From: Podospora anserina
Lineage: Eukaryota
Direction of reading: 5' to 3'
Length of the DNA stretch: 64,000 bases
Assembly: GCA_017654855.1 (NCBI GenBank)
Contig: CM030338.1
Location: 2,976,001-3,040,000 of the forward strand
The position numbers were made by a program, and so were the translations under genes. Within the stretch, counting starts at the first letter, position 1. Each line of letters opens with the position of its first letter. Positions 1 to 64,000 of the stretch are shown here, piece after piece. Under the pieces are notes generated by a model. It was given only the letters and a program-made list of their open reading frames with translations, was not told where the DNA came from and did not search any database.

Positions 1-693
1 GGCTGGTATGCGGCTGGTAAGCAAAATAAAGTTCTGCGGCTGGTGAGGTTGTGCGGCTTGAATGCGACAACAAAAGCTTCAAGTCGTCGACGAGAAAGTG
101 GTTCGCGACGCGCTCTAATTGTACGACGCGTTCCACTGCGACGGTTTAATTGAAAGCTCGGGCCACCTTTGACATCCTTGCTGCCACTTGAGCTCCAACT
201 GGCAACATTCACAACGTTCACAACTAGGTGAATAACAAGAGACTGTACGAAGTCCATGTGTTCACTGGCCACCCGATACCACAACACCCCTCATTCACAC
301 TGTCCAACCGAGCCAACCCATCCTCTCCTCCTCGCAGTTCCTCGCAGTTTCCTCGCATTCTGCAATAACCAGCCCTTCCCAATCGAGGCTCCCACCAGGG
401 GTTCTCACCTCAATCTGTACAACCCTAACCCAATCCAGCCAAGCGTAACGGGCTGGCGGGGCCGTCTTGCGCATCTTGCGGCCAGATCGTCCGCCATTGA
501 TCACCAACCTTTTTGCGCTTGCGACGACACCACCGTTATCTTTTTCTGTGCGGCCGTCGCAAATTTGGTGGTTGGGCCCGTCTTGACCCTCATGAATCGA
601 CAAAGGGGTCTTTCCCTCTCTCCTCCTGCTCCCCCCGTCAAATAATAGATATACCTATTCAATTTCAAATATCTACCTGCCTGGTGCCCCATC

Positions 694-1890
694 ATGAGTG
701 GCTTAATCTTCCTCGTCGTGACCTCGGTAAGTTTGATGATGCGCCAGCCACCCTTCCCCGCGGCGATTTGTAAGACAACGGGCTAACTCACTGTTTCTCA
801 TTTCCATAGGTGGTCATGGCCGTGGCGTATGTTCATCACAACCTTCTTCCTCAAGCCACCATCTAATTGACCCCCCCCTCTTCGCGTTTGTTACAGCTCC
901 TTCCTCGCCGGCGCACTCCCCTTATCCATCAGCCTCACCCAATCCCAACTCCGCTTCGTCGCCTCCCTCGGCGCGGGTCTTTTAGTTGGATCATGCCTTA
1001 TAGTCATTGTCCCCGAGGGCATAGAAGCCATCGCCTCCGCCTCCTCCGACCATCACCACGACGATAATGCCCCGCACCGTCACCGTCGCGATGATCCCCC
1101 TCAGACCGAAGACGACGAGCTCCCAGCCTTCCACATCGGCCTCTCCCTCATCCTCGGCTTCGCCCTCATGTTCCTCATCGACCGCCTCCCCCGCCATCTA
1201 ACAGACCGCTTCACCCCTCCCCCCCAATCCCGCCACGTATCCCTCGACAACCTCTCCACTCACCAACCCGATTCCGACCTCGAAGACGAGTCCTTCCTTG
1301 GAAGTTTGACACCCTCCCCGAAACAATCACGATCACTAGCAACGACAATAGGACTGGTGATCCACGCGGCAGCAGACGGGGTTGCGATGGGGGCGTCAGC
1401 GACAACATCAAACATGAACGTCGGCCTGATCATCTTCTTCGCCATTCTGGTCCACAAGGCCCCCGCGGCGTTTGGGCTCACGTCTACGCTGCTTAAGCAA
1501 GGGTTGAGCAAACGAGCGGCGAGGGTGCATCTCATGGTGTTCAGCCTGGCGGCGCCGGTGGGGGCGCTGGTGACGTATTTCATGGTGGGCATGTTGGGGG
1601 GGGAGCATTTGGAGGGGGAGGAGGAGGGGGGGAAGTGGTGGACGGGGATGCTGCTCTTGTTCAGCGGGGGGACGTTTTTGTATGTGGCTATGCATGCTAT
1701 GCAGGAGGAGAATTCTTTTGGAGTTGGGGGGCATGATCATGCTGGGCAGGGAGGTGGGGGGGGTTATTCAGAGGTTGGGAATGGGGGGAATAGGAGGGGG
1801 GGGAGGTTGGAGTTGAGGGATACTTTGGGGACGGTGGTGGGGATGTTGCTGCCTTTGGCGACGAGGTTTGGGCATCATCATCATCATTAG
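694..1890 (+). CDS. ZIP-family (ZIP9/Atx2-like) zinc/manganese transporter; exons 694-726, 810-826, 897-1890
   Basis: Spliced N-terminus MSGLIFLVVTS-VVMAVA-SFLAGALPLSI...GAGLLVGSCLIVIVPEG. ZIP motifs GLVIHAAADGVAMG, HKAPAAFGL and LFSGGTFLYVA. Introns have GTAAGT/GTATGT donors and CTAAC/CTAAT branch sites. C-terminus ends HHHHH. Confidence 0.9.
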
Positions 1891-3651
1891 GGGGAGGGGA
1901 GCTGATGTGTGGGTTTTTTTTTCTGATGGCGTTATTGGGACAAGGGCGGGCTTGGATAGCGATGTTTATTGTTTTTGTGGGATAAAAAGGGGGGTGATGG
2001 GTGTGTATGATTATCAGCGTAGCAGTGGGGTTGAACGAAAGGCGTTGTTTTTACTAGGTAAGTGTCTAAATGTACGACTACCACTACCATGCTTGATCAT
2101 ATCAGGTTTCTTTTCCTGGCTTTATCACTGGTATATGGGAATGCATGCTTCCTCGCTCTGGAGACCTAACGTGTGTGTAAGATTTGGACTTCACACATCG
2201 GTTCGGAAAGCAGGTCTCGAGTCAGGTTGTACAAAGTCGCCCTTACCTTCCGTACCTTGATTACGGGCCCGAAATAAACCGGCCACATCCATGGAGGAAG
2301 GGCCTGTAGGTCCGCAGGGTCAGGGGGAAATCCATACAGGATTCTGAGATGGGTGGCTGAAAATGTTGCTCTTCGAAGCTACTACACTAACAAAGTTGGT
2401 GGTGAGGTGGGTGATGTGGATATGCTTGTGCGTGTGTGCGGGGCGGATGGGCGGGCCTGGGGCTGGGACTGTTGGCCTGCTCCTGGTGGTGGGACGTTTC
2501 ATATTTTGGGGGAGGGGAGAGAAGTTGTCAGGTTTTTTTTGGGCATGTCCGGGTGTTTTGGGTTTTTGAGAGATGAAAGATGAGCGGCAGGTTTAGACGA
2601 TCATTTTGTTATGACAGGAGGGGAGCGTTGGATGCTACGATGAATCGTTGGGGTGGGTGTCAAAAGATGGATGGATGGATGGATGGGATATTCAAGAATC
2701 AAGAATCTTTGGCAGACATCCGGGTTTTGACTTACACAGTTCAGTTTCAGTGACACCAGGGTTCGGATTTGGGAGCTGACTGCAGTTGATAATATATGGA
2801 CTGCCTTTTTGCTGCAGGGCATGATGTAAATCCTAGAAATAATACCTGTTGTGTATAGGTAGGTTAATTTCCATGTGGGCTGTGATGCAATCTACCTAGC
2901 CAGGGACCTGTGGTTTAAGCAGACAGGACCTAGGGTCAGTCCGTTTACGCCGTGTTGTTACCGTGGCGCTTTTCATGCAATGAGTGGCGAAGAGGCGTGA
3001 GTTTGTATACCCAGTGATATTTCCAGCTAGGTGGTTGTTAGTTCGGGGGATGCCGCTGCTATTCTTGTTGTAGACAGATAGATGAATGTGTGAGATCGGT
3101 GTATGCATGACGGGCATGGAGATGAGGTAGGAGGTCGGGGGTGCCCTAGTAAAATGCAAACGCCGGATTTGCTTCTTGGACGAGTTCTGTGCGAAGGTCA
3201 CTCCGGCCCGAAGGGGGGGCAAAGTCAAAAGAGAAAGGGGGTGTTGCTCCATGTTATTGTTAGGTTGTGAGTTGAGATGGTGGATTCGAGAGGAGAGAAA
3301 GTCCCGTTGAGAGTCTCACGGGAGGGGGCTGGAGGGGGACCACCGCTAAGGCTGCTGCGGGTTTGGTGTGTCGCTCGCTGATGCTGATGCGATGCCGTGT
3401 TTTGATCACAGACTTGAGTAGAGATCCAAGAGTGAAAAATGTCAAATGCCCAACTGCCAGCAACGGCCATGGCAACATATACCTGTCCAGCCAGATGGGC
3501 CAAACGGTAGTATTGCTCGATAACACATCGTCGCTGGCTCCATTCGAAGGGGTCTTGATCGCAGTGGTCTGCAGGTGGCGTAACTCCCTGGCTGGAGTCG
3601 CGGAGGGGCGCTGGGCGTGCAGGTTTAGGCTTGGGTGGGGCCCAACCGCTG

Positions 3652-3683
<32 letters not shown>
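3652..3683. repeat. Compound (AC)n(AG)n microsatellite
   Basis: Directly visible acacac...agagag run. Confidence 0.9.
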
Positions 3684-3804
3684 GGCGGGTACCAAGTTAC
3701 AAGTCCCAGTCTCGAACAGAACAGAGCAAAAGGAAAGGAAAAGGGACGCCCCCTTCCCGCCTCGTATTTCTTCTGCTTCACCTCCCCTTCTCAGCCCTCA
3801 CTCG

Positions 3805-3849
<45 letters not shown>

Positions 3850-3858
3850 CTTCACCTC
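3805..3858. repeat. (CACCCT)n hexanucleotide tandem repeat, about 8-9 units
   Basis: Directly visible caccctcaccct... upstream of the F-box gene. Confidence 0.9.
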
Positions 3859-4535
3859 ACTCACCCTTTGGTTTTGATGTGTAGCTAGTTATGGTTGTGT
3901 GTGTCTCGTAGCCATTCTTTGTTCCGTCATCCATCCCTTCTTTCCAAACGCCTCAGCTCGGGCAGCCCCAGCCAGACCCGTTCGAACTTGCGCGCGCGCG
4001 CGCCTCCCGTCGCCCTTAACAATTCCCTGTTTCGGTTTCGGCTCTGCCGTCTCCTCCTGCCAACTTTCAGATTGAATTGCCGGCCAACGCTGACCACCAA
4101 CCACCACCACCACTACCAACCACCAACTGGCGACCTTCCCCCCTGGCCAGGAACCTCCAATCCTCTTCGGCCTCGACGACTTCATTTTTCTTTCTCTTGA
4201 CACTTCCCCCCCCGTTCGAACCTCCGAGCTCCTCCCGTCACCGCGGCGACTTGAGTCGGGATATCCCGAGAATCACACCTTTAGCGGCTAGCGCTTCCCG
4301 GCACCCGCGACTCGAACATACCGCTGCCGTACTCGAAACTGCCCAAGTGTTCTTACGCCGCTCACTCTTTTTTTTTGTGTACCTGGATTTCGTGAGGGTG
4401 TGGTGGAAGAGAAAAAAAAATCATTACTTGGTCCCTGACATCGCTGTCGTCTTTCTCTCGAGTCCCCAGCCTGACCCGCCAGGCCGCCTCAACACCACCT
4501 ACCTCTTCAACTGGTAGTGTGCCTACACATACGAA

Positions 4536-6744
4536 ATGTCCTACAATCCACCAATGAGTTTCTCCGAGAGGAGAGGGGCCGTCTTTAACGAGGAGTTGTC
4601 GCTGAATACACATCATGGCATCAAGAGCCTGGCGCAACCGCGTCCCAGAGGGCCACCAACACCGAGTATGAGCACGCCCGCGGCAGACTTCGATCAGGTT
4701 ACCGGCTCTCCACCACCTCCACCCACGCCGGCGGCATCCCCAGGACCATCCAACTCGAGGCCGGATTGGAAGAGCGCCGACGAAACCGAGGAGGCCTACC
4801 TTGCTACAATTCGCCAGTACTTTGTCAAGTGCAACAGTGCTCAGAGGGGGCGGCTGCTGTCTGATCTGCTGAACCTCTGCACCAGTCAACAGCTGAGCTT
4901 TGTGCACCAGTTTGTCAGCCCGCTGCTGAAGAAGGATCCATTCACTACTCTCCCAGATGAACTGTGTCTTAGAGTTGGTCTCGCGCTCCCCGGCTTTGCG
5001 CCTTTGCATGTAACTGACCGTGTGCCGCTTAGATCCTCTCGTTCATCGACGATCCCAAGGTGCTTGTGCGCGCATCGCAAGTGTCCCGAAGATGGCGGGA
5101 TTTGCTGAGTGATGACATGACGTGGAAGAATCTATGCGTAAAGCACGATTATCAGCGTAGGATGTCGGAAGTCCAGGCTATGCGGGCAGAACTCTACGGT
5201 CATGCTCAGCGAGACGACGGTGCGGCCACCGGGGACTGTTCCGGCGCGCTCACGTCCAACTCGCTACCCGCGTCGTTTGGAAGCAGCACCGGCGCGCGGC
5301 CGAGGCTCACGTCGTACAAGTCACACTTTAAGCAGAGATATCTGGTTGATGTGGCTTGGAGGACGGGCGGGCGGAACATCTCCAAGAATCTCACCCAGGA
5401 TGGCGGCGTGGTCACGAGTCTGCATTTGACCTCCAAGTACATCATTGTGGCTCTTGATAATGCCAGGATCCACGTGTTTGATACCGAAGGAAACGCGCTT
5501 CGCACCCTGCAGGGCCATGTGATGGGTGTCTGGGCTATGGTGCCCTGGGATGATATCCTGGTCAGTGGTGGCTGTGACAGAGAGGTTCGGGTTTGGGACC
5601 TGACGACTGGGTAAGTTTCATCATAGGTTTGGTGGTCATTCGGTTCTGGGCTGACTTTTGGATCACAGAAACTGCCTGCATACGCTTAGGGGTCACACCT
5701 CCACGGTCCGCTGTCTTAAGATGTCAGATGCCAACACGGCCATTTCCGGATCCAGAGACACGACCCTTCGGGTTTGGGATATCAGAAACGGCACACTGAT
5801 CAAGCTGCTTGTCGGCCACCAGGCCAGCGTCCGGTGTTTGGAGATCAAGGGTGACATCGTGGTGTCTGGCAGTTATGATACCACCGCCAAGGTGTGGAGT
5901 ATTTCCGAAGGTCGCTGCCTTCACACGCTTTCGGGGCATTACAGCCAAATCTATGCAATCGCCTTTGATGGCTACCGGGTGGCGACTGGCAGTCTTGACA
6001 CTAGTGTCAGGATCTGGAATGCGCAGACAGGGTAGGTTTCCATCTGACATCTCGTTAAAAGTCCAATGCTAACTAACACAATTCCACAGTGAATGTCAAG
6101 CTGTTCTCCAAGGCCACACCTCCCTCGTGGGTCAACTGCAAATGCGCGGCGGCACACTCGTCACGGGCGGCAGTGATGGCTCTGTGAGAGTATGGTCGCT
6201 CGAGAGATTTTGCCCTATTCACCGGCTCGCCGCCCACGACAACAGCGTGACGAGCTTGCAATTTGACGACACGAGGGTTGTCAGCGGAGGTAGCGACGGG
6301 CGAGTCAAGGTCTGGGATCTCAAGACTGGCCAGCTGGTTCGCGAGCTTATCACGCAGGGCGAGGCTGTGTGGAGGGTTGCGTTTGAGGATGAGAAGTGCG
6401 TCGCGATGGCGCTGAAGAATAGCCGGACCGTCATGGAGGTAAGCACCCCTTTTTTTTTTTTTTTTTCGTCCTGAGCACGCAGCGGAATATTGACATGTGT
6501 ACAGGTTTGGAACTTCTCGCCACCAGAAGAAATGCTCAACGACCGCCCTGTTATCCCATTAAAGAGAACCCTCGACGCCCCAGCACCAGACGGCAGCAGA
6601 CCACTCAGCGCCTTTGCTCTGGACTACCGGGGTGCTGGAAGCAGTAGTAGCGGCAATGGAATGCTTGACGTCGATATGCCCGACGCAGGACCGTCCACCG
6701 CGCCACTTCAACAGAGCGGTGGCATGTTTTTCCGGGATCCATGA
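4536..6744 (+). CDS. F-box/WD40 SCF substrate receptor (Cdc4/Fbw7-like family); exons 4536-4973, 5033-5610, 5669-6031, 6090-6438, 6505-6744
   Basis: F-box DPFTTLPDELCLR|ILSFIDDPKVLVRASQVSRRW followed by about 7 WD40 repeats (GHVMGVW...VWD, GHTSTVR...SGSRDTTLRVWD, GHQASVR, GHYSQIY, GHTSLV, AHDNSV). Four introns restore the frame. Confidence 0.9.
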
Positions 6745-8208
6745 ATACGAGATGATTCTCAACGCTATGGTACATACACACATACACTTATGATGTGAAG
6801 TGAGAAAGGGGGGTTATCATTGTTGGCGTCATCCGCTGATTTGCTTATTTTCTTTTTTGGCTGGTTATTATTTTTGCGCATACCCCCATTCTTGTTGGTT
6901 TATTTATCTTTTGGGTCTCAACGGCAACATGATCGTTCTGTATCGAATTGGGGGGGGGGAGGTGGTTGGTTGTATGGAAACGAAGGGTATCGACTGGATG
7001 GAGTTTTTTGTTATGTTTGTTGTATGTTGGTTATTAGGAAACTGGAGGGAGGAAATATGTGATAGCGCATTGTTATGGCGTTGTTTTTTTGTTACACACT
7101 TATTTCTCTCTCATCTTCAGGCTTTCTTTTTTGGACGGTGCTGTCAACTCTGTATAGAAGACAGCCGAATAAATATGAGAGCAGTGGTTTTGTTATCAAA
7201 CATGAATGAGAGATGACGGTGGTGGTGGTGTAAAGTGGAGGAGGTTTGAGAGGGATGAGTGTGGGGTGAGCTGAGTGAGTGGATTCCGTTGCTGATATCA
7301 TTTGCATTGGGCGTCGGGGGGGGTGTATCGGAGTCTTATCAGATCGGTCGGTCGGGTCGGATGGGCCGGAGAGCGATGCGGTGCGGCGGTGTTTTGTGTC
7401 CAAGTACGGAGTAAGACTTTTATCAACCCGTGTATAGACGAGAAAGAGAGAGAGAGTAAAAGATATATTCTCGTCTTTTGTCCTTGATATCTTGAAATTG
7501 AAAAGCTGCCAGGCCTTAACTCCGAACCTACTCCGTTCAGTGGTGGAGTTTCCAAGTCCCTGTCATGGAAGATGAAGTCAGCGGACATAGCACGGACGAG
7601 ATGTGTTTCTAGATCTGAGATTTGGTGACACCAAAACTAAAATGCTTACGGGACTTCCCCCCGTGGGCTCCGAGAGGGACTTTTCTTCCATGAAGGTTGA
7701 TAATACCGTAGCAATTGACTAAGAAAGAGCGATTTTTTTTATTCCATAAAATAAAAAGGGCCGAGAATGGGCAAAAACAGCTCTGGAAAAGTCCCACTCT
7801 TGAGGTTCGGTTGTATCCGTGCTTGCGGCCCCTCTTGTGTGGTGCTGTCACTGTTGGAAATGCTGGCAGGTGGGGACTTTTTGCAGCAAAGAGAGAAACC
7901 CCCAACCATGTCTGGCTTCGCTTAAACAAGGCTAGCGCGTAGATTCTCAACAAGCATCACCGCCCCCCAACGCCAAAAACTTGGGGGACCCATTCCTTTT
8001 TTGCAGTGCTGCTGTGCTGTTGCTGGGCCCTGCTGTTGCTGAGAAGCTGCCACACCTACCTCTCCCACCCTATCCAGCTCCCGACATCGCGGTCCCTTCT
8101 CGCTTGGACCTGACCATCCCTCTCCGTCCTCTTTTTTTTTTTTTTCCCTTCACCTTCTTTTTCCCTTTTTTTTCATTGCGCAACCAACCCTTCCCCCCAT
8201 CACACAAA

Positions 8209-9816
8209 ATGTTCTCGCGAGCCACCCGGTTAACAAGGGCGCTGCCCATCCGCGTTGCTGCTGCCCGCGCCAGCCCTGTCACGGCTTCGCTTGCCCGGAG
8301 GACCGTCACCACCAATGCCGCTTCGGCGCAGGTTGATAAGAGCTCCGTCCCCCAGGTATGTTCAGTGTGGAGGTGTAGCAGCTTGTGTCATGAGTAGGAA
8401 CTGTGCTTTCCGGACCCACCGGGATGCTTGGATATCGAGGGGACATTATCGTTTGCATTGGGAGAATGTTTGCGATATATCTCTTTTATTTGCGAACGTT
8501 GTCAAGTCGCTCTTTTTTTTATTGTTGAGGTTTTGCGTCACTTTTTTGTTTGTCTGTCACTGATATTGTTGTTATTATCACGACAACAGTCCGAAGATGA
8601 GCCCTTCCATGTCACCCTTTCCGACGAGAGCTTCGAGACGTACGAGCTCGACCCCCCACCTTACCAGCTTGAGGTCACCAAGAAGCAGTTGAAGCAGATG
8701 TATAAGGATATGGTTGTCGTCAGGTATGAAAGGCACATGGGTTTTCGGAGGTCCGTGATCTTTGTGCTGACGCAACGATACCGGATCATAGACAAATGGA
8801 GATGGCTGCCGACAGACTATACAAGGAGAAGAAGATTCGGGGTTTCTGCCACCTCTCCACCGGTCAGGAGGCCGTCGCCGTCGGTATCGAGCATGCGATC
8901 AACAAGTCGGACGATGTCATCACCTCTTACAGATGCCACGGTTTCGCCTATATGAGAGGCGGCACTGTGCGCTCCATCATTGGCGAGCTTCTTGGTCGCC
9001 GTGAGGGTATTGCGTACGGCAAGGGCGGTTCTATGCACATGTTCGCCAAGGGCTTTTATGGCGGCAACGGCATTGTCGGCGCTCAGGTGCCTGTCGGTGC
9101 CGGGTTGGCTTTTGCCCAGAAGTATACCGGTGGCAAGAAGGCTACTGTTATCCTGTATGGTGATGGTGCTTCCAACCAGGGTCAGGTGTTTGAGGCTTTC
9201 AACATGGCCAAGCTTTGGAAGTTGCCCGCCCTTTTCGGGTGCGAGAGTGAGTTTCCAGACACTGCTACGAACATAGGGGTCATTGCTAACATTGTGGCTC
9301 TCAGACAACAAGTACGGTATGGGTACCTCCGCTGCCCGCTCCTCCGCCCTGACCGACTACTACAAGCGCGGCCAGTACATCCCCGGTCTCAAGGTCAACG
9401 GCATGGACGTCCTTGCGGTCAAGGCGGCCGTCCAGTACGGCAAGCAGTGGACTGAGGAGGACAATGGTCCGTTGGTTCTCGAGTACGTGACCTACCGCTA
9501 CGGTGGTCATAGTATGTCGGACCCCGGCACCACCTACCGCACCCGTGAGGAAATTCAGCGTATGCGGTCCACCAACGATCCCATCGCCGGCCTCAAGCAG
9601 CACATTCTTGACTGGGGCGTTGCTCAGGAGGACGAGCTCAAGAACATCGACAAGGAGGCGCGCAGCTTCGTCAACGAGGAGGTGGCCGCCGCCGAGGCCA
9701 TGGCCGTCCCTGAGGCCACCCCCAAGATCCTGTACGAGGACATTTACGTCAGAGGCTCCGAGCCCGATTTCATCCGTGGCCGCATCCTGGATGAGAACTA
9801 CTACTTCAAGCAGTAA
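8209..9816 (+). CDS. PDA1: Pyruvate dehydrogenase E1 alpha subunit, mitochondrial; exons 8209-8355, 8590-8723, 8792-9246, 9305-9816
   Basis: Arg-rich presequence [28 protein letters not shown]-binding motif [16 protein letters not shown]; phosphorylation loop [12 protein letters not shown]. Confidence 0.97.
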
Positions 9817-9874
9817 ATGGTTGGAGAGTAGAGTGGTTGTGAGGTGGTGAGGTGGTGAGGGGTTGAACAAGAGG

Positions 9875-9877
<3 letters not shown>

Positions 9878-9905
<28 letters not shown>
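9878..9905. repeat. (AG)n microsatellite downstream of PDA1
   Basis: Directly visible. Confidence 0.85.
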
Positions 9906-10288
9906 CCGTTTATACAAACAGTGAAATTACTCGAGCTTTGCCGCTGAGCATTTGGTTTTTTTTCTCGTGTGGTTGGCTTTTTTTTGTACATTACCTTCCT
10001 AATCGTCCGTCATAGAGCTTTCGGAGGGAAAAATACGGTTATGAAGAAAATGATTTTTGAGATTTGGGAATGGGACAATGGTGCTTTTCTTTTCTATTTG
10101 CCTTGCGTTTTGCGACTGAGTAATACTTAGAATATGCGGACGGTGGTATACATATGGGATTGAGAAGCATATTTTCACATGGAGGGCAAGTCCCTCGATG
10201 CATTAAGCTGATGCCTAAGCTTGGACCCTTCGATGCTGCCTGAAGATGAACAAAATGGCCCACTTTGCTCATGTGACCATGCTACTTT

Positions 10289-10330
10289 ACGCGAGAAGAT
10301 TAGGGGAGGGAAAACGCGTCGGAAGCGCGT
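10289..10330. promoter_or_regulatory. Cluster of MCB-like (ACGCGT) cell-cycle boxes upstream of DNA ligase I
   Basis: ACGCGA 10289-10294, perfect ACGCGT 10314-10319, GCGCGT 10325-10330. MCB/MBF control of CDC9 is established in yeasts. Confidence 0.55.
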
Positions 10331-10668
10331 CACTCTTTTGTCCTTCCAATTGGTTTGTAGTCGTACATACCTGCCGATTTGAAGCACCCTGTCACCGCTG
10401 CCCGCCTGCCGCCCGCCGCCCTGCCTGCTGCCTATTATTATTATTATTATTATCAATATTGGACGTGTACTTTTTTTTCTGGTTTTTTTGCAACTACTTT
10501 TTATAAAACACTTGCTAGTTCCAGCAATAGCAAATTCAAGAAAAGCTGGCTCCTCGGCTTTTGTCATTTTTGTCTTTTACTGCGATCTTCCCGCGACAGC
10601 AACAACTTTTACGACGAGGATTTTATTGCTCGAGGGCATTGTTTAGTGCTGGTGGTGGGTTGATTACG

Positions 10669-13600
10669 ATGCCTCCTAAGGGGAGTAGGCAGGCTACGCT
10701 GGGGTATGTATTGCCTGGTTGGGAGGAGGGGCGGTTGTTTTGTTGCGATTTATTGGGGCAGAGAGGACAGTTGGGACTGACTGAGTTGAACGGTACAGGA
10801 AATTCTTCACCCAGGCCAACGGCGCTGCGATTCCGGAGCCAAAGGTGGCGGCGCAAAATAAAACGCAGACGAAGTTAAGTTTTTCGACCAAGGTGGGGGG
10901 GGAGCAGAGCCCCAAGAGGAAGAAGAAGGATGAAGAGGAGGAGGTGAGTTCCGATGCTGAGGGGGGAGAGGAGGGGGGTAAACCGGTGGAGAAGAAGAAG
11001 AAACGGGGCCGGCCTGCTAAGGCTGCCATCATCACTACGACGGAAAAGAAGACGAGAAAGAAGGAGGTTGATGAGGATGGGGATGAGAGCATGGAGGATG
11101 CGGAACCTGCGCAGAAAAAAGCGAGGAAGGGGCGGAGGAGGGTGGTGAGGGATGAGGAGGATGGGGATGAGAGTATGGAGGATGCGCCGGCGCCGGTTGA
11201 GGATGGCAGGGTGTCCTCGCCGGAGGGGTATCAGTATGAGAAGGGGAGTGAGCCGAGGATGTTGAATGCGACGCCGAAGAAGAGGCAGGGAAAGAAGGTG
11301 AGACAGGATGAGAAGGAGTGGAATTTGGGGGTGGAGTCGCCGGAGGGGTATGATTATAAGGGTGGGAGTCCGCCGAAGCTTTTTAAGGGGGATAGGTTGG
11401 TTGCTGTTGGGGGGAAGAAGGTTGGGAAGGAGGAGGCGGGGAAGAAAGAGGGGGAGAAGGCCGGGAAGAAGGCGGTTGAGAAGGAGGAGGAGGAGGTTGT
11501 CAAGGAGGGAGAGGAGACGGCGTCGTCGGCTTCGGATGTGGAGATGGAGGAGGAGGAGGAGGAGGAGAAGCCGGAGGTGGTCAAGAAGGCGAGGCAGAAG
11601 GTGCAGGCTACGCTTAAGAGTGCTGATGAGCATCCTTTTCCTGATTGGAAGGCTGGGGAGCCGGTGCCGTATGCTGCTCTCTGCACTACGTTTTCGCTGG
11701 TGGAGCTCACGACGAAGAGGCTGGAGATTATGGCGCACTGTGCGCTGTTTTTGAGACAGGTTTTGAGGCTCACGCCGGATGATCTTTTGCCGGTGGTGCT
11801 GCTTATGATCAACAAGCTTGCTCCTGACTATGCGGGTATCGAGCTGGGCATCGGAGAGAGTTTGATCATGAAGGCTATCGGAGAGTCGACGGGCAGAAGT
11901 CTGGCGATTATCAAGCAGGATCAGAAGGAGATTGGTGATCTGGGCTTGGTGGCGGTCAAGAGCAGGTCGACGCAGCCGACCATGTTCAAACCAAAGCCAT
12001 TGACTGTTAGGGGTGTGCTGAAGGGGCTGATGGGCATTGCCACGACAACGGGCAATGGAGCTCAGGGGAGGAAGGTGGATGGGATCAAGAAACTGCTTTC
12101 CCAGGCTGATGCCAACGGGGCGAAGAAGGTTGATATCACCAAGGACAAGGGCGGGCCGAGTGAAGCCAAGTATCTGGTCAGGTTCCTGGAGGGGAAGCTG
12201 AGATTGGGTCTGGCGGAGAAGTCGGTCATTGTCAGTTTGTCACAGGCGGTGGTTGCGCACGAGGCGGCTCAAAAGGGGGTTGCGCCCAGTGCGGCTGACT
12301 TTGAGAAGGGCGAGGCGATCCTCAAGACTGTCTACAGCGAGCTGCCAAGCTACGATGTCATCATTCCGGCTATGGTTGAGCACGGGATCATGAACCTGAG
12401 GGATCACTGCAAGTTGAGACCTGGTGTTCCCCTCAAGCCCATGTTGGCCAATCCTACCAAGGCTATCACCGAGGTTCTGGACCGGTTTGAGAACAAGCTT
12501 TTCACTTGCGAGTACAAGTACGATGGTGAAAGAGCGCAGATTCACTATGTGGCCAAGGACACTGCTGAAGAGCTCAGCCAGTCGGCCGCGAATGCCAGCA
12601 AGGAGGTGGGTAATGGTGTGGCGGCGATCTTCTCGAGAAACTCGGAGGATCTGTCCAAGAAGTACCCTGACGTCTTGGCCAAGCTGTCTACTTGGGTCAA
12701 GGACGACACGAAGAGCTTTGTCTTGGACTGTGAGTCGGTTGCTTGGGATGTGGATGAGAAGAAGGTGTTGCCTTTCCAGCAGCTGATGACGCGCAAGAAG
12801 AAGGACGTCAAGATTGAGGAAGTCAAGGTCAAGGTTTGCGTCTTTGCGTTTGATCTGCTTTATCTGAACGGGGAGGCGGTGGTGAACAAGTCGCTCAGGG
12901 AGAGGAGGGAGCTGTTGCACAAGTCGTTTACTCCTGTCGAGGGCGAGTTTGCGTTTGCGACGTCGATGAATGGGCAGGAGCTGGATGAGATTCAGACGTT
13001 CTTGGATGAGTCGGTCAAGGCTTCGTGTGAGGGGTTGATGGTGAAGATGCTGGATGGGGAGGAGAGTGGGTATGAGCCTAGTAAGAGGTCGAGGAATTGG
13101 TTGAAGGTGTGTTTGGTCTTGCATTCCACATCGTCACAGGCGAGCAAAAGTGTGCTAATGTAAAACAGATCAAGAAAGACTACCTCGCCGGCATCGGCGA
13201 CTCGCTCGACCTCGTCGTCCTCGGTGCCTACTTTGGCAAGGGCAAGCGCACCTCTGTCTACGGCGCCTTTTTGCTGGCGTGCTACAACCCCGGCACGGAC
13301 ATGTACGAAACGGTCTGCAACATTGGCACCGGCTTCAGCGAGGCTGTGCTCGAGGAGCTGCATGCCCAGCTCTCCAAGATCACGATTGATCGCCCCAAGC
13401 CGTTTTACGCCCACAGCAGCGGGGGCCAGCACCAGCCGGACGTGTGGTTTGAACCTAAATATGTCTGGGAGGTCAAGACGGCGGACTTGACGCTGAGCCC
13501 GAGGTACAAGGCGGGGATGAAGGAGGGGGTTGACCCGACCGGGGAGAAGGGGATCAGCTTGAGGTTTCCGAGGTTTATCAAGGTGAGGGATGACAAGAAG

Positions 13601-13705
13601 CCGGACGAGGCGACGAGCAGTCGGCAGGTGGCGGAGATGTATCGGAAGCAGGAGAGTGTGAGTAAGAGCAAGGGGCCGAGTGTGGATGATGATTTTGAGT
13701 ATTAG
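10669..13705 (+). CDS. CDC9: DNA ligase I; exons 10669-10703, 10799-13106, 13169-13705 (959 aa from the AUG)
   Basis: PIP box QATLG|KFF across intron 1; adenylation motif EYKYDGERAQIH; CEGLMVK; RSRNWLK|IKKDYL; SLRFPRFIKVRDDK. Confidence 0.97.
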
Positions 13706-14733
13706 GTACTCATTGGAGGAGGGGTGTTTCTTGTTGTATAATCTTTTCGTCTTCATCATAAAAGTGAGGCATGGGAGTTTAGATGATAATCAGTCGTTGA
13801 TATTGAGAGTTGTGGTGGTGTTTTTTTTTTTTTTTTTTTTTTTTTTTGGTGTTTGCATGTCTATGATTGTTTTGCATGTGTGGTGTAGTGGTCATTATCA
13901 ATATTCTATTTAGCTTTGGGATATATGGATGCCATGAACTTGATTAACACCAGCTTGAGAGGTGGTGTTGATGAAAATATGGTGGTTTCTTTTGGTTTTT
14001 TTTTCAGTTTTGGGCATTTTTGGTTTTTGGCAAAGTGTAGTATGTATGGTCATGCCTGACAAGAAAAAGAAAAAAGAGGAACTGGTGTCTACTTTAGTTT
14101 TTCTACATCAATTGATGGAGGTATCTTACCTTTGGGGAGGTCGGTAGGTAAATGGTAGGAGTTGGGTAACGGGGTTTGGGAAGGATATTTATGACGATTG
14201 AAAGGGGTTGGTGATGCTGAGAATGAGGTGAGCGGTGATTTTGGTGGAACATATCAAGGGAAGGGTGTAGATAAGAGAGGAGGAGAAAACATGGCGGGTT
14301 GTGAGATGAGTGAAGGCTTGCTGATATACCTTTTACCGAGTGTGAAATGACACTCGGGGTTTGGTGTGCTGTGGTAGTCAACTCATGAAAATAGTATAAA
14401 AAGACAAAAATTTGTTCTTGTCCAATTCACCAGTGTGCTTTGTTGATGAAGGGGTCTCTCTGGGAGAACTTTGCGATGTATGTTTCCCTGTGACACCTCA
14501 CAGACATGATCATAAAGTAGGGGTGATGTTGGTATAATCAGTTGTAATGTTACATGCCTCTTTCTCTTTTGTACATGCAGCGAATAAAGCCACGGGCTGT
14601 CTCTCTCTCTTTTTAATACATCATCACACATGTTGTTGGTCTTGCCCAACCCATCCAACCTCTCCTCTTCCTCTCCCAGTCAGATATAGCAAGACCATTC
14701 TTTCAAACAATCCAAATCCCCCACTTCCCCTCC

Positions 14734-15426
14734 TTACTCCATCACCACAGTAGCACCCAACTCCTTCATCGTCGCGACAATCTTCTCGGCCTCGTCCTTT
14801 GGTACCGACTCCTTCATGAGCTTGGGCGCGCTCTCGACAAACTTCTTGGAGTCTACTAGGGAGAGACCGAGCAGGTTCTTGACCTCCTTGATGACCTTGG
14901 GCTTGGCGCCGGCGTCGAAGGCCATGAGCTTGACGGAGAAGAGGGTCTTTTCGGCGGCGGCCGGGGCGGCGTCCTCGGCTTCTTCGACGGCAGCGGGGGC
15001 GGCGGCTGGGGCGGCGGCGGCAGCGAAGCCACCGACGGGGAGGTCGGGGATGTTGAGGCGGGACTATAGGTAGGGAAGGAAAGAAAAAGGCCACGTTAGT
15101 GACATGGTCTTCTTGTAATGTAGTCCCGTTCCGGTTATTGAATTCGGTTATCGGTGGTGGTAATTTGATATTGCCCCTCCAACCGTGCATATAATCCCCT
15201 CCTGGGAACATAATCCTACCTTCAAGCTCGCAACAAGGTCGGCCGTCTCCAAGAGGGTCAATTGGCTAATCTGGTCGACGATGGCCGAGATCTTGGGGCT
15301 GGTCTCGGTTGAGTTGTATCTCCTTTGGAGGGCCACGGCGGAGGAGGTACGGAGGGGTGTTCTGACGACGGTGGTGCGGAGCTGGCGGGCGCAGGATTGC
15401 GCGGCGTATCTGCACGAGACGGACAT
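14734..15426 (-). CDS. MNP1: Mitochondrial ribosomal protein bL12m (L7/L12); exons 15426-15220, 15063-14734
   Basis: Presequence followed by [29 protein letters not shown]-terminal [28 protein letters not shown]. Confidence 0.93.
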
Positions 15427-16000
15427 TTTGATCTGGATTGTGAAGTGAGAGGTTCGAGGTGGTGAGCTTGTGGGTGGCTACGGCCGTGCTGGTTCTCTTC
15501 CGTCTTCGTCGTCGTCGTGAATCCCGGAGATTTTTTCGCCCGTCGTTGAACGAAAAGTTCTGGCTGGCGGTTGATTGGCTGGGAAGCTTGGGCGCAGGGG
15601 TGTTCGTCTGGAGAGCTTGGCAATACGATGTTTAAGAAAGCTTGGGCCATCTGCTCTGTACCTTAAAAGTCTTGCACTGGAGCAAAATAAATCCGGTGTG
15701 CTGAAGGGCGCTGTTTTGGCGCTGTGACAAGGGACGGCTTCAGTGCCCGGTGTGGTGCGCTGTGTGGGTCACCCCCAGTCGCTGAAATGTTGCAGGTGGG
15801 CACTGGCCGCTCATGCATGGAGGTCGAGAATTTGGAGACTCGGGCCCTTGCCCCACCTTTTTTTTTTTGGCGATTTGGAGAAGGTGAAGAAAAAAAAAGT
15901 TGGGATAAGGAACGACATTTTTTGATAGTAGCAAACAAGTCTTTTGTTTTACAAGACTTGATACAAACAATTCCACGCCATTTTCGACGGATCCTCGATC

Positions 16001-19000
16001 ATGGCCACCATCGACGTGAGCCTGCAGAGACAGTCTCTGCTCCGAGACGCGGCCACGCTCCAATTCCTGCCGCGGGAACTGGTCCTTATCATCCAGGACC
16101 ACCACACTCACTCGAGCCAGCTCTTAGAGGCCATCGCGACGGCCGCCCTCATTGCGCCCGCCACAGACAGGATATTCGCCCACTTGGACAGCTGTTTTGC
16201 CGACATCTGCGCCAGATGGGTCTTGTCCCACCCAAAGCTCGATGTAAAAGTTTTTGCGTCGTTTGCCAGGATCTTGCCGTTTGCACCGGCTCTGTCTGTG
16301 TTTCTTACATCGCATATTCAAGGTGGAGGAGGAGGAGCCGGAGGACTGAGACCAGGACAGCAAATACTCGACCACCTTGACTTGACATCGTTTAGTGATA
16401 TCGACCTCCCCATTATTCTCCTCGCCTTATGGAGACTCAATAATTTTGACAAGAGAACTTATTCACCACTCTCGAGCCCGTCACAGCTCCAGTCTCTGTT
16501 CACCACCCATGCCAACCCTGCAGTGAGATGTCTCGCCATCCGGATTTTCTGCCAGCTCCACGATGCCTCGGACCAGAAGCTGGAGGCTTTGTTCACCAAA
16601 TACATTGCCAAGGACACCAGCCTGATTGCGGATTTGGACGGGAGAAGGGCGGATTATTCGTTTCTGAGCCTGTATGAGGATGCGAGGAGCCAAGAGGTCC
16701 AGCGCCTTCGCAGTAGTATCCAGACTGAGCAGCAGCAACAGCAAGAAGGACCGGTTGCTCCAGTAATTCAAAATCTTACCCCCCTTGTTGTCACATATGG
16801 CAAGACTGTCCTTCCACGGCCCCTCGGTCCTGTGAACACGCCAAGTACTCTCGCGCTCACTTCGACGACGGTGGAAAATCTCGAGAATCTCGGCAGGCTT
16901 TTGCAGAAGCCAGGTCCCGTTTTGCTCCATGGTCTGTCCGGTGCGGGCAAGACATCGTTGGTTCAGGAGGTTGCGAGGGAGTTGGGGAAGCAGGGTGAGA
17001 TGGTCACGCTGCATCTGAACGAGCAGACGGACGCCAAGATGCTTCTTGGCTTGTACACGACAGATGAGAAGCCCGGTTCCTTCTCGTGGCGCCCAGGTGT
17101 TTTGACGACAGCGGTCAGGGAAGGAAGATGGGTCTTGATTGAGGACCTGGATCGTGCGCCGACCGAGGTTATGAGCACGCTGCTGCCCCTTATTGAGCGT
17201 GGAGAGCTTCTGATTCCGGGGCGTGGGGAGAGGATACAGGCTGCCAGAGGGTTCCGGATGTTTGCGACGGTTCGGACGTTGATGGGAATGAACGACAAGG
17301 AGAATCTACCGAATATGATTGGGCAGCGGTTGTGGCAGTTGCTGCATATCAAGGCTCTTCCGAGGGATGACTTGAGGGAGGTCATCGTTGGGAGATATCC
17401 GTTGCTGCACAAGTATACGGTTGGGATTTTGGCCGTTTTCGACAGGCTGGTTGCTTCGACGAGTGGTTCTTCGAGGCTGTCTCTTGGGCGGACGGTGTTG
17501 GACCGGCCCTTTGGTACGAGAGATCTTTTGAAGTGGTGCGGGAGATTGGACGATATCCTGCGCTCGGCTGGTGTCAAGACTGGGGAGGAGCCCGTCACGG
17601 ATACTACGAGAGACCGGATGTTCCTGGAGGCTGTGGACTGTTTCGTCAGCAACATTCATGAAATTGCTGCTCGCGATCTGTTGATTCAAGCTATTGCCAA
17701 GGAGATGCATCTTTCCCCTGAACGCGTTCGGCATTATCTCTCACATTACATCCCCGATATGGTGGACTCCGAGTCGCGGCTGACGATTGGCCGTGCCTCT
17801 TTTGTCAAGTCACGGAGGTCTGGCAGGATCACCAAGTCAAAGAGACCTTTCGCTACTACCGTTCATGCCAAGAGGCTGCTCGAGCAGATTGCCGTTGCTG
17901 TCAAGCACCGTGAGCCCCTTTTGCTCGTCGGTGAGACCGGCATCGGTAAGACTACGGTGGTTCAGCAACTTGCCGAGTCGCTCGGTCACCAGCTCGTTGC
18001 CGTCAATTTGTCTCAACAAAGCGAAGCCAGTGATTTGCTTGGTGGTTTCAAGCCGGTCAGCGCCCAAAGTCTTGCCATGCCCATCAAGGAGGAGTTTGAG
18101 GATCTTCTTGAGAAGACCGGTGTCTCTGCTGAGAAGAACAGGGAATATCTCGATCGTATTGCCAAGAGATTTGTCAGGGGCAAGTGGAGAGAAGTCTCCA
18201 AGGAGTGGCGGAAGGCTCCCAAGATGTTTGAGGCTATTCTTGAGAAGCTGGAGAGCGCCCAGACCAAAGATGAGCCAGCCGAGGAGCAGCCAGCCAAGCG
18301 TCGCAAGACTGGGTCGACAAAGCTGCAACGGTTGCGTGACTTGAGACCTCGCTGGGATACCTTTTCTCAAAGTCTTGATCAGTTCGATAGGCAGGTTGCC
18401 AGCGGGGGTGCTTTCGCCTTTGCCTTTGTCGAGGGCAAGATTGTCAAGGCTGCCAGGAATGGCGACTGGATTCTCCTGGACGAAATCAACCTTGCTTCGG
18501 CCGACACGCTGGAGAGCATTGCTGGTCTCTTCCAGACGACACCCTCTCTTCTTCTCTCAGAGACGGGAGAAATCGAGAGGATCCAGGCACATCCAAACTT
18601 TCGTGTTTTCGGCGCCATGAACCCAGCCACCGATGTGGGCAAGCGAGATCTCCCACTCGGTCTGAGATCTCGCTTCACCGAGATATATGTTCAGAGCCCC
18701 GATCGGGATAAGAAGGATTTGCTTACCATCATCAAGACTTATCTGAAGGGCAACAACAGCACCATTGACCGTTTGGCTGATGATGTTGCTGATTTGTATC
18801 TTGAGATCAAGCAGAGGGCAGAGGCGAAGCAGTTGGTCGACCAGGCCAGTGAGGTTCCTCACTTCAGTTTGCGTACCCTGACGCGGGTCCTGACATACGC
18901 CAACGATGTGGCTCCTGTGTATGGACTCGACCGTGCCTTGTATGAGGGTTTCTGCATGTGCTTTACTACTCTGCTCAGCGAGGAGTCGGAGCGCACAGTC

Positions 19001-22000
19001 AGGCCGCTTATCCACCAGCATCTCCTCAAGAAGTCCAATATTCTCACTCAACCACCGAAGAGGCCCCTCGATGGAAAGCCTTATATCTCCTTCAAGAACA
19101 GGGACAAGAACCATGAGTACTTTTTGCTCCAAGGCAACCACGAGCCCATTGTGCGAGACGACTACATCATCACTCGCTACGTTGAGCGCAATCTCCTCAA
19201 CCTTGTCCGCGCCACCTCTACTCGGAGGTACCCCATCCTCATCCAAGGTCCCACATCCGCAGGTAAAACAAGCATGATTGAGTACTTGGCCAACTACACT
19301 GGCAACAAGTTTGTCCGCATCAACAACCACGAGCACACCGATCTCCAAGAATACCTGGGCACTTATGTCTCTGACTCGGAAGGCAAGCTCAGGTTCCAGG
19401 AGGGTTTGCTCGTCCAGGCCATGCGGGAAGGCTCCTGGATCGTGCTCGACGAGCTGAACCTGGCGCCTACCGATGTCCTCGAAGCTCTCAACCGCCTGTT
19501 GGACGACAACAGGGAGCTGCTCATCCCCGAAACTCAAGAGATTGTCCGGCCGGCAGAGAACTTTTGTTTGTTCGCCACGCAGAATCCCCCTGGCTTGTAC
19601 GGTGGCCGCAAAGTCTTGTCCCGCGCTTTCAGAAACAGATTCTTGGAGCTTCACTTTGATGATATTCCAGAAAGCGAACTCAAAGAGATTTTGCAGCAGA
19701 GAAGCAGGAACACGGCACCTTCTGACTGCGGGAGAATCGTCAACGTTTACAAGCAGCTCACCCGCCTCCGTCAGGAGTCCCGTGTTTTTGAGCAAAAGAA
19801 CTCTTTTGCTACGCTGAGAGATTTGTTCAGGTGGGCTCTTAGAGAGTCGGAGACACGACAGGAGATCGCCGAGCATGGCTACATGCTTTTGGCTGAGAGA
19901 GTCCGCAAGCCGGAGGAGAGGGACGAGGTGAGGAAGGTTATCGAGCAGGAGTTCAGGGTCACTATTGACTCGGCCAAGCTGTATGATCTTGACACTGCGC
20001 CTGAGCTGAGAAATGTCAAGGCAAGGAATAGCCAGGGGGTTATCTGGACGAGGGCGATGAGGCGGTTGTATGTTTTGGTCAAGAGGGCGATCAAGAACAA
20101 TGAGCCGGTTTTGCTGGTGGGTGAGACGGGTTGTGGTAAGACGACTGTGGTGCAGTTGCTGGCCGAGTTTGAGGGGCAGGGGTTGCATATTGTGAATGCG
20201 CATCAGAATACGGAGACGGGGGATTTGATTGGTAGTCAGAGGCCGGTGAGGAATAGGGGGGCGGTTGTGGATGCTCTGTTCCGGGATTTGGAGGAGCTGG
20301 CGGGTTTGCTTGGGAGGGAGAGGGGGGCTTTGGAGGAGTTGCAGGAGTGGTATAGGACTCTGCCGGCTGAGGAGCTGGCGAGGGTTCCGGAGGCGTTGAG
20401 GGCAAAGATTCATGCTGGGATCACGAGAAGCAAGGCCCTGTTTGAGTGGAGTGACGGTAGTCTTGTTCATGCCATGAGGGAGGGCAGCTACTTTCTTCTT
20501 GATGAGATTTCTCTCGCAGATGACTCGGTCCTGGAGCGTCTCAACTCGGTCCTTGAGCCTCAGCGCACGCTTCTTTTGGCCGAGAAGGGCGTCGACGACT
20601 CTTTTGTTCAGGGCACCGAGGGCTTCCAGTTCTTTGCTACCATGAACCCCGGTGGCGACTTTGGAAAGAAGGAGCTTTCTCCGGCTTTGCGCAACCGTTT
20701 CACTGAGATTTGGGTGCCCGCCTTTTCGGATGTGGAGGATGTTCATGACATTGTCGTCTCCAAACTCGACAAGAGATTCAAGCAGGGGAAGAGCACCAAG
20801 TCGAAGCCTGTCTCCCAGATCATCGTCGAGTTCGCTTATTGGTTTGGCAAAACCTTCCGTCCTTCTTCGGCTACTGCTTTCTCGGTCAGAGATATCCTCT
20901 CCTGGGTCCAGTTCATGAACACGTGCCCCTTCAAATCCACTGATCTCGCCCTTCTTCACGGTGCGGCCATGGTGTTTATCGACACCATCGGTGCCAACCC
21001 TTCCGCTCTCATCTCGGTCGACCCCAAGGAGATGGCCTCACAGCGCCAGCAATGTCTCGAGCAGCTTGGTGCTCTTTGCGGCAAGGACCTCAGCCAACTG
21101 TACTTTCAAGAGCCAGAACTCGAGATCACCCCCGGAGCTCTCTCCATCGGCGATTTTGGTGTCGAGAGGTCCGAGGCTGCCAAGCTTGATGCCGGTGATG
21201 AGTTTGCCGTTCCCACCACCAAGATGAATGCCATGCGCGTGATTAGAGCGCTGCAAGGGACGAAGCCGATTTTGCTGGAGGGTAACCCTGGTGTGGGCAA
21301 GACTACGTTGATTACGGCTTTGGCGAGGGCTTGTGGACGGCCGCTGACGAGGATCAACCTGAGTGATCAGACAGATCTGATGGATCTGTTTGGTACGGAT
21401 GTGCCGGTGGAGGGGGCGGAGGCGGGTAATTTTGTCTGGCAGAATGCGCCGTTTTTGGAGGCGATGCAGAAAGGGGAGTGGGTCTTGTTGGATGTAAGTG
21501 ACACTGTTTTGGATCAGGGATAGGGGGGCTGTGACTGACATGATTTTACAGGAAATGAACTTGGCTTCTCAGACGGTTCTGGAGGGTCTGAACGCCTGTC
21601 TTGACCATCGTGGAGAGGTGTACATTGCCGAACTGGACCAGGTTTTCAAGCGCCATCCCGACTTCAAGCTGTTTGCTGCCCAGAATCCTCATCACCAGGG
21701 CGGTGGTCGTAAGGGTCTTCCTAGTTCGTTTGTCAACCGTTTCACTGTGGTCTACTCGGACGTCTTCACCAAGGAGGATTTGCTTCATATTACGGCCAAG
21801 AAGTTCGCCAAGATTGGGGAGGATACTCAGCATCGTCTTATTGAGTTTATGTCGAAGCTTGATGATGAGGTTGTTGGCAGACGGTCGTTTGGTGCGCTCG
21901 GGTCTCCGTGGGAGTTCAACTTGCGTGATACCCTTCGCTGGGGCGATTTGTTGACTTCCGACAAAGCCCTCTTGGCCGACCGCAAGCCGGATGACTATCT

Positions 22001-25000
22001 TGATGTCATTATTCGACAGCGTTTCCGGTCGGAGCGTGACCGTGAGGCGGTCAACAAGCTCTTTGCTGAGATCTTTGAGCGGATGCCTGAGCAGCATGGC
22101 CTGTACCATGATATCAATCCCTATTTCTGCCAGGTCGGGCTTGCTACCATCAAGCGGAATGCGCTGTCGCAGCCGACGCATTTCCCGGCGATTGATCCAA
22201 TTGCCAGGCTCAAGGAGATTGAGTCGATTTTGATTGCTATTGAGCAGGACCTGCCGTGTATCTTGGTTGGTCCTTCGGGCAGTGGGAAGTCGTCTCTTTT
22301 GGCCCACGTTGCGGCTTTGGCTGGTAAGCCTATGGTCATCTTCCCGCTTAATGCGGATGTCGATGCCATGGATCTTATTGGTGGCTTTGAGCAGGCTGAT
22401 CCTCACCGTGAGGTGCAAGCGGCGTTGTCCAGGTTCAGACAGGCTCTTCAGGACCAGATTCTCAACACTCTGCCAAACATGGTGGCGCGTGTGGCTCTAG
22501 ATGTGTTGACTACCTTGGGGTCCTCCTTTACCGGGGAGGCTCATCAGTATGAGACTCTTCTGCCCCTCATCGAGAGCCTTCAGGTCGATCCAGCTGTCAA
22601 CCAGGAGCTCGCCACTCTTTTGGATCAGGCAAAGGAGGCTTTGCACAAGCCGTTGACGCTCGAGAACCCGAGATTCGAGTGGCTTGATGGTGTCATTGTT
22701 CGGGCTGTCGAGACTGGCGCTTGGTTGGTCCTCGATAATGCCAACCTTTGCAGTGCTTCTGTGCTGGACAGACTGAACTCGCTCTTGGAACGGCCGAATG
22801 GTATCCTCAGCATCAATGAGCACAGTGGTCCGGGTGGTGAGCCGAGGATTATTAAGCCCCATCCTGATTTTAGGATTTTCCTGACGGTCGATCCGAGGTA
22901 TGGAGAGCTGTCGAGGGCTATGAGGAATCGTTCGGTGGAGATTTATCTTGATGTTCTTCCTGCTGGGACAAGTGTTGTTGTTGAGAGGATTGCACCTGTT
23001 GATGGGACGCTTCAGAGATACCATACTGCTGCGAAGTTGGCGTCGTCTCAGGGTACCGAAGAGGGACAGCTTATCCCTTGGGCGTTTGATGTCATCTCTC
23101 TTGGAGACAGCAGCCGTCTTGATGCTTACATCAACATCATCCGCGAGGCTCTCAGCGATGGCTCGCCATCTCCTGTTCAGTCACCCGACGTCCTGCAACA
23201 TCTTGACCTGCTCTTGTCTTACATCCACCATGAAGACGCCGGTGAACTCCGCCAGGCCATCGCGGGGTTGTACACCCCGTCCCCGGACAAGATGCTCATG
23301 CCTCTTCACCCGTTGATCAACTCCCCTATGATGCCGCTCCTGGACCAAGCCCGCGAGGGACTCACCTGCTGGCTGGCAGTCTGCTACGAGCTCTTTATCG
23401 ACATCCAAAAAGCAGAAAAAGCCATGGCTGGCCAACTCTCCAAGGTCAACGTCAGCAAGCCATCCTCGTTGAACCGCCTGCAGAGGTCGTTTGTCGCGGA
23501 CAAGGTCGCTTCCCTCGCCAAGGACTCCACGGTCAACTCTGTCCGGTTTTTGGCGTCGGTTGCCAAGGCGATCAAGGGGTACATCTCCACCAGCACTGCC
23601 GAACCTGGAAACTGGAAACAGCGCCGCGCTATCCTCCGCCGCGTGGTCCTCTTTTGGAAGAGGACATTCTCCTTCCTCATTGCGTCTCAGTTTGAGGAAG
23701 CGAGATTCCAGTCCCATTTGACTCAGGGTGCTAACCTCCTCCGCCGATCTCTTGCCATGGCTGGTCGAGATGATGAGGGGATTCGGAAACTACTTGTCTC
23801 GATTGGGGAATTTCTCGAGCGGGACTTTGTCGTTGGGTTCAAGCTTGTGACAGGTCTCTCCATGGAGACGATGTGGCGGGCTTTACGTCCTGATCCTATT
23901 GCTGACCAGGCTACGCTTGAGCAAGTGATGGAGCTGGAGAGGTTGGCGGATAGGTTTGATGAGATGAGGTGGAGGGTTGATGTTGATATCGCCACCCTGA
24001 GAACAGTTCAGGATTCCATGGCGAGGATCTATGCTGTTGTTCGCACGGGGAAGGTGGATGGTGCCTCTCTCGTCAAGGACCTCCAACAGGAGATTTCTGC
24101 GTTGGAGGCAAAGATTGGGGTGCACTCTGCCGCTCACGAGCCCTTTTTCGCGAGTAGTTTTGAGGGGTTGAGGCAGGTGGGGGTGTTGCATAGGATATCA
24201 ACCGGGGGGAGGATCGGGGAGGGGAGTGGTGATGTGGATGTTTTGTCGAGCTTGCCTACTGCCAGTCTGATGAGGATTCAGTGTATGAAGGGGACGGGTT
24301 TGCAGGGGGTGGATTGTGTTCTTGCGCAACAGGGACAGGGGAGTGAGGTGGTGCACCCTTGGGAGGGGGAGCTTTCAAAGGCGTTGTTGAGGAGGTATGA
24401 GGCTGCGGCTTCGGCGAGTTTGGGCCAGCTGAGGAGTTTGGAGGTGGAGATGCCTATCATGGGGCGGGCGTTGGCGGGGGCGAGTGAGGCGCTTGCTGCT
24501 GATCCTCTTGGGAAGGCGGAGGGGCTTTTGGTGAGGTTGATGGATGAGGTGATGAGTGCTCATGACCCGTCCCGGAAAGGGGGAGTGGAGGTATTGTTTG
24601 AGAGTTTGGTCAAGGGGGCTAGGATGGGGGCGGTGGAGTTGGGGGAGCTGGGGGGGTGGTTGGAGCAGAGTGAGCAGCTTCAGATGATAGAGGGGGGAGA
24701 TTGGCCGGGGCATGTGGTGGAGGTTTTCAGAGGCCACTTTGCAAAGGCTTTGTTGGCGCTGGTGGCGGCGAGGAAGGGGTTGCAGCCTAGGTCGGCGTTT
24801 GCGAGCATTGCGTGGGTGAGGTTTGCGCTGGGGTGTGTGACGCTTTTTGTGCCGGATAAGATCTTTGATCCGCATCATCGGGCGCAGATTGAGGCCGAGG
24901 AGCATCATGAGCTTTACGTGGGTCTTCAGAGGGAGATTGCTGCTCTTGAGGCCTTTGAGGTGGCGTTTACCGGGCAGAAGACGGGCATCCGATTGAAAGC

Positions 25001-28000
25001 TCTGGCTGAGGAGGCGGGTGGGTTGGGAGAGCCGCCTGCGGTTCAGTCGATTTACCGTCCTGGGGGTGGTGAGCTGCGCAGTTTGCAGGGGGAGTTTAGC
25101 AATGTTCTCGGTGCCCTTTTGGCGAACGATGTTGCGACGACGCATCTCAAGTCTATCATGTCGTCTTCGACTGAGGTTACTGAGGAGCTTTCGCTGGTGG
25201 AGCAGAACGTCTCGCTTCTTATTCACCGGTTGACTTCCCGGTTTGGGGCTTATCAGGATCTGACCATGCCGCTGGTCAGTTTCCTTCGCTGCCTCAAGAT
25301 GGGCCTTTCCCTTGGGAGGGGTGTTGTACCCCCTGCCACGGCATCTGAGGATAACGAAGACGAGGACAACAAATCCGAGGTCTTGGTCTCTGTCACGCCC
25401 TTCCTTCAGGGGACGGTCTACCGCGCTGAGACGGAGGATCTTCCCCTGAGAAACTTTGCGTTCTTGTATTTTGTCCAGACGGTTGCTGCTGTTGAAGGCA
25501 GGAATCAACTTCCTCCATCCATGAGGAAACAGCTCTTTGAGTCACTGGCCTCCATCCACGAAGTCTACAGCAAGAAGTTTGAAGAGGACAAGCGCAAGGA
25601 AGTCGAAGCTAGCGGGCTGAGTTATGTCCACAAGGGCAGTTTGGAGGACGAGAAAGAGTATGACCGGCAGGAATTCGACAGCCTCTTCCCTGATTATCAA
25701 GACGAGGGCGACGACGATGATCACGACAAGACCAAGGTCAGGAAGCCCAAAAAGTCGAAGCGGTCGGGCAAGGATCTCGCGGTGATGCTCGCCGAGGCGC
25801 ATGAGAAGATTTTCCTTGGGAGTCAAGAGCCGCAGGTGATGATCAAGGAGCTTTGCACACAGGTTGCCAGGACAGTCGCCAGATCAAAGGGTGGGCAAAC
25901 GGGCCCGGAGATGGACGCCATGCTACTCCCCGCTACGCTGCTTGTGTTTGAGGACTCGGTCAAGGCCTTTTCGGCCAGTGTCGAGACGGGCGATTACAAC
26001 TTTTACGCTGATGCCCACCTCGCTGAGGTTCGCAAGGGTTTGAACCTGGTTAATGCCATCCGCAATCGGTTCCTTGAACTGCAAGGGATCGACGAGATTG
26101 GCCATCATCAAACGCTTGCAGATGTTATCCTTGCGTGTGACAAGGTTCTCGAGATGGCTATTGACGACCCGCTTGCCAAGATTATCACAGCGATTGAGAA
26201 ACTGCACGCTCATGTTTACGAGTGGCATGAAGGCGGCTGGGCTACGGCTGCTAATAAGGCTGTGGCGCTGTATGAGAAGCTGCGGGATACGATTTGTGAC
26301 TGGAGGAGGTTGGAGCTGTCGTCTTGGTCGCGGTTGCTGGATGTCGAGGTCAAGAAGACGCATGATGCGGCCAAAGCTTTCTGGTTCGACGCGTACAATG
26401 ACGTTATCCTCAAGTCGTGCGTGTTTCTTGAGGAGGGGTTGCTCAAGGAGTATGCGGTTGAACTTTTGGAAACCCTCTCGACGTACTTTACTGGTGATCG
26501 CTGCACTGTTGGGCAGTTCAAAGCGCGGTTGGGGTTGTTGAGGCAGTTGAAGAGCCAGCTTGATCTGCTGACGAGGGATGAGAAGGAGTTTGGCGTTGTT
26601 GGCGATGCGGTGGAGAATAGTATCAGGTACTATGGACGGTATCTGGGCAAGGTGGAGGAGTATATCAAGAATGGGAGGCAGCCGCTGGATAGGAGTATGA
26701 AGGATGTGTTGTTGATGGGGAAGTGGAGGGATAAGAATATCGAGGCTTTGAGGGCGAGTGCACGGAAGTCTCATGAGAAGCTATTTAAGCTAGTGAGGAA
26801 GTTCAGGGCGGTGTTGGAGCAGCCTGTCAGGGTCATTACTGATCAGGGGCTGCCGGAGGAGAAGTATGAGGGGGTTGTTGGGGGGAGGATGGTGGTCAAG
26901 AAGGTTGAGCACAGTGTGGATCCCAAGGCTATCGAGGTGTGTCGGGAGATGGTCCCTGGGATTGAGGCTCATCCTCAGTGGAGTCGGATGGTGAATCTAC
27001 CCGGGGTGCTGAAGGCTATGGGGAGACATGGCTCGCTGCCTGCGGGTGTTGTTGGGGCTGCGAAGACGGTGGATGAGTACATCACTGATTTGGTCTCTTC
27101 GATTGCCGAGTTGAGGAAGGAGACGCCTAGCACGCTTACGGATGAGAATAAGGAGGCTGTGAGACATCTCAAGACTCGCAAGGTTACGCTCTTTAGCGAG
27201 ACCCTCAAGACCCTTCGCGCTATGGGCTTCAGCCGCAACTTGGGCACGAACATTCTCGACAAGCAGAGCAGTACGCAAAAGGTTCTTGTTGGGTCGGGGT
27301 TGGTCCCTCATCTTTCTGGGCCGGAATTGGACGCGCTTGAGTACTTTTACCACAAGACTCTTGACCTAGCTCCCAAGGTCCGCAAGGCTGCCAATGATCA
27401 TAATGAGGATCTCAACAGGGAGGTTGTGGGGAGGAGTATTGGTTTCTTTGAGGGTGTGCTGCATGTCATGTTCAAGCAGAGGCAGTTTTTGTCCAAGACT
27501 GCGCATGCTGATCAGGCACTCGAGGAGGCGATTGCCTACGTCAGGCAGCTTTCTATTGCTGGAGAAGGCTCTTTTGCGCCGGAGACCAAGCAGACCAACT
27601 ACGCTCAGGTGCTGAAGTGGTTGGTGCAGATTGTTAAGTTTGGTGTTCATCTTGTGGATGTTCACGGCAAGCTTGGTCAGATTGACAATGAGCCTGTCAA
27701 GTCTAGGTTGGGTGCTTGGGTTGAGACGTTTGCCAAGTTGGAGAAGACTCAGCTGAATCTGCCTCAGCTCCCCGAGGGCTTTGTTTCCTTGCCCCAGGAG
27801 ACTCTCCAAGTCGACGTCGAGAGGGAGTTGGCCGCTTTGAAGACTGACCTTCCAGTCCTCGCTCAAGAGCGTCCTGATCTGGCATTTGTGATGGAGCAAA
27901 TCAACCTCTGGACCGACATCCAAACCACCGCCGAAATCACCAGCGGCCCCCAACACTCTGGTATCGACACCTTTGCCAACTCAGCCCTGACCCTCTCAAG

Positions 28001-30944
28001 CAAAATCTTGGTCGCCCTCCAAAACTTCCAAAAGGTCGCCTCCACCCTCCCCGGAACAACAGAAGACCCAAGCTGGCTTGTGACATACGGGGAGGCCCTC
28101 CAAAAGTCCATCGACGCCCTCCGCATGCCCACCATCACAAACGACATCACCTCTCTAATCTCCCAGCTCCGCTCCATTCCCACACCATCAGTCGCCACCC
28201 CGATTTTACGACTAGTTCTACCCATCCTACAACAATACTCGGCCTCCTGCTTTGACAACATCACCCAATTCACCTCCCTCCACCGCACCCTCTGCCGCCT
28301 AGGCTACACCCTCTCCACCTCCTTCACCATAATCTCCTCCCAAGGCTTCTGCACGCCCAGCGAACCGTCCAACGAGAAGTCCAACGAAACCGGCAACGTC
28401 GAAAACGACGGCACTGGCCTCGGCGACGGGGAAGGAGCAGAGGATATCAGCAAGGACATCCAACCTGACGAGGACCTCACCGAGCTGGCTCAGGACAAGA
28501 ATAATAACACGCAGGGTGACATTGAGGAGCACGACGACGCGGTTGACATGGGGGATGATGAGCTGGAGGGTGAGCTTGGGGATGTGGCGGGTAAGGATGA
28601 GGAAGACGAGGATAAGGACGGGAGTGATGATGAGGGGGATGATGAGGATGTGGATGAGCAGGCTGGGGATGTGGATGATCTTGATCCTACGGCGGTGGAT
28701 GAGAAGATGTGGGATGGGAGTGGGGAGGATGAGGCGGAGAAGGATCAGCAGGGGGAGGGGGAGAAGGGGGAGAGGGATGAGAGTGATACTGTTGCTGCTG
28801 AGGAGAAGAAAGACGACAAAAAGAAGAAGGAGGAAGAGAATAAAGGGGAGGGGGATGGGAAGGGAGAGGAAGATAAAGAAGGGGAAGAGGAAGAAGAGGA
28901 AGGGGAGCCGGGGGATGAGAATGAGGGGGTGGCGATGGAGGAGTTGAATAAGCAGGATCAGAATGTGGATGAGCAGGAGACGTTGGCGTTGCCCGAGGAT
29001 ATGGATGTTGACATCAGTGATGGTGAAGGGGAGGAGGAAGATGATTTGGACGGGTTGAGTGACGTTGATCCTGATAAGATTGATGAAGAGGAGAAGATAA
29101 CTGGGGAGGATGATGCTGATAGCGATAATGGCGAGGAACAAGAAAAGGGTGAGGAAGAACATCAGAAAGACGAGGAGGTTGACGAGGCGGGGGCAGAAGA
29201 AGAAGAAAAAATTGATGCGGCGGGTGAGAGAGAAGAGGAGATGGATGTTGACGAGCAAGGGGACGAAGGCAGGGAAGATGAAGAGGAGAAGCCCAAGCCG
29301 ATGCAGGATGATGGCGGTGGTGCTGATCAGAATGACGTCGCGCCTAGCGAGGTTCAGAACGGGGGTGGTCAGGCGCAAGATGATGCGAATGATATGGAGC
29401 AGGATGAGACGGAGAACAAGGCTGCGCAGAGGGAGTCTGGCGCTGTGAGCAAGCAGCAGGCCGAGCAAGACAAGGCGCCTGGTATGGAGGGTCAATTGTC
29501 GACGATGGACCAGGAGCAGGGTCCTTCTGATCAGCCGGAGGATGAGTCCAAGCAGGCTCAGCCGTTCAAGAAGCTGGGTGATGCTTTGGAGAGGTGGTAT
29601 CGCAACCAAAAGGACATCCAGGCGGCTGACGATCAAGAGAGGCCCGAGAAGCAGGCGGAGGACATGTCCAAGGCCGAGTTTCAGCATCTGCAGGATGACA
29701 CCGCCGAGGCAGACGCGCAGGCTTTGGGGACGGCGACGAACGAGGAGGCAAAACCAATGGATGATGCCATGGCCATCGACAACGAGATGGAGGAGCAAGG
29801 GCAGCAGGTTCTTCCCGAAGATGAACAACCCGAGGAAGGGGGCGATGTCGATATGGAGGATGCCGAGCCGGCCGAACCCCAAGATGGCATCAAGAACGAG
29901 CGTGAGGACGGCCGTTCAGGCGTGGCTACCCACCGGGGCGCTCCAGACAACAACAAGGCCCCCGGTGACGAATCCGCCCCCAACGGCGCCGAAGACGAAG
30001 ACGTTCAAGAAACTTCTACTCAACTCTCCGCCACCCATCTTACGGATGAAGACCGCCCTCTCCGCCCTTACGGCGAGGCACTAGAGCTCTGGTCGACCTT
30101 CCAGCAGAAAACCCAAGGCCTTTCCCAGTCTCTGTCCTCCCAACTGAGGCTGATCCTCGCACCAACCCAATCAACCAAGCTCTCGGGCTCCTTCCGCACA
30201 GGAAAGCGACTCAACATCAAGAAAATAATCCCTTACATCGCCTCGTCGTACAAGCGGGACAAGATCTGGATGAGGAGAGCCATCCCCTCCAAGCGCGCAT
30301 ATCAAATCCTGTTATGTGTGGATGACTCCAGCTCCATGTCTGACGAAAACAGGTCTTCCTCTGGCCGTCTCGCGCTCGAATCATTAGTGATGGTCGCCCG
30401 CGCCTTGACAATCCTCGAATCAGGCCAAATTGGAGTCCTGGGCTTCGGAGAAGAAGTCTTTACCGCCCACTCGCTAACCTCACCCTCCTTCTCCTCTGGC
30501 GACACAGGCGCGAGGGTCCTCCAGAATTTCACCTTTCAGTCTGCCGGGACGGATATGATCAAGCTCATGCGCGGGGTGATCGATCAGTTCCGTGACGCCC
30601 GCCTAATGTCCCAGGGAGGGGAGGATCTCTGGCAATTAGCGCTAATCTTGTCTGACGGCCTGGTCCAGTCGAGGGATCATGCCAGGCTGAGACCGCTGCT
30701 GAGGGAGGCGACGGAGCAGAGGGTGATGGTTGTTTTTGTTGTCATGGACGACGTCAGGGATAAGAAGGGGCATAGCGTGCTGGAGCTGAAGGAGGCGAGG
30801 TTTGGGGCTGATGGGGTGCCGGTTGTGAGGCGGTATCTGGATAGTTTTCCGTTTGAGTATTACTTGATCGTGCACAATCTGGAGGACTTGCCGGGGGCGT
30901 TGGCGGGGGTGTTGAGGAGTTGGTTTCAGGAGGTGAATGCTTAG
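16001..30944 (+). CDS. MDN1: Midasin (Rea1) AAA-ATPase for 60S ribosome biogenesis; exons 16001-21493, 21552-30944 (about 4960 aa)
   Basis: Six AAA modules (GLSGAGKT, GETGIGKT, GPTSAGKT, GETGCGKT, GNPGVGKT, GPSGSGKS), long linker, D/E-rich tail and C-terminal MIDAS domain (CVDDSSSM...ILSDG). The single intron splits WVLLD|EMNLA. Confidence 0.98.
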
Positions 30945-31665
30945 GGGGTGGGTGGGTAGGTGGTGATGATGAGGGAGGAGAAAATATGAAAAGGAGAAAA
31001 GAAAATGAAGATAAATAAATAAACAAAAGGAAGGGAGAAGATAGATTGGGAGAGGGTTTGCATTTTTGGGAGTTTTATGGGCTGGGAAATATGGGAAGGG
31101 AAAGGAAGGGGAAACGTTTGCAATGCATGAAGAATGGAAAATAAAATGGTGTTTTGTTTGTTTCTATTTTGCCGAGACTATGCGTGTCAACTCTGGAGTC
31201 TACATATATTCCAACTTGGTCATGTTCACAGTGGTAAGGGCAGTAGTAGGTTATATCAAGATAAAAAACCGTTTGATGTTATAATTCGAGGTAAAAAGAA
31301 AATCCTGTGTTTTTCTTTTCACCTCGAAATGTAGCATCAAAACAGGTTTTCACCTTATAATTGAAATATTATATCCTCTCTCCTCTCATTCCCCCCCCCT
31401 TATACTATCAACCCATACCATCCATCATCCATCAATCAGGTTCTGTCATACCCTCATTTCCCCTACCCCCCCAAACACCAAAGCCCCATTAAAAAAGCCC
31501 TCCCAAGAAAGTCCCAGCCCTCCCTTTGCTTCCCCTTTTTATAAATATCAAACGCTGACCCACCCCAATTCTATCCATTTGCTATGCCAGATCCAAACCC
31601 AAAAAAAAAGAATTTTTGTTTTAAAAAAAAAACCCCTTTTTGTGACCCCAAGCCAGATGATAAAT

Positions 31666-33091
31666 CTAAGCAGTAATAAAATCCGCCATCCACCCCAACT
31701 CCTCCCTCAAATCATCCACCAACCCACCCCCCAACCCCCCCAACACCGGAAGTCCACTCTCAAACGGCTTATCCCCCGCCGTGCCCGCAGTCTTTGGCAG
31801 GCTGTATGTTGACTTGTTGACCTTTGATCCCAACCCCGCCACCTCACTCTTCTTCTCTTCAACCTCTTCCTCCTCCCCATCATCATCCTCGGCATCGATA
31901 TCATCATTGTCCGAGTGGTAGAACCCGGGCACGCCACCGACCGAGTCAGGGGATTGCGGCTCCGACACCGCCGGTGGCGCAGTGGTAAACCTTGATCGGA
32001 GGACGCCAGTGCCCGATGAAACAGGGACGATAGGAGAAGGTTGCTTAGGGAGGTTGCTAAACCTGCTGACGGGGAGGGGTGACGAGCCAGCGAGTTCCAC
32101 CGGCTCTACTGAAAGCGAGGCAGGGGCGATAGTAGGAGCGGGCGAAGCACCCCGTTGAGGAGGGGGAGACAGCCCAGTGTACTGCATAAACTCTGACACA
32201 GCCGAAGTAGCAAAGTTGTCGTCGTCTTCGTTTTCTTCAACAATGTCCTCCGGGATGGCTAGTGTGTTGTTGACAGACTGCTCCTCTTCCAAAGGGGCGT
32301 CGTCCACCAAGAACCGACGAAGAGACTCGGGGGAGATGTCTCTCGACCGGGAACCCTCCGAGCGCGCGGTGGCTCGCTCATCATCAGCCATTGCTGTTGG
32401 CGGCAGAGTCGACTCCTTGAGCGAAGAGGAGCTGGTCTTGCGGCTGAAGAGCTTGCGCGGCGAGAAAGACCAGCCCGACCCGGGAGAGATGCTGCGGGCT
32501 GAGCGCTTGTGCTGCTGCTGCATGCGCTGCGGCGCCGTGTCCAAGCGGCGAGGTGCAGCGGCAGTGTCAACGATGGGTGCGGCTGGCTTGAGCTTCGCAT
32601 ATTTGGCTGCAGGGTCCATGGTCTTGAAGTCGGTTGAGCGAAGGGAGTTTAAAGACCCGCTACGCTTGCGAAGAGACTGCTCGACTGGGATCCATATGGT
32701 GTTGACTGGTTGGCCGGGAAGGTATGGGCAGGCGGTGGTCGAGGGCAAAGAGGGATCGTGAACTTCGGATGACCCGTTGACCTCATAATAGTAGTAGTAC
32801 GTCTGTCCCATCTTGAGTCCACCACTCCGCTTTGGGGCGTTTCCAACATCGCCATCACAGATGATGTCCTCAAAGTTGTGGCACCCCCTCCACTGACCCT
32901 TGTTCCGTCTGCTGTCGCGTTCCATTGTGTATGGCTTGTTGAAGTTGTCCCAGGATCCAATAAGATGTACAGTCTGTACTGAAGGATGGGTTTGCCTGTG
33001 CTGTATGTCAGTGAGCTGTAAGGGTAGTAGAGTTGATAGACTTGAGAAATTAAAATCAAAAATCAAAACATACAGCAACAGCTTGATTATT

Positions 33092-33132
<41 letters not shown>

Positions 33133-33366
33133 AAAGCAGCAATCACAGGGCCAGACTGCGAAGCTAGATGCCGAACACACAAGACAAGATAAGAAAAGAG
33201 TGAATATGTTTTGCGTGTGTTGAGAGAGAGTGAGAGATTGTTGAGAGAAGGAGAGAGATGTCGAGATTGGTTTGTGTGTCGAGATATATAAAACGAGAGT
33301 AAAAGTAGACCAAAGCTCAAGAAGAACTCACAACATAAAGGTAAAGAGGGTAGCGGTCGGATCCAT
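31666..33366 (-). CDS. Protein with an N-terminal AMPK-beta/CBM48-like (glycogen-binding-type) domain and a Ser/Pro-rich disordered tail; exons 33366-33332, 32995-31666
   Basis: Spliced start MDPTATLFTFML-QTHPSVQTVHLIGSWDNFNKPYTMERD...GQW...GLKMGQTYYYYYEVNG resembles the CBM48/E-set pattern. GTGAGT donor and CTGAC...CAG acceptor. Confidence 0.75.
33094..33129. repeat. (AG)18 microsatellite inside intron 1 of the CBM48-like gene
   Basis: Directly visible. Confidence 0.9.
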
Positions 33367-36200
33367 GCCGAATTACACAAAGGCTGAGACTCAAGTGCGA
33401 GTCTCCTCTCAGAAGAGGCAAGGCAGGGCTGTGGTGAGTGGGTGATCCCGGATCGTCTTATAAGTGGAACAATGGCTTTGTTGGTCCTCGCGTGGCAGGC
33501 TGTTGGGATGCAACGTGTAGACGCAGGGAATTGGAGGATGCGGCGTGTAGCCAATGGAAGGAATGAGAGAGGGCCCGGAAGCGCCGTGATTCTGAGCAAA
33601 CAGCGACTGAGTGGTTGGCGCTTAACCACGCTTCACGGTCGACTGTCTCAGGGTGGGTAGTATGCCGTAATCCTGTGCCGCAGCGTCAACGCGGTTAAAG
33701 TGAAGCGATGGAACCCTGAGAGGGAGAAGCGGAGAGACGATGGTGAAGAATCATCGAGGGAGGATGAGATGAGAAAGAGGGAGGGGGGCTGTGAGAGTGG
33801 TGACGAGGACCAGGCTTGCTTAAAGCAATAAACCTGCTTGTCTCGCACCTGTGTCAACACGGTGGACCACCCATCGTCCCCCAGCCCTCACAGGCTTGCC
33901 CCGGGCTGGCTGACCCTGGTGTCTTTGGTGATCGAATTGGGACAGCTTGGAGGGACGCAAGCTGGCTTGGGATTGGGCCGTCCTCATGCACCGCCAATCT
34001 CGCCAGGGCCGTCGCCGGGAGACCCCTGGCCTTCATGCACCATCGATTGTCAAATTGGATCGAGGGTGCAGTCGATCTAGCGGATGGTTGCATCACTTCC
34101 CGCTTCTCGAGGCATTTCATTGTTGGGCAATTGTTTACAGTAGAACTGCTGCTCTGTGTGTTTGTCGCACAAGTTCGGATAGAGACAGAGCTGTGGGATC
34201 ATGTGAGATTCTCCAGTTCGTCGAGGCTCCGAGCTGGGGTTGGTGACACCTCAGAGGTATCAGAGGAGACTGCGCAAAAAAAGATAGAAACCAAAAGAAA
34301 GACAAAATCTGGTTCAGGACTTCGAGTTCAGCCGTCCATGCGCCCTGTGTGGCCCTGTCGGCCGACGACGACGATGGAGCGGACTGGGATGGTAAGATCA
34401 TTCACGCCGTCCCATCAACTGCCAGGGGTCCAACAGCTAAATCTGGACCATGGAGACCCACTACCAACGACACTGATTGGCCAATGGGCGCATTATGCTG
34501 CAGCAATCGCCCATGTTTCAAGTAGAGAAGCGCTTTCACCAGACGATAAAATGCCCTCCGCGAATAATTGCTTCGAACTGATTCAATCAAATATGAACAT
34601 CTCCCGCCTCATCCCTCCGCTCACACCATCCAGGCACCCGGAACGAAGTATCATCTATCTCATCCTCCTCCTCCTCCTCCTCAGGGACAACAAACTGCTG
34701 ACAACCAGCCCTCCCCCCAACTCAACTCAGGCACCAACCCACCCCCTCTCGGACCATCCCACCCGAAGGAACCGAGACTCACATATGTAATATGCATCCT
34801 CCACCCTTCCAAACCGTTGATCAAAAGCAAGCTTTCTTCCATTCTTCCTTCCTTGCTTCCGTCCCTCTGCGGATCAAAAACAAAAGGTCATACAGATCGG
34901 CAAAAAAGAACATTTCTCCAAGTCTCCCCCGTAAACAAAAGCAATCAAATTCCATTCCCTTCCCCAGTTCCACATCCCATCATGCAGTCCCACCATCTCA
35001 CAGCAGCAGCAGCATCACCATTTACCTTACCTTGCGTACGTGTACACTGTGCTATATGTCTCGGACATCACCATGAGTCAAAGTCTCCTCCAGATCATAA
35101 TTCTCCTACGTCCGCAATCATCATCATCATCTTGGTAGTAGTAATAGTAAAATAGTCTGGAATATTTCTCATCATCATGTATGTATCAATCTTGTTGTAA
35201 ACATTTGATCAGCTTCGGACGAACAACCCCCCCCCCACCCCCAACAACAGATAATAACCCACATGCAGCCACCCGGCGCGCCACCGCGCCGTCCCCGTTC
35301 CCGTTGATGTTGCCCCACAATACCTTCATGTAAGATTTGAAAGAAAGCGGGTCTTATAAGACCCGCCATCTTCGAAGGAAGTGGCACAACCCTCACCCAG
35401 GCCCGTTTTCAAGACTGACCCCCCGACCTCCCGATTTCTTTCCCCTGCGCTCTGCTTACTGCCCCTGCCCGAGTCTTATGCCCAAACAAAACAAGAAGCA
35501 AACAAAACAACAAGTTCCCCATGGTGAAATGTGTGTCGTGCCGCTGGGGATACCGAGACGCCCATGTACCCCAGAAAATCTCACTATATATAATCCCAAT
35601 AACACATGGCGGATCAGGAGTAGTAGTATGATGATGATGATAAAGGGAGGCCTGATTCAAATAGTCATATTACACATTATGATCATGATCCCTCCTCACA
35701 TCTTTCTCCCTCTCCCCGACTGCTTGCAACCACCCAGGCAACCCAACCCATTCATCGTATCTGCACGTACGTACACGCGAACGAACCCATCTCCCTGCTG
35801 CTGTCCTCCCATCGATCACAACAGCCAACCGTACCTACCTAACACACAGGTACCAACCATCCAATTCCTTTACCACAACAAAAACAAAGCGTCCCATCAA
35901 CCGACGCCCCCCACCTCCCCCAAAACATATATTTTTGTATAGCTTCCCTGCTATGATACTCACAAAACCCACAACAACACATCACTGACACCCAGACGAA
36001 ACAAAAAGAAAACCACCCCAAAAAATACAACTTCAGTAACTACAAATTCCCCCAAACCCCTCTCCCCCAACCCCCTTTTGCCCAGCAAGAAAGGAGCCAA
36101 GAAAGAAGCCAGAGGAGTCTCCATTACTAAACACCACCACCACCACCACCACCCCACAAGAATCTTATTACAGGTTTGTTCGAAAGCAACAAAAAAAACC

Positions 36201-36231
<31 letters not shown>

Positions 36232-36396
36232 ACAACCACCAAGCCCACTTGGTTTTCCCACCTCCCTTTTTACCCCCCTCCAAATTATCCTTTCCAAACC
36301 CAGCACCCCTTCTCCTCCATTAAAAAAAAAGGCACATAGGTAGCGTTATCCCTTCATTAACAGTCCCATATATCATATTTATCAGACCCAGTATCT

Positions 36397-37648
36397 TCAC
36401 TTGGCCTTCACCTTCCCATTCACCGTCACACTTCCATTCCTTTCCTTCCCCGTCACCAACCTCTTCTTCTCATCCTTGGCCGCCGCGTTCGCCCTCGTCC
36501 TTTCATACTTGAGCTGCACATCCCCCTCCCACTTGGTCCCCAGCCACCTGTCCCAGATGGTGAAGAAGGGCTGGGAAAAGTTGGACTTGATGCCCCAGCT
36601 CTGGTGGTGAATGTCGTGGTAGGCGGCATTGTTGCTCGTGATGTGCTGCAGCGGGTCCCAGGGGAGCTTATACCCGCAGTGGTCGTCGACGGTCTTCATC
36701 ATGCTCGTCACAAAGAACAGCATGCCCATCCTGTTGGTCATGAACGAGAGCTTGTACCCAATGCCAGCTCCAAGCGTGTCCATGACGAAGCCTTCGACCG
36801 GGTGGTTGTAAAGCGCGCCGTACGCGTAGGGAACGTAAAGGCGGTGGTGGCGGGCGTGCCAGTTTGCTACACGGCACCAGTCACGTTAGCTTTCCCTTTC
36901 TCTCAAGTAACAAAATAGCGGGAGGTGGAAACATACTATACATCCACTTATTCACATGCATAGCCCTATGCCAAAAATACTGCCACGTATCCATCACCGC
37001 AACCGCAACCCACATCTGAAACCCCGGCACAACAACCCAATACATCAACTTGGCCAGCACAACCTCCCAGACCGCAAACGCCGGCACCGTCTCCATCACC
37101 GCCTTCTTCCCCCCCTCCACAACCAGCTCCGTCGTCAGAAAAGGGTAATCCCCCCCCGCCAGCGCCCCCGCCAGCAGAGGATAACCCCCCAAAGCAACCT
37201 TCTCGCTCAGCCCCCTCGCGTTCAACCCCACCAGTCCGAGCATGTTCGGCAGCGCCCTCTGCGCGATCCTGATCCGCCTCGCCCACACCGCCACGTCGTA
37301 CCCCTCCGACCCCGTCATCTGCTTCGCCTCGGTCAGGTTCAAGAACGCGCCCGTCGCCACCTGGAGGATCTGCTCCAAGACAACATCCCGCGCGACCTCC
37401 CACCGAGAGGCGAGGTTGCGCTGCGAGATCTCCTCGGGCGTGTGCAGGCGGTACTGGGGGAAGAGGTCGTACGTGTCGATGAGGTGGAAGATGCCCGAGA
37501 CGACCCAGTAGGCGACGTGGGGGAGGATGATGGAGAGCCAAAAGTCTGAGATGAAGGGTAAGAGGTCCGGAAGGGGTTTTAGCTCGTAGGATGGTAGGGG
37601 TGGGAGGGGAGGGTAGGAGGGGGTTGTTGTGTTTGAGGAGGACGCCAT
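36397..37648 (-). CDS. SUR2: Sphinganine C4-hydroxylase (fatty acid hydroxylase superfamily); one intron at about 36937-36867
   Basis: His boxes DTWQYFWHRAMH, WHARHHRLYVPYAYGALYNHP, DDHCGYKLPWDP, YHDIHHQSWGIKSNFSQPFF; C-terminal KVKAK fits a KxKxx ER-retrieval signal. Confidence 0.93.
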
Positions 37649-39245
37649 GGTGAATTGATTGATTGATTGATTGATGATGATGATGATGGGCGGTGGTGGG
37701 TGCTGCCCGTTACGTTGGAAAAGATTTGAAGAGCAAGCGATGTGCTCAAACAGAGAAGGTAAGGTAGGTAGGTAGCGCGCGCGGTGGTGAAAACGTTAGG
37801 TTGACCGCATCAATGGAGGGTTATAGTTAGTTTAGTTGGTTAGGTAGTTGAGGGGAGGGAAAAACCAAACAACAGAGTTTAACAAAAAGGGCAACAAACA
37901 AAACCACAAACAACGACGTTGACCGCCACTGTTTAAGTTCATTTGTTGTTTTTTTAGAGGAGGGAGGGAGAGAGAGAGAGAGAGAGGCGAAACTGCTGAC
38001 TGGGCGGGAGAGAAAGAGGTGGTTCGGTGTTTTTGAGGAAAAAAACGGGCGGTTTGTAAGTGATCCCCGGGGTGGAATCCATCCGCGGTTCCCGATTGGT
38101 ACCTTGGAATAAGAAGGCCTTGGCCCCCTGGAAATGCGCTACAAAACACTTCAACACACCTAAACCCCTACAGAAGGTGACAAGGTGTGCTCCAATTTCC
38201 GTATCTAGACGCCGTCGGGTGACCGATGGGACGATGGTCTTTCCACTTGGTGTTATCTGATCTGATGGTGACGACGGGAATCCCATGCGCCCGTTTGTCG
38301 GAGGGAGTTTTCTGCTTGATCGATCATCGATATCCATGGCTGGCTTATGTTAGCAACGCGTTCGCGACCCCTATCTGCATGATGCGCTGTCATTGGTTAG
38401 TGGGAGGTCAGAGGCAGAACTGTCCGCCACCGCAGTTCTTGGCGGTGGTTCCGAAGTTCCAGAATTTTAACAACGGGGTTGTCCCAGGGTTTTCCTTTGT
38501 GACGTGAAACGGCCAGACAGTTTTTGAGTTTTATCTTGAGATTGAGATTTTGACGTTGTTGACAGAAGAAGACAGAGAAGTAGATATGCAGACAAAACAG
38601 AAATGGTTCCTAGAGGCTTCGGCAGTCAAATCGCCCAACGAGGCTGATGTCTGACAAGGATCTGATAAGAGGGACAACCTGGATGGTTCCTGAACTTCAA
38701 CCTATAGACATTTGTGACATTGTTGCATGTTGCCACTCACCTCTCACTTGAGTTTCGTACTGCACCACAAAACCACGTGAATGGCGTCCACCTCAACTCA
38801 ACGGCGGTGCATGGCTTGCCCTCACAACTCACACAGCCTTCGACTTACACCTCTGAAAACTTATTCCTCAATATCCCCCCACTTATCATCATCACACCAC
38901 AACCAAATAACCCAGGTAAGTTGCCGCCTGTGCAAAGTATCAAAGTATTTCATCAAGTGAATCCAAAGTCTGTTGTTGAAAAAGGGTGGCCCAATGTGGG
39001 TCCATCTCGATTCCCTGAACCACTTAAAAAAAAAAGGTGCCCCGCTCGATCTTTTTTTACCCCTCCCCATTCAATTCTTTTGAATCCGTCCCCCGCGCTG
39101 GCCTGCCTTGTTAACTACCACCCACCACCCCGCCCGCCGCCATCCATCAATTTTTTCCCCCCTTCCTGTGCCTTCCATTCCTTTGACAACCCTCCGCAGA
39201 CCAGACCAGCCTCATAATCTCGTCACCCTCGCAAACACCGCCAAG

Positions 39246-40345
39246 ATGATTGTCTACTCTGTACGTTGTCCCCCAACCATCTCATCTCACACCATCGCAC
39301 AATTTTCCCCGGCGCAAAAATTCAACCCCGTTGTGCCTCTACAGCTGTGGGCGCATGGTGCCAGACCACACCACTTTATCTACCTGGAACATCAAACATC
39401 ACCAGATAGATAGCTAACACCGATAACCCCCAAACAGGATGTGATCAAGACCTCCGGCGCCGACGAGCCCCTCGCCTTCGCCCCCAACGACGAGATTATC
39501 TCCGACGGTTACACCCTCATCCCCTGCAACGCCGACGAGATCGATGCCCTCGCCAAGAAGCCCGCCAAGACTGTCGGCGACGTCCTCGGTGTCGACGATG
39601 AGTGGGAGCGCCAGCCCGCCGACGTCAAGGCCAAGAAGGAGGCCGAGTCCATCCTCTACTTTGTCAGAGGCGAGCGCGTGACCGAGGCTGCCGCCAACGT
39701 CGGTATGTACCACCATTACCTCGCAATATCGTTCACCAACAAATACTGACCCTCTCCCCGCAGACACCGGTGCCAACGCCTCCGCCGAGGGTGGTGACGA
39801 CGAGGGTGCCGAGGACACCGCCAAGGAGGTCATCAACGTCGTCTCCTCCGGCCTCCTCGAGTCCACCTCTTTCGACAAGAAGTCCTACATGGCCTACCTC
39901 AAGGGTGCGTTTCCCCTTCCCCCCATCCCTTTCTCCCCTCAAAACTAACTGTCCCCGCAGGCTACCTCAAGTCCACCAAGCAGTACATCCCCTGGGCCCA
40001 AAAGAACCGCGAGGAGAACGACTGGCAGTGGAAGGCCCTCTCCGCCGAGGAGCAGGAGGCCGAGAAGAAGAAGGTCGAGCAGCAGATCGCCATCTTCGAG
40101 CCCAAGGCCATGGCCTTCGCCAAGTGGATCCAGGCCAACTTCAAGGACCTCGACTTTTACACCGGTGCCTCCATGAACCCCGATGGAATGTATGTTTACT
40201 CTCCCCTTCTTCTAACCCAACCTCTCCCCCGAAAGTGCAGGGCTGATGTCAAAACAACAGGGTCATCCTCTCCAACTACATGGAGGACGGTGTCTCCCCT
40301 TACTTCCTCTTCTGGAAGGCTGGCCTCAAGGGCCAAAAGTGCTAA
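39246..40345 (+). CDS. TMA19: Translationally controlled tumour protein (TCTP/Tma19) homologue, divergent and enlarged (244 aa); exons 39246-39260, 39438-39702, 39764-39904, 39961-40189, 40261-40345
   Basis: MIVYSDVI..., NDEIISDGY, NVDTGANASAE, FDKKSYMAYLKGYLK, FKDLDFYTGASMNPDGMV, YMEDGVSPYFLFWKAGL are TCTP signature motifs. Confidence 0.9.
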
Positions 40346-40622
40346 ATGTTTTGACCAAAACATTTAGTATATAAAAATAAAAAAAGGGGAAAGGTGTGAG
40401 GCCGGTTTGTAGGCACATATGGCAAAAACCCAGATCTTCTTCACACAAAAAGGCAACAGGCAACATTTAGGTGTTCGCATCTTAGATAGACTTGAGTGCT
40501 GTGATGAAAATCTGGAATTGTCGGGGTGTCTTCTACCAAAAATTAAGTTCTTGTACTATGCTAATGCGTGTGATTATGATGCGGTTATCCTCCAATATCC
40601 ATGCACTTATTAAATGCTCCCA

Positions 40623-41965
40623 TCAGAAAGGTCTTGTCCCCAACGGAATAGGTGGTGGCGCATCACCGTCCTCCCCCGTATTATTCCTCCCCACCAAAAA
40701 CTGCGGCTTCTTGGCCGGGGGAGGAGGCGGAGGGGGCTTCTTCTTGGCTGCTATCGCGGCCGAGAACATCGAGGTTGCTGCTCCCGAAACACCAGCCTTT
40801 TGTTCCGGCGCTGTGGCAGCACTATTATAACGCTCGAGACCACCCCTCACAGCCGACGACGCCGCGTTTTGGACGGCAGCCTTTTGCTCCGGTGTGGCGG
40901 ACTGGTATCTGTTGTAGCCCGTCTTGGCAGCGGATTGGAGGGCAGCTTTTTGCTCCGGGGCGGAGTTGTTGTAGCGGTTGAGGCCTGCTTTTGCCAAAGA
41001 GGTGTGGGGGGAGGATGATTGCGTGGTGCTGTCTTGGGGTTGTTGGGTAAGGGAGTTTGCGGCAGCGTTTCGGAGGGAGGCTTTTTGCTCGGGAGCGGAG
41101 GATCGGTAGTGGTTGAGGCCAGCTTTTGCTAGACCGGTGTAGGGTGATGATGATGATGGGGAGGATGTCCGTGGCGGTTGTGGGGGAGGTGGTGGGTGGG
41201 AAGCGGTACCGATGCCAAGACCGGTGACATTCACACCCGCGGCGGCTAACCTCCCCATTGCTCCTTGATTCGGTTTTGGGACCGTCGGGTCGTTGTTGAT
41301 GCTCGCGGCAGAAATCGACTTTGTCAGATTATTCAGCGCGTTCGTTCCCCCTGCTGGTGACCGGGGCGGGAGACGGGGCGGTAATGCTGGTGGTGGTGCT
41401 CGCGGGTTTTGTCCTACTCCCGGGGAGGAACGAGCTGGTGGCGGCGGCGGTCCTCCCAACCCCCCGGTGCTAGAAGTGGAAGACGGCCGCGACGGCACAT
41501 CCCTTCTTGCCGGTGGGGGCGGGAGGTTAGCGGTCGACAAACCAGTAGCATTCAACGACCATGGCTTCGGTGGCTTCGGCCGTTCCCGTTCCTCCTCCTC
41601 TCCAGCTGCCTGTTGCTGTTCCTGCAACGATATCGAGCCGGTGTTTGTTCTTTTCGGGGGAGGGGCAAAGCTGGCAGGGTCTTTGAGAGACGAGAGCGGG
41701 CGGGGGGTGTGGTGCTCGTATTTGTTTTTCTGACCAGCAAGCTCAAGTTAATGGGGAGTGTCGAAAAAGGGGGGTATGATGGAGACACACATCATCGCCG
41801 CGACCGACTAGAGATTTCTAGAAATCAAGAAAGATTAGCTGTCATCCGCCCAAAAGAAAAGCATATCCTACGTAAAGGAAATCGACGTACCACTGAGCCC
41901 TTGATCGAGGTCCCGGATTTCTCGGGGTGCCAGCCGTTTTTGAGCAAGTCTTTGTAGTCTGGCAT
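40623..41965 (-). CDS. Proline-rich protein with internal repeats, possibly an Aim3-like or actin-patch SH3 ligand; exons 41965-41891, 41817-41791, 41729-40623 (402 aa)
   Basis: Spliced MPDYKDLLKNGWHPEKSG...-KSLVGRGDD-...PRPLSSLKDPASFAPPPKR; many PxxP tracts; C-terminal KKKPPPPPPPAKKP...PPPIPLGTRP. Function is inferred. Confidence 0.75.
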
Positions 41966-42242
41966 GTTGAAGATTGTATGCTTGCTGACCCGAAAGTTAA
42001 CTTGTTGCGGATATCTCGAGAAACTAAAAGTGAAAAAGCCGAACAAGAATTAAGACAAATAGAGGGTGATGTCCAAAAGGCGGGCGGACTTCCCAAAAGT
42101 GGAATGAATTCCAGGGTCCGGTCCCACTCACATGCTGTCAAATAGTCAAATGCTTGGCACGGTGACGTAATCACACTTTTCACAACCACCAATCTCAAGT
42201 AGTACGTTCAATCTCAAAACATAATATCACAGTCTCTACAGT

Positions 42243-44248
42243 CTACACCTCTCCTGCATCTACAGAGCCCCCCCCACCCGGCCCCCACTCCCCTACACTC
42301 CCCTTCGCAATCTCCAAAGCATCATTCAACACATCCTCCCAGCTAATCCTCGTCGACGACCTCTTCACCCCCTCCTCCTCCCCCTCCTCCCACGCCTCCC
42401 CAGTACTAACATCATAAACAACCGTACTAGCCCTACTATCCATCCTCACCTTCTTCCTAACCTCATCCCCCCCTCCCTTCACCTTCCCCGGCGGCGCGGG
42501 CAAAGCAGTCTTCAAAACAACCTCACTCCTCTTCCTCATCATCATCCCCAGACCCTCCACAAACGACCCCCCAGACCCCAAAGAACAAATGCTCTCCCTG
42601 AACCTATGCGCCCTCTTCCACATCTCCCTCTCCACCCTCGCCTCCTCCCTCTGCATCCTCCAAGCATAGCTCGCCGACTCCCCCTGCACCTGCCTCACCT
42701 TGTCAGCCTCCAACTTCTCAAACAAGTCCCACTCGTCCATCTGGCTCGGCCTCGGCACCTTCAACACCTCCCTCATCGCCCTCTGCCCATTCGCCACCCT
42801 CTCCAACCCCAGCTCAAGCTTGTACTCCCCCGTCCCCAAGTCCAGTTTATGTCTATAACTCGCCAGCTTCCAAATCCCATCAAACCGCACCCCCACCCCC
42901 GGCGCGATCCCGCTCCGGAGCAAATACCCCCTCAAAACCCTCACCTCCTTCCCCACCAGCGTAATCAGCTTGACATGCATCTCCTTCAACCCCCCCGTCC
43001 TCACATACTTGCTTCTATTCCCATGCCCCCCAATATCTTCTTCTCGTCCACTCAACAGCGGCAGCGTGTAAACGTTATACCTCCCCTGGCTGACTCTCTC
43101 CTCCTCCGTCCCCACCATCCCGTCCCTCCTCGCGCAGGCCATGCTCAACCACCAATCCCCCGCCTGGAACGAGTCATCCCCCTCCAGCTGCCCCTCCCCT
43201 CCCGTAGTTTTTTGTTTCTTGTCATCATCATACTTGTCAACCTCCAACCTCGGCCGCCACTTCTCCTGCTCCTGCCGCGGCATCACCGGGGACGGGCTGT
43301 TTTCCCCAGAAGGACAGGGGTTGTCATCAGACCAGCAAACACCCTGCAACCCACCCTTTGTGAGGAGCTGCCTGGTTCGGGATTCGTCAATCCGAAAGTA
43401 CCTCTCCTTGAACCTCCGCCTCCAGGCCCGCTGGAGCGAGTCGGCCAGGTCGATGCATTGAGACAGCGGCCAGTTGGGAGTGGTGGTCGGGGGGAGGGAT
43501 TTGCCAGTGAGCAAAATTTCTGACAAAAGTTTGTCCAAGTGGGCATGCTGTATGGTGTTGAACTCGATTCGGTGGTCGTGCGAGGGGTGGTGGGGGGGTG
43601 TGGTTTCTGCCGTGAGGGCCCATTCGAGAAAGGAGATGAGCTGCTGGGTGGGTTCGGAGGGGTCGGGGAAGAGGAGGGAGTCGGGGAGGGAGGAGCGGAT
43701 TGTGTCCGAGAGGGTCAGGAGTTCGGAGGGGGAGAAGGGGTCTGTTGTTGAGCCTGGTAGCGGGGGTTAGTATACATTGTGGTAGGTAGGAGGGGAAAAG
43801 AGGGAAATATACTGGAGCGGGTGTCAACACCACTACTTTGACCACCCTGTTTGTCAGACTTGGAAGTGTGTCTTGACTGCTGCAGGGAGAAACTCCCGTC
43901 TTCTTGTGCTACACGGCGTCTGTCGTGAGACGGGGGAGCGAGCTTGCCGTCATCATCATCGTCGGCGGCTGCTGCGCTCCTGAGAGGGTCGTTCCGCCGG
44001 AAGCTTCCTGTTCTGATAGCCAGTCCCGGCCTGCTGCTGTTGTTGACCGTGGTGTCGCTCGTGCTGGTGATACTGAGGCGCCTCCGCTGCGAGTCGGCCC
44101 ATGTATCCTCGGCTTGGGAGAAGGAGATGGAGGAATGTCGGTGGTGGGGGTGGAAGACTTCGTGGATTCTTTGGAGGACGGCCTTGGGGCCGTTGGGTTC
44201 TGGGGTGCCGCCGCCGCGGTGGCGGGAGAAGCGGAAGATGGAGGACAT
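42243..44248 (-). CDS. SRA/YDG-like (PUA-fold) domain protein; exons 44248-43813, 43753-42243 (648 aa)
   Basis: FQAGDWWLSMACARRDGMVG...KEVRVLRGYLLRSGIAPGVGVRFDGIWKL...YKLELGLERV matches the SRA pattern (VRVxRG...APxxGxRYDGLY). Intron GTATAT...CTAAC...CAG restores the frame. Confidence 0.75.
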
Positions 44249-44737
44249 GCTGCTGCTGCTGAAGGAAAGATCTATGTAAGATACATGATACTATGGTCCA
44301 TCTCGAGGGATTGAAGGAGGAAAGGATAACGAGAGGAAAAAGGAGGTATATTGATTATTGAAGCTGTTTGTTCCCATGTCGGGACATCGAGCGAAAAAAA
44401 AAACCACATGACATCAACCAAGGCTGGTCCAGCGGCTGGTGGGAGGAGGTCCATCTCGACTACCTGAGTGAAAGTAAAAGAGTGAGGTATGACCGGCTTG
44501 TTTATCCCGTCTCGGCCCCGAGCCCGATACCAGCGTACTGGGTGGGAAAAGGGAAGGAACAAAGACCAGGGCCCATATTCCCATATTCCCACGTGGTTTG
44601 GCCGTAATCGTGAGACTTGTGAAGGAAGGTGCCGTGGAGGCATATTCAAGTCTGAGTGAAACAAGGTGAGAGTGTTATGTGGCGCCTTTGATCGAGACGG
44701 ATCAAGCCGGGCTCGCCGGACTGATAGGTATATGTAA

Positions 44738-46723
44738 TCACTGACGCAACGCGGCCAAAGTCTCGAGTACATCCGAGAGGGCCTCCACCAGCCCCTCATC
44801 CCTCTTCACCTTGTCCCGCAGCTGGTTCGCAATGCCAATAATCGCAGTGGTAGAATGAGTGTACCTCCTGCGAAGACCCGGATGGGCATTCACTAACAGC
44901 GCCGTGGCAATCTGCAGCACGGCCACCTGGAACTCCTCCATCATCGGCGGCTGCTTCTCATCCGGAACCACCCACGCTGCCGTCTTAGTGACCAAGTCCA
45001 TCCAGTCCTCCCGAGTGCCCGGTTGTTCCGCCTCGGCAATCTGAAGTAAGTTCCTCACAATCTCCACCCCTCGTGCGGCCTCGTTTTCATCACTTGTCGT
45101 TGAACTGGCTTGAAGGATGTTGCCGAGATCGTTGACCAGCGCTTGCCACCCTCCATTTTCCAAAAAGGCTTCCCTGCCTTTTCTTTCTTCCAGGATGCCC
45201 TCGAATGCCACGAGGACTGGTCTTCTAAAGTCTAGACCTTTCTCAGGGCTGCTGCTGGTTTGAAAGAGCTCGACAAACATGTCGCTTAACCCGGCTGCTT
45301 CTTTTCTTAGCTGTTCGCCGTCGTCTTCTCTCAGCCAAATTGCCAGTGTTCTGATGGCTGCAAGTATCAATGGGTCTTGGCTGGAGTGTACACTCTTGGA
45401 GTCCCACGCCAGAGCAAAATGCGAAATGCCGCTTTCGTTGGCAGCCCCGGTTCGTGCTTCGGGATGCAAGCCCATGGCACCAGCTATCGAGGCGTCCCAG
45501 CGGTCACGAAGGTATTCGGCCGTGAGTGACATGGTTTCTGAGATGGATGTGCGAAGCTTGAGCAGCAAGTCAGGCTTCATGATCCACTGATTGTTGCTGC
45601 TTTCACCGCTGTCTAACGCCTCCAGTGTTCGGAGGAGATAGCCCATAAAGTTGGAGACAACATTATAGGCAGAGGTGAGCCGCTGAGCTGTTATGCTGTA
45701 GGATGGGCTGTTTAGCTGCCCTAAAAGAGTCGGTATCGTCGAGCGAATGTCGATAAGAAGTAGGTTGACTAGTAGAAACGCAAATGGACTTTCGCTTGTA
45801 GCTGTTGATTTGCTGTCGACATCGTCGGCAAAGAGAAGTTGAGGCGATTGTACTGGGTAAGACTCGAGGAGAGCGGCGGAGAGGTTGGCAAAAGCTGCGC
45901 GGCCGTCGGCAGTAGGACGACTGATGACAAGGTCTCTCACGAACTTGGCCAGTGGTGTAAGCCATTTCGGGTTGGGTGGGAGCAGCTCTGGGTCGAGTCT
46001 TGGAAGAAAATTTCCCAAAAACTTCAACAAAGTGACGCCATCAGTGCCTTTGAAAGAAATGACCAGTGATCCGATGGCCTGGTCAATCTTGGCGCGCAGA
46101 GCCTTCTTGTCTGCTGTTGTAGCCATGGCACCTAGCCATGCGTAATACAAAGTGTCCAGGACGAGAGGCTGAGAAGGTGCAATCTCAGTCAAAGTCGACA
46201 AGTCGTCTATAGAGTCAAAGACCTCAGCACCCTCAGGCTGGTTTACTAGGCTCACAAGAGTCTCAAGGACCAGTTTAGTAGTTTCATCAGAACTAGGCAC
46301 TGTTAGCAAAGGAATGGGATATCAAGAAAAGAGAGCTCCTGACCAGTACAAAAGACAAGCCACCAACTGAGGTATCCTGTTTACCAACTTGCTCTCCTGT
46401 TTTGACTTCTCTGGTAATAGCATAGTGAAGGTGTGGAGGACAGCAACAGCAAGATCCAACATATCATTGGTGCCTTTTGCTTGCTGTTTCGACCCAGTCC
46501 GAATCAGACGATCCAGAAACTTTCGGGGAATACTGTTCCACAAGCTGGCGATTCCATCTTCGTTTGCCCTTAGTTCTGGTGTATTATCAAGGACAGACTT
46601 GAGCAGTGCCAGCCCAACGAATCGAGATGTGTCGTCCTTTGCGCTGAGTAGGGTCTGGATTTTTTGTAGCGAGGCAGCTGGATCCTGCTGTTCCTCAGCT
46701 GTTAATGGCATCGTTTCACTCAT
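44738..46723 (-). CDS. Neurochondrin-like (DUF1941) ARM-repeat protein; one intron at about 46343-46293
   Basis: N-terminal LLSAKDDTSRFVGLALLKSVLDN recalled as typical of fungal neurochondrin family; EYLRDRWDA and RTLAIWLREDD motifs. Confidence 0.75.
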
Positions 46724-47154
46724 CTTGTCTGCCACTGTTGAAAATTATAAAACCAGTCGAGAAAGACATTATGATCCAAGTTCTTCTCGATGAAGTCAAC
46801 TCGACAAGCAATGCCCAGGTCAGGGTGTGATCTAGAGTGGAGGAGAGCAGAGGTACGTACCGATTTAAGGTTGCCAAGAGTGCACAGACCTTGGCCGCAA
46901 CAACGTGCGCAATCGATAAGATACTGATAGCTGTCGTTCCTGTCCACCATCTTCTTCACCAGCCATCCCAGTTGACATCGACGACGAACAACGGTGCCCC
47001 GCCGCGCATACCCAGCGCAGCAACTTACATAAGATCAGGGGACGCGCATCCAAAGACCAAGTCCCATCAGCCAACGCGATTCACCCCCCAGAACCTCCCA
47101 ATCGCAAAACCAGCCCTCGTCCGCCGCAATCAAGAATGGCATATGCAGCCCACC

Positions 47155-47317
47155 ATGTCCCCGATTAACAACGGATCCTCGAGTTCCGAACCCTTCCCCC
47201 CCTTCAACAACGACCACCACTATACCACCTCCGACGCCGACGAACTAGACCTCCTCGACGACACTGACACAGCCGCCATCCTCGACAACGACCCCCTCTC
47301 CCACCACTACCACCACC

Positions 47318-47352
<35 letters not shown>

Positions 47353-49922
47353 CCCCTCTCCTTCAAGCGCAAGCAGAAACAAACGGGCATCTTCTCTCAA
47401 CCAGCCAGGTTATTCAACGCCCTCATCGGCCGAGCAAACCCCCCAAGAAACAGCGCCGACATCCCCCACCACCACCACCACCAATACAACCCCCCACCGG
47501 CGCAACAAGACTAGACTACATCCCCGGAAATGGAGGCTCCAAATCAGACTCATTACCCACAGATTGGCTCGCCGAAGGGCCTGGAAGGAGAGTAGGATAC
47601 GAAGACCTGACAGCCATCGATTGGATTTTCGAGTACACCAAAGAACGCCAGCGACAGAGATCACTACTCTCACGGACGACCTCTCTTGGGTTTCCTTTAT
47701 TGGGGTTCTTACAACGGGTGTTGGATGCCTCACAAGTATGGGTTATTCTCATATTATCTGGCTTGGCGGTGGGGACTTTGACGGCGTGGATAGACGTCAC
47801 GACGGATTGGCTGGGGGATATCAAGTATGGGTTTTGTTCGACGACGGATGGGGGGGCGTTTTACCTGAGTAAAACTGCTTGTTGTTATGGGTATGATGAG
47901 ATTAGTAAATGTCAGGGGTGGAAGACGTGGGGGAATGCGCTGGGGGTGACGTCAAGGGGGGGTGTTTGGTTTGTGGAGTATGCGGTTTACTTGGTGTTGG
48001 CGGTGATGTTTGCGCTGTCGGCGAGTTTGTTGGTGAAGGAGTATGCTGTTTATGCTAAGCATTCTGGTATTCCTGAGATCAAGACGGTGCTGGGTGGGTT
48101 TATCATCAGGAGGTTTTTGGGGTTGTGGACGTTGATTACGAAGAGTTTGGGGTTGGTGTTAGCGGTGGCTTCGGGGATGTGGTTGGGGAAGGAGGGGCCG
48201 CTGGTGCATGTTGCTTGTTGCTGTGCGAACTTGTTTATCAAGTTGTTTCCGAGTATTAATAACAATGAGGGTATGTATGTTGGTCCGGGTTGTTGTTCGG
48301 TTGGGGGAAAGCTAACTTGGGACATAGCTCGAAAACGAGAGGTCTTGTCCGCTGCTGCGGCTTCGGGGATATCGGTTGCTTTTGGGTCGCCCATCGGGGG
48401 TGTGCTCTTCAGTCTTGAGCAACTGTCGTACTATTTCCCCGACAAGACCATGTGGCAGAGCTTTGTGTGTGCCATGACAGCTGCCATGGTGTTGGAAGCT
48501 TTTGACCCGTTTCGATCGGGGAAGCTGGTCATGTACCAGGTAACCTACAGCTCGGTGTGGCACGGCTTTGAGCTTGTCCCGTTCGTCCTCCTCGGTCTTC
48601 TCGGGGGTGTGTATGGAGGGCTGTTCATCAAAGCAAACATGTGGGTTGCAAGATGGAGAAAGTCGGCAACCTGGCTTCCTGGCCCGGTCATCCAAGTAGT
48701 TGCCGTGGCGATTTTGACGGCCCTTCTCAACTACCCCAACAACTACATGCGAGCCCAGTGCTCCGATCTTGTCTCCAACCTCTTCTCCGAGTGCTCAAAG
48801 CTCACAGACGACCAATTCGGCCTCTGCAAAACAGGCGCCGCCTCAGCAGGCACAATCATCCTCCTCATCTTCGCCGCGGTCCTGGGCTTCTTCCTCGCGG
48901 CCATCACTTTTGGTCTTCAAATCCCCGCCGGTATCATCCTCCCCTCCATGGCCATCGGCGCCCTCATCGGCCGCGCAATAGGCATCATCATGGAAATCTG
49001 GCAACACAACCACCCCAACTTTATCGCCTTCCGCTCCTGCGAACCGGACGTGCCGTGCATAACCCCCGGCACCTACGCCATCATCGGTGCTGCCGCCGCC
49101 CTGGGCGGTGTCACTCGGATGACTGTGTCAATAGTAGTCATCATGTTTGAGCTCACCGGCGCCCTGACATATGTCCTCCCCATCATGGTCGCGGTGATGA
49201 TCTCAAAATGGGTAGGCGACGCGTTTTCCCGGAGGGGGATTTATGAATCCTGGATTCACTTCAACGAGTACCCCTACCTCGACAACAGCGAGGAGATACC
49301 GATTCCTGACATCCCGGCAAGCCAAATCATGACTCGGATTGAGGATTTGGTTGTTCTGACTGCTACGGGGCATACGATTGCTAGCTTGACGGCGGTGATG
49401 GAGCAGCATCCGTATCGTGGCTTTCCGGTTGTGTCGGACCCGAGGGATGCGATTTTGCTGGGGTATATTTCCAGGGCGGAGCTGGCGTATATTTTGCATG
49501 CGTCGACGCAGCCACCGAGGTTGTTACCCCCCGAGACGGAGGCGTTTTTTGCGCATCAGCCGTTGGCTGATCCGAGGACTACGTTGGATTTGAGGCAGTG
49601 GATGGATCAGACGCCGCTTACGCTGCCTAGGGGGAGTAGGTTGCATTTGGCGGTGTCGTACTTTCAGAAGTTGGGGTTGAGGTATGTGATGTTTGTGGAT
49701 AGGGGGGTGTTGCAGGGGTTGTTGACTAAGAAGGATGTTTGGTATGTGCTTAATGGGGCGGAGGAGACGAGGAGGACGGCGGGGAGGGGGGAACCGATGG
49801 GTGGCGGGGTGGCGAGGGAGGGGGACGATGGGGAGAGGGAGGGGTTGTTGGGGGTTGGGAGGGGGGAGGAGGAGGTTGAGGTGGTTAGTCCGATTGGGGA
49901 TGGGGGGAGTAATCTTTTGTGA
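47155..49922 (+). CDS. CLC voltage-gated chloride channel/antiporter with CBS domains; apparent frameshift between about 47430 and 47512; intron 48271-48327
   Basis: CLC motifs GYEDLTAIDWIFE, HSGIPEIK, GKEGPLVH, FGSPIGGVLFSLE, PAGIILPS, GGVTRMTVSIVVIMFELTG; CBS pair at the C-terminus. The N-terminal portion is in a different frame. Confidence 0.9.
47317..47352 (+). repeat. (CAA)12 trinucleotide repeat encoding polyQ in the CLC N-terminus
   Basis: Directly visible. Confidence 0.85.
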
Positions 49923-50347
49923 TGGGGGAATGTGTAATGATATATGATAGATAGCGGGTGTTTTTGGGTATTTGAGGTTACAAAAGATGGTTTTAACGGT
50001 TATGTTGGTTTTTTTTTTTCGGAACATTGGTTGTTGGTTGACTCTCGAATGGTATGCTCGTGTTGGAGAAAAGACTGGTGGTTGGGTTACTCCTTTTCTT
50101 CCCCCTCCCCCTTTTAAGAAGAGATGAATGAGAAGTGTACAACCCTAACCCTTTTCCCTCCCAGTCACACCTTTCTCAAGTGAATGAAGCTTTGAAGACA
50201 CTCGAAAAATAGCGGGGCATATTTGTTCACTCCCTCACTTTGGATAACCCCTCCACCTGTCACTCTGGACCTCTTACTCCCCATCTTGCCTGGTTTTCTC
50301 TTTCCTCGACAGAGTCACTAGTAGAACAAGTAAAGACAGGTTTCAAC

Positions 50348-50955
50348 ATGGGCAAAAAAGACAACAAATCCGGCGGAGGAGGAGGCAGCAAAGACGCCGG
50401 GAAGGGTGGGAAAGGTGGGAAGGGAAAGGGAGGTGGCGGTGATGACAGTGGAGGGAAGCAGCAAAAGGGCGCCCAGAGCATCAACGTTAGACATATTCTT
50501 GTAAGTTTCATTTTTTTTCCTATTTCGGTCTTTACTGGTGGTGGTGCTATCTACCAACACACCTACCTACCAAACATTACTGCCTGTTGGACCACCAGAA
50601 ACTAGACATATCATAACTCAAGAAGCTGACAGAATAACCAGTGCAACAAAATGGGCGAGGCAGAAAAAGCCATCGAGCGGCTCCAGAACGGTGAGAGCTT
50701 CAACACTGTCGCGATGGAGATGTCGCAGGATAAGGCCAGGTCCGGTATGTTCTCACTTTTGAGGTGCCCAGCCAGTATGATAACTAATCAAGCTATACAG
50801 GAGGATCACTAGGCTGGAAAACAAAGGGGTCATTGCTGCCCGAGTTTGAAAAGGTGGCTTACGAACTACCCACCAGCACGACCAACAAGCCAAGCTGGGG
50901 GATGGCCAAGACGTCCGAGGGATATCATGTCATCATGGTCGAGGGACGCAAGTAG
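50348..50955 (+). CDS. PIN4: Parvulin-type peptidyl-prolyl isomerase Par14/PIN4; exons 50348-50500, 50642-50744, 50801-50955 (136 aa)
   Basis: Basic Gly/Lys-rich N-terminus; INVRHIL|CNK; SQDKARS|GGSLGWKTKGSL; GYHVIMVEGRK. Confidence 0.93.
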
Positions 50956-51359
50956 TTTTTAACATCAACCAATCACATAGTCAGGAGTGGAACAAACAAA
51001 AGTTAGTTGACCGTCCCAGATCAAAAGGCTTTTGAATTTTTTGACTGTCTTGATTTTTGTCTCGTCCTCATTCTGAGGGGAGAAGAAAAGGAGGTAGCTT
51101 GCCCGAATTCCCCCAATTTGTCGTGTCCATCCGTTTGTAACCATAAATGCGCCCAGAGATTTGTTGCCCTTGCTCCCATCCACGGTCGTGGCTGTGAAAG
51201 AGGTGTTCCGAGTCTAATGCCGAATTCGTTTTGATACGCCGAAAAAACCCGTCCCAGGTGTGAAAACCCCCTTTCTCTCTTCCAGTTCAATCGTTACAGT
51301 GAAGAACGACTAAAAGCTACCTCCCCCCACTCCCCTAAGCGGCGGTGGTGTCAAGAAAT

Positions 51360-51989
51360 TTAAGCCTCAGACTGGAAGTAGTCGAGGAGGATGGAGCGCT
51401 CCTGCGACTCCTCACCCCAGTCCTTGACGACGACGCAAGAGCAGTTGACAACCTTGCGGGCGTTACCTTCACGGTCGAGGACGCCTGTGGAAGAGAGTCA
51501 GTATTGGTGGCGACACTAAAAGATTGTAAAGGGTACTCACAGAGACCAGCCCACTCGCCCAATTGCTTTCCATCGGGAACCTTGATCAGAGGGATCTTGT
51601 GCTCGGAGCAGAGGGCAATGACGAGCTTCTTGTAGGCCTCCTCCTCGCAGGACTCGTTGAGGACGCACATGTGGGCCTGGCGGCGGTCGAGGGCCTTGGA
51701 AGCCTCACGGAGACCGCGGGCGAGACCGTCGTGCATGAGGGAGAGCTTGAGAACACCCTTGAGAGCGTCAAGGACAGACATCTGGCCCTTGCTGGCCTCG
51801 GCCGAAACCTCGACCTCGACGTCGGCAACCTGCTGAGTCTCTTCTACGTCCGACTAGACACACGACTTTGTTAGCGGGGTGTCATCCTCGACGGCGGCGA
51901 GAAAAGAGCGGTGGCATTGTGTTTGGTGGTATAGGTGATCGTCGACTTCAAGTCGTTGTCGTCGTTGGTGGGTGGACGGTACTCACCAT
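51360..51989 (-). CDS. RPS12: 40S ribosomal protein eS12; exons 51989-51987 (ATG only), 51853-51541, 51484-51360
   Basis: [59 protein letters not shown]. Confidence 0.97.
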
Positions 51990-52399
51990 CTTGATGATTT
52001 ACTTTCCAAGTAAAGTGCCGGTGCGATCCTCGAAGAGTAAATTGGTAATGATCCTTTTATTCGTGTGTAGGTATCAGGAGGGAGGGGAGCTAGAACAGGC
52101 CGGTGGACAGAAATTCGAGAATAATGTGCGAGCCCCGAGCGCCCCACCCAATTGGCTGGATCCATCAAAATTTTGGTGTGTGCTTCGCGAAAGCGGGGCG
52201 CTCTGCCAGAAAGGGATTGGCGAAATGTTGCTGCAGTAGGCATTAGGGCAAAGTTTCGAGGAGCACGGGCCACCACCACGACCCACAAGCTAGGCGACGA
52301 CAAATTTCTCTGGGGTTGTTGCTCTGCCAGGCCTTGTTGAAAAGTCGACGCCCGCCCACCGACCTTCTCCGCGACCACCATCCGTCAATCACCAACGAG

Positions 52400-52638
52400 G
52401 TATGTATATTCATCCCGCTCTCGGGACATGACTCAACAGCAGGACGACGCCTTTCGCACAGGCTGAGGAGGGCAATCATGGAGGCCCGTGTTGGCAAAAC
52501 GCGGGTCGACGACATGATACGCTCCTCCTCGTCAGCAGCTGGCGGGCAGAACCCTCTTGAAGAATCATCAACGAGGGCACTCTTCCACGCAGTCGAGCCT
52601 CGACCGAAAGGCTAACACAAACCTCGAACCTCTGGCAG
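52400..52638 (+). other. 5'-UTR intron of RPS22
   Basis: GTATGT donor at 52400, GCTAAC branch at about 52610, CAG acceptor ending 52638, 56 nt before the ATG. Confidence 0.75.
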
Positions 52639-52694
52639 ATACCTCATTTCCACATCTCCGATTTGAGAATCTCCGTCTCCTCAACACCGCCAAA

Positions 52695-53381
52695 ATGGTC
52701 CGCACTTCCGTCCTTCACGATGCCCTCAACAGCATCAACAACGCCGAGAAGGCCGGCAAGCGCCAGGTCTTGATCCGCCCTTCCTCCAAGGTCATCGTCA
52801 AGTTCCTCCAGGTCATGCAGAAGCACGGTATGTGGTTGTCAGATGGGAAATCATTGGGCCTCCGAAACGACAAGATCCTCGCGACGATTCCCCTTGCACA
52901 AACTTCGGCATGATAACTAGGCGACTGTCTCAATCTGCTCCACGACTTAGCCCTTTAAGTTGCCGATAAATTATACACCACGCGGGGATCTTACACGTTA
53001 TCGGAGTTGCCAATGATGACCCAATGTTTAAATCGTCGCGACATTTTTTTCTGACATTCTTTCCTAGGCTACATTGGCGAGTTCGAGGAGATCGATGACC
53101 ACCGCTCCGGCAAGATCGTTGTCCAGCTCAACGGCCGGTATGTTTTTGTCTGTCTGACCTGACTTGAAGAGCACAAACTAACCCTTCCCAGCCTCAACAA
53201 GTGCGGTGTCATCTCCCCCCGTTACAACGTCCGCCTCTCTGAGCTCGAGAAGTGGGTTGTCAAGCTCCTTCCCGCCCGTCAGTTCGGCTACGTCATCCTC
53301 ACCACCTCGGCCGGTATCATGGACCAGGAGGAGGCCCGTCGCCGCCACGTCTCTGGCAAGATCATTGGCTTCTTCTACTAG
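52695..53381 (+). CDS. RPS22: 40S ribosomal protein uS8 (S22); exons 52695-52827, 53068-53137, 53192-53381 (130 aa)
   Basis: [38 protein letters not shown]...[34 protein letters not shown]...GKIIGFFY. Confidence 0.98.
52905..53046 (+). ncRNA. snR44: Intronic box H/ACA snoRNA, snR44-like
   Basis: Two hairpins (CGGCA/TGCCG and CGCG/CGCG basal stems), H box AAATTA at 52968, ACA at 53041-53043. Guide pairs GATAACT+TTTAA and CTTACA+TTTAAA each start their 3' half 14 nt before the box. Same host gene as yeast snR44 (RPS22B intron). Confidence 0.85.
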
Positions 53382-54206
53382 ACAAGCAACCACAAAGGCA
53401 ATGAAAATCTAGCTACCAAGAGCGATGGCATATTTTGAGCGTTGTGACTGATACCCCTGTTTCATTGGGAGTTCTGATCTGGAAAATGGTTAGATCTTTC
53501 AGACGGCACTGGTTGCACATGGAGGATTCAGATATGAGCAATACCTGAAATCGTGTCTGCATTTGGGACCCGAGCATTTTGAGCGTGACACTGGTGTATC
53601 TGCAACGTGTGATGGCAATGTCTTGTGATATGTTTGTAAGACTGGACATCCAATCCCGTAGGGCCGGCTCTATGTTGAGGAAGTCATTCGTACAATTCTA
53701 TCCATGTCGTTGATAGACACGAGGCAGACCACGATAGGGGTTCAGGCTACAGGCGTGGCCTAGCCCCTTGGGGAAGCTCGATGGAAGCTTGGCAAGGCGA
53801 CTTCACGGCTTTGGCCCCACCTTTAAACCAACGCGACATGCGTCAGTGGTTGTTAATTTTGGGGGGATGGATCCAGTGCCAACGCTTCGCATCAACTTTG
53901 TCCAGGTCTCTCCTTTTTTCCCCTTTTGAATCTATCAAACCTGTCTTGCCACCGATGCGAACCGAAGCGGGATTACCACCGCCCGCGACGACGACGACGA
54001 CGACGACCAGAGACGAAGAACAGCGCGCTCACTGACGAGAACGACCTATCTATTGTACAGAACATATGCGACTCGGACATCTTGTATGAGACCGACATTT
54101 TGATACCTCGATGAACACGCTCTACTCCGACAACAACCGCTACTCGGCAAGGAAACGGCCCTCGGAGATCTAAACCGCCGGGCGACGCACCCCGGCCGCG
54201 GTCACG

Positions 54207-56117
54207 ATGCGCAACAGGCAGATTGGCGTCCTGGGGGCGCTTCTGTTCTTGGTGTTTTGTGTTTATTCTCTGTCAAGAAGCCCAGGGGGTTTACCCCGGC
54301 CCCGTTCACCGCAAAAGGAACCGGAGGACAAGCCGCCTGAACCACCCAGGATAGCAATCCCCATCACCTGGACCGACGACTCCAACACAAAAGACACCAA
54401 ACCCGCCCCTGCCCCAGAGGGGTCGCATCCGATATGGTACCTGACCAACCAAGCAGAGAAGGAGTTTGAAGTTGTGAAAGGGAGGCAGAGCAGAACTTTG
54501 GGAGAAGCGGTGGGGGAGTATAAACGCCGGTACGGGATACCGCCCCCCCCCAACTTTGACAAGTGGTGGGATTTTGCAACGGAGAGGGGGGTGGTGCTAG
54601 TTGATGAGTTTGATACCGTCATGGAATTAGTCACGCCGTTCTGGGGGCTGAAGCCGGCGACGACGAGGAGGAGGGCGAGGGAGGTGATCGGGTTTGATGA
54701 TTCGCTTATGGGGGTGCAGATCAGGAAGGGGAATGTCACTAGTGTTTTCAAGGCTAGGACGGCGGAGTGGCATCAGAGGGGTGTGCTGGGGATGCTGGAG
54801 AAGTTTGTGGGTTGGTTGCCGGATATGGACTTGGCGTTTAATGTCAATGATGAGAGTAGGGTTGTGGTGCCGTTTGAGGATCTGGAGAGGCTGGTGAAGG
54901 TGGGGTTGGGGGTTAACATGGCGAAACTAAAGCGGGAAAAGGAGCCGAGGAATGGGTGGACTGATGTGGGAAAAGTGGAAGGGTTGGATTACGAGGGACG
55001 GTTTGATGAGGGGAAGCTGACGAGGTTTAACACTTTTGCTCATCAGCCTACTTGGACGCACTCGAGGATCTCGTGCCCGCCTGGGAGCCCGGCGAGGATA
55101 TTGGAGGAGGGGGAGCAGTTTGATGATCGGGGGAGGTACTCGATGGGGGAGCTGGGGTTTGTGACGAACTGGACTGCGATGGCGGATATATGTCTTACGC
55201 CTTCGCTCCAGTCGACGTTTGGGTTTTTTGACAGGCCGAACGCGTATTCTGTCGTTCATGATCTTGTTCCGGTTTTTTCGCCGAGCAAGATTTCGAGTTA
55301 TCAGGATCTGATCTTTCCTTCTCCGTGGTATTACTCGGGGAAAGTCCCGTACGACCCGAAGAAGGATCCGGACTGGGAAGAGAAGATGAACCGGTTGTAC
55401 TGGCGTGGCTCGACGACGGGTGGTTTTTCGCGCAATGGAGGCTGGAGGAGGCAGCACAGGCAGAGGGTGGTGAAGAAATTCAATGCGGTGGACAAGGCTA
55501 ATGTTCTTACCAATGTGGGCAGTTCCACCTCGCCTAACTGGACGGTTGCTTCTGTTCCCCGGGGGGACTACAAGTCTCTGTTGGATGTTTATTTCAGCCA
55601 CATTGGGCAGTGCGATCCGGGGGATTGTGCCGCGCAGAAAGAATTCTTTGAGATTAAAGAGTATGCCAAGCAGGAAGACGCGCTCAAGTACAAGCATGTG
55701 CTTGACATGGACGGGAATGCCTTTTCGGGGAGATTTCACGCGTTTTTGAAGAGCAAGAGCTTGGTTTTTAAGTTTGCCATCTTCAAGGAGTGGCATTATG
55801 AGTGGTTGAGGCCGTGGGCGCACTATGTGCCCATGAGCCTCAAGGGGGAGGAGTGGCTGGAGCTGGTGAGGTATTTCGGGGAGGAGGGGGAGGGAAAACG
55901 AGAAGGGGAGAGGGTGGCGATGCAGGGGAGGGAGTGGGCGGGCAAGGTTTTGAGGGGGGAGGACATGGAGGTTTGGTTTTTTAGGTTGTTGTTGGAGTGA
56001 GTTTTCCCTGCCCTGGATCATGTGTGATGATGATTTGATGCTGACATAAGAGAAAAAAAAATTAGGTATGGGAGGGTGGTGGATGATGATAGGGAGAAGA
56101 TCGGGTTTGATATGTGA
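54207..56117 (+). CDS. Glycosyltransferase family 90 (CAP10-like) type II membrane protein; terminal intron at about 55997-56065
   Basis: N-terminal signal anchor; RRYGIPPPPNFDKWW; LPDMDLAFNVNDESRV; LYWRGSTTGG; YKHVLDMDGNAFSGRF; WLRPWAHYVP; RLLLE|YGRVVDDDR. Confidence 0.9.
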
Positions 56118-56692
56118 AAAACTGTGTGTTCTTTTACATTTCAAAAACAGGAGTGAGTATATAAGGGGTCAAGGGTCAACAGCAAAAACAGTCGACATTA
56201 TAACGGGTTGGATAATGGCGGATGGGAAAAAAGCAATGTCTATAGCAGTTGTGGTGGGCGGGTAAGTTATGAATTATAATATATGTATAACATGTACACA
56301 ATCAAGGTACCAGGGATGGGTAGATTTCAGGACAGGTATAGAATACAGACACTCATAAACATATCAAAGATCACAAATGCAGCACAATCTAAATCATCTT
56401 GCTTCCGTTTTACCTGCTTTGCACTTGAAAACAACAAGGGTCGTGCTATCAACAATGAAGATCAATCACCAACGCAGGTCTGGTTCAACCGTTCCATGAG
56501 GTGTGTTAACCACTTCAAACAAACTTTCAGAGGCCCCAATCATCAAAATAAACACGCAAAGATTTGACCGAAAAGGTGTCAATAAATCTATTAACCCATA
56601 CATCTCTCTCGCTGCTTGATCAACATACCACACATTAACCCTCAATAACGCGCCAAAACCCCAAGCCTAAAAAAGCCACTTTTTCTTCCAAC

Positions 56693-58229
56693 TCAATCCT
56701 CATCCCCCTCGGCATCCTCCTCCCCCCCAGACACCTCTCTCTCCTCTCCACCATACCCCTCCTCACTCCCCACACTCCCCCTCCTCTCCTGCTCCCTTCC
56801 CCCATCTTGTTCCTCCTCTTCCTCCTCCTCATCCTCCCCCCCAAAGTACCCAACAGGCATGCTCTTAAACCTCTCCAACTCCTGCCTCAACTCCTCACTC
56901 GGCTCCCCAACCGTAACCTCCAGCTCCCCCACCCTCGCCTCCTCCTCCTCACCCTGCGGCAGCACCCCAATCGTCCTTGCAATATTCTTCGTCCTCTGGT
57001 TCCGAATCGTGGTCCTCTGCATGACAGGGTAGTAATAAACCCCCTTCTGCGCACTATCGTCCCTCCGTCCCTTGCTCCCCGTCTCATCATTCCGATACGC
57101 AAGGATAACCTCCTCCGCATACTTCGTATGGTGATCCATCTCCTTTTCCGTAGCCGTCTCATACGCCCTGACCCTCGGAAACTTGAATATACCCCTACCC
57201 TCGCCATCAGTAGCGGTATACAGCGACTCCTTCTCCTTATCCGGGTTATCCACATCGAATTTCTCCCGGAACCTCTCCCCCGTCTTGCCATCCTGCGGTA
57301 GGTAAAAGTCGTAGTTCATCATCTGCAACGGCTTGGGGGTGTGATCCGGATCGCGAGCCCAAGCCTCATACGCCTGCTGGTAGGCCTCATCCTCGGCCTG
57401 GGAGCGGGTGATGGGCTTGAGGATACCAGACAGCATGCGGGTGTCGTACTTGTCCGTTGCAGTGACGGGGTTGGTCTGGAACTTGACCGTGACGTAGGCG
57501 CCAGAGTCGGGAAAGGCTTCCAGGTCGGGCAGGAGGGGGAACGACTCGACAATGGTGCAGTTGGTGCGTTTGGAGGGGTGCTTGACTTTGGTTCTGTCCG
57601 CCAGGCCGACGGCCGCGGCTTCGAATGATTTCTCGATGCGCCGCTTGATCCAGGCTGGTGTTCCCCTGTCTGGCTCTGGGGAGGCCTTGCGCTTGATGGG
57701 GCGCTTGGGAGCGGCGTTGCCGGCCGAGGGTCGAAGGAAGGGGTCGGCTTTAAGGCGGGAGACGGTGGTGGGGGTGTTGGAGATGTATTCTGTCCGGCGG
57801 AGGAAGGACACGCCCTGGTTTTGGGACTTGGGCTTGCCTAGGCTGCCGAGGGGACGGAGGAGGGCTCTGTCGTGGGGATGGATCGGGGGAGGTTCGGAGG
57901 GGGCTTGGATTGCTGGTTGCTGAAAGTCAGTTACGTTACAAGCGACTCGAAAATGGGAAATTGAGACAAGACGCACAGCTCTCATCGCCATCAAAAACAC
58001 CCGGCATCCCCACCAGATCGAGCGGCATTCCGAGTTCGCCATCGGCCTCGATGTTCAATGGCTGAATGCGGGCGAGATGGGACGCGAAGTTGGGGTTGGT
58101 GTACTGGCCGCTAGCTAGACCAACGCTGGGGATGTTCAGCAGCTTCGGCGGGATGGGAGGTGGAGGGAGGGCATTGGAGTATCGGATTCTCGCAATGTAA
58201 TCCTGCGAGTACTTTTCTGGTCGCGACAT
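56693..58229 (-). CDS. PAF1: RNA polymerase II-associated factor Paf1; exons 58229-57977, 57912-56693
   Basis: QDYIARIRYSNALPPPPIPPKLL; ELGMPLDLVGMPG; SFLRRTEYIS; acidic C-terminus. Confidence 0.93.
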
Positions 58230-58887
58230 GATGGCCGGTTTGGTTGTGGTCCTGGTTGTCGAGAGAGAGGGAAAAAGAATTTGGCGAGGCGCGCGTTCGC
58301 GGTTCAATTTGTTGGAGTTGCGCGGTCCAAGCCGAAGGTGACGATTAAGTTAGAGTTGAGAATAAAAGTGGGCCCGACCAGCTTCAGCGCGCTGTGGCCA
58401 AACACAGGTACCTACCTATTAAGAGAATCATTCTTTTTGACATTTGATCGCACTTGAAATCGCAGAGACGTGATATATCACATATTCAATCCTCACTCAA
58501 ACTTCAAATTTCACTCCAAAAACCATCTTCAAATTAACCCCTACCCAACTCTCTGTCTCTCCTATCCCCAAAGAACAACCCCTTCGACTCGATTAAAACA
58601 GATATATAACATTAATACAAGGTGTTGTCGTAAAGTCCTTCCCCCCCGGCCCCCCCCTCATCTTCACCATGTGTCATGATACATGCAATCTAGCCTGCCC
58701 TGCCAGAGAGTTTGTTGTCTATCCCACCTTGAACCAACCCATCCATCCACCCGCGCAAAAAATGCTTATCCATTTCCGTTGCGAGCGCGTGTGCCTGACT
58801 TTAGAAAAACGCCTCCATCCCGCCCGCCGACCAAATCACTTTTTGTGTTCCGTCCAAAAAAAAAGCCAATCATGATCACTCTGCAAT

Positions 58888-59647
58888 TTATGAGCTGTTC
58901 TTGGTGTAGCGCGCCTTGCCAACGGTAAATGGCACGTAGCGGTACTTAATCATGTGCTGGATTTGCTTGCGCACTGTTGCAAGTTGGGTGTCAGATGCTG
59001 AAAATTGCAGAGGATAAGGATAAATAGGGAAAAGACTTACTGGTCAAAACAAAAAGCATAATCCAGTACATCACCAACACTGGCCAAAACACGGGCACAT
59101 TAAACACCTCGAACCAGGTGCACACAAACGAGATGGAAATGGCGCGGGTGGCGGCGTGCCAGAACTTGAACTCGGGCAGGCGGCGGATAAAGGGACGGAA
59201 CTCCTCGTCCTGCTTGGTAGGGAGAGAACCGAGGCTGCCGTCTTCCATGTCATTGTCGAGGGCCTCGTTGGAGGGGTCGAATTTGGGCTGGAGGAAGGCG
59301 AGGAAGAGGTTGAGGAGGTAGATGCCGAGGGCGTAGGCCACTGTGAATCGTTCCATCGTTAGCATGCGGTACAAGAAGAGAGGTCAGGTAGACATACCGA
59401 TATACCAGCCTTGCGCAAAGAAGACGCGCGCAAAGAAAAAGACGAGCAGCACGCCGGTGCCGACCCATCGGTAGAGAGTGTGGGGAGTCGACTGGTCGAG
59501 GAGCGCTTGGTATTGCTGTCTTTCTGTTAGTTTTCTGTCTCTTCCTCTCTATCCAACCCAGAGTCTGGTATCGCATACCCTCGACAGCTTGTTCGTTTGC
59601 GCAGTCACGGCGCCAAAGGCCGACATTGGTTCCTCGACAGCGTCCAT
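58888..59647 (-). CDS. RER1: Golgi-to-ER retrieval receptor Rer1; exons 59647-59579, 59515-59398, 59340-59041, 58973-58888 (190 aa)
   Basis: GWYI|VAYALGIYLLNLFLAFLQPKFDP; EEFRPFIRRLPEFKFW; VPVFWPVLVMY; MRKQIQHMIKYRYVPF. Confidence 0.96.
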
Positions 59648-60214
59648 CTTGTGTATAATTCTCCCGTCGAAAAATAGGATCGTCGTGGTCGTTGGCGTTG
59701 TGAAGTTGAAGAAAAGACACAAAGTTATCACAGGCTGGTGGACAGCAGAACAAGCGCAGCAGCAGCAGAAAGGTGGCAGTGGCTGATTGCGCGTTCTCAG
59801 ATAGGAGGATACGTGACAGATTAATCGGTTTAGCCACACAAACTTCCCGCAAGTTTAGGGGGCTACCCACAAGTGGAAATTTTTGACCAAGAACCTGCCA
59901 CATCTGGCCAGGGTGTGGGGTCGGCACCTTTACTAAAGTGTGGCTGAGACTTTTTGGTAGCGAGCAACTCCCTGTCAGTTGCCGCAAGCAGGGGTGGTCA
60001 TGTTTTAGGCCGAGGATAAGCTTGTACCGGTGACGTCTGGGTGTTAAGAAGGGACGAGCATGTGGGGAGAAGAAGCTACCCCATTGTCCCGAAGAATGGG
60101 GGGAGGGTGATCTTAAACATTGCCGTCCCGCATTCCATTCCGTCTGATGGAATTCGTTTTTATATAAGACTTTAGATTTCTCAATTCCATTCGTGAGCTT
60201 CACACATCGTAGAA

Positions 60215-61219
60215 ATGCACCCCACCGCCCGCCTCGCCGTTCGCAGCAGCGGCTTCCGTGCTGCTGCCGGAACAGCTCGTCTCTCCCGCTTCCAGCCATC
60301 CACCCTCCCCCGTGTCGTCGTCCGCTTTTCTTCCTCTGGATCAAACCCCCAGTATGAGTTCATCCAAGTGACTGAGCCCCGTCCGGGCGTCGGGCAGAGT
60401 ATGTCTCCTGAACTATCACCCCCTCAACCACATATCCATTATTTACTTTCCCCCTTTCCATCACCCACTTACTAACCGCCCATTGCAGTCACCCTCAACC
60501 GCCCCAAAGCCCTCAACGCCCTCTCCACCCCCCTCATAACCGAGCTCAACACCGCCCTCCTCACCTTCCAATCAACCCCCTCCATCCGCGCAATCCTCCT
60601 AACCGGGTCCCAGAAAGCCTTCGCCGCCGGCGCCGACATCAAGGAAATGGCACCCTTAACCTTCAGCTCAGCCTACCTCAACTCCTTCATCGAATCCTGG
60701 TCCAACCTCACCACCACCCTCAAAAAACCCCTCATCGCCGCCGTCTCCGGCCACGCACTTGGCGGAGGGTGTGAGTTAGCCCTCATGGCGGACATAATCT
60801 ACTGCACCAAAACCGCCAATTTCGGGCAGCCGGAAATCAAACTTGGAACCATCCCCGGAGCGGGCGGGTCGCAGAGGTTGACGAGGGCGGTGGGCAAGGC
60901 AAAGGCTATGGAGCTGATATTGACGGGGAAGAGTTTCTCTGGGGAGGAGGCGGAACAGTGGGGGGTTGCTGCGAGGGCGTTTGGGAGTTATGAGGAGTTG
61001 ATGGAGGAGAGTCTCAAGACTGCGGAGACGATTGCGGGGTACAGCAAGGTTGCGGTGCAGGCGGCCAAGGAGGTGGTGAATAAGAGCCAGGAGTTGGGAT
61101 TGAGGGATGGGGTCGAGTTTGAGAGACGGGTTTTTCACGCGTTGTTTGGGAGTGAGGATCAGAAGGAGGGGATGGGGGCTTTTGGTGAGAAGAGGAAGGC
61201 TCAGTGGAAGGATCAGTAG
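60215..61219 (+). CDS. Mitochondrial short-chain enoyl-CoA hydratase (crotonase, ECHS1-like); exons 60215-60398, 60489-61219
   Basis: Arg-rich presequence; ITLNRPKALNAL; AFAAGADIKEM; ALGGGCELAL; FGQPEIKLGTIPGAGGSQRL. Confidence 0.94.
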
Positions 61220-61769
61220 AGGTGGGGGGAAGCTGTGGGGGTATGGGATGTCAGTGATGCTGGTAGAAAGGAAGAGGTGTCTATAGTTGTGATGTAAAAG
61301 ATCTGTGAAAGGTTATCAAGTTTTTATTGCACCTGTCCTGGATGTGTATCTACAGTCTTGTGTGATCTTACAGCTCTTGATGCCTTTGCCTTTTGTTAGA
61401 ATCTAAAATTATTCTCTAAAGACCGGCCGCATCATATACACTGTCCACCAGGCATGTCCTCAACAGTTTGCATACGGCAAGTAGTATAATGATATTGTTA
61501 CTCAAAAGCACCCCAAAAAACACCCCAGATTGCAGAGCAAGCCGCACCAGTGGGCAGAGGGCGCACTGCCACATGACTGCCCAAACGAAACGCCAGGTCC
61601 AGCCATATCATGGAAATATATGTACACCAAAGTCCTTCGCAAGGGCAGTAAATAATAGCAGTTCGGGCCTGGCCACTGCAGCGGCGTGCGCCGCAATCTG
61701 GAAGGTTTTTCCAGATTGATTTTTCTCTTCTTATTTCGCATCTCCATCCAACCCCCTCTGGTTGGGCTG

Positions 61770-64000
61770 TCACCCCCCAAGAACCTTTACATACGGCCCA
61801 GGAAACAGCCCCCCCTTCCCTTGATACCACCCGTGAAACCACTCCCCATTCACATCCTCCACCTCCCCAATCTCTGCCCCTTTAGGGAAGAACAACTCAT
61901 CACCTACCCCCTCGGCCGGAACCCAACCCCAGTTCGCCACTGCTTTTGGGTCTGTCCCCCCATCGGGAGGGAAATCGTGTTCGTCCTGGACAAGTTCGGA
62001 GAGTTGCTCTGGTTTTAGATCAGCAACACTCCTGGGGTTTACCCCCTTTGTTGACGTAACCATGTCCACCCCGACCAACCTCGCTTTTCTCGTGCTGCCG
62101 CTGCTGCTGCTGCTGCTGCTGTTGGGGTCGATTTTCCAACTCCATGTTTGATATGATGAGTTTTTTGGAATAGATTCGATACGTAACCGTTGCCCGCCGA
62201 CAAGGTCCTTGAATATTTTTCTCTTGTAAACCGTCTCGCTGGGGCTGGGAGAAGAAAGCGAAAAAGCCAACATGACCATCCTGTGCCCCTTTGGACAGCG
62301 GCGCCATCCCTTTGGGCCGTTTTCCACGGGGAGGTGGTTCATATCAAGGAAGTGGTTGTAGCACGCCACGCAGAGATTTGTACAATCCCCAGCAGTGGCA
62401 GAGGGGAGTTGGGAAGGGCAGGAGTAGCAGTGATAATAAACTTGGTTGCGAGGTATGGGCTTGGTACATTGCTCGCAGTGCTGTTTTGGGTCGGACGGGT
62501 GGTAGACTCCTTTGCTGCGGGTGGTGCTGTTTGCGACGGCTATTGATGATGGCGCAAAGGGGGATTGTTGAGGGGAGGGTTTAGACATGTAGGTGAAGGG
62601 GGTGAGGGGGTGGGGGCAGGATTTTCCTTTGCTGACGCAGGTGTTGCAGTACCCCCAGTCCCCAGCGTTGCAGGTGTCACATCCCCAGTGGAGGTCGTTG
62701 CGCGTAAAGGCTGAGCACCCTGAGCAGAAGGTGCCTCGTTGTAACCGATCGGCTGGGTTTTCAGCTGTTAACGTCCGGCGACCTTCTGCTCCTCCCGGAA
62801 GGGTAGAGGGGGGGAGGTATCGGCTCCCAACCAGTGTGTGCGGCGGTGGGAGGTCTGGGCCAAGTCGTTTCCACTTCTGGAGGGCGTTTGGGCCGTACCC
62901 AAAGAAGTGTAGACATCCCTTGCCGCGGCGGTAGCAGTCGAGACAAATATTCCAGTTGCCTTCGTGGCAGAGATTGCAGTTGTAGTGGAGATCGTATTGG
63001 ATGTGTTCCCTGGAGCAGTGGTTGCATTGGATCAGGGGCTCTTTATACCACACTGGCTGGGCTCGTCGTGGGGACGCTAATGGCGGAGAGTTGATATCAT
63101 TGCTCAGCGGCCCTGACGTCGGCGCAAGAGTAGGAGAGTCATGTCGAGCGAGTTCCCTCCTAGCCGGACCAACTTCCGCCGGCAACTCCGTCGGTGATTG
63201 CTGTGTTGGTATAGTTCCAGCTGGTATCAAAGGTATCGGCATCGTTCCCGCAGGTACAAGCGGTATTGGCTCCCTCAGCGGAGAAGCCCTCTCTCCCGGC
63301 GACTCCCTCCGAGACGAAGGCGTCGTCGTCGTCGTCGTCACCGTAGCAGAAGTAGGCGAGCTCGAAGTCCCTCCTCTCAACCTCGGCCTCAACGGAGCAG
63401 GCGCATCCCCCAAAGCCACCGGATCAGTCTGCACCCTACTCCCCACCCTAACCGGCTCAGGAAACTGCGCCGGCGGCAACGGAACCGTGGCGCTCCTCCC
63501 ACTACTCGACGTCCGTCTCCTACTCCTCCCCGGCTCCTGCACCTCCAGTCTCCCAGCAAAACTGGTACTCGGTGGATACCTCCCCCTAGGCTCCCTGTCA
63601 CTCTCATTCCCACTCTGACTCGGCGCCCGTGAGTGAACCGTATGCCTACTCGCCGGCCGTGACCCCTCCCTCGTCGTCGTAACCACACCAGTCGCCGTCC
63701 TACTCCTCGGCCTGACCCCCTCAGTATTATGACTCCTCGAACTAGTCCCACTCCCCCTCACCCTCCCCCCCTCGTTATTCCTCACCCGTTCCCTATGCCT
63801 CCGTCTATACGCCTCCGTTATCCTCCGACTAAGTTCATCATTGTTCTCCAAATCAATATTATCCAAATCCAACCCATCCAGCAACCCCTCCTCCTGAATC
63901 TGCCTCGCAAACTCCTCCACCTCCCGTTCGATATCCCTCGCATCCACCCCTTCCGTACTGATTAAACTCCTGAGGCTGCTCTGGTGAGTAACCTCCCGTT
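61770..64000 (-). CDS. Protein with three ZZ-like Cys-rich zinc fingers and a C-terminal SH3 domain; 5'-truncated at the window edge
   Basis: CNHC...CNLC...CLDC, CSGC...CDTC...CNTC and CEQC...CYSC...CVAC clusters; SH3 DELFFPKGAEIGEVEDVNGEWFHGWYQGKGGLFPGPYV. The frame stays open to position 64000. Confidence 0.85.
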   Translation of the reverse strand, partial: REVTHQSSLRSLISTEGVDARDIEREVEEFARQIQEEGLLDGLDLDNIDLENNDELSRRITEAYRRRHRERVRNNEGGRVRGSGTSSRSHNTEGVRPRSRTATGVVTTTREGSRPASRHTVHSRAPSQSGNESDREPRGRYPPSTSFAGRLEVQEPGRSRRRTSSSGRSATVPLPPAQFPEPVRVGSRVQTDPVALGDAPAPLRPRLRGGTSSSPTSATVTTTTTTPSSRRESPGERASPLREPIPLVPAGTMPIPLIPAGTIPTQQSPTELPAEVGPARRELARHDSPTLAPTSGPLSNDINSPPLASPRRAQPVWYKEPLIQCNHCSREHIQYDLHYNCNLCHEGNWNICLDCYRRGKGCLHFFGYGPNALQKWKRLGPDLPPPHTLVGSRYLPPSTLPGGAEGRRTLTAENPADRLQRGTFCSGCSAFTRNDLHWGCDTCNAGDWGYCNTCVSKGKSCPHPLTPFTYMSKPSPQQSPFAPSSIAVANSTTRSKGVYHPSDPKQHCEQCTKPIPRNQVYYHCYSCPSQLPSATAGDCTNLCVACYNHFLDMNHLPVENGPKGWRRCPKGHRMVMLAFSLSSPSPSETVYKRKIFKDLVGGQRLRIESIPKNSSYQTWSWKIDPNSSSSSSSGSTRKARLVGVDMVTSTKGVNPRSVADLKPEQLSELVQDEHDFPPDGGTDPKAVANWGWVPAEGVGDELFFPKGAEIGEVEDVNGEWFHGWYQGKGGLFPGPYVKVLGG

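Follow-up and report, generated by a model that had tools for sequence, protein, structure and literature searches.

The DNA Ligase I Locus

The window, a 64,000-nt stretch of Podospora anserina contig CM030338.1, carries on its forward strand a gene for DNA ligase I, all of whose exon 2 (100%) aligns at 99% identity with P0002, a 'Putative DNA ligase' of P. comata. P0002 contains the Pfam domains PF04675, PF01068, and PF04679 (DNA_ligase_A_N, _M adenylation, and _C), and the three-domain ATP-dependent core of the CDC9/cdc17/LIG1 type is present in the window gene, where the exon 2 translation includes EYKYDGERAQ, which we take to be the adenylation motif. Started at its AUG, the window protein has 959 aa and P0002 has 958 aa. 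A PIP box of the form Qxx[LIM]xx[FY][FY] is present as QATLG/KFF, split by intron 1, and the same box lies near the N-terminus in 71 of 120 listed homologues. The features of the locus are as follows:

10356..10668, + strand: 5' leader of the ligase transcript, up to the limit of the RNA contigs; no AUG in any frame
10528..10530, + strand: in-frame TAG, the upstream closure of the ligase frame
10546..10548, + strand: CTG, near-cognate codon proposed to start the long (mitochondrial) isoform; set in gaaaagCTGg, with A at 10543 (-3) and G at 10549 (+4)
10546..10668, + strand: N-terminal extension, proposed mitochondrial presequence; 123 nt, 41 codons
10669..10671, + strand: AUG of the annotated (nuclear) isoform; A at -3
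10669..10703, + strand: remainder of exon 1 (MPPKGSRQATLG); PIP box from 10690; splice joint in RNA contigs
10704..10798, + strand: intron 1, 95 nt, GT..AG; seen as a 95-nt skip in one contig per run, 4 runs
10799..13106, + strand: exon 2, encoding the end of the PIP box (KFF), a linker rich in Lys and Glu, and the DNA-binding and adenylation domains, the latter with CEYKYDGERAQ
13107..13168, + strand: intron 2, 62 nt; outside RNA contig coverage, positioned from its GT..AG ends and frame continuity (NWLK/IKKDYL)
13169..13705, + strand: exon 3, to the stop TAG at 13703-13705

The Leader of the Ligase Transcript

Spliced RNA contigs from 4 runs in 4 studies have 5' ends at 10360 (X1), 10372 (X2), 10356 (X3), and 10464 (X4), and follow the DNA collinearly from these points to 10702, none of them having a joint at the CTG; the runs are labelled 'RNA?', and it is only the spliced intron 1 joint that establishes transcript origin. 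The CTG at 10546 and the AUG at 10669 are thus found on one unspliced leader. The end of a contig is no proof that transcription begins there, and the contigs show neither starts nor abundances; nevertheless, their reach to 10356-10464 runs counter to transcription starting downstream of 10546, which the initial annotation had named as grounds for abandoning its proposal. A TATAAAA sequence is located at 10502-10508, approximately 40 nt upstream of the CTG, and is compatible with an additional transcription start close to that codon or downstream of it.

The 313-nt leader (10356-10668) is free of ATG in every frame, a property shared by 0.46% of 5,000 shuffles. The closest ATG on the 5' side is at 10279, and none is found in any frame between 10282 and 10668, so that an upstream start can only be non-AUG. 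Since the TAG at 10528-10530 is in frame with the ligase, any extension must also begin 3' of this stop codon, and no in-frame ATG lies between it and the ATG at 10669.

The CTG at 10546 and Its 41-Codon Extension

Translation from the CTG would add (L/M)APRLLSFLSFTAIFPRQQQLLRRGFYCSRALFSAGGGLIT to the N-terminus of the ligase. The positions originally given for the AUG, the TAG, and the CTG with its A at -3 and G at +4 were all confirmed, and a recount returned the 41 added codons, five Arg, and absence of Asp and Glu that had been described. The maximum hydrophobic moment of the extension is 0.64. The RRGFYCS processing-like motif noted originally is given no weight here. Several further near-cognate codons occur in frame, and the CTG is the only one that combines a purine at -3 with G at +4.

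The chance expectation was modeled with 20,000 dinucleotide shuffles of the 123-nt extension. The frame was open in 24% of these, open and without Asp or Glu in 1.0%, and open, without Asp or Glu, and with at least five Arg or Lys in 0.5%. The open frame was rejected as significant by itself, given this 24% and the fact that the other two frames are likewise open over 10531-10646, making all three open there. The composition of the extension is unusual, while the open frame is unremarkable. Considered from the window alone the case is weak, and it is the comparison with relatives that carries it.

Conservation of the Proposed Upstream Start Among Relatives

Relatives were drawn from 80 metagenome loci, whose taxon labels are best-hit guesses only. 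Those without a recognizable exon 1 (39 of 80; short contigs or distant eukaryotes) were left out, and duplicates were removed before counting (L038, identical to L007; L043, identical to L042; L025, near-identical to L010; L052, near-identical to L050). Twenty-one distinct loci, the window included, have no upstream AUG and share the N-terminal motif [V/L]-A-[S/T/P]-R. The first codon of the motif is GTG in 11 and CTG in 10, to the exclusion of every other Val or Leu codon (the codon is referred to below as NTG). Of the loci scored at base level (11 with GTG and 9 with CTG), 20/20 have G as the third base of the codon, 20/20 have G at +4, and 19/20 have A at -3, and the codons flanking NTG use many synonymous forms; the twenty-first AUG-less motif locus, L046, has CTG. 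Elsewhere in the same extensions there are 108 Val/Leu codons, of which 14 are GTG or CTG (Fisher 1e-14, without phylogenetic correction). All NTG loci belong to one clade, with at least four GTG/CTG switches, and the pattern thus reflects long-term maintenance rather than 21 independent events, which inflates the significance of the Fisher P. The main AUG likewise has A at -3 in 18 of the 21 loci.

The alignment upstream of CDC9 that had been suggested as a check therefore finds a CTG or GTG with Kozak-type context kept in 21 AUG-less loci of one clade, which is broader than expected. Outside this set, L018, L028, and L032 are AUG-less and have out-of-frame ATGs within their putative extensions; the putative CTG or ATC starts of these three and of L026 are not followed by the A-S/T/P-R motif, and L017 is cut by a contig end. 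The idea that AAG/CTG in Sordariales marks a splice acceptor serving a coding exon further upstream was rejected, as AAA precedes the CTG in L046 and L050 and no joint is present in the contigs.

The sequence aa[a/g] CTG gcN ccN is common to the four nearest relatives (L046, L050, L053, and L066), and among the in-frame near-cognates of the window CTG 10546 alone is conserved in them. This bears on the view that a long form exists but that its ratio is set mainly by two transcription starts, yielding a long mRNA with the CUG and a short one without it, or that another near-cognate is used, such as TTG 10561 or 10570. The position of the TATAAAA, the inability of contigs to reveal starts or abundances, and the additional in-frame near-cognates would all accommodate such an arrangement. 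However, the additional codons have neither the conservation nor the full context of the CTG, and an AUG-free leader is what leaky scanning on a single mRNA requires. We consider this arrangement very unlikely as the main explanation, and alternative starts could in any case coexist with initiation at the CUG rather than replace it.

Coding Signal in the Extension

Conservation and three-base periodicity begin at NTG. Mismatch at the three codon positions is 0.49/0.36/0.59 inside the extension, the second position being the most conserved, vs. 0.69/0.67/0.66 in the 45 nt upstream. Across 583 in-frame codons there are 2 Asp or Glu, 94 Arg or Lys, and no stops, compared with 44 and 44 acidic residues and 16 and 11 stops in the other two frames. 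The in-frame stops in relatives that would have told against the original proposal are accordingly absent. The mean hydrophobic moment is 0.63 in frame vs. 0.35 and 0.42 in the other frames, and after de-duplication the ligase frame stays open over 19 codons or more in 38/38 loci, vs. 22/38 and 25/38 for the other two frames. No ATG occurs in any frame between NTG and the AUG in the 21 motif loci, where approximately 22 would be expected (by subtraction from per-locus figures), and the AUG-free zone continues for 8-337 nt upstream of NTG in these loci. At the level of sequence comparison, these patterns demonstrate clade-wide purifying selection on the NUG codon, its context, and the frame and composition of the extension.

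In other lineages an AUG is found at or beside the NTG position instead. P0093 has Met exactly at the NTG position (MASRRVF, 19 codons). In L011-L015 an ATG is found two codons upstream, and the codon at the Val position is GTT, GTT, GTT, GCT, and GTC, respectively, not GTG. Nine annotated or ORF-called homologues have an AUG-started extension of similar character before the PIP Met, with 0-2 Asp or Glu and 3-11 Arg or Lys.

Together, these observations bear on a further reading, in which the leader is untranslated in the ligase frame, the NTG-GCN pattern represents an RNA or DNA element (a promoter, an initiator, or a leader structure), and mitochondrial ligase is made otherwise. Such a reading is compatible with the frequency of open frames among shuffles of the window alone, and a protein search with the extension plus exon 1 matched nothing in the collection, although this result (57-residue query, 133 candidates, 0 at E <= 10) is uninformative either way. 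A nucleic-acid element predicts neither three-base periodicity with a conserved second position from NTG onward, nor avoidance of stops and acidic codons in one frame only, nor retention of the A-S/T/P-R amino acids amid free synonymous change, nor replacement of NTG by ATG in other lineages, and all of these count against it. We regard it as highly improbable.

A Dual-Start Model

It is probable, on the comparative evidence, that the Podospora ligase I gene makes a second, mitochondria-bound form from a conserved CUG located 41 codons before the annotated AUG. In the proposed mechanism, a single mRNA of this CDC9/cdc17 orthologue would carry two in-frame starts. A minority of scanning ribosomes would initiate with Met-tRNAi at CUG 10546, a codon in strong context, giving a form with 41 extra N-terminal residues; the Arg-rich, acid-free, amphipathic extension would target this ligase to mitochondria and would probably be removed there by cleavage. 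The majority of ribosomes would pass the CUG and, because the leader has no AUG in any frame, reach AUG 10669 to produce a nuclear form that begins with the PCNA-binding PIP box. The reading of the locus put forward in the initial annotation, dual targeting by means of a non-AUG start, is thereby supported through the conserved NTG, the coding signal, and RNA that runs through the CTG; initiation at the CUG, mitochondrial import, and processing are steps that we infer.

The extension itself resembles a mitochondrial presequence in composition and hydrophobic moment and has precedent in that role, from which we infer its function. Two details of the Podospora extension count against this role: its alignment with the nearest relatives is limited to the first 4-6 residues, and the basic residue closest to the Met is 12 residues away from it, in contrast to the 17 of 21 loci that have one at -4 or -5. 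It is conceivable, but in our view unlikely, that the extension is translated from the CUG and serves instead in regulation, as a degron, or in targeting to a different compartment. Its first 15 residues (LAPRLLSFLSFTAIF) are rather hydrophobic, enough to resemble the core of a signal peptide. These fungi need a mitochondrial ligase, however, and we know of no separate one. Conserved non-AUG extensions with non-targeting roles are described for Pezizomycotina in the relevant passages of PMC5487733, cpc-1 being an example, but the Arg-rich, acid-free, amphipathic composition kept in 21 loci despite sequence drift is typical of presequences, most of these loci have a basic residue four or five positions before the PIP Met, and CDC9 and cdc17 have a mitochondrial targeting sequence at the same position (PMC11229318, in part). 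A presequence thus remains our preferred interpretation of the extension.

Implications

All Sordariales ligase I records examined begin at the nuclear PIP-box methionine, and the 69 annotated homologues that start at this residue, P. comata included, all lack the extension. Annotation therefore does miss the upstream start, as the initial annotation had maintained for automated gene calls, and the ligase I locus flags what is a systematic gap. No DNA ligase dedicated to mitochondria is known in filamentous ascomycetes, and with records beginning at the PIP Met the route of a ligase into mitochondria is unexplained by annotation. The conserved CUG/GUG start would supply the missing mitochondrial isoform. 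The locus is also an unusually clear case in nature of a homologous start site at which AUG, CUG, and GUG interchange, and the CTG offers a single-codon handle with which the nuclear and mitochondrial functions of the Podospora ligase could be separated.

Podospora is a classic model of senescence driven by mtDNA instability, and initiation at near-cognate codons is sensitive to how stringently start codons are selected (eIF1/eIF5 levels, stress). We tentatively raise the prospect, though we lean against it at present, that the CUG/GUG start is an ancient clade-wide control point through which mitochondrial ligase supply, and with it mtDNA repair and rearrangement, is tuned translationally and apart from the nuclear ligase, with a link to Podospora lifespan and the same design in other nuclear DNA-maintenance genes. 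If true, translational state could connect to lifespan in Podospora via the supply of mitochondrial ligase.

Comparison With Known Systems

In Arabidopsis, LIG1 is dual-targeted by alternative initiation at two AUGs, and organellar targeting of POLgamma2 depends on a CUG. The Podospora gene would resemble the former as a ligase I dual-targeted by alternative initiation, and the latter, an organellar DNA polymerase, in its non-AUG start; it differs from plant LIG1 in kingdom and in that the plant ligase uses AUGs. For Neurospora crassa, a ranking of start codons by Wei et al. in 2013 reportedly places CUG best and GUG next.

Like the conserved near-cognates of N. crassa cpc-1, those of the ligase have A at -3 and G at +4 and show purifying selection in the extended frame; however, the cpc-1 extension is long, lies among uORFs, and is not a targeting signal, whereas that of the ligase is short and presequence-like (passages of PMC5487733). 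Mitochondrial isoforms started at near-cognates include yeast Rnh1 from ACG (PMC11681198) and Cryptococcus LeuRS from ACG and ArgRS from AUU (PMC7049704); fungal tRNA synthetases have swapped weak AUG and near-cognate starts for such isoforms (PMC7049704), and a 'cryptic mitochondrial pool' of near-cognate-started proteins has been described in yeast (PMC6582344), each as given in the relevant passages of these sources. As in Rnh1, LeuRS, and ArgRS, an upstream near-cognate in the ligase would add a presequence to a protein that otherwise stays in the nucleus or cytosol, and ribosomes scanning past it would start at the main AUG. The ligase is a different gene, and its codon, unlike theirs, has been kept throughout a deep clade, switching between CUG and GUG. 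DNA ligase is unmentioned in the passages on near-cognate systems, the word 'ligase' occurring 0 times in PMC6582344, PMC7049704, and PMC5487733. No prior report of a CUG-started ligase I was found in the literature searched, although the supplementary lists of N. crassa genes predicted to be dual-localised (PMC7049704) and of N-terminal extensions (PMC5487733) may already contain the ligase.

The closest counterparts are S. cerevisiae CDC9 and S. pombe cdc17, in which two in-frame starts, one on either side of a targeting sequence, give rise to the mitochondrial and nuclear ligases (passages of PMC11229318, citing Willer 1999; Martin & MacNeill 2004). The enzyme family is the same; as in the yeasts, where one gene serves both genomes (PMC11229318, in part), the short segment between the starts, in Podospora a putative presequence, directly adjoins the PCNA-binding N-terminus of the nuclear form. 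As in CDC9, both starts are on the same mRNA, here according to the RNA contigs. In CDC9 and cdc17 both starts are AUG, whereas the proposed upstream start in Podospora and 20 related loci is CUG or GUG, and the Podospora transcript, having no upstream AUG, falls outside a definition based on two AUGs. The comparison supports the view that Podospora ligase I represents a near-cognate version of the CDC9/cdc17 two-start arrangement.

The DNA Ligase I Gene and Its Upstream Open Frame

The DNA ligase I gene of the window comprises the following features.

10669-13705, + strand: DNA ligase I coding region (AUG-started protein, 959 aa)
10669-10703, + strand: exon 1, MPPKGSRQATLG
10704-10798, + strand: intron 1 (95 nt, GT..AG, skipped in RNA contigs)
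10799-13106, + strand: exon 2
13107-13168, + strand: intron 2
13169-13705, + strand: exon 3 (stop TAG 13703-13705)

Exon 2 shares 99% identity with P0002, the 958-aa "Putative DNA ligase" of Podospora comata, which bears Pfam PF04675/PF01068/PF04679; the DNA accordingly comes from a Podospora belonging to the anserina/comata group. The PCNA-binding PIP box, QATLG|KFF, lies directly after the AUG and is split by intron 1. The initial annotation had proposed that the frame upstream of this AUG encodes a CUG-initiated mitochondrial extension. Re-reading the window placed the in-frame TAG at 10528-10530 and the CTG at 10546 (context gaaaagCTGg) as described, with no in-frame ATG between the TAG and 10669, and translation returned the same 41 added codons, (L/M)APRLLSFLSFTAIFPRQQQLLRRGFYCSRALFSAGGGLIT, containing five Arg and no Asp or Glu. 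Taken alone, the window extension is only moderately unusual; the frame remained open in 24% of 20,000 dinucleotide shuffles, the remaining two frames are likewise open across most of the stretch, and an open frame with no acidic and at least five basic residues arose in 0.5% of shuffles.

A Collinear Leader Free of AUG

Logan contigs from four runs in four studies were placed on positions 9800-11000. One contig per run omits precisely the 95-nt intron 1 (GT..AG), indicating that these are transcript assemblies. They are collinear upstream as far as 10360, 10372, 10356 and 10464 (one per run), ends that define neither a transcription start nor isoform abundance, and no further joints or sequence differences were seen in this interval in the four runs. 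The CTG is therefore carried in mRNA behind a leader of at least 82-190 nt, to which no upstream exon is joined by splicing. As to whether transcription might start downstream of 10546, an objection raised in the initial annotation, the spliced contigs of all four runs begin upstream of the CTG and include it. The leader from 10356 to 10668 (313 nt) contains no ATG in any frame, as in 0.46% of 5,000 shuffles, and the closest upstream ATG is at 10279. The proposed CUG start and the AUG lie on a single mRNA with one collinear leader, from which a minority of ribosomes would initiate at CUG 10546 to give a presequence-bearing ligase for mitochondrial import, the remainder scanning the AUG-free leader to AUG 10669 and producing the nuclear, PIP-first form.

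It is quite unlikely, set beside this AUG-free leader, that the isoforms are governed mainly by two transcription starts or that a different near-cognate start is in use; among in-frame near-cognate codons of the window extension, only CTG 10546 combines a purine at -3 with G at +4. A TATAAAA at 10502-10508, about 40 nt 5' of the CTG and within the transcribed leader, is possibly a second promoter element directing an additional downstream start and hence CUG-less or CUG-proximal mRNAs.

Between 10396 and 10500 the leader contains a GC-rich CCGCC/CTGCC tract (~10396-10433), a (TAT)n microsatellite (~10434-10455) and long T runs; contig placement passed over 10404-10463 as repeat, and the run X4 contig ends at 10464. 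Further upstream, an ORF at 9277-9816 (+) is presumed to be the C-terminal exon of a neighbouring gene, which we take to encode a pyruvate dehydrogenase E1-alpha-type protein. RNA contigs cover the 3' UTR of that gene (9915-10213), one of them closing with poly(A) at ~10213, which puts the poly(A) site only ~140 nt short of where the ligase leader contigs begin.

Conservation of a Near-Cognate Codon

A metagenome scan yielded 80 loci. In 41 of them exon 1 could be recognised as M[A/P]PKQATLG with a GT donor after it; 37 remained without duplicates, and addition of the window gave 38. Upstream of the PIP AUG, all 38 keep the reading frame open over 22 codons or more; the two alternative frames are open over 19 codons or more in just 22 and 25. 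In 21 distinct loci, including the window, a shared head motif, [V/L]-A-[S/T/P]-R-x-hydrophobic, occurs with no nearby in-frame AUG, its first codon being GTG in 11 and CTG in 10 (hereafter NTG). Across the 20 motif loci scored, G occupies the third base and +4 in 20/20 and A occupies -3 in 19/20; the adjacent Ala, Ser and Arg are encoded by 2-7 different synonymous codons. Elsewhere in the same extensions GTG or CTG accounts for 14 of 108 Val/Leu codons (Fisher P 1e-14, without correction for phylogeny, the loci forming one clade). The upstream alignment suggested by the initial annotation thus recovers a conserved open frame and near-cognate codon in 21 loci.

In a quick maximum-likelihood tree of 513 conserved ligase columns, one clade holds all 21 NTG loci (SH-aLRT 99), 12 AUG-type metagenome loci are placed in other clades, and label changes number five for GTG and four for CTG. 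The 21 loci do not represent 21 separate origins; what the codon statistics record is N-T-G kept over a long time in a deep clade while its first base toggled. Labelled by best named hit, an approximate guide, the clade includes Sordariales-, Hypocreales-, Magnaporthales-, Coniochaetales- and Chaetosphaeriales-like sequences. The window clusters (support 95) with its four closest relatives, L046, L050, L053 and L066 (best named hits Chaetomiaceae, 88-96%), in which the CTG stands 51-89 codons ahead of the AUG; these relatives have aa[a/g] CTG gcN ccN (K-L-A-P) in common, set in DNA that does not otherwise align. Because AAA precedes the CTG in L046 and L050, a splice acceptor with a conserved AG was ruled out there.

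Five loci (L011-L015) have an ATG two codons upstream, and their homologous Val codon is GTT, GTT, GTT, GCT or GTC. The Chaetosphaeriales-like L048:187 region has an in-frame ATG 35 codons and CTG-Ala-Ser-Arg 23 codons before the PIP AUG, and may stand midway between the AUG state and the NUG state. In the Magnaporthales-like L051:1876 region, an out-of-frame ATG lies 8 nt 5' of the conserved CTG and, if transcribed, would act as a competitor or regulator of the near-cognate start. P0103, a Logan ORF (931 aa, 5209-nt contig), is intron-free and so probably derives from a transcript assembly; it starts 14 codons before a V-A-S-R-Q motif and continues through MAPKQATLGKFF, which suggests that the mRNA spans the conserved start region in another species too.

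Among the best 120 homologues, classed by N-terminus, 69 start at the PIP methionine, as do all named Sordariales records possessing an N-terminus, and in 42 the N-terminus is absent or the intron has been read through. The other nine (four Colletotrichum, Diaporthe batatas, Tolypocladium, Fusarium annulatum and two Logan ORFs) carry an extension ahead of that methionine with 0-2 acidic and 3-11 basic residues. Eight are Met-initial, the exception, P0078, being an incomplete record whose Met is internal; a CDC9-like two-AUG arrangement is therefore present in some Sordariomycetes. In one, P0093 (MASRRVFQLTTRTTLRVLN-MAPKQ…), Met occupies the exact NTG position. As the AUG starts of the Colletotrichum, Fusarium and Tolypocladium records show, Sordariomycetes have swapped AUG and NUG on more than one occasion.

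The PIP start is doubled in tandem in many relatives, as MAPKQATLG-YVKxxQxTLG followed by GT (loci L018:3796, L023:926 and L030:5204; proteins P0038, P0050, P0063, P0099-P0101, P0105, P0110, P0113, P0115, P0119 and P0120). The usual GTATGT donor, which gives G-Y-V when read through, closes the first copy, and a GT 30 nt further closes the second. Joining either donor to KFF would rebuild the PIP box, and the doubling may supply two alternative 5' splice sites; donor choice varies between annotations.

Coding Signal in the Extension

Codon-position mismatch, compared among same-length extensions, is 0.49/0.36/0.59, and in the 45 nt 5' of the NTG it is 0.69/0.67/0.66, with periodicity absent. 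The initial annotation had named in-frame stops in relatives as evidence against its reading; between NTG and AUG, 583 residues of 20 peptides (L046 left out) contain none, with two Asp/Glu and 94 Arg/Lys, and the two alternative frames of the same DNA give 44 acidic residues each, with 16 stops in one and 11 in the other. By several independent sequence tests, then, the extension is coding, and a conserved element acting without translation is very unlikely beside such frame-specific signals. The maximal hydrophobic moment averages 0.63 in frame vs 0.35 and 0.42 in the other frames. Under the MPP arginine rule a basic residue can be read as near a cleavage site, and one 4-5 residues ahead of the PIP methionine in 17 of 21 loci, the window being among the four exceptions, fits cleavage close to the junction. 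Set against these presequence-like properties, translation of the extension for a function other than mitochondrial targeting appears unlikely.

No ATG in any frame occurs between NTG and AUG in the 21 loci (expected ~22), the AUG-free zone runs a further 8-337 nt 5' of the NTG, and A stands at -3 of the PIP AUG in 18 of 21. This layout is the one leaky scanning would require, a weak upstream start followed by a strong downstream AUG. The comparisons demonstrate, at the level of sequence, selection on the codon, its context, and the frame and composition of the extension.

Comparison With Known Systems

Dual targeting by a non-AUG start, as first proposed, is supported by comparative and transcript evidence, from which we infer translation and import. 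Nuclear and mitochondrial ligase I are made from two in-frame AUGs in CDC9 and cdc17 (PMC11229318), and near-cognate starts yield mitochondrial isoforms of Rnh1, a fungal precedent (PMC11681198), of fungal tRNA synthetases, with recurrent AUG/near-cognate swaps (PMC7049704), and of proteins in a yeast-wide screen (PMC6582344); cpc-1 of Pezizomycotina has a conserved non-AUG extension with A-3/G+4 (PMC5487733). The word "ligase" does not occur in the text of PMC5487733, PMC7049704 or PMC6582344, and no report of a near-cognate-started mitochondrial DNA ligase I was found in the literature searched, supplementary gene lists and Wei et al. 2013 aside. Whereas both starts of CDC9 and cdc17 are AUG, the proposed upstream start in Podospora is CUG, and a near-cognate version of their design, with initiation at CUG, import and processing, is the likely reading. 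The mechanism is familiar; as far as checked, what is new is the gene, the clade-wide conservation and the interchange of CUG, GUG and AUG.
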